NCBI GenBank assembly: GCA_964016885.1
Contig: OZ024741.1
Span: 294,996,001-295,060,000, forward strand
DNA: 64,000 nucleotides
DNA from: Eledone cirrhosa
Lineage: Eukaryota
Reading direction: 5' to 3'
Below the pieces are notes generated by a model that saw only the letters and a list, made by a program, of their open reading frames with translations, made no database searches and was not told where the DNA came from. The stretch's first letter is position 1, and each line of letters starts with the position of its first letter. This document shows, piece by piece, positions 1-64,000 of the stretch. The position numbers and the translations under genes are program-made.

Positions 1-1059
1 TACTTGTGCATGTGCACATATGTTTTTCATTGATTAGTAGACACGTGAATGATACATTTAATTAGAAGCACTAAAATTGAACTGGTGAAGACATACGATC
101 TGTTTGTTCACACCATCAGTGGATCCTTAACAAAAGAAGGAGAAAATATTCCGATCAATATTTGATAAGTAGGAATATGTACAATGTCTTTTATTTTATT
201 ATACTTCATTTTATTTTTTAATAATATGTTATGGTTTGAAGTGCTGTAGCATGAAACATAAGCAACGTATAATGGAAGTTCCATGATCAATATAAGATGG
301 AAAGCAAACTCCTTGAGAACTGAGATCGTTATCTAACTTTGATTTCTGTTTGATTACACTTAAGATTACTAATGCCTTTAGGAAAGACATGGAAGTACCA
401 AACATTGATCAGTCATTCCAGTCCTTCAAAATATTCCCACTTTTTATGAGAGTTTTAAAAAATGACTTCAGTGTAATATTCTGGCATTATCATTGCTTTT
501 TCATGCTAGTATGGACTGGACAAGACATTTAAAAAAAAACCTTTTAAGCAATATTCTAAGGCTGAGGTCCTTCCTAGTGCCAGCATATACTTTATTTTTT
601 TAAGTATGGTATTTATGATGATGAGGAGGATATATATGACCCCTCTTTACTCTTCCCCATACCATATCTCCCCCACCCCCATCCTTGCTCACAAATACCA
701 TGTTGTCCACTCATAAAGAAGAATACCTTTGCACTATATGTACCCATTAATATTATGGACCTACTTTCTTGACTTCCTATCTCCATGCCAAGCTGTTAAT
801 CACCCTGTCTCTTGAAAGCCATCTCCACTACCTGTCACCTGTCTTCACTCTCTTTTTTGCTCTCCATTTCCCTCCTTCTCTCCATCAGTGAGAGCTCTCT
901 CAGCAAGCAGCATGTAGCTACCACTTCTACTATGCTCTCATCTCCCACTTCCTCTCCCTTTCTGGTTGGGGGCTGCCACTTTTGCCATACTCTCATCTCT
1001 CCCTCTGCTCTTGTCCCCATTTTTTACTCTTTATGCCACACTAGAACATAGCCAGCCCA

Positions 1060-1565
1060 CTCTGTAAATGATGACACTGATACAATGATAAAATACACAC
1101 TGTCTACTCTGATAGTGGTAATGCCAATGCCTTGAAAAAATACTCTCATTACATACTGTAAAGTGGTTGGCATTCAGAATGGCACCGAGCTGTAGAAATC
1201 ATGCCAATCTGGGAGGTATGAGAGGACATGGTCATCTGACTAGACTAGTCTCAGAAAGTGACAACCCATCCAACCCATGCCAGCATAGAAAATGGATGTA
1301 AAATGGTGATGATATTTATATAAGTGGTGACATGACAAAAGCACCCAGTCCACACTATAAAGTGGTCATTTTGGTGCCATGATAAAAAGGACTCACTCCA
1401 CACTGTAAATGTGGTTGGCATTAAAGAGAGGGATCCTACTGTAGAAACCAAGCTAGAAACATTTATGTATGAGCAAGACATGGTCATGTCATCTGATTTT
1501 TTCACAACAGGAAAACCCATCTTACCCATGCTAGCATGGGAAAATGTGCAGTAAACAATGATGAT
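1060..1565 (+). mobile_element. Two old RTE-related 3'UTR remnants in tandem
   Basis: Degenerate matches to the RTE 3'UTR at 56460-56685 (cacactgtaaa..gtggttggcatt..., catgctagcatgg...atgatga tail). Confidence 0.6.
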
Positions 1566-1570
1566 TTATT

Positions 1571-1621
<51 letters not shown>

Positions 1622-1660
1622 ATATTAAATAAATGGAAACTATATTTATAAAACCATATT

Positions 1661-1725
1661 TATTTTATTATATATATTTCAAGGGCAACCAAGACACCAT
1701 TGGTGTGCTTTCATCAGATAAAATA
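1661..1725 (-). ncRNA. Minimal type I hammerhead ribozyme (mirror arm)
   Basis: Reverse complement reads tattttat CTGATGA aag...ctt GAAA tatata TA ataaaata. Confidence 0.8.
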
Positions 1726-1821
1726 CAAAGTTTGTTTTATAAATAGAGATGTACTCATGAAAATCATAACCGATTAGGTATGATTTTCATAGGTACATCT
1801 CTATTTATAAAACAAACTTTG

Positions 1822-1886
1822 TATTTTATCTGATGAAAGCGCACCAATGGTGTCTTGGTTGCCTTTGAAATATATATAATAAAATA
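1822..1886 (+). ncRNA. Minimal type I hammerhead ribozyme
   Basis: Stem I tattttat/ataaaata, CTGATGA 1830-36, imperfect stem II 1837-66, GAAA 1867-70, palindromic stem III ATATATAT, AUA triplet (predicted cut after 1878). Confidence 0.8.
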
Positions 1887-4253
1887 AATATGGTTTTATA
1901 AATATAGTTTCCATTTATTTAATATCATTGAATATTTACTCCAGTAAACTGTTGAGTGCTCTAAATCAGTTATAAACATTTATATTTGTCGGACTTCCAA
2001 CAAATTAAATACAACTTCTACATATATATATATATATATAAAGTGCTGGTCTTGTGGTTAAAGACTTGTGACCACATAGTTTAAGGTTTAGTTCTACTGT
2101 GTGGCACCTTGGGCAAATGCCTTTTACACTTTGCAATGACCAGTGGTAGGCAGAAACTGAACAGAAGGCTGTCTTATTTATATAATATGTCTGTATGTAT
2201 GAATATGTTTGTGTGTGTGCGTGTTTGAATTGCTGCTTGTTTAAATAACCTTCAACCTAGTGGTTTGACAAACAGAGATCAGCAAAGTAAGTATTAAATA
2301 TTAAAAATGAGTACTGGTTTTGATACGATCATCTAAAAACCCTTCAAGGTGGTGCCTCAGCATGTCCCCAATCCAATAACTGAAATCAGTAAAAGAATAA
2401 AAGAGAAAAAAAGAAAGAAAAAAGAACAACTCTTAAGTACTAATCATACAAATGGCATAAATTACTAAAATTCTCTAGAAAAAAAAAATATGTTTGTCTT
2501 AAATAATGACATTTTGTTCAAACATCAGTTACATTGATCTCAACTAATCATGAATAAGAATGAACAATTTTGTCATTTGTTATTAAATCATTTCAGAGAT
2601 TTAGAATAATTAGTAGGAGATGCTCATTTAAACATTTGTTTTTTCTTTTGAATTTTCTTGTTTGTTTTTTTATTATTATTATCATTATTTCTATTTTTTC
2701 AAAATCTTAAACCAATTTGGATTGAATAAAACAGTTTATAAAAGGACATCAAGGGCAAATGTATTGACCTGCACCAGCTAATCTTTAGAATCAACCCTAC
2801 TGTTGATTATTCAGTATTAATAATTCATGTATATGATAGTCAGTTGCTCAAAATATTGTTTTACTTGTAGTTGTGGAATAAATATATGAAAAATGATTTT
2901 TGAATGTATGTTTGTTTAGTGGAAGCAGGTTTAACCCTGAGAGATGGGGAAAATGCACACATCTTTGTAGCAGCTTACAAAAAGCTAACATGCTTTCAAA
3001 ATTCTAATTTGCTTAGTGTTTCATGAAACAATTGAAACAATTGTTTCTGTTTACATGAAAATATATTTCATGGAATTACAAAATACTTCATGGTGAGGAT
3101 GATAAGTGTGTGTGTGGTGGGGGGGGGGGGGGGGGGGGATATTGGTAATGGTGATCTGATTGCTACATTTATAAGGTGTATTTACTGTTCTTATTGATAA
3201 TCTATACCAGAGTTGTGTTCAGTTGCAGGGTAAAAATTTGTTTATTTCTATTATTCACAGTTGTATAAATAACATTACAAATTGTTTGTAATGAAAATAT
3301 AAACACAAATATAAACACATAGTTAATTATTGCTAGGAACTTCACAAATATAATTCCCAAAAATATATGATCAAAGTGAGAGAAAAAGAAAAGGGAAGGA
3401 ACAAAAATAACCATCAGTTCACTACCAAGGGTCAACAGGAAATTTTGAGGCAAACCAGCATGCTTGCAGCCTTACTGTGGGTGATAAACGAAGAATGTTA
3501 TTTCTGGGTTTAAAATAATGTTCAGTATTGATCTATCGTACACTCAGATTATACCTATTGTCTGAAATAATGAAGCACAAGTTATATAATCTGCGCATTG
3601 TAAGGGGCAACTAAAATGGTTGGCATCAGGAAAGGCAGCTTCAAAAAGGATCCCATAATAGGCATGAAGCCTGTTATTGAGCTTGCATGGTCAACCTCTG
3701 CTTTAGCTGTGAAAATGAACTTAAAATGTTTGTTGTGTGGTGTAATTACATAATCTAGTCATGTGTCTAGAAAAACAGCAGGGTGGCCACGGTTAGAACA
3801 CCCTTGACCATAAATCCCTTTAGTCAAGACTGATCTGAAACAGTAACTAAAAATCAATATATTACACATCTGACAACATATCAAATAGAGTTTTTGAGAT
3901 TAGTGAGACAGAGTGTAATAGGGGCTACTGTTAAAGGTGTATAGTAGTTTGGCATAGCAGAGCAATTATTCAGATCAATTAAATCAATTGAGAGCATCAT
4001 AAATTGTATTGTTTTACCATTAGACCATTATAAGCTATTCTCTTCACAACTTTGCATGATGGAAGATATGTTTAAAAAAAAAGATGTTTACAGACTAATC
4101 TAGTAAACCGTTTCTATTAAAACATACTCTATTTGAATTAAGTAATGGAGAATTTGGAGGGATTTACTAAAATTATCAATTATTTCATTATTAAAATGGT
4201 ATTCATAACACAGCAAGATGTTCTTATATCAAATTATGTTGGAAGATATTAAT

Positions 4254-5905
4254 TTAACACTTTATCATTTACATTAAACTATATTTACTATTGTATTTTA
4301 AAATAATATAATAATAATGAAAATATTGTGTACAGTGCTCAGGTGCACTACAACTCATCAAAAAGTGTATGTATATACATAGGGTAATGTACAAACGTCA
4401 GGAAAATGAACAGTGCATGAGTCATGATATACACATATGTGCATGTGTATGGAAGGGGGATATCAGGTGGAGTTTTGGCGAATTTCGGGAAGCATAAAAA
4501 GGATGCAGTGTCTCGGTAGCTACAACTGACGCAGGCAGTTTGTTCCATGCTTCAGCAACTCTAAGCGTGAAAAGATGTTTCCGAAAGTCATGGGAGCTGT
4601 GCTGTTTTCTGACTTTGTAGGCATGTCCACGTGTGTTAGACACATTGAGATCAAAAAGGTGCTCAGGGTTGTTGTTGGCGAGATGGTTAATAACTTTGTG
4701 GGTGTTTACCAAGTCCATTGCCAGACGTCGGAACTTCAATGAATCCATGCCCAGGGAATCAAGGCGTTCAGAGTATGGTAGGTGTCTGATGGAGGGTATG
4801 CGTTTGGTTGCACGTCTCTGAACAGTTTCCAGGAGGTCAATGTTCTGAGCAAGATAGAGGTTCCAGACTGATGATGCGAATTCCAAGTGTGGTTGTACCA
4901 TAGCTGCATACAGCTTTAAATAGATGGCTGGAGAGCGGCTAACAAAGGTCTTGCTGAGTGATACCAAGACATCCTCGGCCTTCTTGACAATTTTAGATAT
5001 GTCCAACACAAATCACTGCTGACAGTAATGCCTAGGTCATGTTCACAAGAGGACTTCTTGATATCAGTGTTGTGGAGGGAGCATGTGGACGCTGGATTTT
5101 TCCTCCCAAAATGCATGGTGGTACACTTGTCCACAGCCAGCTTCAGTTGTCAGTCTGTGATCCATTGCTGCATTGTGTCCAGGTCTGATTATAGGAAAGA
5201 GTTATAGATTTCAGGATCTGTCCTTTTGATTTCAAGGTACAGGTTGATGTCATCTGCATATTTCAGTACTGTAGCATTCTTTAAGTTGGCATCTATGTCA
5301 TTAATGTATGCAACAAACAAAAGGGGACCAAGAACAGATCCCTGTGGTACACCAGATGACATCTCATATAGTGAAGAATGCTGTCCTAGAACCATGATTA
5401 CCTCTTTTCGGCTGAGAATGAAGGATTTCAACCAGTTAAAAAGATTATCCTTCACACCCATTGCAGAGAGTTTCGCCATAAGTCTTTTGTGTGGCACAGA
5501 ATTAAAAACCTTAGCGAAGTCAAGATAAACAACATCCTCCCATGAGCCGCTGTCAGTGATCCGGGTAATGTCTTCAAGGAACTCGATAAGCTGATCACAG
5601 CAGATGGAGTTAGGGATAAATCCAAATTGTGAGGGCCGGATGAGGCTGTGAGAGTTCCAGAAGTTCCAAAGTGTTTCTCTGACACAGGATTCCATCAGTT
5701 TGGCAATACAGCTAGTAAGACTCACAGTAACCACTTTATTTCACATAATTATCTCACATAATATTGAATATACGAGATTTTGATATTATTCATTATGAGA
5801 ACAAAACTGTAATATAAGTATGAGCAGTCGGTTATTGCCGGTTTGAACAGAAAGAGGTGAAATAATTCTGACTTATTGCAACCAGTTTAAATGCTAAATG
5901 GTTAA
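4254..5905. mobile_element. piggyBac-type MITE split by a CR1 insertion
   Basis: Ends ttaacactttatcatt (4254) and aatgctaaatggttaa (5905); 5730-5905 matches the MITE at 36247-36654; CR1 fragment occupies 4311-5722. Confidence 0.65.
4311..5722 (-). mobile_element. 5'-truncated CR1-group LINE (RT C-terminal part and 3'UTR), decayed
   Basis: RT motifs YLDFAKVFNSVPH, GVPQGSVLGP, YADD, RPHLEF-like, NTRGH, RVAEAWNKLP; close match to 29947-31350; (ATT)n tail. Confidence 0.93.
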
Positions 5906-6998
5906 ATAGGAACCATTCAAAATGAGTGGTTTTGTTTTATAGAATCAATGGTGGTTTGATATCTAATGGGTTAAGAATGTAATTTTCTGTAAACCACTGA
6001 GTTATAAGAGCTTCACTGAAAATAGTGTAGTGATTCTAGAGAAAGCATATTGTACAGATTTCCTGGTGTTTCATGAGAGGAGGTTGGTGTCTAGTTGGAG
6101 AACAGAATGCAGCAATAGAAATGAATGAATTAAGCATTCATCAATTTCTTGGTACTTCTGCTGACCACAGAGGTAAGTGAACACTACCTGTAAATGATTC
6201 CTGGATTGGAACTGAGCATTGATGTAGCACTACACAAACTGTTTGGCTAGCATTTTATCAATTTAAACTGCTCCAACTCTCTTTTATTCTCATTAAAATT
6301 ATTCGCTATTTAATAATTATATAAAAGTGAATATTCCTTATTTGGTAAACAATTCATCTGACTTCTATCATTGAAAATATTTACAGTTATTGCTCTTTTA
6401 ATTCTGTAGCTGAAAGTGAATTAATTTTCTCTTGGGCAGTTCTTTCCTATTATTTATTGGAAGTTTATTAAATTAAGGAAGATAATAATCTAAGAGAGAA
6501 GATTTACCTCTTAAATTAGTATTTACTTACTTCATTATCTTAGGTATAGCATCTGTTTCTCTGTTTCATTATCATTCAGAAATTGTTTTGTTATTCTAAA
6601 CTAAAAGATATGTTATTATTTTTAAGTACTCAGATGCAAATATTCATTTCTTACAAACAAGGCACAAGACTGAGAATGCTTTTTCATATATATATATATA
6701 ATGATAATAATACTGGTTTCTGATTTAGGCACAAGGGCAACAACTTTGAGGGAGGGGAAAGTCAATTAAATTGACTCCAGTGTGTCACTGGTTCTTTATT
6801 TTATTTTATTAACCCCTATAAGGAAGTTGCCTGATACTTTACCAATACTGTCAATTGAGCAGGAATGAAGTATCGTTATAAAATTGTTATATTTATTCAC
6901 ATATGACATGTGTTTCATAGATCAGCTTAAGGTACGATTGGTATTGATTCAGCCCAAAACTGGAATCGATAGCTCATCAGACATATGGATTCCTTAAT

Positions 6999-6999
<1 letters not shown>

Positions 7000-7074
<75 letters not shown>
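7000..7074. repeat. (CA)n(TA)n compound microsatellite
   Basis: Direct reading. Confidence 0.95.
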
Positions 7075-7077
<3 letters not shown>

Positions 7078-7249
7078 TCATCATCATATGTCTGTTTTCC
7101 CAGATAGGCTGGAGGCATGCATGAAGCTTACATACAATCTTGTGCTCTGCCAAGTGCATTTTATCAACACATTAACACAAGGGAAAATGTTATGTCATTG
7201 ACACAGATAAAATGTCCTCTTTGTTTTGCAGGTTTGCTAGACCTGTTTT

Positions 7250-7530
7250 ACAGAGTTATATTTAGTCTCATCAGTATTGTATCCTGCAGTCACTGGGTGT
7301 TTCAGGTCTTATGATATACATACTCATCCTGATTGAGGTTCTTCAAGCCTCAGCCACACTTCAAGTAGCATTCTGCTGGCCCTAGTGATCACCTCTTTTC
7401 AGCCAGAGCTGAATGTATGTCCTCTTTGCTACTTCCACATTGTTGTTGATGGCTCCTCTCCTACTGATTCTTGCAATGCCCAATATTATGACCTGCAAAT
7501 ATTCAACTTTCCTCATCTACTGGCAGGGCT
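7250..7530 (-). mobile_element. Possible HERO-like (restriction-like endonuclease) non-LTR element 3' remnant
   Basis: Minus strand reads GIARISRRGAINNNVEVAKRTYIQLWLKRGDH*, resembling HERO C-termini (LGI..RRAI...AE.AS.WLWLKR); followed by gacctgaaacacccagtgac...ctgatga. Recognised from memory only. Confidence 0.45.
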
Positions 7531-8302
7531 GGATATAGACTTTTGAGCAGGCGTGTCAGTTGCCCCATTTGTCTCCCATTAAATACGACTCTGTCTGCTG
7601 GCATGCACTTAATGTAATATTTGCACATTTCTCAAGAATAATAGGAATGTAAGTGAAGTGAGATGGCTTCAGACAGGAATTGCAAATAGACTGTTTTGCT
7701 GGGAGATGAACATTATTCAACAAAATTTTTATCTCATTTACAAGTATTGTAATAGTTAGTTGTAGTAAGTTATAAAATTTTAATGAACAGATGTTATTCA
7801 ATAATCTATTACTTTCAGACATTGATGAAATGGACAGGAGCTAAGGGAAAGGTTAACATTAATATTTAAATATCTTATATTAAACACTCTGAATATTTGC
7901 AGCTTCTCCTACTGGGGTTAAATATTCACTGTTATAAGGTTACTGTTAATGTTTAACCTGTCTTCAACAGACGAAATTGTGTTGAAGATAGCCAAATCTT
8001 ACTTCCTCTGCACAATAATTAGATGTTCAACGGCACTGCTAATAAGTGATTCTGTTGTACAACATTACTAATATGTGATTCTGTTATAAATCCAACCCTT
8101 GCACTTAATTCTGACCTTATCTTAAATGATTACACTATAGGTGTTTAACTATTTCCCACTAACTACCCTTATCGGATTTTCTTTGATGTTTCTAATTAAG
8201 AAGATTATAGAGTTTTGGCTGAGTTTTTTAATTGCCAAACAGTTAATCATAGATTGTAGAGAATTGCATCAAACTATTCTATCTTATCTATTTACTCATG
8301 TG

Positions 8303-8540
8303 AAGGTGAGTAGCTTAGTGGTTAGAGAATCTGATTCACAATCATAAGGTTGTAAGTCTGATGCCTGGATTGTGTGATGCGTTATGTCCTTGATTAAAAC
8401 ATTTTATTTCCTGTTGCTCCTTCTGCCAGGAGTTGTTGCAACTAGTAGATAGTATCAGCAGTGTAAAGACCAATGGAAACATCTGATTTGATGAGTTCCA
8501 CCCCATTCAGTAATTGAATGAGCTCTGGATTTTTGTTAAT
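8303..8540 (+). mobile_element. tRNA-derived SINE, family 2
   Basis: A-box-like agcttagtggttagag and a decayed B box; body matches 46413-46635 and, inverted, 22675-22925. Confidence 0.65.
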
Positions 8541-11500
8541 CAATTCAATCAATTGATCGATCTATTTACTTATAGGTCATGAGGTCAAATTTACTGCAGA
8601 TATTTTGGTGTGTTTTTTGTGTGTACATATGTGTATGTATATATTAGTTTTGCAATTTTGCATCTTAAAAAAGTGCTTTTATCATAACTTTAAATCGACC
8701 TAAGTTATAGGTAGATGGAAACTATAAAAAGCCTGCCTGATGGATTGTACCTGTAATTCAAGGATCCAGTTTTATTTTATTGCATATTGTGACATTAATT
8801 CAGCTTGGGAATTATATTAAGAGCCTGTCCTCATTTGCATCATCATCGTTTTAACATCTGTTCTCCCTGCTAGCAAGGGTTGGACAGGTCTCACATTCTA
8901 TTGAGTGCACAGGAGAATTTGTCATGTCTTTGACACAATTGAAGGGTCTTACAAACCCTTTGTTTGACAAGCCCTCCACATCTGTTTTCTCTTCCTATTA
9001 TCCACCACTTCACAATATATAATCTGTGCATTTATCATGTAGATTACCAGCACTATGTGCATCTGTAAAATAGTTAGTCACTTACATGTTAATTTCATAA
9101 ACAAACCATTTCCTTGAGTGAACAACTGATTGTTAATTGTAAAAACTGACAATGGATCCAAGACATGCTATAATCTTTGTTCAAATAGAACTTTTAAGAT
9201 AGAAGAAATTATAAGTTGTCCCCTTTCCTGGTTTTTACTTGTTCATAGTACTTTTATTGTCATTATGTAGCTACAGCTCAGTTACAGTATATCTACTTCA
9301 ATCCAATCCAGGGTCTTCTCACTCCTGTTGGTGGAACCCCTCATTGGTTGACCTCTACTGCTTTCTATTTTTGAAACTGGTGCAAAAAACAAAACAAAAC
9401 AATAAAAAACCAAAACAAAACAAAGAAATAATGAAAAGGTCACCATGCTTGGCCAATTGTGGGAGTGGATGACCATTGACTTTTAGGAGTTCCTCAACCC
9501 TTTTAACAGTTCTTGTTTTTTGTGCTGCATGGGTTCCACTTACCCTCCTCACCAGACCAACATACAACTCATCTATTGGATATACGAGACTCTACATCAA
9601 AAAAATATGGTACATTGTAAATGTTGTATATAAAATGGAGGTGTGACTTATCTACCAGTATAAATGGTAGAATTAACTTCTAAGACACTATAATGTTTTT
9701 TTGCACGAATATGTGAGTAAATGACTAATCTGTAATGTTATTTATACAACTGCTACACTGCCTCAGTGTGAGTATGTGTCTGTGAAACATATACATATAA
9801 ACCTGGTCCAAACACAAAGGAACCAAACTTCCACTGTCACTGCCTCCATCCCACCTGCTCTCCCCATCTTTCACTATTATGAGCAAATGCGGGGGACATG
9901 CTGGTCTATTAGATCTATTCTCTATATTCCACCATCTATGTTTAATGTCTATCAGCTACATAATTGTTATTCCTCCATGTTCTTCTTACTTAAAGTGATT
10001 TAAATCCAACTTGGATAATGATTCTTATAATTAAGTGGAAAATTATGTTGTTGATGTTTTTTAATATTTTCTAAAAAAAATTATTCCTTTTTTTTTTTTT
10101 CATCTTCCATAAAACTTGTATTTTATGTGTATTTGTTTTATATTGAACCATGTAGTGTTTGCTCAATGGTACTAGTGTATGGATCGTTATACAAACACTA
10201 TAATTTGGTGCATTGGAACAACCAAGCCATCACAGTTAATCCTTAATAATATCAAAAGGTTTTGACATGAGAGAAGGAATTAGCTTAGAAGTGGAGTTAA
10301 TCTGTTGTAAACAAGATTTATTTAATTAGCTGGTTGCCTTTGATTATTATTATTAAATACCACTGTGGATTCTTTTCTCAGATACTGTTGAATGCTTAGA
10401 AGATGTTATGCAGATAAGACTGATTTACTGTTGTTTAATTGCATCTAAAAATATTCCTTTCCTTCATCAGTTTTGTTATTCTTTATGATGACATTCTTGA
10501 TTTAAGCTTTCCAGAATATTGAACCCTGGAAACACAAAACCTCTGCTACTAAAGTTGTTGTAAACTGAAAATGATTGGCGATAATATCAAACACAATGTT
10601 GAGATATTACCACAGCCTAGGATGGGGGGATACTTGTAGTGATTTCCCTGTGTGTGGTGCAGTGTAGTAGAGAGCTGGTTGTGATTCATATAAAATATCT
10701 TAACATGAAATAAGTTACCAATGTGTTTTATTTCATTTTGAAAACAGTTGAGAATAGGGAGGAATTTCTTTTTGTTTTGTTTTGGTTTTTTATTGTTTTG
10801 TTTTGTTTTTTGCACCAGTTTCAAAATTTTATTGATTTGTTTCTTTTGAATTATTTATTAAGTTTTCATAATTAATTTTACAAATAATGAAAAAAATGCA
10901 AAAGAGATAATGAAAAGCAGATCTGGGGGTAAAGGAAAGGACTAGAAATGCCATAAATGAGAAGAAAAGGAGGGAAAGAGCAAGGACTATTAAACTATGG
11001 AAGAAAGAGAAATATTTAGAACATTACTTAACAAAAGGTTCTTACATAAAATTATGTTTTGATACAAATATGAACTCTTAAAAATATGCAGTTTTGTGTT
11101 ATAAAACTAGGGGCAATTTCAGGCAGGTTGATATTACAAAGGTGCTTAGTGACCTCAAAACTAATCATTCTTTCTAACTTGCTTTAATTTTCTTCCTAAA
11201 TTATCATTACAATCAGATGAAAAAAACAAATGAACTCTATACCCATTTTATCAGTTATCTTCCCTCAATAAAAAGCAATTCCAACATGAGCCAGATTGGA
11301 ATCTAGTTATTTCAAAAGATTCCACTTGGAACACACTCATAAAGTTTTCAGATATTCTGTTATAAATCACCAAATGGTGAATTATTGTTGTTGCTTTTTA
11401 TATTTTTTTAAAAATTGGTTTGATAAAATCCTTCAAATTAATATAGGCTTTGATCTCTTATTTCATTTTATATGTGAACAATTCCCTGTTTGTGAGATTT

Positions 11501-12189
11501 GTCTAAAATAAGTTTAATACCATTGGTTTACTTTTTTTTTTCTGTATTGATCAATAATGCAGAAGCAGATATAATCAAAAGATGTTTTTGCTCAGTATTC
11601 TATCTAGTCATTATCACTCCATCTTTTTTATAAGGTGAGTTGTTTTAAGATTCCACATACATATGCATGATCTCTATTTTATATAAAATTGTAAAATAAA
11701 TATTGAGAGCAGTAAGAAACTAGGAGAGCTGAACAGTAGAAGGTCTTCAGAGAAGAAACCCCTGCTCAAGCATGTGTTTCAGCCCTTAACTTCAAATATT
11801 GAGAGAGATTTAGTGGCTGCATTTAGCAAATTAGCATAGAAATAACCTTGCTGACTTATCCTAATTTCCAGTGTCTATATAATGGAATTGTTCTACTAAA
11901 AATGTTTGATCTAGGCTAGTGAACAAATTTCACATCTATATCCCAGTCCACTCTGTAAGGTAGCCATACTGGTGACATGACAAAAAAACACCCAGTCCAC
12001 CCCTTTATGTAGCCATTTCAGTGCCACAATAAAAAGCACTCAGTCCAAACTGTAATATGTTTGGTGTTAAGAAAGGCATCCAGCTGTAGAAACCAAGCCA
12101 AAATACAAATCCGTATAAACAAGATATGGTCATCTGACCTGAATTGTCTCATAACGTGATAACCCATCTAAAATATTAATTATATCTCA

Positions 12190-12345
12190 TTCTCACTTCT
12201 CTCTCTCTCACTTTCTATCCTTCTCTGGAAGAAATCTGCTGTAGTCTGGCCTAGAGAGGGTTGGACTCTGTCAGGCTTAAAATGCCCAAGAATCATTGTA
12301 TGTCACTATGGCACCCCTATGACTTCATCTGGAGTTATGGGGTCA
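12190..12345 (+). repeat. Unclassified dispersed repeat (second copy at ~34005-34150)
   Basis: Shared cactttctatccttctctggaagaaatctgct...aggcttaaaat...cccta.gact...ggagtta.ggg. Confidence 0.7.
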
Positions 12346-12904
12346 TTCCACATATAAATCAGAAATTTGTAGAAGCAAGTTGTATTTTTATTGTATTAGT
12401 TTAAGTATTTTCATTTTTTATACAAATGTCAGGATTTTGTCAGAAATTAATAAACTCCTTGAATAATACCAGTGATACCTAAGGGTCAGTAACCACTTTG
12501 GTGACCCCTACATTAGATAATATAATCTTAGATACTCCTAAAAAGACGTATGATCATAGCTGCATTGCATTTGAATCAGTTGGATCAAGGTGAGTTAGTA
12601 TGTAGCTTAATAACAACAATCATCACCACTAGAAATTAATCTTTAACAAGAATCTGTGCTAATAGAAAATAGATTTGATGTCTGTCAGGAAAAAATACAA
12701 TGATAGTTAAGGTTATTTTAGTAATAATAGAGTGAGTATAAATACAGTTGGTTAGGTTAGAGCAGGTTTACAAATCTGACAAATGACTCATTGTGAAGGT
12801 TATATTAATAAATGAAGTGAAATTAAGATAGCTGGTTGGAGTAAAGCAGATCTGCTAATTTGACAAATCTTTCACTGCAAATGTAAACAGAAAGGAAAAC
12901 ATAA

Positions 12905-13903
12905 TAATCATGGTTTCTGATTTAGGCACAAAGCCAGCAATTTTGGGGGATGAGAAAGTCGATTAAATCGACCACAATGCATGGCTGGTACTTTATTTTA
13001 TCGACCCCCGTAAGGATGAAAGGCAAAGTTAACATTGGTGGGATTTGAACTCAGAACATAAAGGGCCATAACTCTATGCGGAAAAGCATGGTATCTGGTG
13101 CTCTACCGATACTGCCAATCAATAATAATAATAATTGTTTCTACTTTGGGTGCAAGGCCCGCAATTATCCCAGTGCATTACTGGTACTTTATTTTATTGA
13201 CCACATAAGGATGAAAGCAAAGTTAACCTCGTAGTCACATAACACCCTGTTCATTAGAGCAAAGTGCCCTCTCCCAGTTGTTCTCCTCCAATCTACAAGC
13301 CCATTCACATGGACCATGCTCTCCACTCTCACACACCTTCCAACAAACTGGTTGAAAGGTAGCACTTCCCTCTTCACCCTGATTTTCCTCTTCAAGTGAA
13401 ACCTGAAAAAGTTAATCGGGGCTTTGCTAAAGAGGAAAGTGGTTGCCAATAATGATTTAGATACAAGGCCAACAATTTTGGGGGGAGGGGAAATTCGATT
13501 AAATTGACCCCAGTAGTTTACTGGTGCTTTATTTTATCGACCCTGTAAAGATGAAAGGCAAAGCTAGCCTCAGCTGGATTTGAACTCAGAATGTAAGGCA
13601 CTGTAATTATATTCCACAAAGTATAATGTCCGACACTCTAGTGATAATGCCAATCCACTTCCCTTTTATTATATAATAATAATAATGGTTTCTTATATAG
13701 ACACAAGGCCGCAATTTTGGGGGAGGGGAAAGTCGATTAAATTGACCCCAGTGCATTACTGGTGCTTTATTTTATCAACCCCATAAGAATGAAAGGCAAA
13801 GCTAACCTCATTGGGATTTGAACTCGGAACGTAAAGGGCCGTAACTCTATGTCGCTAAGCATGTTGTTCGATGCTCTATCAACACCACCAATCCACCACC
13901 CTA
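12905..13903 (-). mobile_element. Cluster of four tRNA-derived SINE family 1 copies (~12905-13121, 13128-13230, 13450-13664, 13678-13903)
   Basis: Each has all or part of gagttcaaatcc (B box), the central gcctttcatccttacggggtcgataaaataaagtaccag domain and an (ATT)n tail. Confidence 0.85.
13235..13440 (-). mobile_element. Tx1/L1-like LINE ORF2 C-terminal fragment
   Basis: INFFRFHLKRKIRVKREVLPFNQFVGRCV; homologous to 25880-26055. Confidence 0.55.
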
Positions 13904-15125
13904 ATAATAATAATAGCCATAGGAGTTTAGTGATTGAAGTTAAAATATAATTTTGGTAGATATCAGATACCTTTGAATATAAAAGAGTGAAAAAAAGATT
14001 GATTAAAAGAATATATTCTTCTATTCCTTTATTGGTTTCAGTGACTGAGTTGTTGCTATGATGGAACATTACTGCTTTTGAGGGTTTAAAATAATCATAT
14101 TGATTCCAGAAATTATATCAGTCCAGTACTTATTTTATAGATACTAAGTTACAGTTTTGACATAACGAGATGCAACTCAACACACTGGTAAGCATAAGTA
14201 TGTATATGATGGGCTTTGACACAGTTTCTCTAAGAATTTGGCAACCTAAGGCTCATATTGAAGCAAACTTTTTAATTAAACAGCTTTACCACACCCTCTC
14301 ACTCTCTTTCTCTCTCTGTTTGTCTCTGTCTCTATGTGTACATTTTATATGAAGTTTAGAGGAGTTCTCTTGATTCGTTAGATTGATGGTCCTATGTTAT
14401 ATGTGTTAATGAAGTTAAATGTAACATGGTAAGTGCTATAATGTATATAAGATTTTTCAATAGCAGGAAGTGTTTTTTTGAAAGAGCAGCTAATGTTCAG
14501 TTGGACTATCTGCTGTTACTCTGTTACCATTTTGTGTAAACAAAATCTATGGGGTTCTAGATTGTTTATCTGAGTTCAAGTAAAAGCAACTAAAAATCAT
14601 TTTTGATGTGATTATCTTTCTTACATTACCAAACACTGCTACTCTCTTTCCACCTATTCCTGCAGTCATTTCTCTTAACTTGTTTTTCATACTTTTAGGA
14701 CATCCATTAATATAAGCCTGTTCTTTGAAGCTAAGTAAATTAGTTTCAATTCCTGCTGAGATTCCACTTTGATAAATTTATCTGCTCAGAGACAAAATTA
14801 TATCTGCAGGAGACATTTCAATATATGGACATAACTCTTGCTTTCACATGTCTCTCATTTTCTCTATCTGTCAGGAATAGATAGCAGATTCATTTTGCAG
14901 CCTTTTCTATAATAGTGTAGTGTAATATTCATAATATTCAGAACCAAACCTGTTTCATGAGTTCTCTGTGGCTCAAGAAAATATTATTGTTGGTGGCTTT
15001 TTTATGTCTATTTTTTTTTTCTTTGTAAGCCAATATTTGTTAGACAAATCTGCTATACACCATATCTCATGTTTCCAACTTACATTTTCTGGGTTAAAAT
15101 TCAATATTTCTGGGTTAAAATTCAA

Positions 15126-15485
15126 TATTTCCTGGCGTCGAAGCCGCTTCGTCCTCTAGGATGCACCCTAATTTTGACAACCAAATAATTTGAAAAAAAA
15201 TAATTGTTTCTACTTTTGACACAAGGCCAGCAATTATCCCAGTACATTACTGGTACTTTATTTTATCGACCCCATAAGGATGAAAGGATAAGTGAACCTC
15301 GGTGGGATTTGAACTCAGACTATAAAGGGGTGTAACTCTATGCTGCAAAGCATGGCGTCTGACCTTCTACCAATACTGCCCTTTGAAAAAAAAATGAACA
15401 ACCTTCAGCCTCCAGGCCGTATGGTAGATTTTTTTAGACTTATTTTAGGAAAAAAGTAGCATCTTCGACGCCGGGAAATACAGTA
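15126..15485. mobile_element. Tc1/mariner (pogo/Tigger-like) MITE with a nested SINE
   Basis: Terminal inverted repeats (TIRs) tatttcctggcgtcgaag / cttcgacgccgggaaatacag followed by TA; SINE at 15201-15380 flanked by a tttgaaaaaaaa duplication. Confidence 0.7.
15201..15380 (-). mobile_element. SINE family 1
   Basis: Same domains as the other copies; target site duplication (TSD) tttgaaaaaaaa. Confidence 0.85.
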
Positions 15486-16178
15486 CATAGTTTTTCGTTT
15501 ATTTCTAACATTGGTACTTGTCCATTTTTCCATGCTAGCCTGGATTGGACAAGATTGTTTTGAGACAGTATTCTACAGCCAGATGTCATGCCTAACACCA
15601 ACTCATCATATTAATATGGTACTAATTCTTCACTTATTGAATCACTAAACTAATCTTCACCCATCAATCTTCTAAACTGTGGAACATATGGTTTATACAA
15701 GATATGAAAAAATAGCACCGCTTGTTTAAATTGTGTCAACATCGACATATGCAGATATACACACACAGTGTGTATATTCATGTAAAGTTTTTGTTGTTAT
15801 CAAATTATCAATACTTTTATCATTGTTTTTTTCTGGCTATTGTATTTCTTCCATGAAAGGCCAAGTTTACTTCCGTGTTCAGTAGATCTGAACCTAGAGC
15901 ACTGTAAACTGTTATTCTGTCTGTCGCTCTAATGATTCTGCCAATTCTTTGCCTCAATGTTGGGATTATTTCTTATAAAAATTGTAAGAATTATCAATTT
16001 TATTTGGCACTGTTATTTATACTTTACTCCCAAAGTTATTTAAACCATTTGTTCAATTACAAAGTAACAATGATAATAATATAATAAAAATAATAATAGG
16101 TCGAGTCAGTGTATGATTCACTAAGTCTATATACTGCTTGCTAATAATGAAAGACCAATGTCTGTTGTCTTACACAAA

Positions 16179-16220
<42 letters not shown>

Positions 16221-16339
16221 GTAGCTATGAACATTAGTACACATGTCAGGTATGATGGCACTTTTGGCAAACCTCTAACTATTGATAATACTCTACCTAT
16301 TCTTACTCAGATAACAAAATAACCAATATAGTAGATATC

Positions 16340-17525
16340 AAAATACACATATACACATATACACACATAATATATAAAGATACACACACACACGCACACA
16401 CACACACACACTATATATATACACACACAAACACACAATATATAAACATACGTATATACACACAAACACACACACAGACAATGCATAAACATACATATAC
16501 ATGCACACACATACATACATGCACCCACATACTTTGCATAAACATACACATAAGCATACACATATATACACACAAACACACACAAAATGCATAAACATAC
16601 ACATACACACATTATATAAACATATACACACACAAACACACACACATTACATAAGCATAAGCGCACAATGTATAAACATACACATATACATACACAAACA
16701 AACAATGCATAAACATACATATATACACAAACACATATATACACACACAAACACATACACACATATATACACACACACATATATACACATCAACATACAC
16801 ATATATACACACACAACATATATATACACACACATATATACACACACATATATACACACACAACACATATACACACACAACACATATACACACACAAACA
16901 CATATATATACACACAAACACATATATATACACACAAACACATATATATACACAAACATATATACACACACAAACACATATATATACACAAACATATATA
17001 CACACACAAACACATATATACACACACACATATATATACACACACACATATACACACACACATATATATACACACACACACATATATACACACACATATG
17101 TACACACACACATATATCCACACACACACATATATACACACACACACATATATATACACACTCACATATATATACACACAACACATATACACACACACAT
17201 ATATATATACACACACACACACATATACACACACACATATATACACACAAATATACACACACAACACATATATACACACACACACATATATACACACACA
17301 ACACATATATACACACACATATATACACACACACATATATATACACACACACATATACACACAACACATATACACACACACATATATATACACACACACA
17401 CACAAATACACACACAAACACATATACACACACACACATATATACACATCAACATACACATATATACACACAGACACATATACCGACACATATATATACA
17501 CACACATATATATATACACACACAA

Positions 17526-17563
<38 letters not shown>

Positions 17564-17740
17564 CCACACACACAAACACATACACACACACATACATACA
17601 CACACATACATACACACATATATATACACACACACAACACATATACACACACATCAACACAACACACAAATACACACACACACATATATACGCACCCAAC
17701 ACATATACACACATACATATATACACACACAAACACATAA
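16340..17740. repeat. 1.4-kb complex (CA)/(TA) low-complexity array
   Basis: Direct reading; source of the spurious HTHIY / VCVY ORFs. Confidence 0.95.
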
Positions 17741-18074
17741 TCGTATGCATGCACAAATACAGACAGAAATGTGTGCGCCTGTTATACATTTTTTACTTTG
17801 CTGCATGGGTGGGATGTTAATTGAAAATTTAGACATTTGTATGCTGCCTCTATATAAATGTTAACCCAATGTGACCACTGAATGTCTATCAAACCCCAAG
17901 ATAAATCTATCTATGTTCTGCCCACCCAGATCAGTATAATCACCGCCTGACTCTAACCCAGCTGCTGCTACAGGTAAGAAGAGGTATTTCAAGAAAAAAA
18001 AACGTAATTTTAAACAAATACATACTGACTACAATATCACAGAACAGAATAACGTGTTTAGAGTGCCACAGATT

Positions 18075-18078
<4 letters not shown>

Positions 18079-18137
<59 letters not shown>
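18079..18137. repeat. (CT)n microsatellite
   Basis: Direct reading. Confidence 0.95.
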
Positions 18138-18142
<5 letters not shown>

Positions 18143-18155
18143 ATATATATATATA

Positions 18156-18590
18156 AATTGTTTCTACTTTTGGCACAGGGCCAGCAATTAACCAGTGTAT
18201 TACTGGTACTTTATTTTATCGACCCCGTAAGGATGAAAGGCAAAGTTAACCTCGGCGGGATTTGAACTCAGAATGGCAAGGGCCATACTCAATGTGTCAA
18301 AGCATGGCGTCCGCCGACCCTCTACCGATACTGCCAATCCACCGCCCTAAATATATATATAATTTTATTTTTTTTCTCAGCATTATTTTATTATTATTAA
18401 TGATGGTTTCTGATTTAGGCACAAGGCCAACAATTTTGGAAGGAGGAGAAAATCGATTAAATCAACCTCAGTGTATTACTGGTACTTTATTTTTATCGAC
18501 CCTGTAAGGATGAAAGGCAAAGCTAACCTAGACAGGATTTGAACTCAGAGCAGAACAGGTTGTAACTCTATGCCGTGAGCATATTGTCTA
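18156..18590 (-). mobile_element. Two SINE family 1 copies (~18156-18347, 18400-18590)
   Basis: B box and central domain present. Confidence 0.8.
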
Positions 18591-18814
18591 ATGTTTATTG
18601 TTATTAATAATAATATGTTCAGTCATAGCTGTGTGGTTAAGGTGTTCGCTTTATAACCATGTGGTTTCAGGTTCAGTTTTTGTCCTCTGTGTTCAAATCT
18701 TGTCGAAATCAACTTCACTTTTTTACCAGTCCCAAATGTTGGTTTAGTGGAATTGATAGTGTTAGATGAAATGCTTTGTGGTATGCTATTTAATCCAGCT
18801 CTTTGTACATTATT

Positions 18815-18986
18815 CTATGTACTATACATGCACTTTTGATGAGTTGTAGTGCACCTGAGCACTGTACATAATAATTTCCATGCCGAGGTTGACTTTGCCT
18901 TTCATCCTTACGGAGTCGATAAAATAAAGTACCAGTAATGCACTGGATAATTGCTGGCCTTGTGCCTAAAGTAGAAACAATTATTA
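18815..18986 (+). mobile_element. CR1 3'-end fragment (18815-18878) followed by a partial SINE family 1 copy
   Basis: ctatgtactatacat.cacttttgatg..ttgtagtgcacctgagcactgta matches the CR1 3'UTR at 31278-31330. Confidence 0.75.
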
Positions 18987-20051
18987 TTTTACTTCAATCT
19001 GGTCTCCATTTGCTTTATTTGAGTTGCAAGCATTCAGAATTGCCAGGTCACTAATTTGAGAATAACTTATTTCCTTCATCCTACAAGTCTTGGAGCTCCC
19101 AGAAAAAACAAGTATCATAGGTGCTCCTCTTCCCTTCTTAAGTTGTAAAACAAACAAAGAAATAAAATTGTACAAAGAAATATATACAGTTTGGATTTTT
19201 TACAGTTTCTGTCTAGCAAATTCCACTTCTTAACCACATGGCCACGACTATATTTTTAGAGATACAGTATATATGTACTACAATATAGAGACACACAAGT
19301 TTTTTCTAGAGGTCTGTCTGTCTCTGAGTTACCATAGTTCCCACACCATTCTGGGACTGCCTTGATTAGAGAAAATAAATTACAGCTTTTTATACGAAGT
19401 CTCTGTAGGGAATTAGGCAGAAATGACTCTACAAAGTCAAAGGAAGCTGTTTTTAATCTTCAACTCATTAACTTAAATGAATAAATAATCACTTTTTCAC
19501 TTTTTCTTATCACCATTTCATTTTTTTTTTTATTCTTTCTCTCTTTAAAAACAAATTTTCAACTAAAACTCAAGCAGACTATTTTTGAATTTATTTATTT
19601 TCGTCATTTAGAATGTCAAACACATATATAAACATACACACTACACACACATACATACATATCAGTATTCACACTAACAGACATATCAGTATATTAGCAG
19701 TAGCACTCATGTAATGTGTGCACTCATGTAGCACTCATGTAATGTGATTCATAACAGAGATTATATGAAGGCATATATGATATTTTATGTATAATAAACA
19801 TATATAAATCACTCTCTGACTGTTTTAAGTTGGGATCCTGTCACAGCTATCTCAGTAGTCATCTTAAAAAGCCAGACACATTTTTTATCCATCATCAGAC
19901 ACATTTACTCACTTGGTACTGAGACAAGAATAAGCTATAGCTTATATACTTTTTGCATATAAAAATCTGCTGGAGATGCAAATTATACAAGCACATATAT
20001 AGCATGGAAGATGGACATTAACGATGATGATGATGATGATTATATATATAT

Positions 20052-20474
20052 AGTTAAAAGAATAGAGGTGTAACACACAAGTTATTATATATTGGTAAAC
20101 GGAATAGAAAATGCTGACAAATTGTTCACAGTTGAAAAATGGTTTAATTAGGAATAAAAGAGTATTAGTGATTGTATGGGTTAGTATTCAGTTGTGGTTT
20201 TAAGTTTTTAAGTTTTTACCGGTTGCGCATTTCTAAATGCTTTTCAAAAATAATTTTGAGATAGAGTGTCCATGCTGTTTGCTCTGAGCAAACAGCACGG
20301 ACACGCTATCTCAAAATTATTTTTGAAAAGCATTTAGAAATGCGCAACCGGTAAAAACTTAAAAACTTAAAACCACAACTGAATACTAACCCATACAATC
20401 ACTAATACTCTTTTATTCCTAATTAAACCATTTTTCAACTGTGAACAATTTGTCAGCATTTTCTATTCCGTTTA

Positions 20475-20484
<10 letters not shown>
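20052..20484 (-). mobile_element. Fold-back element: ~400-bp near-perfect palindrome plus ~34-nt tail, in (TA)n
   Basis: Arms 20086-20284 and 20286-20484 about a 1-nt centre; unpaired tail 20052-20085; same family as 61120-61394. Confidence 0.8.
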
Positions 20485-20510
<26 letters not shown>

Positions 20511-20597
20511 CACACACACACATGGCAGTACCCCTGCATGTCCTCAGCCTGTTGGCTGGAATGCATGATAGGGTACTATACATGTTAGAATACTATA

Positions 20598-20990
20598 TCA
20601 TCATCATCATCATCATCACCATTTTACGTCCGTTCTTCCACGCTAGCATGGGTTAGACGGGTTGTCCTGTTGTGGGCAGTGTCTGGTCGGCTGACCATGC
20701 CTTGCTCATACAGGAACTGATCTGGCTTGATTTCTACAGCTGGATGCCCTTCCTAACACCAACCTCATTTACAGTGAGTGCTGGGTACTTTTTCATGGCG
20801 CCTACACGTCCACTTTACAGTGTGGGCTGGGTGCTTTTTTTGCCGTGGCACCTCCACGACCACCTTGCGGTGGGGGGGGGGGGCATATTGTCTATATGCT
20901 TTAGCTTGTACTCATGGGAGGTCGGGTACTCTGTATTACTGCGTGACGCCAGAAGTCACGGTCGTGTGTCATTGTCTTTGAGAGGTGTAA
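20598..20990 (-). mobile_element. RTE subfamily A 3' fragment
   Basis: Close match to 51266-51660; (GAT)n tail. Confidence 0.92.
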
Positions 20991-22674
20991 TATATATATA
21001 AATTTATAATTTATATATATACACACATATACCAAATATGGAACGTATAAATGAGAGATAGTATCTGAATCATTACATCTTGGACTGTGTCAATATATCC
21101 AACCCATGCAAACATGGAAAAGGAAGTAAAATGATGATGATGATATTAACTAGAAGTAAACTGTGAACTCTGAAGCAAGCTGTACTGTATATAATTATAA
21201 GATGAACCTGAAAATCATTTTAATAAATAATTGTAGTATGTTTATGTAATGATATAATGTGTTTATAAACAGGGCAGAAAATGAGAAATGGGTAGGAATA
21301 ATGTGTTGAAATGTGTTGATTGAGCACCTGCTTTATATATTGAAACTAAACATTAAAACCATATTAACATCAAGTCATCCACATATACCCAAAACTATCT
21401 GAGCTTTGTAATTCTTTTATCATCAGTAACATTATATATGAGGCCACAATATCCTAGTCCTTCTGCAGAACATTGTGTAAAAAATAAGATTTAATAAATA
21501 ATAAATATTTTTGCTAAAACACAGCATATTTTGAAGATTTAGCATCAAATTAAGATAGATACAACTACCATTTTTTAATTAGAAATCTTAGCTGTGAATA
21601 GAAATGAATTGTGAAGTGTAAACACTTTCAACTATTCCTTGATACACAGAAAAAAATCAGAGTTTATTCTTATGCCTGTATTTCAGTAATTCTAATCACC
21701 TCTCTTATATGTTTTTTTTTTTTGTTTCTTTGTTTATGGAGGAATAATTGAAACTGTTTACACATGACAGTGCATTCTTTTCATGGCTGAGGCTTCTATT
21801 TCAAAATCAGTAGTTATATTTACTTCCAGTTTACCTTAAATAAAAAATTTCAGTTTTAAGTTAGTTCAAAGATCTATACTTCTATAGAAGTATAGAAAGT
21901 TGATTTTGAATCACGTATACAAAAATATTTCAGAGAAAAACCCGAACTGATGAGGTTAATAACCCAAACAATCTGATTCAATCTTTATTAATTTGTACTA
22001 TTTGTTCTAGCTCTCTATATTCACAGTTCAAATCTTTCCAAGATCAACTTTACCTTTCTTCATACCAGGGCCAATGGAATATAATAACAGTTGTGTACTG
22101 AGGTGAATTTAATAAACTAACTCCTCCTACTCAAATTCCTGGCCTTGTGCCTATGTTAGAAACCATTATCATTATTACTATAAGAAGGTAGGGCAGTACA
22201 TTGGCAGAATCATTAGTGTCAAACAAAATGCTTTGCAGCATTTAGTAATGTCTCTTTGCATTCTGAGTTGAAATCCTGTTGTGGTCAACTTCGCCTTTCT
22301 TTCTTTTGGAGGTCAATAAAATAAAGTAACAGTCAAGTCGATATAATCAACTTTCTCTTTCCCCCAAATTAATAGCTCTTTGCCAATGTTACTAAGAATT
22401 ATTATTAGAGGTTTGTGGATTAGTAAGGTTGGTGTGGTTTGTTGGGCAATTGTATTCAATGAACCCCAGACTGAGTAATGCCTTGTGAATGAATTCAGTT
22501 GAAGAGAACTGTAAGGGAGCCTGTTGTGTGAGTATGGGTTCGTATGTGTGCCTAACACGGCAGATGTCATATCGACACTGCAGATAAGCCAGCCGTGACA
22601 TTTGTTTATGTTCTTCATAAACAATGTGTCCTTCAGTATAGCAGTTCCACAAGCACCAAGGTTATATGCCCTAC

Positions 22675-23050
22675 TTAAAATAGGGTATCAATTAATATCA
22701 AGAAGGGTATCCAACAATAAAAAATCTGCTTCAAAATGTCTCTTGGAAAAAAAGAAGGAAGCAATGTTTCCATTGGTTTTTCTATTGCTGATACTATCTC
22801 CCAGTTGCAACTCTGATTAGAAGGAGCTATATGAAATAAAGTGTATTTCTCAAGGATACAATGTGCTGCCCAGTTGTGGAATTAATTCCACAACCTTATG
22901 ATTGTGAGTTCAACACCCTAAGCATTACGCCAAAGTGGACATAATAATGTTGACACTGTGCTGCCTAGTTGAAGAATTGACCCCAGAACCTTATGATTGT
23001 GAGTTCAACACCCTAACATTAGGAGGCCAAAGTGGATATAAAAATGTTGA
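22675..23050 (-). mobile_element. tRNA-derived SINE family 2 with a tandemly duplicated head
   Basis: ~90-bp unit tgtgctgcc.agttg...aaccttatgattgtgagttcaacacccta...gccaaagtgga.ata repeated at ~22862 and ~22958. Confidence 0.6.
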
Positions 23051-23584
23051 TGATGATACTTTCTGGTGCCATAATATTCAGAAGTAATTGCTATTGAGAT
23101 GTGTCATTCATTGTAACAAATCTCTCTGTATTACACATAGTTAAATCAGGAAAGTCAAATAATATATTTATTTGAGTTTGATTTAAATGGACATTGTTTA
23201 TGATTACAATGTGAAAGTGGATGGATTTACACACATTGCAAGTAGTCTCACACACCTATGAAATAAACAGGACTGTTGACATTTAATTATTGTGAAAAGA
23301 CATGATCAGGTGGTTTTCTTCAAAGTGATTATAGCTATAATCTTAATATGAACAAAGATAATTAATGTTGAAATCCAATTTGTGTATGAATAATTCTGTA
23401 CAAACTGTATATAGATGGAATATATTTCATAACAAACCCCTCTGCACATCAAAATGTGTGTACATTGCAAAGTGGTGTCAGTGTAAGAAATAAAAGAATG
23501 CTGTTTATATACAATGAGCACCACTACCACCAACACCACCTCTACTACTACTACTATAAATGAAAGGCTGGCTGTATGTTGCCT

Positions 23585-24015
23585 TTTTGCACTGTATGAT
23601 GCTGCATGGCAGTAAATCCAGAGGATATGGAGAAGCTGGAAAGAAATGAAGCAAGTATGCTCCAATGGATATGTGATGTTAATGTGCCTGAACAATGAAG
23701 CACGGATGAGCTGAGAGAAAAGCTGGGTATGGGAGGAATCAGATGTAGTATTCCAAAGAGAAGACTGCACTGGTATGGACATGCGATGCTTATGAATGAT
23801 GATTGCTGGGTGAAGTGCCTAGAAATCCCAGTGGAAGGAAGCTGCTGTAAAGAAAGACTGAAGAAGACCTGGGCAGAGGTGGTAAGATCGGATCTCAAAT
23901 TGGCAAAGTTCACTGAGGTGATGATGAAGGAATGTAACAAGTGGAGGGTTGCTGTGCTGAAAAAGACCCATACAACCTATGCAAGCATGGAAACGTGGAT
24001 GTAACATGGTGATGA
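23585..24015 (+). mobile_element. Old RTE 3' fragment
   Basis: RRLHWYGHAMLMNDDCWVKC...KKTWAEVVRSDL, homologous to the RTE C-terminus. Confidence 0.8.
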
Positions 24016-24541
24016 TAATCACTTTATCACACACATGCGCGCACCCCCTCTCTCTCTCTCTCTCCATCCTCTGCTCCTGCCTTTGCTCTCTCTCTCTCCC
24101 TCCCTCTCTTCCCCTCTCTCACCCTCCCAACCTCTCTCTCTCTAAATTTTGTATTAATATTCTGTCTCCATCACTAAATCCTGAAGTGGTATTGGTACAT
24201 AATTTTCAGTTAATTAGACACAAATGAATTAAATAATGAATGAGTTTAGTGAAAGGGTCACACAATAGCACATTGTTAGCTTGATGTGAATCTCTCTAAC
24301 ATGCCAACTAAGTAAGTCCAATGCTGAGTGACTTAGTTGGTCTGCTGCTACCATCAACCATCAATATTGTATCATGCCAACATCAATCAGTAAATTTATT
24401 CTCTCTATTACCTGACATTGAAACCTCTATCAGTGTGAGAGTATTTCAAATGGACAGACAATTGAATGAAAAATGGACATTAAATATTTACATTTATTCT
24501 TTTCTAACTATAGGCAGATGTCCAAAATTTTTCACTGTAAG

Positions 24542-24637
<96 letters not shown>

Positions 24638-25654
24638 TGTGTGTGATGACGAATGTTCCAGTTATTCAAACAATGAAACAACCTACTTGTGAAATTCACG
24701 TTCCACAGAAAAGTATACCTTTAATGTAGTCCTCAGGGAGATTCAGCATGGCACAGTATGTTACAAGACTAACCCTTTAAATTACAAGTATAATGCATTT
24801 TACACACATACACACATATACACGCACACACAAACGCACACGCACGCATGCATGCATGCACGCACACACACACACAAAGAAAGCAAGAAGAGAGAGAATT
24901 ATTGATTGAATTGGTCATAGGCAATTACTGGTAATTTCCCTCCTCCCTTCATCACCACCACTTTACCTGATCTGATTAGAGATGGTATCCACCATGGTGT
25001 TTACTAAAGGATCCGTCACTAATTTTTTTTTAAAAACAACTATTACAGAAGACATTTTATTTTTTTTTTGTTACAATCTTATCTTTACTGGTAGAATCAA
25101 CATCATCGTTTTAACGTCCACTTTCCCTGCTAGTAGCAAGGGTTAGATGGGTCTACATAGTAGGGCTACTGATCTCTCAGACAGGCAAGGGATATGCGTC
25201 TTACTTATGTACGGTCTCACTTTCTACCAAGTGCACAGGAGAGGTTGTTATGTCTTTTGACACAACTAAAAGGTCCTTCCAACCATTTGTCTGACAAGAT
25301 TTCTACTGGTGGATGCTCTTCCTTTGACCAACCACTTTACAGCATGTACTGGGTGTGTAGGTCATGAACTCTATATTTTATGACAATTATATACACACAT
25401 AAATATACATGTTGGGTATGCATGTATGCACATTTACAAAGTGGTTAGTGATAGGAAGGTCATCTAACTGTAGAAGCTATGCCAAAATTGGAACGTATGT
25501 ATGTGAGATGTGGCCCCTGACATGTCTGGGAGGGCAGTAGTTTTGATTAAGTACAGACATTGTCTTTGACGACTCAACCAATCCTTCCCAACATGGTAAA
25601 TGAGAGTTTCATGATAATGACAGTGATGATATGTGTATAATCTTTGATTTGGTA

Positions 25655-26055
25655 ATAATAATAATAATGATTTCTTTATTAGCCACACTTGGCTCACATT
25701 AAGAAAACATTAAAGACAATACAGGACGATATGGTGTAGAGATTTTTATGTAAAATAAAATTTAAAATAGAGACTAAGAAAATAAACATTAAAAAAAAAA
25801 AAAAACTCAACAAATTCCCCAAATGTGAGGAGACTTTAAGTGTCACTCATGGCGAAAGCCCACAAAAAGCTATGGTCACCTTGTTTGCTAGGGCAAAGTG
25901 CCCTCTCCCAGTTGTCCTCGTCCAATCTACAAGCCCATTCACATGGCCCATGCTCACCAATTTCACCCAAGTTTCAACAAACTCGTTGAAAGGTAGCACT
26001 TCCCTCTTCCTACTGAAGTTCCTCTTCAAGTAAAACCTGAAAAAGTTAACCAGGT
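25655..26055 (-). mobile_element. Tx1/L1-like LINE 3' end with 3'UTR and (ATT)n tail
   Basis: LVNFFRFYLKRNFSRKREVLPFNEFVETWV; 3'UTR ending aataaagaaatcattattatt, also seen at ~41310-41500 (+). Confidence 0.6.
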
Positions 26056-27273
26056 CTTTTCCACAGCATCGATATTGCCAATCCATACTACTTGATTTGG
26101 TAAAAATAATAAAATTGTTTTGATAATATTTCAGCTTGGCTGATAATACTTTTGCATATATTACCACGGCCTCCATTTGGCTATCCATACTGCTACACAT
26201 TAAAACACTATGTAGTAGCATGACAGTAAAGGAACAAATATAAAGATTTTGTTAACTTGCTGTCGTCAATAAAAGCATGACACAGCTGGCAAACACTGGT
26301 CCCGACAATTTTGTTGACGAATCATATATTTTGAATGATATCAGAAACATAATTGTGATAGTAAATATATTCATTATAGAATTGTAAAGAAAATAAACAA
26401 ATAATTTTCTCTTCTTTCAATAATTTCATTATGTTAATGTCGGAATGGAATTTATTGCCTGTGAAATTAGATATAAAATTTTAAATCAATAAGGATAATG
26501 CAAATAAAATAACAAGGAGTTAGATGCCATTGTGGAAATCTGGGTTAAAATATTGTAAAATGTATTACCTGCAAGTTTGGCTAAATAATTGACTCCCCAT
26601 AAACTCATTCAAATTTACTATCACGATTATATCTATAACACATTCTGACAACCAGGGGCTTGTGAGTCTCCCCACTCCTGTCTGTGCAGTCATTTCTGGC
26701 ACCACACCCGAATAGTGGAGTTTCTATCACCTATCCAAATCTACAGTACATGAGCCACAGAACTTTGTTGAGGAAACCCAGACTATAATCCAGCCGGCAG
26801 CATCTATCCTGTTCCACTAGTTCTTGCTCTTTACCTGTAAGGCTCCAATTGTCAATGTTTGCTCCCTCCCGAACCCTTTTTGGGGTCTCGTGATATACAA
26901 TCTTTGTGCATCCATCCCAAGCCTCACAGGACAGGTTGCAGGCCAATCGCCAGTCTTTTACAGCCTGAAATGGCAACTGTAATATATTCTTAGAACAGGC
27001 CCCTCCATCTAATGCAATATCTATTATAGCCTTCCATAATTACGATTTCTGAACGTCGATTCACGTGACTGGTGTTCGCCGGTTATGCCAAATAAACAAA
27101 ACATAAGATGTTAAAAGTACTTACGAGAGATCACGATCCTTTTGTACACACAAAATATTTAGGAAAACGGAAACAAAAATACACAAAAAAACAAAACAAA
27201 AAACAAACATTTTATTTCTCTCGTAATCAAGTGTGCTAAACCTGTATTGTTTACATTCTGTGTTTTTCTACAG

Positions 27274-27790
27274 ATGGGCAGAAATAACAAAATTGCCATG
27301 GTGATATCCATGGATGAAGTATGCGACAAAACTGGTCGATGTTCCAAAATAGAACATTGCCCAGAAAATCACACCTGCCATATTTGTACGGAACCCGAAA
27401 ACTCATTCCGTAATCGCTGGGTCGAATGTGGAACCTGTCGCATCTCTGTCTGCCTTCAATTCGCCACAGGCTTCCGGAGGATCCTAGGCCAAAAAAAGAG
27501 ACATCATATTGCTATGATGGATGGACTCTGGGAGATGGTCCAGCTAAAATCCTGGTCCTTTAAGTGCCCGCCTCCACCAATGTTATTGAAAAACAAAAAC
27601 AACAAAAAACGATGACTGTATCTTCCTCTGTCGTTGTTACTGAACAACGGCAAAACCTATGACACTGGCTTCTGCTGTTATTCGTGTGGAAGAACATCAG
27701 AAACAACAACAACCCATGTCTTCCGCTCCCATTATATCTCAACACCAACAACCGACAACTGTGTCTTCCCCTACCATTCCCGTGGAGGAA

Positions 27791-27831
<41 letters not shown>

Positions 27832-28471
27832 ATCGACCAGTACAGATTTTGCAGAATTGCAACAAATGATTTCTGCTTTAAGAAGGGAAGTAACAGGAAT
27901 AAAAGCAAGCATTCGGGTAGGACCCCACAATGAGGGGTCTTATCGGAATGCCTTGCTAAAGAATCTCCCTGTACCTCTTGCCGTATCTGGGCACACTGAG
28001 AAGATTGCGGAATCTGCCACCCATGAAATAATTGCCAGTGGGGTACCAGAGGACAAGGCTGATCTCCAAGCATTTGCTGCCAGCTCAGCCAAAGACCTAG
28101 GCTGTATTCCCCCAAAGGGTGCTCTCCGCCTTGGTCGACCTGGTCCAAAATCCAGACTCATCAGGCTGTCTTTTTCGGACCCCGCTGAGGCAATTTCATA
28201 TCATCTGGCCTCTGTTAAAGCTGGGCGTGAAAATCGGATTATCTTCCGAACACGCCCAGGCCTACCACCCAATGTATGTCCAAAGCTACGTGCTGCAGCT
28301 TCCTTGAATCGGAACTCAGCACAACATGAAAGTTTTAGTCTGCGTGATGATGGGCAGATCTGGAGGTTTGTTAAGGCTGGTGAAATGTGGAAGAGAGATA
28401 CCAGCTGGTCTGAGTGTGCTCAACCCACAATAACTGGCAATGAAAAAACTGCAACAACTCTGGGAAACTAA
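27274..28471 (+). pseudogene. CR1 ORF1 (Cys-rich PHD-like finger, coiled coil, RRM-like region), frameshifted near 27570-27660
   Basis: CHIC...WVECGTC...FKCP; ELQQMISALRREV; SYRNAL; IIASGVPED; RLGRPGPKSRLIRLSF. Confidence 0.75.
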
Positions 28472-28519
28472 ACCAGAACAACCTGCCATCCTCTACACAC
28501 CATCATAAACTGCAAGCAG

Positions 28520-31199
28520 GGTACAAATTGTTGTCCTTAAATGCTCGCAGTTTATGCAACAAGATACATCTGTTTAACTCCTACGTCAGAAGCATCGACC
28601 CTGACTTCATCACAGTCACGGAAACATGGGCACATTCCTTACTCTGTTTTCAGCATTACTGGGTACAACCTTTTCTGCAAGGACTGCATTAATGGCCGTG
28701 GTGGTGGTGATGGTCTACATTCGTTCAGACTTTTCGGTAATTCCTTGCGGTGATTTGAACGAATCACAAGAAGTTTTTTTTTGTGACATGTATGACCATG
28801 TCAACACTTCTGCTTGATGTTGTTTATCGCTCCCCAAAATACCATTAAGACACACAGCTTTGCGATATCCTCAGAGCTGCTGCCAGGAAAACAGCCACTT
28901 ATGTGTTTATTGCAGGTGACTTCAATCATCCTGAGATCGATTGGGAAACCTTTCGTTGGCCACAAAGTGCAAACGATTTCCTTGAGCTAGTGCTGGACTC
29001 AAACTGGTCACAAGTAGTCACCTCTCCAACAAGAGGTGACAACACTTTGGACCTGATCTTCACCACTACTCCTGAAGTGGTTATCAGTTGTACTACTGAG
29101 GAACCTCTAGGCGCCTCTGATCATGCTATGATCATTGTCAATCTGGCTCTTGCGGGCAGCAACAAAAACCAGAACCATCTCCAATCCGCTTGCTTTGATT
29201 GGAAGAAAGTAGATTGGTATGAGTTCTATAACTCTGGAGATGTGAACACTATACTCCAGAGCATCCTGGACTCAATATGTATAGCGTGTGCAGCATCGTT
29301 GCCACGTAAGCAGAAAAAAAACCACCCCAAAAGTGCAATTTGGGAAACTTCAGCGGTCCGACTTGCCAGGAAAGAACGTTGGAACGCTGAACGGGAATAT
29401 AAACTGCATAAATCAGATGCCAACAGAAAAAAAGCGGAATAAATCTTCCAACCATCTCAAGCAAGTGACAAAAAGGCAGTGTTTGAATTTGAACAGTGCA
29501 TAGCAACCAATCCTGACAGTAAGGTATTCTGGAAATATGTTCATTCAAAGCAGAGACCTCACTCTCCAGTTGGTCCTCTTCGCAATCCCCACACAAGCCA
29601 GATCACTGACGATCCCAAAGAATGCACAGAACTCATTGCTGAGTGCTATGCAAGCATTTTTACTGTTGAAAACCAGAATGTACCATCTCCACCATCTCTA
29701 ACATCAAATTCCATAACAACTATGGACGTCACCTTAAGAATAAGTGCAACTATGCCTCCCCTGGTCTTTATGGTGTTACATACCTGCTTCTCAAACGTGG
29801 CGGGTGCTTCCTTTTGCACCAGCTTTCTTTCTTCTTTCAATACTGTCTCAACAATGGTGCTACTCCGGAGCAGTGGAAAACTGCCAGTGTCATTCCCCTG
29901 TTCAAAAATGGCGACCGCACGTCACCTGTCAACTATCGTCCAGTCAGTCTTACTAGCTGTATTGCCAAACTGATGGAATCCTGTGTCAGAGAAACACTTT
30001 GGAACTTCTGGAGCTCTCACAGCCTCAACTGGCCCTCGCAGTTTGGATTTATCCCTAACTCCAGCTGCTGTGATCAGCTTATCGAGTTCCTTGAAAACAT
30101 TACCCGGATCACTGACAGCGGCTCATGGGTGGATGTTGTTTATCTTGACTTCGCTAAGGCTTTTAATTCTGTGCCACACAAAAGACTTATGGCGAAACTC
30201 TCTGCAATGGGTGTGAAGGGTGATCTTTTTAACTGGTTGAAATCCTTATTCTCAGCCGAAAAGAGGTAGTCACGGTTCTAGGACAGCATTCTTCACCATA
30301 TGAGATGTCATCTGGTGTACCACAGGGATCTGTTCTTGGTCCCCTTTTGTTTGTGGCATATATTAATGACATAGATGCCAACTTAAAGAATGCCACGGTA
30401 CTGAAATATGCAGATGACATCAAGCTGTACCTTGAAATCAAAAGGACTGATCCTGAAATCTACAACTCTTTCCTACAATCAGACCTGGACACAATGCAGC
30501 AATGGATCACAGACTGACAACTGAAGCTGGCTGTGGACAAGTGTATCACCATGCATTTTGGGAGGAAAAATCCAGCGTCTACATGCTCCCTCCACAACAC
30601 TGATATCAAGAAGTCCTCTTGCGAACGTGACCTGGGCATTACTGTCAGCAGCGATTTGCGTTGGACAAAGCATGTCTCTAAGATTGTCAAGAAGGCCGAG
30701 GGTGTCTTGGCATCACTCAGCAAGACCCTTGTTAGCCGCTCTCCAGCCATCTATTTAAAGCTGTATACAGCTATGGTACGACCACACTTGGAATTCGCAT
30801 CATCGGTCTGAAGCCCCTATTTTGCTCAGAACATTGACCTCCTGGAAACTGATCAGACGTGCAACCAAGCGCATACCCTCCATTAGACACCTACCATACG
30901 CTGAACGCCTATATTCCCTGGGCATGGATTCATTGAACTTGGTAAACACCCACAAAGTTATTAACCATCTCGCCAACAACAACAACCCTGAGCACCTTTT
31001 TGATCTCCATGTGTCTAACACACGTGGACATGCCTACAAAATCAGAAAACAGCACAGCTCCCATGACAGTCGGAAACATTTTTTCACGTTTAGAGTTGCT
31101 GAAGCATGGAACAAACTGCCTGTGTCAGTTGTTAGCTGCGGAGACATTGCATCCTTTAAAACCCTCATGCTTCCCGAAATTCGCCAAAACTACACCTGA
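28520..31199 (+). pseudogene. CR1 ORF2 (AP endonuclease and reverse transcriptase), multiple frameshifts and stops
   Basis: LNARSL...ITVTETW, AGDFNHP, PTRGDNTLDL, SDH; NYRPVSLTS, YLDFAKAF, GVPQGSVLGP, YADD, RPHLEF. Confidence 0.92.
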
Positions 31200-31418
31200 T
31201 GTACCCCTTCCATACACATGCACACATGTATATCATGACTCATGCACCGTTCATTTTCCTAACGTTTGTACAATACCCTATGTACTATACATACACTTTT
31301 TGATGTGTTGTAGTGCACCTGAGCACTGTAAACAATATTTTCATTATTATAAACACATATTAAATTTTATTTTCTATAGATAACTCCAATAAAACTTCGA
31401 CCATTAGAGGTTGTTATT

Positions 31419-31420
<2 letters not shown>

Positions 31421-31512
<92 letters not shown>
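31421..31512. repeat. (TG)n microsatellite
   Basis: Direct reading. Confidence 0.95.
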
Positions 31513-31517
<5 letters not shown>

Positions 31518-31959
31518 GTTAGTTCACAATGTTTTTCTTTTCTTGATTATAATAATGTTTTTGTCAAACTAATAAATACATATAAAATGAGAATGTCGTT
31601 CAAAGTAGCGTGCTGCTGTGCTTGAATGGACTAAAAGATTAACGAGCATGCCTCGTCATCATTTCAATACAAAACAGCTGTAGTGAAACAAGGGAAATAA
31701 CTTTTGTCAAACATTGCGTAGAGTTATGTCCCTGGTTTCAGTTGCTTTATTTATTGAAAAGATTTTTCCGTCTTGTGAGCCGAGCATTTATTTGATAACT
31801 ACTGTTTTTATTTTAAGTACTGTTTAACTACTGTTTTTATTTCAAGAGTTTACAATATACCATATTTTGTAAGGCAAGTAAATGGATTGCATGTTAGGTT
31901 TTCAGGTAATTTTGTGGAAAACTGTACTGTTTATACATGAGTATATATGGTATAAAAAG

Positions 31960-32442
31960 ATGGGTTGTCTTGTTGTGGGCAATGTGAAGTTGACTGACCT
32001 TGTCTTGCTCGTACGGGAACTGATTTTGGCTTGATTTCTACAGCTGGATGCCCTTCCTAACACCAACCTCATTTTTTTCCGTGGCGCCTACACGTCCATT
32101 TTATAGTGTGGTCTGGGTGGTTTTTGTTGTGACACCTCCACGACCACTTTGCAGTGGGAGGGGATGGGGGCATATTGCCTATATATATATATATATACAA
32201 CAAGCACACACTGTAACGTGGTCGTGTAGGTATCATGACAAAAAGCACGCAGTCCACACTGTAAAATGGTTGTGTAGGAGACATCACAAAAAGCACCCAG
32301 CACACACTGTAAATGTGATTGGCATTAGGAAAGGCATCTAGCCATAGAAAACCACATAGAAACAGTCCTATATGAGCGAGGTACAGTCATCTAACCCAAT
32401 TTGCCTCTAAATGGGACAAACCCATTTAAACGATGATGATGA
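31960..32442. mobile_element. Two old RTE 3'UTR remnants in opposite orientation around a short (TA)n
   Basis: 31960-32180 (-) and 32200-32442 (+) match the RTE 3'UTR (ttaggaagggcatccagctgtagaaa motif). Confidence 0.7.
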
Positions 32443-35400
32443 TATATATATATATATATATAAAATAAAGTGAGAGAAACACAGAAATATACATATATGC
32501 GTTCAAATCACAAGGGATGTTATATATATATATGTATATATCTGTGTTTCACTCTCTTTATTATATATTATATTATAAGGATTGGAAAATTGTTTTTCCT
32601 TGAGCTATTTTAATTATAAGGGACTATTGTGAGTTTTTAATTCAATATATACTTTTGATATATGTATGTATGTATGTATATAATACATATACTTATATAA
32701 CTTTGCATGCATACTAAAACAAACATCTCAGGGTTATATGTATACAGGACATGTCTGCTAATGCATATCAACGTGCAAACGTGATCATGTGACTTTTAAA
32801 ATCATGACCTATGATGCTTCTAAACATACTCGATGAAATATTATCATAGAATATTTTTAAGCCTGTCGATATAGTAGACTACTATTGGAACCAGAAATTT
32901 ATATATTTATTTATTTATTTTATAATCTCACATTTGCCTCTTGTCATGTCATGCAAGGCTTTGCTTGCCTTAAGCATGATAAAGATACAGAAATATTTTA
33001 TTCTCTGAAAATAGAAACTAACATAAGATAGTAATGAAATGAGAAAGAAAACTTGTATATAAAAAGTAGTATTATCAAAATACTTTCCATGTTTTAATGG
33101 ATTAATGAAATAAAACTATTGGAAATGACACAAACGTTTGTGGTGAGTTTATTCATAAAGAAGTTATATACATTGTAACATAAAGTTACAGAATATTATA
33201 TAATATTCTGTAACTTTATATGGAGTTAGATATCTTCATATTGTGACCGACAGAAGACAGAGTAAGGACATTTTCCCCATGACATTAGCCAGACCATTGT
33301 ATGTTAAGCACTATAGGATGATGAATTAGCAGTCATTAGAACCTCAGATTAAAAGCCTTGTGGTGTTAGCGTATAGAGAGCTCTCTGTACCTTGAGTTCA
33401 AATCAACTCTACCTTTTATCCTTTCAAGATTGATAAATTAGGTACCATTCTGTATGTACTGGGTACATTTGTCAAGTTACCAGCACTAGAGAGGTTACTG
33501 TGTTGTTACAGAAGAGTCTTCTCACCTCTTTTGCTCATGGTTTCTAAGGATGACAGCTTTTTCTAATACCACTACACAGTATACACCTGTATTTGATATA
33601 TATTACTAGTGTACCAATAGTGTGGATTATAGTTAAAATATACACACACACACAGTCATTTCTATATATGTTTGAAAGTAGGTCCCAATTGGACATTTTT
33701 TGACAGCTTGTGATAAGGATTGAACAAAACAGTTTCATTGTTTTTTTACAGTTCATCTGGATCTGCTTACATCTCCCACCAAAGATGTGGAAGATTATTT
33801 ATTAAAATTTGAACAACGATGTATCAAGTCAAAATTAATTTTCTTTATTTTTTAATTACGAACGTCGGATAGAGTGCTTGTAGTATTCGTTCTAGCTCTC
33901 TTCTCTCTGAGTTCAAATCCCGCAGAGGTCAACTTTGCTTTTCATCCTTTCGAGGTTGATAACAAAAAGTATCAGTCTAGTACTGGGATCGATTACTCCT
34001 CTATATCTCTTTCTCACTTCCTCTCTGTCACTTTCTATCCTTCTCTGGAAGAAATCTGCTATACTCAGGCTTGGAGAGGGATGGGCTCCGCCAGGCTTAA
34101 AATACATAGGAAACGCTATCCCTACGACTCCCTCGGGAGTTACGGGACTTTCTTTCTAATTACGATCGAAATATGATATTGTTTGCAGTTGCTAAGACTG
34201 TAATCGATAAAGGGAGAAAACTCCAAAGCGACTGCCATAAAATATGTGCTCGCACGCACACACACAATCTTGCATTAAAGTTTGCATTAGTTGTCCAATC
34301 GGGACCACAAAGCGGTAATGTTCAGAAGAACATTACAAATATGTCGTTGATAAACACATATAAACGCATAAAAGAAAGAGAAAAAAAAAAAAAATGGGGG
34401 AGGGCAAAAACAAAAACGACCATCAATTCACCACTAAGTGCGACAATCGGCCGCACATCATATCATAAGGGTTAACTAAACACTTTGTGGCAAGCTAATA
34501 CACTTGCAGCATTGCGACGAGTAACGGCGAGAATAATGTTTTCAGACAGCCTTACAACACTCTCTCTCTCTTGTGTGTTTGTTTCTATTAACTTGTTTTT
34601 AAGGAAAATTCGATATCTAGATAAACTAACTTTAACTGAAGAGTAAATTTGTAGAAACTACTAACAGAAACAAAAAGAATGTATATTTCTTTTAAGTATA
34701 AATTATCTTCTTTTTTTTAAACCCAGTCTGTTGATATAGTGTGTAATCTTCATTTATCTGACTCCCTTGAAATACCACCAAAAATATTCTCTGTGAATTA
34801 ACAAATATATATATTTATTCCTTCTTCATCTAAGCCCTCTTGCACCGTTCTCTCCCCTCTTTATCAACTGACACACTTGGGATACTTTTAATCGTCTTTA
34901 TTTGTGTAATTTGCCGAAAAGCATAATGTGTCCAGCCTTTGTCACTATCTGTTTTGTACATCCCAGTGTGCATTAGAATGAATAGTATCAACCTTAATAT
35001 ACCGAAACTGTAGTGATTTCCAGAGGTCGACTGAGGAGATGAAACTGTCCATTTTTCCATTGTATTTTCAATTGTCTTCATATTGTACGGGACTTTTTTG
35101 ATACTATATATGTGTGTGTATGAGAGAGAGAGGGGGAGAGATAATGTTAAGCAATGAAAAAATAAAACAAGGTAAAGAAGTTGATTAATGATGGATGTAC
35201 ACTTTTGAGGCTAATGTTATGGAGTTGTATCAGTGTTATTGATTGGTCTGTGCATTGATAATTGTGCTCTCTGAAAAGGTCATAAAAAATGAATCAATTA
35301 ACTATTTTACTTTATTTTATTCTTTTATTGTTTAACATTATATATCTCACTATGTAGGCTTGAATACTCAACAATATATATGAGGATATTGTATTTCTAC

Positions 35401-36246
35401 AGAAACATATTTCCCTTTGCTTTGATGAGATATATAAACATCAACACAACATAAATTCTAAAATGGTTATAAATCCTACTTTGATTGGGTTGAACACTAA
35501 CAAGTGGCCAAACTTTGCCCTGCTCCAAATTTTCTGGCCTTGTGCCTAGATTAGAAATCAATCTTATGTTAAGTTAATAACCGTTTTTATTTTCAAAATT
35601 AATATTCATTTCATCATTTTGTATAAGCACCGTGAAATTATAAATATGTAACTTGACTTGATATTACCAAGAGTGGCAAATGTATAGTCCCAAATTACCA
35701 GTGTTATGATAGGTCACACCCATGTATAAATTATCTACTCTTGGATCACAAACAAATAATAGGGAGCTTGGAATAAGCAGAGGAGAGATGGAAGTTTGGT
35801 AAACTTTCTAGGTTTTTTTTTTTTTTCAAAAAGCAGAATTAGTTGTTTAGTTTACATATTGAGACCCCAACCCATCCTATTTGTTTTATAACGTATTGGA
35901 CTTCTAGTAATATACTTTTTCGTCATGTATAATGTTTTTTAGTGTATAGAGACAATTAATTTCCAAAATTTAATGGGGAGTGGGGCACCTGAAAATTAAT
36001 AAATGAATGGGGAGACGATTATTCAAGAACTGAAAGTACTAGTCTGTATACACTATTTAATTCCACTGGTATCCTTCCAAATCAGGAACTTTATTTATGG
36101 ACACAGGCTTACCTGTATGGTTAAGAAGATTGCTTCTGCACAAACATTTGATTCTGGTGCATCAAAGAAAAATATCTTGTAGTAGCTGAAAGTGTATATA
36201 TGTTTATACATAATAAACATACATTATCTGGTTATGAATATTTTAA

Positions 36247-36654
36247 CCCTTTAGCATTCACATTATTCTGTGGATTGGCAGTATCGGTAGAGGGTCGGAC
36301 GCCATGCTTTGATGCATAGTTACGGCCCTTGCCATTCTGAGTTCAAATCACGCCGAGGTTAACTTTGCCTTTCATCCTTACGGGGTCGATAAAATAAAGT
36401 ACCAGTAATGCACGGGATAATTGCTGGCCTTGTGCCAAAAGTCGAAACAATTATTCTATATATACTATTATATTTTCATGGTAAATGCTTTATCTCACAT
36501 AATTATCTCACATAATATCGAATCTATGAGATTTTGAAAGTATTTATTTTGAGAACAATAACTTAACATCAGTTTGAGCGACCAGTTACAGCCAGTTTCA
36601 ACAGCAAGAGGTAGAGAATTCTGGCCGATTTTTGCCGGTTTGAACATTAAAGGG
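36247..36654. mobile_element. piggyBac-type MITE with a nested SINE
   Basis: TTAA at 36243-46 and 36655-58; TIRs ccctttagcattca / tgaacattaaaggg; SINE family 1 at ~36270-36455 (+) with attattct duplication. Confidence 0.8.
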
Positions 36655-36953
36655 TTAAACTATATTCATATCACAGCTACATCAGTAACTATGTGAGAAT
36701 ACCAAATACTTGCATTTCAAGGTTGTTAATCCATCATCAATGACACTTACTTGTGATAGCTAATACATCTATCTTATACATTTTTTTACTCTGCCATTTT
36801 ATAAATAGAAATCAATAAACTGAGTACCAGATAAATTACTGGTAGTTGATTTTGACAAAAAAACCTCAACATGGTTTCAGTTATTTTAGCGACACTATTA
36901 AATTAATAGATGTCAGAATTATTTGATCTATCCATCATTCCGGCTTTTGGTAC

Positions 36954-37526
36954 AGTGATTCCCGAAACAAGTTCCAGAGAAACCCCAGGGTTCTACTATA
37001 AAAAAAAAAATCTGCATTTCTTTTCATAAAATATAATACAAATTCATTATTTGACATAAAACGAAAAACATAAGCACAACTTTTCACAGAAACAAACATT
37101 ATACACATCAATCAACAGATGATATCACTTCCAGTAGCTATTAATGGACCACTGCTTACAAACAAAGGAATAAAAAAAACAACAGCAATAGTACAAACTC
37201 CGACCTAGTTTCTTATTATCGTCTTCTGTTGAAGGGTTTTAGATCCAAAACATTAAGACTGGTAAATAAAATAACAGGTGACACGCCAATATCTTTGTTG
37301 CCTTCAATTTATTCTGAAATCTACTTTCCATTTTGCATTGCCATAGCCTTCAAGTAACATACTACTTTCATATAATTAATTTTCTCTTTTAAACAATTTT
37401 TGTTTCCTTTAATGTCTCATTAAAATGAATGGTATGAATGCAGATTATCTATGACACATGTATTGGTTCCACAATATTTTGAAAATTAGCTAAGGCTTAT
37501 GTAACATATAAATTTGGGAACCATTG
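36954..37526. mobile_element. Possible hAT (Charlie-like) non-autonomous element
   Basis: Ends cagtgattcccg / tgggaaccattg resemble CAGTGGTTCCCA TIRs; 8-bp TSD not evident. Confidence 0.45.
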
Positions 37527-37874
37527 CTATAGAAGATAATATTTCATCACAATTATTTTACTGTTTCATTATAAGTTACAGATGTCTGCATTAGAGAATA
37601 TTTCCATGAAGCTTTACATTATCTTGTCTCTTCTGTTAGATCTAACATAATTACATCTGATCTAACACAGAAACTTCTGATCTGATATAATCGCTCCTGA
37701 TCTAACAAGTTTCTTCTTTCTATGGCTCCAGTGGTCTGCCGCTATTGTACATATGTTTAGTCACCAACACATAATACTTTTTCAGCATGTATCAGCCATT
37801 CAAATTATGTCTTTATCAATGTATCAATCTCTCCAGCATATGTCAGCATGTATGTCTCATAAGTAGTTACATTT

Positions 37875-38103
37875 GTAACCCTTTAGTATTTAAACTGGCC
37901 ATATCTGGCCAGAATTCTCTCACCTCTTTCTGTTCAAACTAGCTGTAACCGGCCACTCATACTGATGTTAACGTATTGTTCTCAAAATAAATAATATCAA
38001 AATCTCATATATTCGATATTATATGATATAATTCTGTGAATTAATGCATTTACCATAAAAATATAATAGTAAATATAGAGTAATATAAATTCTAAAAGGT
38101 AAA
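37875..38103. mobile_element. piggyBac-type MITE, inverted relative to 36247-36654
   Basis: aaccctttagtatt...tctaaaaggt ends and internal homology. Confidence 0.75.
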
Positions 38104-38149
38104 GTCATTTGTTTTTACCTTTCAGAAAATATAGCTTCATTTTTGTATG

Positions 38150-38360
38150 TTTTTTGGCAAAATATTTTATGTGGAATCTTATGTTGAAGCATATATTGTT
38201 GAGGTTTGGAAGGGTCATGTTGCCAATTAAAACACATGCACTAGTTGAGTTTCACATCAGTTTTATAGTTAATCAGAAAGTTAATCCATCTGTCAGTTGG
38301 TTAACCAATTAATTAATTAATTGTCAATGTCCTTCTGTCACTGTCTTGGACTATATTGAT
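38150..38360 (-). mobile_element. Degenerate copy of the PLE 3' end at 57300-57545
   Basis: Shared tgttgaa...atattgtt...tttgg.agggtcatgttgccaat..aaacaca.gca..agtt..tttcac. Confidence 0.6.
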
Positions 38361-41309
38361 GGCTCTTGCCCTCTGTATCTCTTCTTTATCTCCACTTCAA
38401 CTTTACTCCATCTTTTTTTCTTTTGACTGGTAGATGAAAAAAAAAACATTACCTGTGTAAGTGGTTTAAACGTAAGGTGAAAATACATATGGATACACAC
38501 ACATGTGCACATATGCACGTGTTCAAACATCTATGTTGCATGGCAGTGAGACTTGGGCCTTGAATGCAGAAGATTTGCAGTAGTGTAAATGAAATGAAAC
38601 TTGCATGCTACACTGGATATGTAATATTGGTGTATGTGAACAACAGAATATAGTTGAGCTAATGCTGAGTATGAGAAGAATTGGATATAGCATCCATGCA
38701 ACACTGGATATGTAATATTGGTGTATGTGAACAGGATGTCCATTGATTGATTTGAAGAAGTAGCAGAGGTCTCGGTTGTAATCCTTCTTCCAGAAACTAG
38801 AATAGAACATGTCAGGTTGTTTGGCATCATTGAGAAGATAACAGTCAGAGCCTGAAGCCCATTCCTCCATATTTCTAGTGTGTACAGCAGCAATGAGCTT
38901 GTGCCCATAGATTCAAATCTTATAGCAGCTCACGACATCACCATTATGGGTTTCCTGTACTAATATGACATCAATTACAAGATCTTTTGCTATTTTAGCC
39001 AGCTAGTCACATTTCACTCTCGACATACCTTCTGCATTGATCTGTAGGATACACATAGTTCTCCAGATATGTTGGGAAGGTTGATTGGGGTGATGACTCA
39101 TAAGAGTCATGATCAAAAGGATTTTGACAACAAAGCAAGTTGATTGTCCCAGTTGTACATATATTGAGCAATAGAATTAGTTGGAATGAATTCAGTACAG
39201 GATGGACCATGTGAAGTTTGCCATCTTCCACCCTTCACTCGCAACTGAACTCAATGTTTACTTTCTATTGCATTTGAGATTTATTTCTTTTCACTGAGGA
39301 TTACATTAGCACCACATCTTCTCCTTTTCTAAAAATTAAAACTTTCTTGTCTAAACTTTCATTATTAAGAAGCCACGAGATGAGTAGAACCTATCAGATG
39401 AACTTTGATTCCAAAAAGCTAATTGAATGTCTTCACATAATAAACCTTCATTTTAATTCAAATTTTGCCAAAGTGAGCTTTGCTTTTCATTCATTTAGAT
39501 GTCAATAAAATAAGTACAAGTCGAGGGTGGTGGATTAGCAGAATTGTTAGAGTGTCAGACAAGATTCCTTGTGTCATTTACTCTGGTTTTTTATGTTCTG
39601 AGTTAAAATTATGCTGTGGACTATTTGGATGCTAGACTTAATCTGCCACCCAGTTTAACACTATCATTTTGCCCTTGGCTACTTTTAACAATGTCCACCT
39701 TGTTGCAAGTCTTTGGGTCAGATTTGGGATTATCTTTCGCCCTCTCTATAATCTTAGAGGTTCAAAAAATGTCCTGGGCACTGTCCTTTCTTCCATTAAT
39801 AAATAATTAAAAAAAAAGGATTACTAATCAAAGTTACTCAGCAGAAGCACCTTCTCTTAACACCAACAACTCCTACTAATACAATAAAGTTGTTGATGTA
39901 TAAAGAATAAATATATTAGAACATGTCTTCTTTACATCTTTTATATTTTCTCTCAGTAAGATAAAGCATTGTTACTATATCCTATGTCCTTATTTTTCTA
40001 TAATCCCTCATAATCCATTACTATTTTTGTTCTTGTGATTATTATTATTGATATGTTGTCATTTTTGATGGGATTATAAAATAGGATAGTAATCACAATT
40101 TAAAATATTTGTTCTCCATACTGAAATTTATCAAAATTGTGTTAGCCTTGTTTCTTTGTTTTTTTTCTGAAGAAAATCATTTAATTTCCTTGTGATCTCC
40201 TTTGAATTTCTTTTTTAATGAATAAATGAATTTCACCAAAAGAGATTTATTAGCAGAAGCCACTTATGTAAAACAAACAAAAATAGTAAATAGGCTTTAC
40301 CTATCAAAATATTACAATAATCCATGATAGATTATAGATCTAGAGAGATTAATATATATTGTTCTCAGCAATGTTGTTGTTAGAAGCTTTCAGATCACTT
40401 TTAACATACACTTGTATTTATCAATGGATATTTGTTACAAAAGGAAACTTTGTTGTGGCTTTTAAAATCTTCATTTCTATCAAAAATTATTTAGAGGAAA
40501 TTTTTAAATAAAAAAAAAACATATGTATGTATGTATAAATATATATCCTCATCATGTTGTATCAGCTTAAATCTTAATTTTCTGCTGAAGTTGGTTGTTT
40601 TCATAACTCACCTTGGATTATATTGAGGAATATACTAAAGGATATTTTTCATACCATCAGCTAACAACACAAAAAAGCATTATTTATTTCCATTAATTCT
40701 CACCTATATATCATAATGCATGCCAACGTCCAGGCCCAAGTAGCAGCATCGACTAACAGTAAACTCGGTGGTAAGAGATATAATTGTTCATACTCTATAC
40801 ATCCATCATTCCACAATCAATATGAATATATATGTATAATATAAATTTCACGTCAATATTATCATTTATTATATGTTTACATAATTGTTAGTATTGTTTT
40901 TAATTAATTTTATCTTCAAGTGATTAGATCTGCTGACTATTAGAAATGCTAATTTATTCATTAACTTGATTTTCCTGTTTTAGCTGAATACTTGTGGATT
41001 AGTTCTTAACTATTCATTATAGTACATTGCACTCTTATTTTAATAGGTAATCAGTTTTTTTGTTATTAGTGTTTTGTAGTATTATTGTTACTGTTATTAT
41101 TATTAGAGTTTTGTCTTTGCTGTTGTTTGTTTGAGATGCCCCCAAGTCTTAACAATTAACCATAAGAGACTCATTATTATCATTATCATTATTGTTCATA
41201 ATGCTTTTGCTCTGGTAGATTTTATACCAAAAGAGCGAGCCATAGCCAATGTCCAAAGGTTCTTTGGGTCATTTCTTTGGACAGGGACTGTAGCTTTTGT
41301 AGGATTTCT

Positions 41310-41500
41310 ACATGAATGACCCTTAGAGTCTCCTCACCTTTGGGGAATTTGTTATGTTTGTTTTAAATGTTTATTTTCTTAGTCTCTTTTTATAAATTTT
41401 ATTTTACACAAAGAAAAACCTACACTGTATCATCCTTTATTGTCTTTAATGTTTCTTTAATGTAAGCCCTGTGTGGCTAATAAAGAAATTATTATTATCA
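41310..41500 (+). mobile_element. Tx1-like LINE 3'UTR fragment
   Basis: Reverse complement of 25660-25850. Confidence 0.65.
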
Positions 41501-42624
41501 TCATCATCATCATTATTATTATCAATAAAATAAAGTACCAGTAATGCACTGGGTGTTATTACTGGCCTTGTGTCAAAAGTAGAAACAATTATTATCATCA
41601 TCATCATCATATAAGGATGGTGGATTGACTGAATTGATTGAGCAACAAATGTTATGCAGTATTTGTTCCAGCTCTTTATGTTCTGAGTTCAAATACCAGC
41701 AAGGTGAACTCTACCTTTCATTTATTTTTAAAAGCAGGAAGCAGAACAGATGAGAAAAACACTCGGACTAAATATCTTGTAGTATGCCCTTTATGTTTTA
41801 TATAATTTGCTCTGCCCTCCTGAGTCAATTAAATGGGTGGCTTATTAGGGGTCAATTAAATCACCTTTTTGTTTCTTTTACAAATATTTGATCTTCTGCT
41901 GTTAGAAATCATTATCATCATCATCACTACCACCATCTTCAGTAGTTGCAACCACACTAACAACAAAAGCAAAAACAGGTAAACACAAACACAACAGTAA
42001 CTTCAGCAAAAATACAAAATCAAAAACAAGAAGAGTAGTGACAATAATATGTAGAACAATAGCAGTCACACTAACAGACTCACAGCAATCTCTGTTTCTG
42101 TTGTAACAAAAAAAAAACCCTAAAAAAAATTAAGTTGATTGAATATATACAACTCAGTTTACAGTAATGTGCCTGGCCTAGTGGTTAGATTGTTGGGCTC
42201 ACAATCATAAAATTGTGGGTTCAATTCTAGGGCTGAGTAACATGTTATGTTCTTGAACTTCATTTTACCTTGTTTTTCATAACAAGACTGGCCCCCTTTT
42301 CTTTAAAATACCTGATAAACCTCTAATAAAATGTAACCTTATCAGGGATGAACTAACCCTATATATCTGTGAGCTGTAACCATAAAATAGAAAGAAGTAA
42401 AGATTTGAGGAGCTCCTTCTAAAAATACCAGCAAATAAATTACTAGTGAAAACCTCATGCAAAAATCTATGTAATTCTACGAAAAATATTTCTAAGCAAT
42501 ATGGGAATTTTTTTTTTAACTAGCAGCCAAGCAACGTTTTTTTCATCATCAAGAAAACCAAATTATCTTCTTTTTTTTTCTTTTGAGACCAAGCTAAATG
42601 ACCTCACTCATTTTTCTCTGCCCA

Positions 42625-42790
42625 GCATAGCAATACTAATGGTTAATTTTTTAAATGCACATGGTCTAGGATTGGTCTGGAAACAGGGTAACTTCCTAAA
42701 TGACTTTAGGTCCCTGGATTTGGATGCAGTCATCATCAGTAAGATTAAAATTCCCTATATTCACTACCTTGAAAATTGCTTCCTTTCAAC
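42625..42790 (+). mobile_element. Tx1/L1-like AP endonuclease N-terminal remnant
   Basis: VNFLNAHGL...KQGNFLNDFRSLDLDAVIISKIK resembles the N.RGL...DV..IQET start of APE domains. Confidence 0.4.
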
Positions 42791-43138
42791 GTGCACATAG
42801 TCTTGTAGATGCAAATTAAGCCTGTTTTTTTCTGTTAGTTCTGGAGGAAGGGGCTGTGCATATGACATTTGCAGACCCTCATAGACTAATGAGACTGTTG
42901 ATGTTCAGTTTCAATTGTTGCAGGGTCCAAAAGCAATCTATTTCTACCTTATAAAATTTTCTCCAGAGATGCTAGAGGCTCTAAAGTTAAAAATGCACCA
43001 CATTAACTATCCCACAGTATAAAGCTTGTACTTTAGTTCATAGATGAAATTATAAATTTGGATTACGATAATCCTGTTAATGGATATAATGGGTACTTTG
43101 TTAATCATAGATCTTTTATGTCTGACTTTATCAAATAT

Positions 43139-43141
<3 letters not shown>

Positions 43142-43226
<85 letters not shown>
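43142..43226. repeat. (TC)n microsatellite
   Basis: Direct reading. Confidence 0.95.
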
Positions 43227-43234
<8 letters not shown>

Positions 43235-43409
43235 TATGTGTAAAGAGAGAGATATAGATATATGATTGCTGCAACTTGATTTTAAGTAACGTTATTGGTT
43301 GATACTTAAGCATGAGCAACAAGGACATGGCTTTTCAGTACTGCTAGGGACTTGCCTAAAGCCAGCCATGCTAGGCAATGCAAAAGATGTCACATATCAA
43401 GCAATGCTT

Positions 43410-43595
43410 GTGCTTGAAGCTTTTTTAAGTGGGGAAAGGTTTTGCACAGAACCAATCCCACTCTCTGAACATCAAATGCATTTACCCAAAAAGTAGAACT
43501 AGTCTACATCATCAGATGCAAATGAAAGTTGCAGGTTATATATCAGAGTGACCTTCTCCTAGAGAGATGTCTTACTAAAGACTAGGGGTCTCTCA
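43410..43595 (+). repeat. Unclassified repeat, three local copies (also ~43870-44008 and ~45505-45700)
   Basis: Shared cca.tcccactctct...aaaaag.agaa...catcat...tcagag...ccttctcctaga. Confidence 0.65.
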
Positions 43596-44012
43596 CTCCA
43601 CTGCCTTCCTCAAACAAAAGGTGTATATATATATGGTGGCTGCCAACTCGTTTTCGAGTACGGCCACTACTTTATATCCATGTAGGAGAACTCCTACCGA
43701 TGCGCTGAACGAGTGTGACTTTTTATCCAGCCAGCGACTTGAAAACTCTGGTACGAACACTACACTTGTGACAATTATTGACACATAGTGCTGGGCCCAT
43801 GATACCATGTGACGACAAGTGCAGAGAGATCTCCAGATATAAAGCAATGCCTGTGCCATACCTGTGCCGTGAAGCTTTTATAGTGAGCAAAGGCACTGCA
43901 CAAAGCCAGTCCCACTCTCTTAACCAAGATGATATTTACCAAAAAGAAGAACAAGTCAACATCATTGTGTTATATCAGAGTTTTCCTTCTCCTAGAATTC
44001 TGCCTTGACAAA

Positions 44013-44400
44013 GTATGTATATATATACATACATACATACATATATATATATATATACATACATACATACATATATATGTATATATATACATACATACAT
44101 ACATATATATGTATATATATATACATACATACATATATATGTATATATATATACATACATACATATATATGTATATATATATACATACATACATATATAT
44201 GTATATATATATACATACATACATATATATGTATATATATATATATATATACATACATACATATATATGTATATATATATATACATACATACAAAGTATG
44301 TATATATATATATACATACATACAAAGTATGTATATATATATACATACATACATACACATGTATGTGTGTGTGTATATATATATATATATAAGCATACAT
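44013..44400. repeat. (TA)/(TACA) minisatellite
   Basis: ~30-nt unit acatatatatgtatatatatatacatacat. Confidence 0.95.
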
Positions 44401-44624
44401 ATCTGTGTGTGTATTTTGTTGGCCCTTGGTCAGTTCCAGTGATGAATGTTCCAGCAATCTGTACAACAGCCAGTTTGTGAAATAAAGTATTTTGTTCAAG
44501 GATTCAACATGCTGCTGGGAATTGAACTCATGACCTTATGATTGGGAGCCGAAGACCCTAAACACTAAGCCATGTGCCTTCCTGTGTGTGTGTGTGTGTG
44601 TTTATATATATAGGAAAAGTGTCA

Positions 44625-44724
44625 GGACCCCGACGGCTTAGCTCCGGCTGTTTCGGCTGCTAGATGTAAACTAAGCCACCAGTATTAGAACGGCGGGAAT
44701 CTAGCTGAACTTATCAAGGGGTTC
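44625..44724 (-). ncRNA. Type I hammerhead ribozyme, U3-A8 core variant
   Basis: Minus strand: gaacccc TTGATAA gttcagctagat...atctagcagcc GAAA cagc-cggagctaa-gccGTC ggggtcc. Confidence 0.6.
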
Positions 44725-45213
44725 AGTCCATATATGGGCATGCAGTTAAAACAAAAAGAAGCAGAAATATCTAAGCAAAAAATCCTAAAAATTATTTTTC
44801 TTGTCTGTCACAGGGAGTGGTCAATAATCTGGGATCTATGGAGTTAAATTCCTTCATAGTGGGGGGGGGGGGGCCTGAACAGGCCTGAAGAACAAAGGGG
44901 AGGGAGTAAGAAGACAGTCTGACCTGTGGATGCCAACCAGTCAGGCTTGCATGCACAGCATTAAGAGAGGAATCTATTTAGAAATGGTAAACTACAATTC
45001 AAAGAGATAAGAATATATTTTCAGAATCAAAGAAGGTAGTTAGAAAGTTTAACTTAAGTTTGCCTAATCTAACACTTGGCTAAAGAGCAAAGCATCTATA
45101 TGTTAATACTAATTCAGTTCCTGATAAAGAAATCTAGTTATCAATTACTCTGATACACAGGAAGGGCACCTCAATACACTAATTTATTTGTATTTTCTTT
45201 TATAATCAGACAC

Positions 45214-45256
<43 letters not shown>

Positions 45257-45288
45257 CATTGCATGATATAACATTATTAATAACTATT

Positions 45289-45473
45289 CGGTGGATTGGC
45301 AGTATCGGTAGAGGGTCGGACGCCATGCTTTCCAGCATAGTTACGTCCCTTTACGATCTGAGTTCAAATCCCGCCGAGGTTGACTTTGCCTTTCATCCTT
45401 ACGGGGTCGATAAAATAAGGTACCAGTAATGCACTGGGTAATTGCTAGCCTTGTGCCTAAAGTAGAAACAATT
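45289..45473 (+). mobile_element. SINE family 1
   Basis: ggtggattggcagtatcggtagag head, B box, central domain, tail. Confidence 0.88.
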
Positions 45474-46412
45474 AATTAATGCTATCATGAAATGCCTGTG
45501 CATGAAGATTTTTTTTAAAGTGAGGAAAGACTGTGCACTTAGCCAATCCCACTCTCTGAGCAACACTAGCTATAACCCGAAAAGAAGAAAAGATCAACAT
45601 CATCAGTAATTACAGAGCCATAGGTTTTATGTCAGAGCTATCCCAGTTTCCTGAGTTGCCTTCTCCTAGAAGAATGCTCTGACAAAGGCTAGGGGTCCTG
45701 CATTCCCAGTGGTTTAACTGCACAATCAGGTATTCAGCCCAATTATTTCTGTCTCCACGCATATATACACATATGTATACATGTATATACATATTTACAC
45801 ATTTTTGGATAGCCGTTGACTCATGAGTTCTTTCACCCCTTGTCAGGTTTTGGGCATATATATATATATACCTATATACATACATACAGTAGTAATAGGC
45901 AGGTAAAAATATCCAAGATATTGAGCAACTCAAGTCTGTTGGGAAAGTTTGAATATAATTATTAAGGTCAGTTACTACAATGGTTCCATACCAGGTATGT
46001 ACGTTTCATGAGCCCTGAGGACCAACTTGTTCAACCTGTGCTAATGAAAATGAACTGGAAAATGTATGTATATATACATATATATAAACTCAGGTGTCAG
46101 TTGACACCTACTTTTGTGCTAGATTTACTTGGGAAATGGTGGTAATTTGATATCTTCCTCCCTAACTTTTTCTCTCTCCTTCACAATGTTGAGAAAATGA
46201 TCAGCTTTGGGAATGACAGCCACCTATAGCTACTAATCTATGTATGCCTGTCTTCCAACAACGAAAACATTCATCTGTGTATCGATCAACCTACCTGTCT
46301 GTCTATCTGACTCTCCCTTTCCCTCTCTTACACACATATATATCACCATCATCATCATTTTTTTTAATGTCCATTTTCCTTGCTAGCAAGGGTTATATAT
46401 ATATATATATGG

Positions 46413-46635
46413 TGAAGGCGCGTTGCTTAGTGGTTAGGGAATTGGATTTGCAATCATGAGGTTGCAAGTTTGATTCCTGGACCAGTCGATACATTATTTC
46501 ATATTGTTCATTCTGCCAGGAGTTGTGACTGGTAGATAGTATTATCAATGAAAATATTAATGGAAACATTGTTTCCTTGGTCTGATTTGACAATTTCCAC
46601 CCACTCGGTCAGTGAATGAGGTCTGAGATCTTGTT
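46413..46635 (+). mobile_element. tRNA-derived SINE family 2
   Basis: ggcgcgttgcttagtggttaggg (A box) ... gtttgattcctggacc (B box). Confidence 0.7.
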
Positions 46636-47453
46636 AACTGTTTTAATTTTTTTTTTTTTTTTACGGTATGCATTTCATTTAATGTGTATATTAAATATAA
46701 ATCTCTTACATTCAGGAGATGAGGAGATGGCGTTATTGTCTGCTTAAGAAAAAAGCAAAATACTCCTAGCAGTGGAGTAAACAAAATTTTGAGAAACTTG
46801 AAACTTTATAAGATGGATAAAATGGTAAAAAAGTCATTACATAGTGGATTTGTGAAACAAAATCTATACTCTAAATAATACTTTAAACATTTTAAATATA
46901 AGAATATTAAAACTGCATAAATATTTTCTCTACTTATGAGAATTTTAAAACAGCACTATAGTATGTTCATTATCTCAGCTTATAAATGGGGTTTGGATTT
47001 TTGTCCATTTCTTAGGGGGTGACCCTGGATTAGATTTGTGTTTGTACACTAGTAAAGGATATCTTGTTTGATTCACTGTGTAGAAATATTTACCCATCAT
47101 ATATATATACTCTGTGTGCATGCATCAGTGTGTGCACATTACCAACATGCTCTCGTGTGTGGGCATGGTTTCTGATCTCTGAGTAGCCTCACAACTCACA
47201 CAGTAGACATATGCACAACATGTGCACACATACACTGATGGGCATATGAATGTTTCCATCCATCTAAGCATGCACTCAAAACACACAATAGACACATGCA
47301 CAATATGTGCACACACACACTCATGTGCATATGCAAATTTCCATCCATTTAAACATGCACTCACAGCACACACGCAAGACAGATGCATGCTCATGTGCAC
47401 ACACACAACATACACAATAGACATATGCACAACATGTGCAGACACACACACAG

Positions 47454-47485
<32 letters not shown>

Positions 47486-48198
47486 CAGACACAAACATAG
47501 TAGACACATGCACATCAGACATACACACACATGTACACACACAACAGACACACATGAACACAACAACACATATACTGTAGCACACGACTACCTTACCTGT
47601 TGACTTACACATATATGTATGTGTAATTTAGTAATTCGAGCTAGTTGTAGTTCTATGTACTCTTAAGTTTTCAGGTGAACTCGTCATAGAGAAATCCCCT
47701 GAAACAGAATATTTTTACCATTTTATCATATTCCATTTGGCTCTTTTGCTACTTAGTTTCTTAAATCTCATTAGATTTAATCTTATCATCTTTCTATACA
47801 ATTTTTCATCTTAAAAATTGCATATTTTGTAATCATTGTAGTGTTTCAATTTTTTTTTTCCTTATACAAAATTCGATTAATATTTTTAGTGATATCATAT
47901 TTGGTAGTTTAAAAGAATTACACTTCTGTTTCATGGTTCTGTTTCCTTGTAAATCTAACTGATAGCATAGGAGTAGTAAGCAGTTCCCTTTCATTAATAG
48001 CTACCAGTTCAATCATATCTCTATCAATCTATCTCTTAAATATCCATCAATCCAAAGCCAACCTACTGTAGCGTCATAAAAAGCATAATTAAACCCTATT
48101 GAGCTCTGCCGTCGGGGCATACATTTTCCTATTACCCACTCTACTACCCTAAGTATTGAGTACTCTGGTCCATCTGGTTCCTTACCACAACTCCTTCG

Positions 48199-48248
<50 letters not shown>

Positions 48249-48310
48249 CATATATATTATATATATATAATATACATATATATATATATAATGCATATAT
48301 ATATATATAT

Positions 48311-49300
48311 CATCATCATCATCATCAACGTTTAACGTCCGTGTTCCACGCTTGCATGGGTTTGGACGGGGGTTTTCCCACTTGAGGCAAGAGTGATTAT
48401 CTTGCTCGCATAGGACTATCTGGCGGGTTTTCTACAGCTGGATGCCCTTCCTAACACCAACCACATTTACAGTGTGGGGCTGGGAGGTTTTTACCGTGTT
48501 GCCTACACGGCCACATTACAGCGTGAACTGTGTGTTTTTTTGACGTGACACCTACACGATCTCATTTGTTTCGGCCTGGATGTTGTGGCACCAACATAAC
48601 TTTACATTGAAAGGGGCGGTGTGGATGGGGTGGGGGTGGTGGGACGGGGGTGTATTTTGTTAGAGATGCCTACTGACTGTAGTAGGTTTTACTTTGTATT
48701 TAGGTAAGGCGGGTTTTCTCTATTACTGAGTACCGCCAAAGGTCTCGGTCCAGTGACATTGTCTTGGTGAGGTGTAAGTGTGTGAGGTCGGAATTTATTA
48801 GCTCGTCCCAGGTTTTTCTGGGTCTGCCTATTCCGTGGCTACCGTCTATCTTTATTGCCCTGCACTTTGTTATACAGCTATCGTCCTTCATGCGCATCAC
48901 GTGACCATAGCAACGTAGCCTTCTCTCGAGTAAACAACATCTGATCCCTCTTATTTCTAATTTTTTCCTTAGTTCGTTTATGCTTTGCCGTTCACATATA
49001 TTACTATTACACATCCAGCGGAGCATGCAAGCTTCGTTTCTCTCTAGTCTGCGTATATCCTCTGCACACAATGCCCAGGTCTCACTGCCATGTAACATTG
49101 CTGTTCGTATGCAGGCATCGTACAACCTGCCTTTCATTTTTAGGGAGAACCCTTTAGCGGCTAATAGTGGTATAAGCTCTCTGAACTTTTTCCATCCAGT
49201 TCTGACTCTAGCTACTGTACTTTCAGAGCACCCTCCACCACTGCTGATTTTGTCACCCAGGTAACGGAAGCTGTCCACTATTTCTATAGAACCCTCTGCA
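48311..49300 (-). mobile_element. RTE subfamily B, 5'-truncated
   Basis: VDSFRYLG...MLHGSETW...GRPRKTW; (GAT)n tail; both ends in a TA-rich array. Confidence 0.93.
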
Positions 49301-49374
49301 TATATAATATATGTATATATATGTATATATATATATATGTATATTATATATACATATCTTATATATATATGCAT

Positions 49375-49412
<38 letters not shown>

Positions 49413-49857
49413 ATAATATACATATATATATATATAAATCATATAGAACTAATTCATATATATATAATATATGTATATATATAATATACATATATATATA
49501 TAATGCATATATATATATATGTATATATAATATACATATATATATATAATGCATATATATATATGTATATATAATATACATATATATAATGCACATATAT
49601 ATAATATATGTATATATAATATACATATATATATAATGCACATATATATAATATATGTATATATAATATATGTATATATAATATACATATATATATAATG
49701 CACATATATTTAATATATGTATATATAATATACATATATATATATAATGCACATATATATAATATATGTATATATAATATACATATATATATATAATGCA
49801 CATATATATAATATATGTATATATAATATACATATACATATGCACATATATATAATA
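49301..49857. repeat. TA-rich minisatellite (unit ~ tatataatatatgtatatataatatacatatatataatgcac)
   Basis: Related unit at 48240-48310, 51185-51265 and 54635-54805. Confidence 0.9.
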
Positions 49858-51184
49858 TCATCATCATCATCATCATCATCAACGTTTAACGTCCGTGTAC
49901 CACGCTTGCATGGGTTTGGACGGGGGTAGTCCCACTTGAGGCAAGAGTGATTGTCTTGCTCGCATAGGACTGTCTGGCAGGTTTTCTACAGTTGGATGCC
50001 CTTCCTAACACCAACCACATTTACAGTGTGGGGCTGGGAGGTTTTTACCGTGTTGCCTACACGGCCACATTACAGCGTGGACTGTGTATTTTTTTGTCGT
50101 GACACCTACACAATCTCATTTGTTTCGGCCTGGATGGCGCGGCACCAACATAACTTTACATAGAACGGGGTGGTGTGGATGGGGTGGGGGTGGTGGCGGG
50201 ACGGGGTGTATTTTGTTAGAGATGCCTACTTGCAAGGCGGGTCTTCTCTGTTACTGAGTACCGCCAAAGGTCTCGGTCCAGTGACATTGTCTTGGAGAGG
50301 TGTAAGTGTGTGAGGTCGGAGTTTATCAGCTCATCCCATGTTTTTCTAGGTCTGCCTATTCCGTGGCTACCGTCTATCTTTATTGCCCTGCACTTTGTTA
50401 TACAGCTATCGACTTTCATGCGCATCACGTGTCCATACCAACGCAGCCTTCTCTCGAGTAAACAACATCTGATCCCTCTTATCTCTAATTTTTTCCTTAG
50501 TTCGTTTATGCTTTGCCGTTCACGTATATTACTGTTACACATCCAGCGGAGCATGCAAGCTTCGTTCCTCTCTAGTCTGCGTATATCCTCTGCACACAAT
50601 GCCCAGGTCTCACTACCATGCAACATTGCTGTTCGTATGCAGGCATCGTACAACCTGCCTTTCATTTTTAGGGAGAACCCTTTGGCAGCTAATAGTGGTA
50701 TAAGCTCTCTGAACTTTTTCCAACCAGTTCTGACTCTAGCTACAGTACTTTCAGAGCACCCTCCCCCACTGCTGATTTTATCGCCCAGGTAACGGAAGCT
50801 GTCCACTATTTCTATAGAACCCTCTGCGCAATTGAAAGAGCTAGTATTTTGTGGGCACTTGCTGCTACTTATTGCACCAGAACACCGGCCACATGTAAAA
50901 TCTATGTTCTTAGTTAGCTTACCTGTGATCCCACTACATCTTTTATGCACCCATACTTTGCATTTAGGACATAAAATGGAGTTTCTACCTACGCCTTTCC
51001 TACACACCGAGCACGACCATTTCCCAGAAGGGACCGCCACCTTGTTTTCTTTCCTACAAACTAGAACTTTGGTCTTAGCCAGGTTAATTTTAAGTCCTTT
51101 TGACTCTAGGCCGTGCTTCCATGTTTGGAATTTCTTCTCTAGCTCGGCCATTGATTCCGCTATGAGTGTCAGGTCGTCTGCGTA
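49858..51184 (-). mobile_element. RTE subfamily B, 5'-truncated at YADD
   Basis: ORF 50216-51151 with Cys/His finger and RLRWYGHV; (GAT)n tail. Confidence 0.94.
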
Positions 51185-51265
51185 TATGTATATATAATAT
51201 ACATATATATATATAATTCACATATATATAATATATGTATATATAATATACATATATATATAATG

Positions 51266-54200
51266 CATCATCATCATCATCATCATCACCGTTTTACGTC
51301 CGTTCTTCCACGCTAGCATGGGTTAGACGGGTTGTCCTGTTGTGGGCAGTGTCTGGTCGGCTGACCATGCCTTGCTCATACAGGAACTGATCTGGCTTGA
51401 TTTCTACAGCTGGATGCCCTTCCTAACACCAACCTCATTTACAGTGAGTGCTGGGTGCTTTTTCGTGGCGCCTACACGTCCACTTTACAGTGTGGGCTGG
51501 GTGCTTTTTTGCCGTGGCACCTCCACGACCACCTTGCGGTGGGGGGGGGGGGCATATTGTTTATATGCTTCAGCATGTACCCATGGGAGGTCGGGTACCC
51601 TGTATTACTGCGTGACGCCAGAAGTCACGGTCGTGTGTCATTGACTTTGAGAGGTGTAGTTGGGTAAGGTCGGCTTTTATCACCTCATCCCAAGTCATCT
51701 TGGGTCTCCCCACTCCGCGGTTTCCATCAACTTCTAGTGCTCTGCACCTTTTTATGCAGCTGTCATCCTTCATACGCATCACATGTCCATACCAGCGTAA
51801 CCGCCTCTCCTGCACGCAGCATTTGATTCCTCTTATGCTCAGTCTCTCTCTCAATTCATTTATGCTTTGTCGTTCACGTATATTACTGTTACACATCCAT
51901 CGGAGCATGCAGGCTTCGTTTCTCTCTAATCTACGTAAGTCTTCCACCTTCAGCGCCCAGGTCTCACTACCATGCAACATCGCTGTTCGGATACACGCAT
52001 CATACAGTCTGCCTTTCATTCTGAGGGAGAAGCCTTTTGCAGCTAGCAGTGGTAGTAGTTCCCTAAACTTCTTCCATCCCGTTCTTACCCTAGTTATTGT
52101 ACTTTCTGAGCACCCACCTCCGTTGCTAATTCGGTCACCTAGGTAGCAGAAGCTGTCTACTGTTTCTACAGGGCCCTCCCAGAGAGTGGTGGCACTTGTT
52201 TCCTGTGGCTGTTTGCTTGCTGTTTCAGCACAGCTGCTGCATGTGAATCCTACATTCTTAATTAAGCTTCCTGAGATCCCGCTACATCTCTTGTGTACCC
52301 ATTGTTTGCATTTGGGGCAAAGAATGGAGTTCCTACCTACACCTTTCCTACATACTGAGCAAGGCCATTTCCCTGAGGGGATCTGGGTTCTGTTTTCTCG
52401 TCTACTTATAAGGACCTTAGTCTTTGTCATGTTGACTTTGAGGCCCTTTCTCTCTAGTCCCTGCTTCCAGGTTTGGAATTTATTCTCTAGTTCTACCATA
52501 GATTCAGCTATGAGTGCGAGGTCATCAGCATACAGGAGTTCCCATGGGCATCTGGTCTTAAACTCCTCCGTTATTGCCTGCAGGACTATGATGAACAGGA
52601 GAGGGCTAAGAACAGAGCCCTGGTGGACCCCAACCTGTACGCTAAATTCCTCGTTATACTCATTGCCAATCCTAACTTTGCTGACTGCTCCCCTATACAT
52701 GGCTTGTACCGCTTTCACAAGCCATTCATCTACTCCTAGTTTTCTAAGAGCCCACCAGATTACTGCACGTGGAACTCTGTCAAAGGCTTTCTCAAGGTCG
52801 ACAAATGCCAAGTAGAGTGGCTTACTTTTAGCTAGGTACTTTTCCTGTAATTGCCTCACAAGGAAGAGCGCATCAGTGGTGCCTTTCCCTGGTACAAACC
52901 CAAATTGCATCTCGTCTATATTCACCCGGTCCCTAATCAGCTGTGCTATAACTCTTTCTGTTACTTTCATGACCTGGTCCATCAACTTTATACCTCTATA
53001 GTTTCCTCTATCTAGTGCATCGCCTTTACCTTTGTAGCAGTTGACAATGATGCTACTGCACCAATCTTTTGGTATGGCCCCCTCTAGTATTACCTGGTTA
53101 ACGATACGTGTGGTTATAGTGTGACCTACAGACCCAGATGCCTTCAGCATCTCGGCAGCTATACCCGATGGACCGGTTGCCTTCCCTATCTTCATATCTC
53201 TGATTGCCTTACTTACTACGCTGCCGCTGACTTGTACTGCTGGTCCCTCTATAGGGTCTACGTGGGGTAGGGTCTCTTCTTCCCATGCATTCTCCTCATT
53301 TAGTAATCTATCATAATGACTCTTCCATGCATCTTTCTTCTCAGCACTTGTGAGGGCAAGCTCACCTTTATCTTTCCGGATACACTTCTCTCCAATGACA
53401 TCACAACTATCTCTGACACACTGCCTCGCAATCTTGAATACCTCCTGTTTCTGGTCCTCACGTTGTAAAACATGCTTGAATTTTCTATCCTCTGCTTCCC
53501 TCCTAGCTAAGTATACTTGTCGCCTAGCTTCCCTCTTGGTCTCTATGTAATGTACCCTGCTCCCCCCGTTCTTCCATTCTTTCCATGCCTGTCTCTTGGC
53601 CTTGACTGCTTCATCTACCTTATTGTTCCACCACCAAGTCACTCTCCTCCTGCTTGAGGTCTTACTCCAGCCACAAACCTCATCCGTCGCCTCTAGTAAG
53701 TTATTTTTTAGGAACTCCCAGTTCTCTTCTACGTTAAATGTCTCTATCTGTTCTTCTTTACTGTCGTAGGCGTTGAGTAAAATATCTTTAAATCTGTTAC
53801 TGGTTGAGGGGACTTTCAGCTACCAGATCTTTCTTCTCCAGGTTGGCCTCTGTTTCAGGGCTCGTCTAGTTCTGACCGTGAGGTCGCTGACAACTAAGCT
53901 ATGTTGGGATGTACATTCCTCACTAGGGAAGGCTTTTGTGTTTACGACCGTCCATCTGTCACGTCCTCTGATGAGGATAAAATCTAACTGACTAGAGTGC
54001 TCCCCTGATCTATAGGTGATCAGGTGGTTGTCGGGTTTTTTAAAGTTTGTGTTACATATCGACATGTCATTGGCGTCGCAGAATTCTAGAAGTCTGAATC
54101 CTTCCTCATTCCTTGTGCCAACTCCATGGCCTCCATGTACTCTATTGAAGCCGTCGCAGTGTTTACCTACGTGTCCGTTAAAATCTCCTGCAATGATTAG

Positions 54201-54634
54201 GAAGTCCTTGTCGTCTGTTAGAGCAGTAGTGTGTATTAGGGACTCGTAAAACCTATCCTTAAGTTCGTCTGGCAGCCCCGATTGGGGTGCGTAAGCTGAT
54301 ATTATTGTGGTAATTGTCTTATTCAGGACTAGTCTGAGTTTAATGATTCTTGCATTTACCCTGTACACTGAGATTACTTTATCTACCCACTTGTCAGCTA
54401 ATAGTATACCTACACCACCCATCCCATCGTCATTTCCCACCCAGAAAAATTTGTAGCACTGGCTTTTTCCTACAAGGACTCTAGCAGACCCTCCTCTCCA
54501 TCTAGTCTCTTGCACACAGCATACATCAACTTCCTTTCGCTCTAGCATTTCTACGATTTCTCCTGCTCTTCCTTTCATTGAGCCTACATTGATGGTACCA
54601 ACTCGGAGTTTTGGGCATTTGTCGACACTCTGCA
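51266..54634 (-). mobile_element. RTE subfamily A, near full length
   Basis: Single APE-RT reading frame, 3'UTR and (GAT)n tail. Confidence 0.95.
51570..54634 (-). pseudogene. RTE polyprotein (AP endonuclease, RT, C4HC3 PHD-like finger) with one in-frame TAG
   Basis: ORFs 53820-54722 and 51570-53642 share a frame; only the TAG at 53820-22 interrupts it. Motifs GTINVGS, VQETRW, SAYAPQ, GDFNGHVG, QFGF, FVDLEKAFDRVPR, GVHQGSVLSP, YADD. Confidence 0.93.
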
Positions 54635-54805
54635 TATATATATAATATATGTATATATAATATACACATATATATATGTATATAATGCATATATATATAA
54701 TATATGTATATATAATATCCATATATATATATATATATAATGCATATATATATAATATACATATATATATATATAATGCATATATATATAATATACATAT
54801 ATTAT

Positions 54806-56685
54806 AGGCATCTGGGTCTGTAGGTCACACTATAACCACACGTATCGTTAACCAGGTAATACTAGAGGGGGCCATACCAAAAGATTGGTGCAGTAGCATC
54901 ATTGTCAACTGCTACAAAGGTAAAGGGGATGCACTAGATAGAGGAAACTATAGAGGTATAAAGTTGATGGACCAGGTCATGAAAGTAACAGAAAGAGTTA
55001 TAGCACAGCTGATTAGGGACCGGGTGAATATAGACGAGATGCAATTTGGGTTTGTACCAGGGAAAGGCACCACTGATGCGCTCTTCCTTGTGAGGCAATT
55101 ACAGGAAAAGTACCTAGCTAAAAGTAAGCCACTCTACTTGGCATTTGTCGACCTTGAGAAAGCTTTGACAGAGTTCCACGTGCAGTAATCTGGTGGGCTC
55201 TTAGAAAACTAGGAGTAGATGAATGGCTTGTGAAAGCGGTACAAGCCATGTATAGGGGAGCAGTCAGCAAAGTTAGGATTGGCAATGAGTATAGCGAGGA
55301 ATTTAGCGTACAGGTTGGGGTCCACCAGGGCTCTGTTCTTAGCCCTCTCCTGTTCATCATAGTCCTGCAGGCAATAACGGAGGAGTTTAAGACCGGATGC
55401 CCATGGGAACTCCTGTATGCTGATGACCTCGCACTCATAGCTGAATCTATGGTAGAACTAGAGAATAAATTCCAAACCTGGAAGCAGGGACTAGAGAGAA
55501 AGGGCCTCAAAGTCAACATGACAAAGACTAAGGTCCTTATAAGTAGACGAGAAAACAGAACCCAGATCCCCTCAGGGAAATGGCCTTGCTCAGTATGTAG
55601 GAAAGGTGTAGGTAGGAACTCCATTCTTTGCCCCAAATGCAAACAATGGGTACACAAGAGATGTAGCGGGATCTCAGGAAGCTTAATTAAGAATGTAGGA
55701 TTCACATGCAGCAGCTGTGCTGAAACAGCAAGCAAACAGCCACAGGAAACAAGTACCACCAATCTCTGGGAGGGCCCTGTAGAAACAGTAGACAGCTTCT
55801 GCTACCTAGGTGACCGAATTAGCAACGGAGGTGGGTGCTCAGAAAGTACAATAACTAGGGTAAGAACGGGATGGAAGAAGTTTAGGGAACTACTACCACT
55901 GCTAGCTGCAAAAGGCTTCTCCCTCAGAATGAAAGGCAGACTGTATGATGCGTGTATCCGAACAGCGATGTTGCATGGTAGTGAGACCTGGGCGCTGAAG
56001 GTGGAAGACTTACGTAGATTAGAGAGAAACGAAGCCTGCATGCTCCGATGGATGTGTAACAGTAATATACGTGAACGACAAAGCATAAATGAATTGAGAG
56101 AGAGACTGAGCATAAGAGGAATCAAATGCTGCGTGCAGGAGAGGCGGTTACGCTGGTATGGACATGTGATGCGTATGAAGGATGACAGCTGCATAAAAAG
56201 GTGCAGAGCACTAGAAGTTGATGGAAACCGCGGAGTGGGGAGACCCAAGATGACTTGGGATGAGGTGATAAAAGCCGACCTTACCCAACTACACCTCTCA
56301 AAGTCAATGACACACGACCGTGACTTCTGGCGTCACGCAGTAATACAGGGTACCCGACCTCCCATGGGTACATGCTGAAGCATATAAACAATATGCCCCC
56401 CCCCCCCCACCGCAAGGTGGTCGTGGAGGTGCCACGGCAAAAAAGCACCCAGCCCACACTGTAAAGTGGACGTGTAGGCGCCACGAAAAAGCACCCAGCA
56501 CTCACTGTAAATGAGGTTGGTGTTAGGAAGGGCATCCAGCTGTAGAAATCAAGCCAGATCAGTTCCTGTATGAGCAAGGCATGGTCAGCCGACCAGACAC
56601 TGCCCACAACAGGACAACCCGTCTAACCCATGCTAGCGTGGAAGAACGGACGTAAAACGGTGATGATGATGATGATGATGATGAT
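54806..56685 (+). mobile_element. RTE subfamily A, 5'-truncated inverted copy
   Basis: Near-identical reverse complement of 51266-53143; 1-nt deletion near 55163 frameshifts the RT. Confidence 0.95.
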
Positions 56686-56806
56686 ATATATATATATATA
56701 ATACATATATATATATCATTTACATATATATATAATACATATATATATCATTTACATATATATATACTATAATACACATATATATATAATATATATATAT
56801 ATATAT

Positions 56807-56994
56807 AATTGTTTCTACTTTTGACACAAGGCCAGCAATTATCCCAGTGTATTACTGGTACTTTATTTTATTGACCCCGTAAGGATGGATGAAAGGCAAA
56901 GTTAACCTCGGCAGGATTTGAACTCAGACCGTAAAGGGACGTAACTCTTTTTTACTGCAAAGCATGGCGTCCGACCCTCTACCGATACTGCCAA
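56807..56994 (-). mobile_element. SINE family 1
   Basis: Same domains as the other copies. Confidence 0.88.
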
Positions 56995-57001
56995 TATATA
57001 T

Positions 57002-57214
57002 ATGCACAAATGAAAGTACAGCATATTCTAAGTTCGAGTAGCAGCTAAGCCAACGAATGCCTTCAGCAGTGCAGCCAAGCACTCAACAAGGTATAGACCT
57101 CAGAGTAATAACATACAGTTTAAAGGGCTTTGCAAATTGAAAATAGCGACCGATAGTTCAGCTGCGTGATCTGTATCAACGAAAGAGCTGACTAGTGAGA
57201 AAAAATACATAGAG

Positions 57215-57215
<1 letters not shown>
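57002..57215 (-). mobile_element. Short TA-flanked element with the ACTC..GAGT tail hairpin (related copy at 57907-58115)
   Basis: Both share agcactc.acaaggta...cctcagagtaataacatac...aaattgaa...aacgaaaga.ct.ac. Confidence 0.55.
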
Positions 57216-57297
<82 letters not shown>

Positions 57298-57300
<3 letters not shown>

Positions 57301-57897
57301 TTTGTTTAGCAAGATTCTTTATCTGAAAACGTGTGTTGAAACTGATATTGTTATGCTTTGGGAGGGTCATGTTGCCAATAAGAAACACACGCACCAGTTA
57401 CTTTCACTTCAATTTATTATAAATTAAATTTATAAATTTAGGAATTTATAAATTTCCGGTTGGTTGGTTAGTTCCACAACCAGACGATTGTTCATATATT
57501 GTCAAAGTTCTTTCGTCACACATTCTGGGACCTCTTCAGTGACTGGGGATTCTTTTCTTTGTTTATGTGCCTCTCCTTTGTTCTGTCCTATGCCATCTTG
57601 TTTTTGTGTGTGTTGTGTGCTTAGTTTGCGCATGTGTTACATCCGGGTGTCTGTGTGTGTTTATATTTGTTTATTTATTTGTTTATTTACATGTTACTGG
57701 TTGGTTGTTTGTTCTATGTGTGTGTGTGTTTTCATTTTGTCCTTAATTGTAAGTTGTGATGTTGCTGTTCCATTCATGTTTTCTATTAATTTTGGTTGGA
57801 GTTAATTTATGTTTATTGCCTCTGTGATTTGTCTAAACATTGCGTCTTTTCTGTGTGTAGATTCTATTTTTATTTCTATGTTCTCTAATTTACCCTT
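57298..57897 (-). mobile_element. Penelope-like element 3' fragment: GIY-YIG endonuclease C-terminus, 3'UTR and hammerhead
   Basis: Minus strand KGKLENIEIKIESTHRKDAMFRQITEAININ*LQPKL(frameshift)NRKHEW matches the R.I.EA..I...P.LN...EW end of PLE GIY-YIG domains; (TA)n on both sides. Confidence 0.72.
57501..57543 (-). ncRNA. Minimal type I hammerhead ribozyme, slightly decayed
   Basis: gtca CTGAAGA ggtc-ccagaatgtgt-gac GAAA gaac TT tgac. Confidence 0.6.
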
Positions 57898-57906
57898 ATA
57901 TATATA

Positions 57907-58115
57907 ATTGGAGGCTTAGTAAAATCGAATCATTGGCGGTGTGCAAGCAAATTCGACCTACGATATGAATGAGTTAGCAAAGCACTCGACAAGGTAGGTC
58001 CTCAGAGTAATAACATACGTTTAAATAGCTTGACAAATTGAACATTGTGGTAGGCAAAATCTAACACACAATACCAAAGTAACGAAAGAACTAACAGGTT
58101 GAAAAAGTACACCTG
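57907..58115 (-). mobile_element. Short TA-flanked element with the ACTC..GAGT tail hairpin
   Basis: Homologous to 57002-57215. Confidence 0.55.
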
Positions 58116-58161
58116 CATATATATGCACATATCTGTACATATATATTATATATATATATAT

Positions 58162-58259
58162 ATTGGCAGTATCGGTAGAGTGTCGGACGCCATGCTTTGC
58201 AGCAAAAAAGAGTTACGGCCCTTTATGGTCTGAGTTCAAATCCCGCCGAGGTGAACTTT
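58162..58259 (+). mobile_element. SINE family 1, 5' half
   Basis: Head and B box only. Confidence 0.8.
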
Positions 58260-58518
58260 ATACAAGCTTCTACATAACTTGGTAAACTTTCACCCACCAT
58301 GTATTAATCTTATAATGAAACGATCATATAGGGAATGAGATTTTAATATATCTCATATAAAGTAATACAGCCGATTATCAGCACAATACAATAGTTAGCA
58401 CCCCAAACGTTTAATTGGGAATATAATCCGGTAGTTTCCTATTGTTTGTTGAGTGAGTTGGAAATTGGTCGGAGTATCGCTAATAGCCTTCTCCGTTTAT
58501 GTATTTATGTATATATAT

Positions 58519-59060
58519 CATCATCATCATCATCATCATCACCGTTTTACATCCGTTCTTCCACGCTAGCATGGGTTAGACGGGTTGTCCTGTTGTGGGC
58601 AGTGTCTGGTCGGCTGACCATGCCTTGCTCATACAGGAACTGATTTGGCTTGATTTCTACAGCTGGATGCCCTTCCTAACACCAACCTCATTTACAGTGA
58701 GTGCTGGGTGCTTTTTTGCCGTGGCACCTCCACGACCACCTTGCGGCGGGGGGTGTGGGGGCATATTGTCTATATGCTTCAGCTTGTACCCATGGGAGGT
58801 CGGGTACTCTGTATTACTGCGTGACGCCAGAGGTCACGGTCGTGTGTCATTGCCTTTGAGAGGTGTAATTGGGTAAGGTCGGCTTTTATCACCTCATCCC
58901 AGGTCATCTTGGGTCTCCCCACTCCGCGGTTTCCATCGACTTCTAGTGCTCTGCACCTTTTTATGCAGCTGTCATCCTTCATACGCATCACATGTCCATA
59001 CCAGCGCAACCGCCTCTCCTGCACACACCATTTGATTCCTCTTATGCTCAGTCTCTTATG

Positions 59061-59064
<4 letters not shown>
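58519..59064 (-). mobile_element. RTE subfamily A 3' fragment
   Basis: RLRWYGHV...GRPKMTW, 3'UTR with an internal deletion, (GAT)n tail. Confidence 0.93.
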
Positions 59065-59117
<53 letters not shown>

Positions 59118-59619
59118 ACACACTGATACAGACACACATATATTAACTCCACCAACACAGCCTTACTTCATTACAAGAAACCAAACAGAAGAGTGAGGGC
59201 ATCTGGTACATGGTGCATTCCCCACCCCCTGCCCACTTCTGTTTCATAAATTCTCTGCTTCCTTGTTGTTTATAACAACAACAAACAATTATAAGATAGT
59301 GTATAGTTTAATTATTTTCCTATTGATAGTAGCATTAGTATGATCAATGTCTACCATGGAAGACAATTTATGAGTTTATGGCATTATATGTTACAAGAAA
59401 CTTGGATCATACCCAATAATCTGTACACTGAGCAAGTCAAGCTCACTCTATCTCTCACACTCTCTCTCTCTCTTTCTCATTCACTCAAAGTATTATCTAA
59501 ACCTTTCCCTCTCCCTCCCACTCCCTCTCATCCCTCTCATCCCTCTCATCCCTCTCACTCCCTCTCATCCCTCTCACTCATTCCCCCCTCCCCCATCCCT
59601 GTTTTGTTCATTATTAATA

Positions 59620-59812
59620 ATAATTGTTTCTACTTTTTGGCACAAGGCCAGCAAATCACCGAGTACATTACTGGTACTTTATTTTATCGACCCCGTAAGG
59701 ATGAAAGGCAAAGTTGACCTCGGCGGGATTTGAACTCAGAATGGAAAGGGCCGTAACTCTTTGCTTCAAAGCATGGCGTCCAACCCTCTGCCGATACTGC
59801 CAATCCACCGCC
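59620..59812 (-). mobile_element. SINE family 1
   Basis: Complete head ggcggtggattggcagtatcgg through tail. Confidence 0.88.
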
Positions 59813-59885
59813 CTTTTATATATATAAAATATATATATAACATAAATAGGTCAGAGATGTTATGAAAAAAAAAAAACTAAGATTA

Positions 59886-60165
59886 CATAGTCTAATGGTT
59901 AGGATGCTTGATATAGGATCATAATATTGTCGGTTCAATTCCTGGACAGGCTGCTGCATTGTATTCTTGAGCAAAAAACTCTTTATTTCACGTTGGTCCT
60001 TTACACTCAACTGAGATGAGTACCAGCACTAGCTGGGGAGTTAACCCTGCGATGGACTAGCATCCTGTCCAGTTAGAGTCTTGTATTCTCAGTTGCTTAG
60101 GGCCAAGGAAACTAGGGATAAGCCCCAGCCTGGTGAGCCTTCAGCTTAGAACAGAATTTAACTAA
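59886..60165 (+). mobile_element. tRNA-derived SINE with a V-domain-like segment
   Basis: A/B boxes (agtctaatggttagg, ggttcaattcc) and ccctgcgatggactagcatcctgtccag. Confidence 0.55.
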
Positions 60166-60448
60166 CTTTTACAATATCAATAACATTTTAACTTCCAGTT
60201 TGTGTTTGACATAAGTGATGGATTCTCCATGAGTTTTAGGAATGAGTATTTAGTTATTCAATCAACTGAATATCTAACTCTAGAATTATTGTACCAGGAG
60301 TTGTGACTGGTATCGACAATAGAAAAACCAGTGGAAATATTATTTCTTTGGTCCAATTCGATTAGTTCCACTCTCCACTTGGTAAGCAAATGAGGTCTGG
60401 GATCTTGTCGATCAAACACTATCTACTACCTATTTAACATGTATCCTG

Positions 60449-60641
60449 AACCCTTTAACATCCAAACCGTCCGTATCCGGCCAGAATTCTCTCATCGCTT
60501 TCTGTTCAAACTAGCCATAACTGGCTGCCCATAATGATGTTAAGGTATTGTTCTCAAAATAAATAATATCAAAATCTCGTAGATTCGATATTATGTGAGG
60601 TTAAAGTCTTTACAATGAAAATATAATAGTAAATATAGAGT
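60449..60641. mobile_element. piggyBac-type MITE, one end lost
   Basis: Homologous to 37875-38103. Confidence 0.72.
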
Positions 60642-61119
60642 CAGCATGTTACACTATGTTATAAGGGATGACCTTTCAAATATAGGTACACTCTATTTGC
60701 CAGGTTTCCACACAGTTTCTATCTACCAAATTTCATCCACAAGGCTTGGGTTGATCTGGGGCTACAGTAAAGACACTTCACTAAAATATCATGTAGAGGG
60801 ATTGAACCCTAAACCCCATAACTGGGAAGCACCTTTTTCCATTTTGAAATAAATAGCATTTAATTATATCCATTCATTTGGAAAAGAAGAATTAGGATAA
60901 TTATCAACTGATAAATGGCTTATTAAAGGTAATCTCATGTTCTTTTGTCTACAGAGAGAATAATAGAATGTTCTTTTACATTTATGCATATTTTCACAGC
61001 ATGGGTTATAAACTCTAGTTATGTCAACATTCAATTTATCTAAGAAACTCCTTTCCAGAAATAACTTCTAGAAGAAAAGGAAATGTATGACATCTGAACA
61101 ACTCTCTTCTCTCTGCATC

Positions 61120-61394
61120 TTCAAAAATAATTTTGAGATAGAGCGCCCATGATGTTTGCTCTAATCCAGATTAGAGCAAATATCACGGGCGCTATATCTC
61201 AAAATTATTTTTGAAAAGCATTAGAAATGTGCAACGGTAAAAACTTAAAACTAAAACTGAATACTAACCAATACTTATTACTAATTTTTACTTATTCCTA
61301 ATTAAACTATTTTTCACTGGGAAAAATTTGTCAGCATTTCACTTTTCCTTTTACTAATATATCACAACTCGTGTGTTACACCTCTATTCTTTTA
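61120..61394 (+). mobile_element. Fold-back element of the 20.1-kb family with a shortened left arm
   Basis: Hairpin centred at 61167-68; right arm and tail (gtgtgttacacctctattctttta) match 20052-20284 reverse complement. Confidence 0.8.
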
Positions 61395-61419
61395 TATATA
61401 TATATATATATTATATATA

Positions 61420-61491
<72 letters not shown>

Positions 61492-61497
61492 ATATAT

Positions 61498-61529
<32 letters not shown>

Positions 61530-61562
61530 ATATATTACATATATATATATATATTATATATA

Positions 61563-61607
<45 letters not shown>

Positions 61608-61701
61608 ATATTATATATATATATATTATATATATATATATTATATATATATATATTATATATATATATATTATATATATATATATTATATATATATATA
61701 T

Positions 61702-61735
<34 letters not shown>

Positions 61736-61773
61736 ATATTATATATATATATTATATATATATATATTATATA

Positions 61774-61816
<43 letters not shown>

Positions 61817-61823
61817 ATTATTA
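61395..61823. repeat. Interrupted (TA)n array (further blocks at 62005-62297, 62735-62834, 63005-63244)
   Basis: Direct reading. Confidence 0.95.
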
Positions 61824-62004
61824 TAATATAGATGAGATTCTACAGGACTAGAACTGTTTCACTCATTAGAAATCATCCTGATGATTTCTAATGAATGAAA
61901 CAGTTCTAGTCCTGTAGAATCTCATCTATATTAAAACTGTTATACTCTGCTATGTATTGAGTACCTTACTTACTGTGGTTACCTCCGATTCAACCCGGAA
62001 TAAC
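61824..62004 (+). mobile_element. Fold-back element: 110-bp palindrome plus ~70-nt tail, with a truncated hammerhead
   Basis: Arms 61824-61877 and 61880-61933; CTGATGA 61878-84, GAAA 61897-900, GTC 61909-11; tail hairpin 61943-61965. Confidence 0.75.
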
Positions 62005-62032
62005 GTATATATATATATATTATATATATATA

Positions 62033-62160
<128 letters not shown>

Positions 62161-62224
62161 ATATTATATATATATATATTATATATATATATATTATATA
62201 TATATATATTATATATATATATAT

Positions 62225-62300
<76 letters not shown>

Positions 62301-62337
62301 ATATATAAGATCAAAAGATGGTTAAAAGAGTTCCATG

Positions 62338-62408
62338 TATTTTATTATGCGCATTTCAAAAATAAATATCATCATACGATGACATTTGCGTTTTCGTCAG
62401 ATAAAATA
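62338..62408 (-). ncRNA. Minimal type I hammerhead ribozyme (mirror arm)
   Basis: Reverse complement of the 62536-62606 motif with an intact core. Confidence 0.85.
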
Positions 62409-62535
62409 GGGCGACATGATATGAAGGTTAAAAAACACTTGTGAATAGTGCAGTTTTAAATCAACATATGATCAATATGTTGATTTAAAACTGCACTATT
62501 CACAAGTGTTTTTTAACCTTCATATCATGTCTCCC

Positions 62536-62606
62536 TATTTTATCTGACGAAAACGCAAATGTCATCGCATGATGATATTTGTTTTTGAAATGCGCATAAT
62601 AAAATA
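62536..62606 (+). ncRNA. Minimal type I hammerhead ribozyme
   Basis: tattttat CTGACGA aaacgcaaatgtcatc-gcat-gatgatatttgttttt GAAA tgcgca TA ataaaata: 8-bp stem I, ~15-bp stem II, palindromic stem III ATGCGCAT, predicted cut after 62598. Confidence 0.87.
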
Positions 62607-62734
62607 CATGGAACTCTTTTAACCATCTTTTGATCTTATATATTATTTATACTCCAGTCCTACAAACTGTAGAGTGCTACTTATCCGATATCTGCATTGC
62701 TTTATTGTACTACAATAAAACTCACCTCCTACAT

Positions 62735-62767
<33 letters not shown>

Positions 62768-62834
62768 ATATATATATATATATTATATATATATATTATA
62801 TAATATATATATATAATATATATATAATATATAT

Positions 62835-63004
62835 ACACTGTAAATGTGGTTGGTGTTAGGAAGGGCATCCAACTGTAGAAAACCTGCCAGACAGTCCTAT
62901 GCGAGCAAGACAATCACTCTTGCCTCAAGTGGGACTACCCCCGTCCAAACCCATGCAAGCGTGGAACACGGACGTTAAACGTTGATGATGATGATGATGA
63001 TGAT
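62835..63004 (+). mobile_element. RTE subfamily B 3'UTR tip
   Basis: Matches 49858-50027 reverse complement; (GAT)n tail; inside (TA)n. Confidence 0.9.
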
Positions 63005-63127
63005 AATATATATATATATATAATATATATATATATTATATATATAATATATATATATATTATATATATATATATATAATATATATATATTATATATATA
63101 ATATATATATAATATATATATATATAT

Positions 63128-63171
<44 letters not shown>

Positions 63172-63244
63172 ATATATATATATATATATTATATATATAT
63201 ATATATAATATATATATATTATATATATATATTATATATATATA

Positions 63245-64000
63245 TCATCATCATCATCATCACCGTTTTACGTCCGTTCTTCCACGCTAGCATGGGTTAG
63301 ACGGATTGTCCTGTTGTGGGCAGTGTCTGGTCGGCTGACCATGCCTTGCTCATACAGGAACTGATTTGGCTTGATTTCTACAGCTGGATGCCCTTCCTAA
63401 CACCAACCTCATTTACAGTGAGTGCTGGGTGCTTTTTCGTGGCGCCTACACATCCACTTTACAGTGTGGGCTGGGTGCTTTTTTGCCGTGGCACCTCCAT
63501 GACCACCTTGCGGTGGGGTGTGTGGGGGCATATTGTCTATATGCTTCAGCTTGTACCCATGGGAGGCCGGGTACTCTGTATTACTGCGTGACGCCAGAAG
63601 TCACGGTCGTGTATCATTGTCTTTGATAGGTGCGATTGGGTAAGGTCGGCTTTTATCACCTCATCCCAGGTCATCTTGGGTCTCCCCACTCCGCGGTTCC
63701 CATCAACTTCTAGTGCTCTGCACCTTTTTATGCAGCTGCCATCCTTCATATGCATCACATGTCCATACCAGCGCAACCGCCTCTCCTGCACACAACATTT
63801 GATTCCTCTTATGCTCAGTCTCTCTCTCAATTCATTTATGCTTTGTTGTTCACGTATATTACTGTTACACATCCATCGGAGCATACAGGCTTCGTTTCTC
63901 TCTAATCTACGTAAGTCTTCCACCTTCAGCGCCCAGGTCTCACTACCATGCAGCATTGCTGTTCGAATACACGCATCATACAGTCTGCCTTTCATTCTGA
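63245..64000 (-). mobile_element. RTE subfamily A 3' part, running off the window
   Basis: ORF 63546-63995 closely matches the subfamily A C-terminus; (GAT)n tail. Confidence 0.94.

What the first reader, a model, noticed from the sequence alone, without database searches (positions are those of the whole stretch)
1822..1886. Hammerheads at 1.8 kb and 62.5 kb share stem I and topology but have different stems II and III
Both have stem I tattttat/ataaaata and an AUA triplet. Stem II sequences differ entirely while still pairing, and stem III is a different 8-nt palindrome in each (ATATATAT vs ATGCGCAT). Structure kept while sequence changes argues for a selected ribozyme rather than a chance CTGANGA/GAAA match. 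Established: short palindromic stem III is typical of minimal hammerheads that cleave as dimers.
Basis: partly seen in the sequence, partly recalled or inferred. Interest (0 to 1): 0.75.

Follow-up and report, generated by a model that had tools for sequence, protein, structure and literature searches.

The report
Hammerheads on Hydra-Penelope retrotransposon stubs
Both self-cutting RNA motifs are really in the sequence, but each sits in a short mirror-image stub of a known kind of jumping gene (two related Penelope-like families, about 68,000 such motifs in this genome); the motif likely cuts only as a pair or with protein help in full-length copies, and is predicted to be folded off at these two spots.

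Summary
Observation confirmed and extended. Each site holds two type I hammerhead motifs, one per strand, in a 160-172 bp fold-back inserted in (TA)n with a one-sided tail. Longer copies elsewhere carry a reverse transcriptase plus C-terminal GIY-YIG frame with the Hydra-clade marks. The two sites are pLTR ends of two paralogous Penelope-like families, 51% identical in protein, so the shared stem I is inherited. A core-plus-stem-I pattern matches 67,820 times (control 0). Selection for the fold is well supported: stem II covaries beyond 2,000 shuffles and stem III stays self-complementary in 92 of 96 copies. Cleavage is not shown: no RNA data, only 1 of 100 family-B copies starts at the predicted cut, and both loci are predicted to bury the motif in a long hairpin. 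Variant traits: an always-unpaired C-Y in stem II (0 of 96 paired), rarely the usual G10.1-C11.1 pair, family-specific palindromes. Hammerheads in Hydra pLTRs are published (PMC8557442), and this scan reached the same reading before on other DNA of this genome. Ordinary; new families of a known kind.

The parts
1617..1768 (-). Family A inverted, 5'-truncated pLTR copy (left arm), no tail, abuts (TA)n
   Evidence: (arms 1609-1768 / 1779-1938, 96% complementary; the outer few bases run into the TA repeat)
1661..1725 (-). Type I hammerhead motif, inverted twin of the reported one
1769..1930 (+). Family A pLTR end (right arm and junction)
   Evidence: 95% to the 3' end of the ORF-bearing copy L066 over 1768-2028
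1822..1886 (+). Type I hammerhead motif A: stem I 1822-1829/1879-1886, core 1830-1836, stem II 1837-1866, GAAA 1867-1870, palindrome 1870-1877, A17 at 1878
1931..2022 (+). One-sided tail of about 90 nt, followed by (TA)n; holds the bulged ACTC..GAGT-GCT hairpin at 1938-1960
62298..62469 (-). Family B inverted, 5'-truncated pLTR copy (left arm), no tail, abuts (TA)n
   Evidence: (98% complementary)
62338..62408 (-). Type I hammerhead motif, inverted twin of the reported one
62475..62646 (+). Family B pLTR end (right arm); begins 124 nt upstream of the predicted cut, inside the family's cluster of 5' ends
62536..62606 (+). Type I hammerhead motif B: stem I 62536-62543/62599-62606, core 62544-62550, stem II 62551-62586, GAAA 62587-62590, palindrome 62590-62597, A17 at 62598
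62647..62735 (+). One-sided tail of about 90 nt, followed by (TA)n; holds the bulged ACTC..GAGT-GCT hairpin at 62651-62678; in full-length copies this sequence leads on into the ORF

Best explanation
Both sites are 5'-truncated, fold-back ends (pLTR plus tail) of two related Hydra-clade Penelope-like retrotransposon families, and the hammerheads are the ribozyme motifs that such pLTRs carry, likely kept active in full-length elements and predicted to be folded off at these two loci. Shown: the motifs, the inverted arms, the (TA)n target, the one-sided tail, the link to an RT + GIY-YIG frame, the two same-strand hammerheads 3.7 kb apart that flank the frame in full-length copies, and covariation. 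Inferred mechanism: a full-length transcript carries two identical hammerheads whose weak stem III (2 bp plus a 4-nt loop as a monomer) is replaced by an 8-bp duplex between the two palindromes, so cutting would be conditional (pairing of the two pLTRs and probably the element's own protein) and would trim or release a unit-length RNA about 210 nt ahead of the likely start codon. Most insertions were likely copied from RNA that was uncut (or re-joined) at that site: the endonuclease nicks (TA)n, reverse transcription starts at either end of the tail and runs to an RNA 5' end some 120-130 nt upstream of the cut site, and two such copies joined back to back give the fold-back. In any read-through transcript of these loci the complementary arm is made first, so the motif would be trapped in a 160-170 bp hairpin.
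For: Repeats: at least 957 and 997 first-look candidates, top copies 91-100% identical; 2,565 and 694 exact matches to subfamily patterns; 67,820 to the general pattern, control 0. ORF link: family B motif about 1.0-1.3 kb downstream of 820-821-codon open frames in 14 of 15 loci picked for long frames, with a second same-strand motif about 200 nt upstream of the frame in 6 of 15; the window's own B subfamily downstream of broken frames in L064, L186-L189; family A downstream of frames in L066 and many of L126-L155. Protein: best fold matches are telomerase RT (E 7e-8); C-terminal domain matches I-TevI GIY-YIG (Z 8.8, rmsd 2.4, 89 aligned; top four rows GIY-YIG-type nucleases); R-W, DKT, CxCx5C, CxxC..E..N..CxH visible. 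(TA)n-type repeat directly after 29 of 32 and 36 of 39 3' ends; tail on 11 of 32 and 26 of 39. 27 of 39 neighbouring motif pairs within 6 kb point away from each other, 13 of them within 400 nt. Folding: double hammerhead -17.2 and -42.3 kcal/mol against -4.6 and -22.4 for two active monomers; monomer stem III probability 0.0; A x B palindromes do not pair (+1.7). Whole-locus fold gives probability 0.0 for stems I-III. 5' ends: 11 of 30 family-B copies stop 107-130 nt upstream of the cut. Literature: hammerheads in Hydra pLTRs (PMC8557442); dimer-dependent weak cleavage (PMC4209133); protein-assisted cleavage and insertion from unprocessed RNA (PMC11167929).
Against: No cleavage or expression data. 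Only 1 of the first 100 family-B places on contig C1 begins at the predicted cut; 99 run across it. For family A the double hammerhead (-17.2) is no more stable than two misfolded monomers (-18.0). The first stem II pair is A-U, G-U or unpaired, never G-C, in 96 of 96 copies, unlike the conserved G10.1-C11.1 described for PLE hammerheads. Invertebrate hammerheads with a 2-bp stem III and tetraloop are reported to cut well as monomers (PMC7229834 passages), so the dimer need is not certain. No Rfam hammerhead match and no Pfam match for the ORFs. No intact family A frame was found (longest non-repetitive open frames 689-699 codons). Related copies are not independent, so the shuffle controls overstate significance.
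Confidence: 0.82

Rival explanations
1. The fold is kept for something other than cutting, for example as a binding site for the element's protein or a signal for translation or RNA folding; the catalytic core is conserved but cleavage is rare or irrelevant to transposition.
For: 99 of 100 family-B copies cross the cut site; no G10.1-C11.1 pair and an invariant unpaired C in stem II; catalytic mutants of an Anolis PLE hammerhead did not affect insertion in vitro (PMC11167929).
Against: All 11 core positions are kept across families whose flanks no longer align; the palindrome is kept through multi-base changes, which a mere binding site would not need; one copy starts exactly at the cut.
Confidence: 0.1
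2. They are monomer-active hammerheads: stem III (2 bp plus tetraloop) is stabilised by a tertiary contact from the unpaired C in stem II to the long stem I, and the palindrome is incidental.
For: Invariant C-Y at stem II position 4 beside an 8-bp stem I; invertebrate retrozyme hammerheads with this stem III size cut as monomers (PMC7229834).
Against: The four loop bases are self-complementary in 92 of 96 copies and in all main families; computed monomer stem III probability 0.0, though the model ignores tertiary contacts.
Confidence: 0.05
3. The two loci are themselves working non-autonomous units (retrozyme-like or MITE-like hairpin elements) that multiply as such.
For: Short fold-backs of similar size are common (13 pairs within 400 nt among 100 places); many family B copies are 99-100% identical.
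Against: Junction points and arm lengths differ from locus to locus; hammerheads are inverted, not in tandem as retrozymes need (PMC7229834; bioRxiv 10.64898/2026.07.22.740005); the same ends lead into RT frames in longer copies; the hairpin is predicted to bury the ribozyme.
Confidence: 0.03

Closest known systems
Hydra clade of C-terminal EN+ Penelope-like elements, incl. Hydra-1_Obim (Craig et al. 2021, PMC8557442)
   Same: Single RT + C-terminal GIY-YIG frame, RW(K), DKT, CxCx5C linker, CxxC and CxH around E and N, (TA)n target, type I hammerhead near the 3' end, inverted truncated copy and one-sided tail.
   Different: Unit about 3.7 kb with a 1.0-1.3 kb 3' region (published ones mostly under 3 kb); tail about 90 nt (30-40 nt described); hammerhead has an 8-nt even palindrome, an 8-bp stem I and a long stem II broken by an unpaired C-Y, whereas the published Hydra motifs mostly have 3-4 bp stem III with a 1-3 nt loop and short stem II; Hydra-1_Obim has a different motif; copy number here is tens of thousands.
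PLE hammerheads with small palindromic helix III and minimal hammerheads (Cervera and De la Pena 2014, PMC4209133)
   Same: Type I topology in pLTRs, palindromic positions 15.2-16.2 and loop 3, dispersed single or inverted pairs 100-700 bp apart, sequence-variable families with covariation, proposed dimer activity.
   Different: Helix III is present (not minimal); no extra base between A9 and 10.1 and no G10.1-C11.1 pair; AUA triplet.
Poseidon element of Anolis (Frangieh et al. 2024, PMC11167929)
   Same: Hammerhead in the pLTR, tail bounded by two copy ends, insertions that retain the uncut site.
   Different: Other PLE clade; there the start codon lies inside the hammerhead, here the likely start codon is about 210 nt past the cut; activity was tested there, not here.
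Non-LTR retrozymes (PMC7229834)
   Same: Type I hammerheads in high copy in animal genomes; dimer use in some.
   Different: Retrozymes are head-to-tail tandem units of 170-400 nt without an ORF; these loci are back-to-back truncations of ORF-bearing elements.

Membership tests
Type I hammerhead ribozyme | Core CUGANGA, GAAA, U16.1-H17 around three stems with stem I open | tested here: met
   core intact in 67 of 76 (A) and 85 of 92 (B) copies not fetched by the core
Type I hammerhead ribozyme | Stems supported by covariation | tested here: met
   stem II.2, II.3, II.5, II.6 show A-U/G-C or C-G/U-A swaps; stem I double wobble swap in 25 of 96; stem III
Type I hammerhead ribozyme | Match to an Rfam hammerhead model | tested here: inconclusive
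   no hammerhead family listed; models may not cover this variant
Type I hammerhead ribozyme | Loop 1 / loop 2 tertiary contact | tested here: inconclusive
   no conserved stem I internal loop seen across families; invariant unpaired C in stem II is a candidate
Type I hammerhead ribozyme | Self-cleavage after H17 | not testable with these tools
   no RNA reads; 1 of 100 genomic copies starts at the cut
Minimal hammerhead (min-HHR) of metazoan PLEs | No helix III; extra base before 10.1; G10.1-C11.1 | tested here: not met
   8-nt palindromic helix III present, first stem II pair never G-C in 96 copies (definition)
EN+ Penelope-like element | Single ORF with telomerase-like RT and GIY-YIG endonuclease | tested here: met
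   (family B, in copies elsewhere; none in the window by tblastn); family A 51% identical over 743 columns
EN+ Penelope-like element | pLTR direct repeat around the ORF, inverted truncated copy, one-sided tail | tested here: met
Hydra clade | RWK and DKT motifs, CxCx5C linker, CxxC and CxH flanking E and N, C-terminal EN | tested here: met
   L111 frame: RLRW-T (K not kept), SDKT, CNCRIKNKC, CNLCLNE..N..CLH; definition from PMC8557442 section 11
Hydra clade | Insertion into (TA)n; hammerhead present | tested here: met
Hydra clade | Placement in an RT phylogeny with published Hydra elements | not tested
   only compared by eye with the supplementary alignment
Non-LTR retrozyme | Head-to-tail tandem non-coding units each with a hammerhead | tested here: not met
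   both loci are inverted pairs; ends lead into RT frames

The most novel reading that the evidence does not exclude
These Hydra-clade hammerheads are a gated variant: the 8-nt palindrome is a family-specific pairing code that lets only the two pLTRs of one family cut each other, and the invariant unpaired C in stem II replaces the usual tertiary or G-C anchor as a contact for the element's own reverse transcriptase, so that cutting happens only after most copying has used the uncut RNA. With about 68,000 motifs in several coexisting families, this genome would be a natural system for testing what PLE ribozymes are for.
Probability: 0.25. Interest if true: 0.55.

Novelty: new member of a known kind. 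Interest (0 to 1): 0.24.

Why it matters
The class is known, so the finding itself changes little. Its use is practical: the function of hammerheads in Penelope-like elements is described as unclear (PMC8557442), and this genome offers young families with open frames, matched and mismatched palindromes, an invariant stem II mismatch and thousands of junctions that record where copying stopped. That makes dimer dependence, family specificity and protein help directly testable. It also warns annotators that short perfect fold-backs in (TA)n here are PLE stubs, not MITEs or microRNA precursors.

Tried and rejected
Rfam: no hammerhead family over the window or either site; the microRNA hits are low-complexity or fold-back artefacts below gathering scores. 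Pfam: nothing for the Hydra frames. PDB sequence searches: nothing significant. Foldseek on the nuclease domain alone: no match at E<=0.001, though GIY-YIG enzymes rank first. ESM Atlas gave no result. Sequencing runs: no RNA holder listed; four contig runs were laid and show variants at N7, stems I and II and flanks but none at core positions at the 10% level, and cannot show RNA ends. No PLE frame lies in the window (tblastn empty). Rejected: chance motif; A and B as dimer partners (palindromes do not pair; 60 kb apart); Naiad/Chlamys (nuclease is C-terminal here); retrozyme and MITE readings (see rivals). Paper searches for hammerhead + octopus, Penelope + tail + stem-loop + Hydra and stem II / AUA terms listed no description of this hammerhead variant; the library lacks most subscription papers and Repbase/Dfam were not searchable, so the families may already be catalogued. 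No earlier finding of the scan by sequence or near this place.

Full report
Observation. Both motifs are present as written. A descriptor scan of both strands returns four hits and nothing else: + 1822-1886, + 62536-62606 and the inverted twins - 1661-1725 and - 62338-62408; 100 shuffles gave 0 strict hits. Each pair lies in a near-perfect fold-back (1609-1768/1779-1938, 96%; 62298-62469/62475-62646, 98%) between (TA)n tracts, and only the right arm continues into a tail of about 90 nt.

Identity. The window lies in a 3.0 Gb genome. Both right arms are high-copy: 957 and 997 first-look candidates, 2,565 and 694 exact matches to subfamily patterns. A pattern of core plus stem I with free stems II and III matches 67,820 times, the reversed control 0 times. 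Of 20 longer stretches taken upstream of top copies, several hold RT-like frames. A protein search then gave many copies with 820-821-codon open frames; in 15 such loci, chosen for long frames, 14 have a family B hammerhead 1.0-1.3 kb downstream on the same strand and 6 have a second one about 200 nt upstream of the frame, 3,707 nt cut to cut in L113. These intact copies belong to a sister subfamily; the window's own B subfamily follows broken frames. Family A follows frames too, the longest non-repetitive ones 689-699 codons. A and B proteins are 51% identical while their pLTRs align only in the hammerhead and weakly downstream. The predicted structure (pLDDT 80) matches telomerase RT best; the C-terminal domain matches I-TevI at Z 8.8 with three more GIY-YIG-type nucleases next. 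The motifs that define the Hydra clade in PMC8557442 (section 11) are visible in the frame and its 15 database relatives at 33-38% identity. That paper's supplement lists an Octopus bimaculoides Hydra family with a different hammerhead.

Is the fold selected? I fetched 99 of the first 100 pattern places on contig C1 and kept 96 distinct contexts. The 8-nt stem III segment is self-complementary in 92 of 96 (63 fully Watson-Crick in three different sequences, 29 with a central wobble pair). Stem II has one plan in all families: three pairs (90, 93, 95 of 96 paired), one position never paired (0 of 96; C opposite C or U in 94), then a longer helix. Pairing exceeds every one of 2,000 partner shuffles over the 50 distinct sequences (144 of 150 against a maximum of 134; 176 of 200 against 160), with A-U/G-C and C-G/U-A swaps. 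Relatedness inflates these controls. In 185 loci not fetched by the core, the 11 core positions are 98.7% (76 A copies) and 99.3% (92 B copies) conserved, against 87.0% and 93.5% for stem II and about 96% for flanks; these copies were found by similarity, which raises all figures. Four contig runs from three coded organisms list variants at N7 and in stems but none in the core.

How it likely works. As monomers the active folds are weak (-2.3 and -11.2 kcal/mol, stem III probability 0.0). As a double hammerhead with an 8-bp shared stem III they reach -17.2 and -42.3; for B that beats two relaxed monomers (-31.6), for A it only ties (-18.0). A and B palindromes do not pair with each other. This fits the published dimer model and weak in vitro activity of PLE hammerheads (PMC4209133, parts 1-2 of 4 read) and the protein-assisted cleavage of an Anolis PLE (PMC11167929, passages and part 2 of the main text). 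AUA is a natural triplet (PMC1636495, search listing only). Against a strict dimer need, similar invertebrate motifs cut as monomers (PMC7229834, passages). The genomic record says most insertions came from RNA not cut at this site: a pattern starting at the cut matches 13,437 times and one spanning it 12,830 times; of the first 100 places, 91 match the spanning pattern (lists compared by eye), 8 cross the site with point changes and 1 begins at the cut. Re-joined circles would give the same picture. Eleven of 30 copies stop 107-130 nt upstream of the cut, as the window's B arm does (124 nt), which suggests a fixed RNA 5' end (I took this test up after seeing note e1-9952324). 3' ends fall in two groups about 32-50 and 127-139 nt past stem I, matching the two-start-site origin of the tail in PMC11167929. 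At the two window loci the hammerheads point outward, so a read-through RNA makes the complementary arm first; the computed probability of stems I-III is 0.0. They are most likely inert stubs.

Comparison and novelty. It works like, and by motif is a member of, the Hydra-clade PLE hammerheads; it is not a minimal hammerhead or a retrozyme. Differences from the published Hydra set are the even 8-nt palindrome, the long stem II with an invariant C-Y mismatch, no G-C first pair, a longer unit and tail, and the copy number. A recent Octopus vulgaris repeat paper counts Penelope-like families but has no mention of Hydra, hammerhead or ribozyme in its main text (PMC13282606, passages). The retrozyme preprint was read in part 1 of 5 only; its supplements were closed and may bear on copy numbers. 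Earlier notes of this scan reached the same reading on other DNA of this genome; they are not independent support. Verdict: real, selected, ordinary. Interest 0.24; new member of a known kind.

Noticed in passing
window 1938-1960 and 62651-62678: A small bulged hairpin (ACTC..GAGT then GCT) lies at the start of the tail in 90 of 102 long-tailed ends across all families sampled; by eye a GCTC..GAGC-ACT version is in published Hydra-2_Amil, Hydra-1_Ajap (twice) and Hydra-2_Ajap, partly in Hydra-1_Crog. Candidate start signal for reverse transcription; already noted by earlier findings of the scan.
   Followed up: partly
window 20049-20484: Third fold-back (199-nt arms, 99%, about 36-nt one-sided tail, TA repeats on both sides) with no hammerhead in the retained part; 39 candidates in the genome; in 3 of 20 loci a GIY-YIG frame with a Neptune-like CxxxCxxC linker lies about 1.1 kb away on the same strand. 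Probably another PLE family; boundaries not resolved.
   Followed up: partly
G000:C1:9898942 (L277:1446-1545): A family B copy begins exactly at the predicted cut and is joined to an inverted piece of the tail; a single possible trace of cleavage.
   Followed up: yes
L117, L118, L239-L255: Several other hammerhead families with different stems occur in flanking DNA, so the genome total exceeds the 67,820 counted.
   Followed up: no
window 4425-5740, 27163-31196, 50219-56375, 63549-63998: Broken non-LTR retrotransposon frames (CR1/L2-like and RTE-like by recalled motifs), some in inverted pairs; no host gene frame was recognised.
   Followed up: no
genome-wide: Thousands of 100-200 bp perfect fold-backs would give long double-stranded RNA if transcribed inside genes, a possible substrate for A-to-I editing or small-RNA pathways; inference only.
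   Followed up: no
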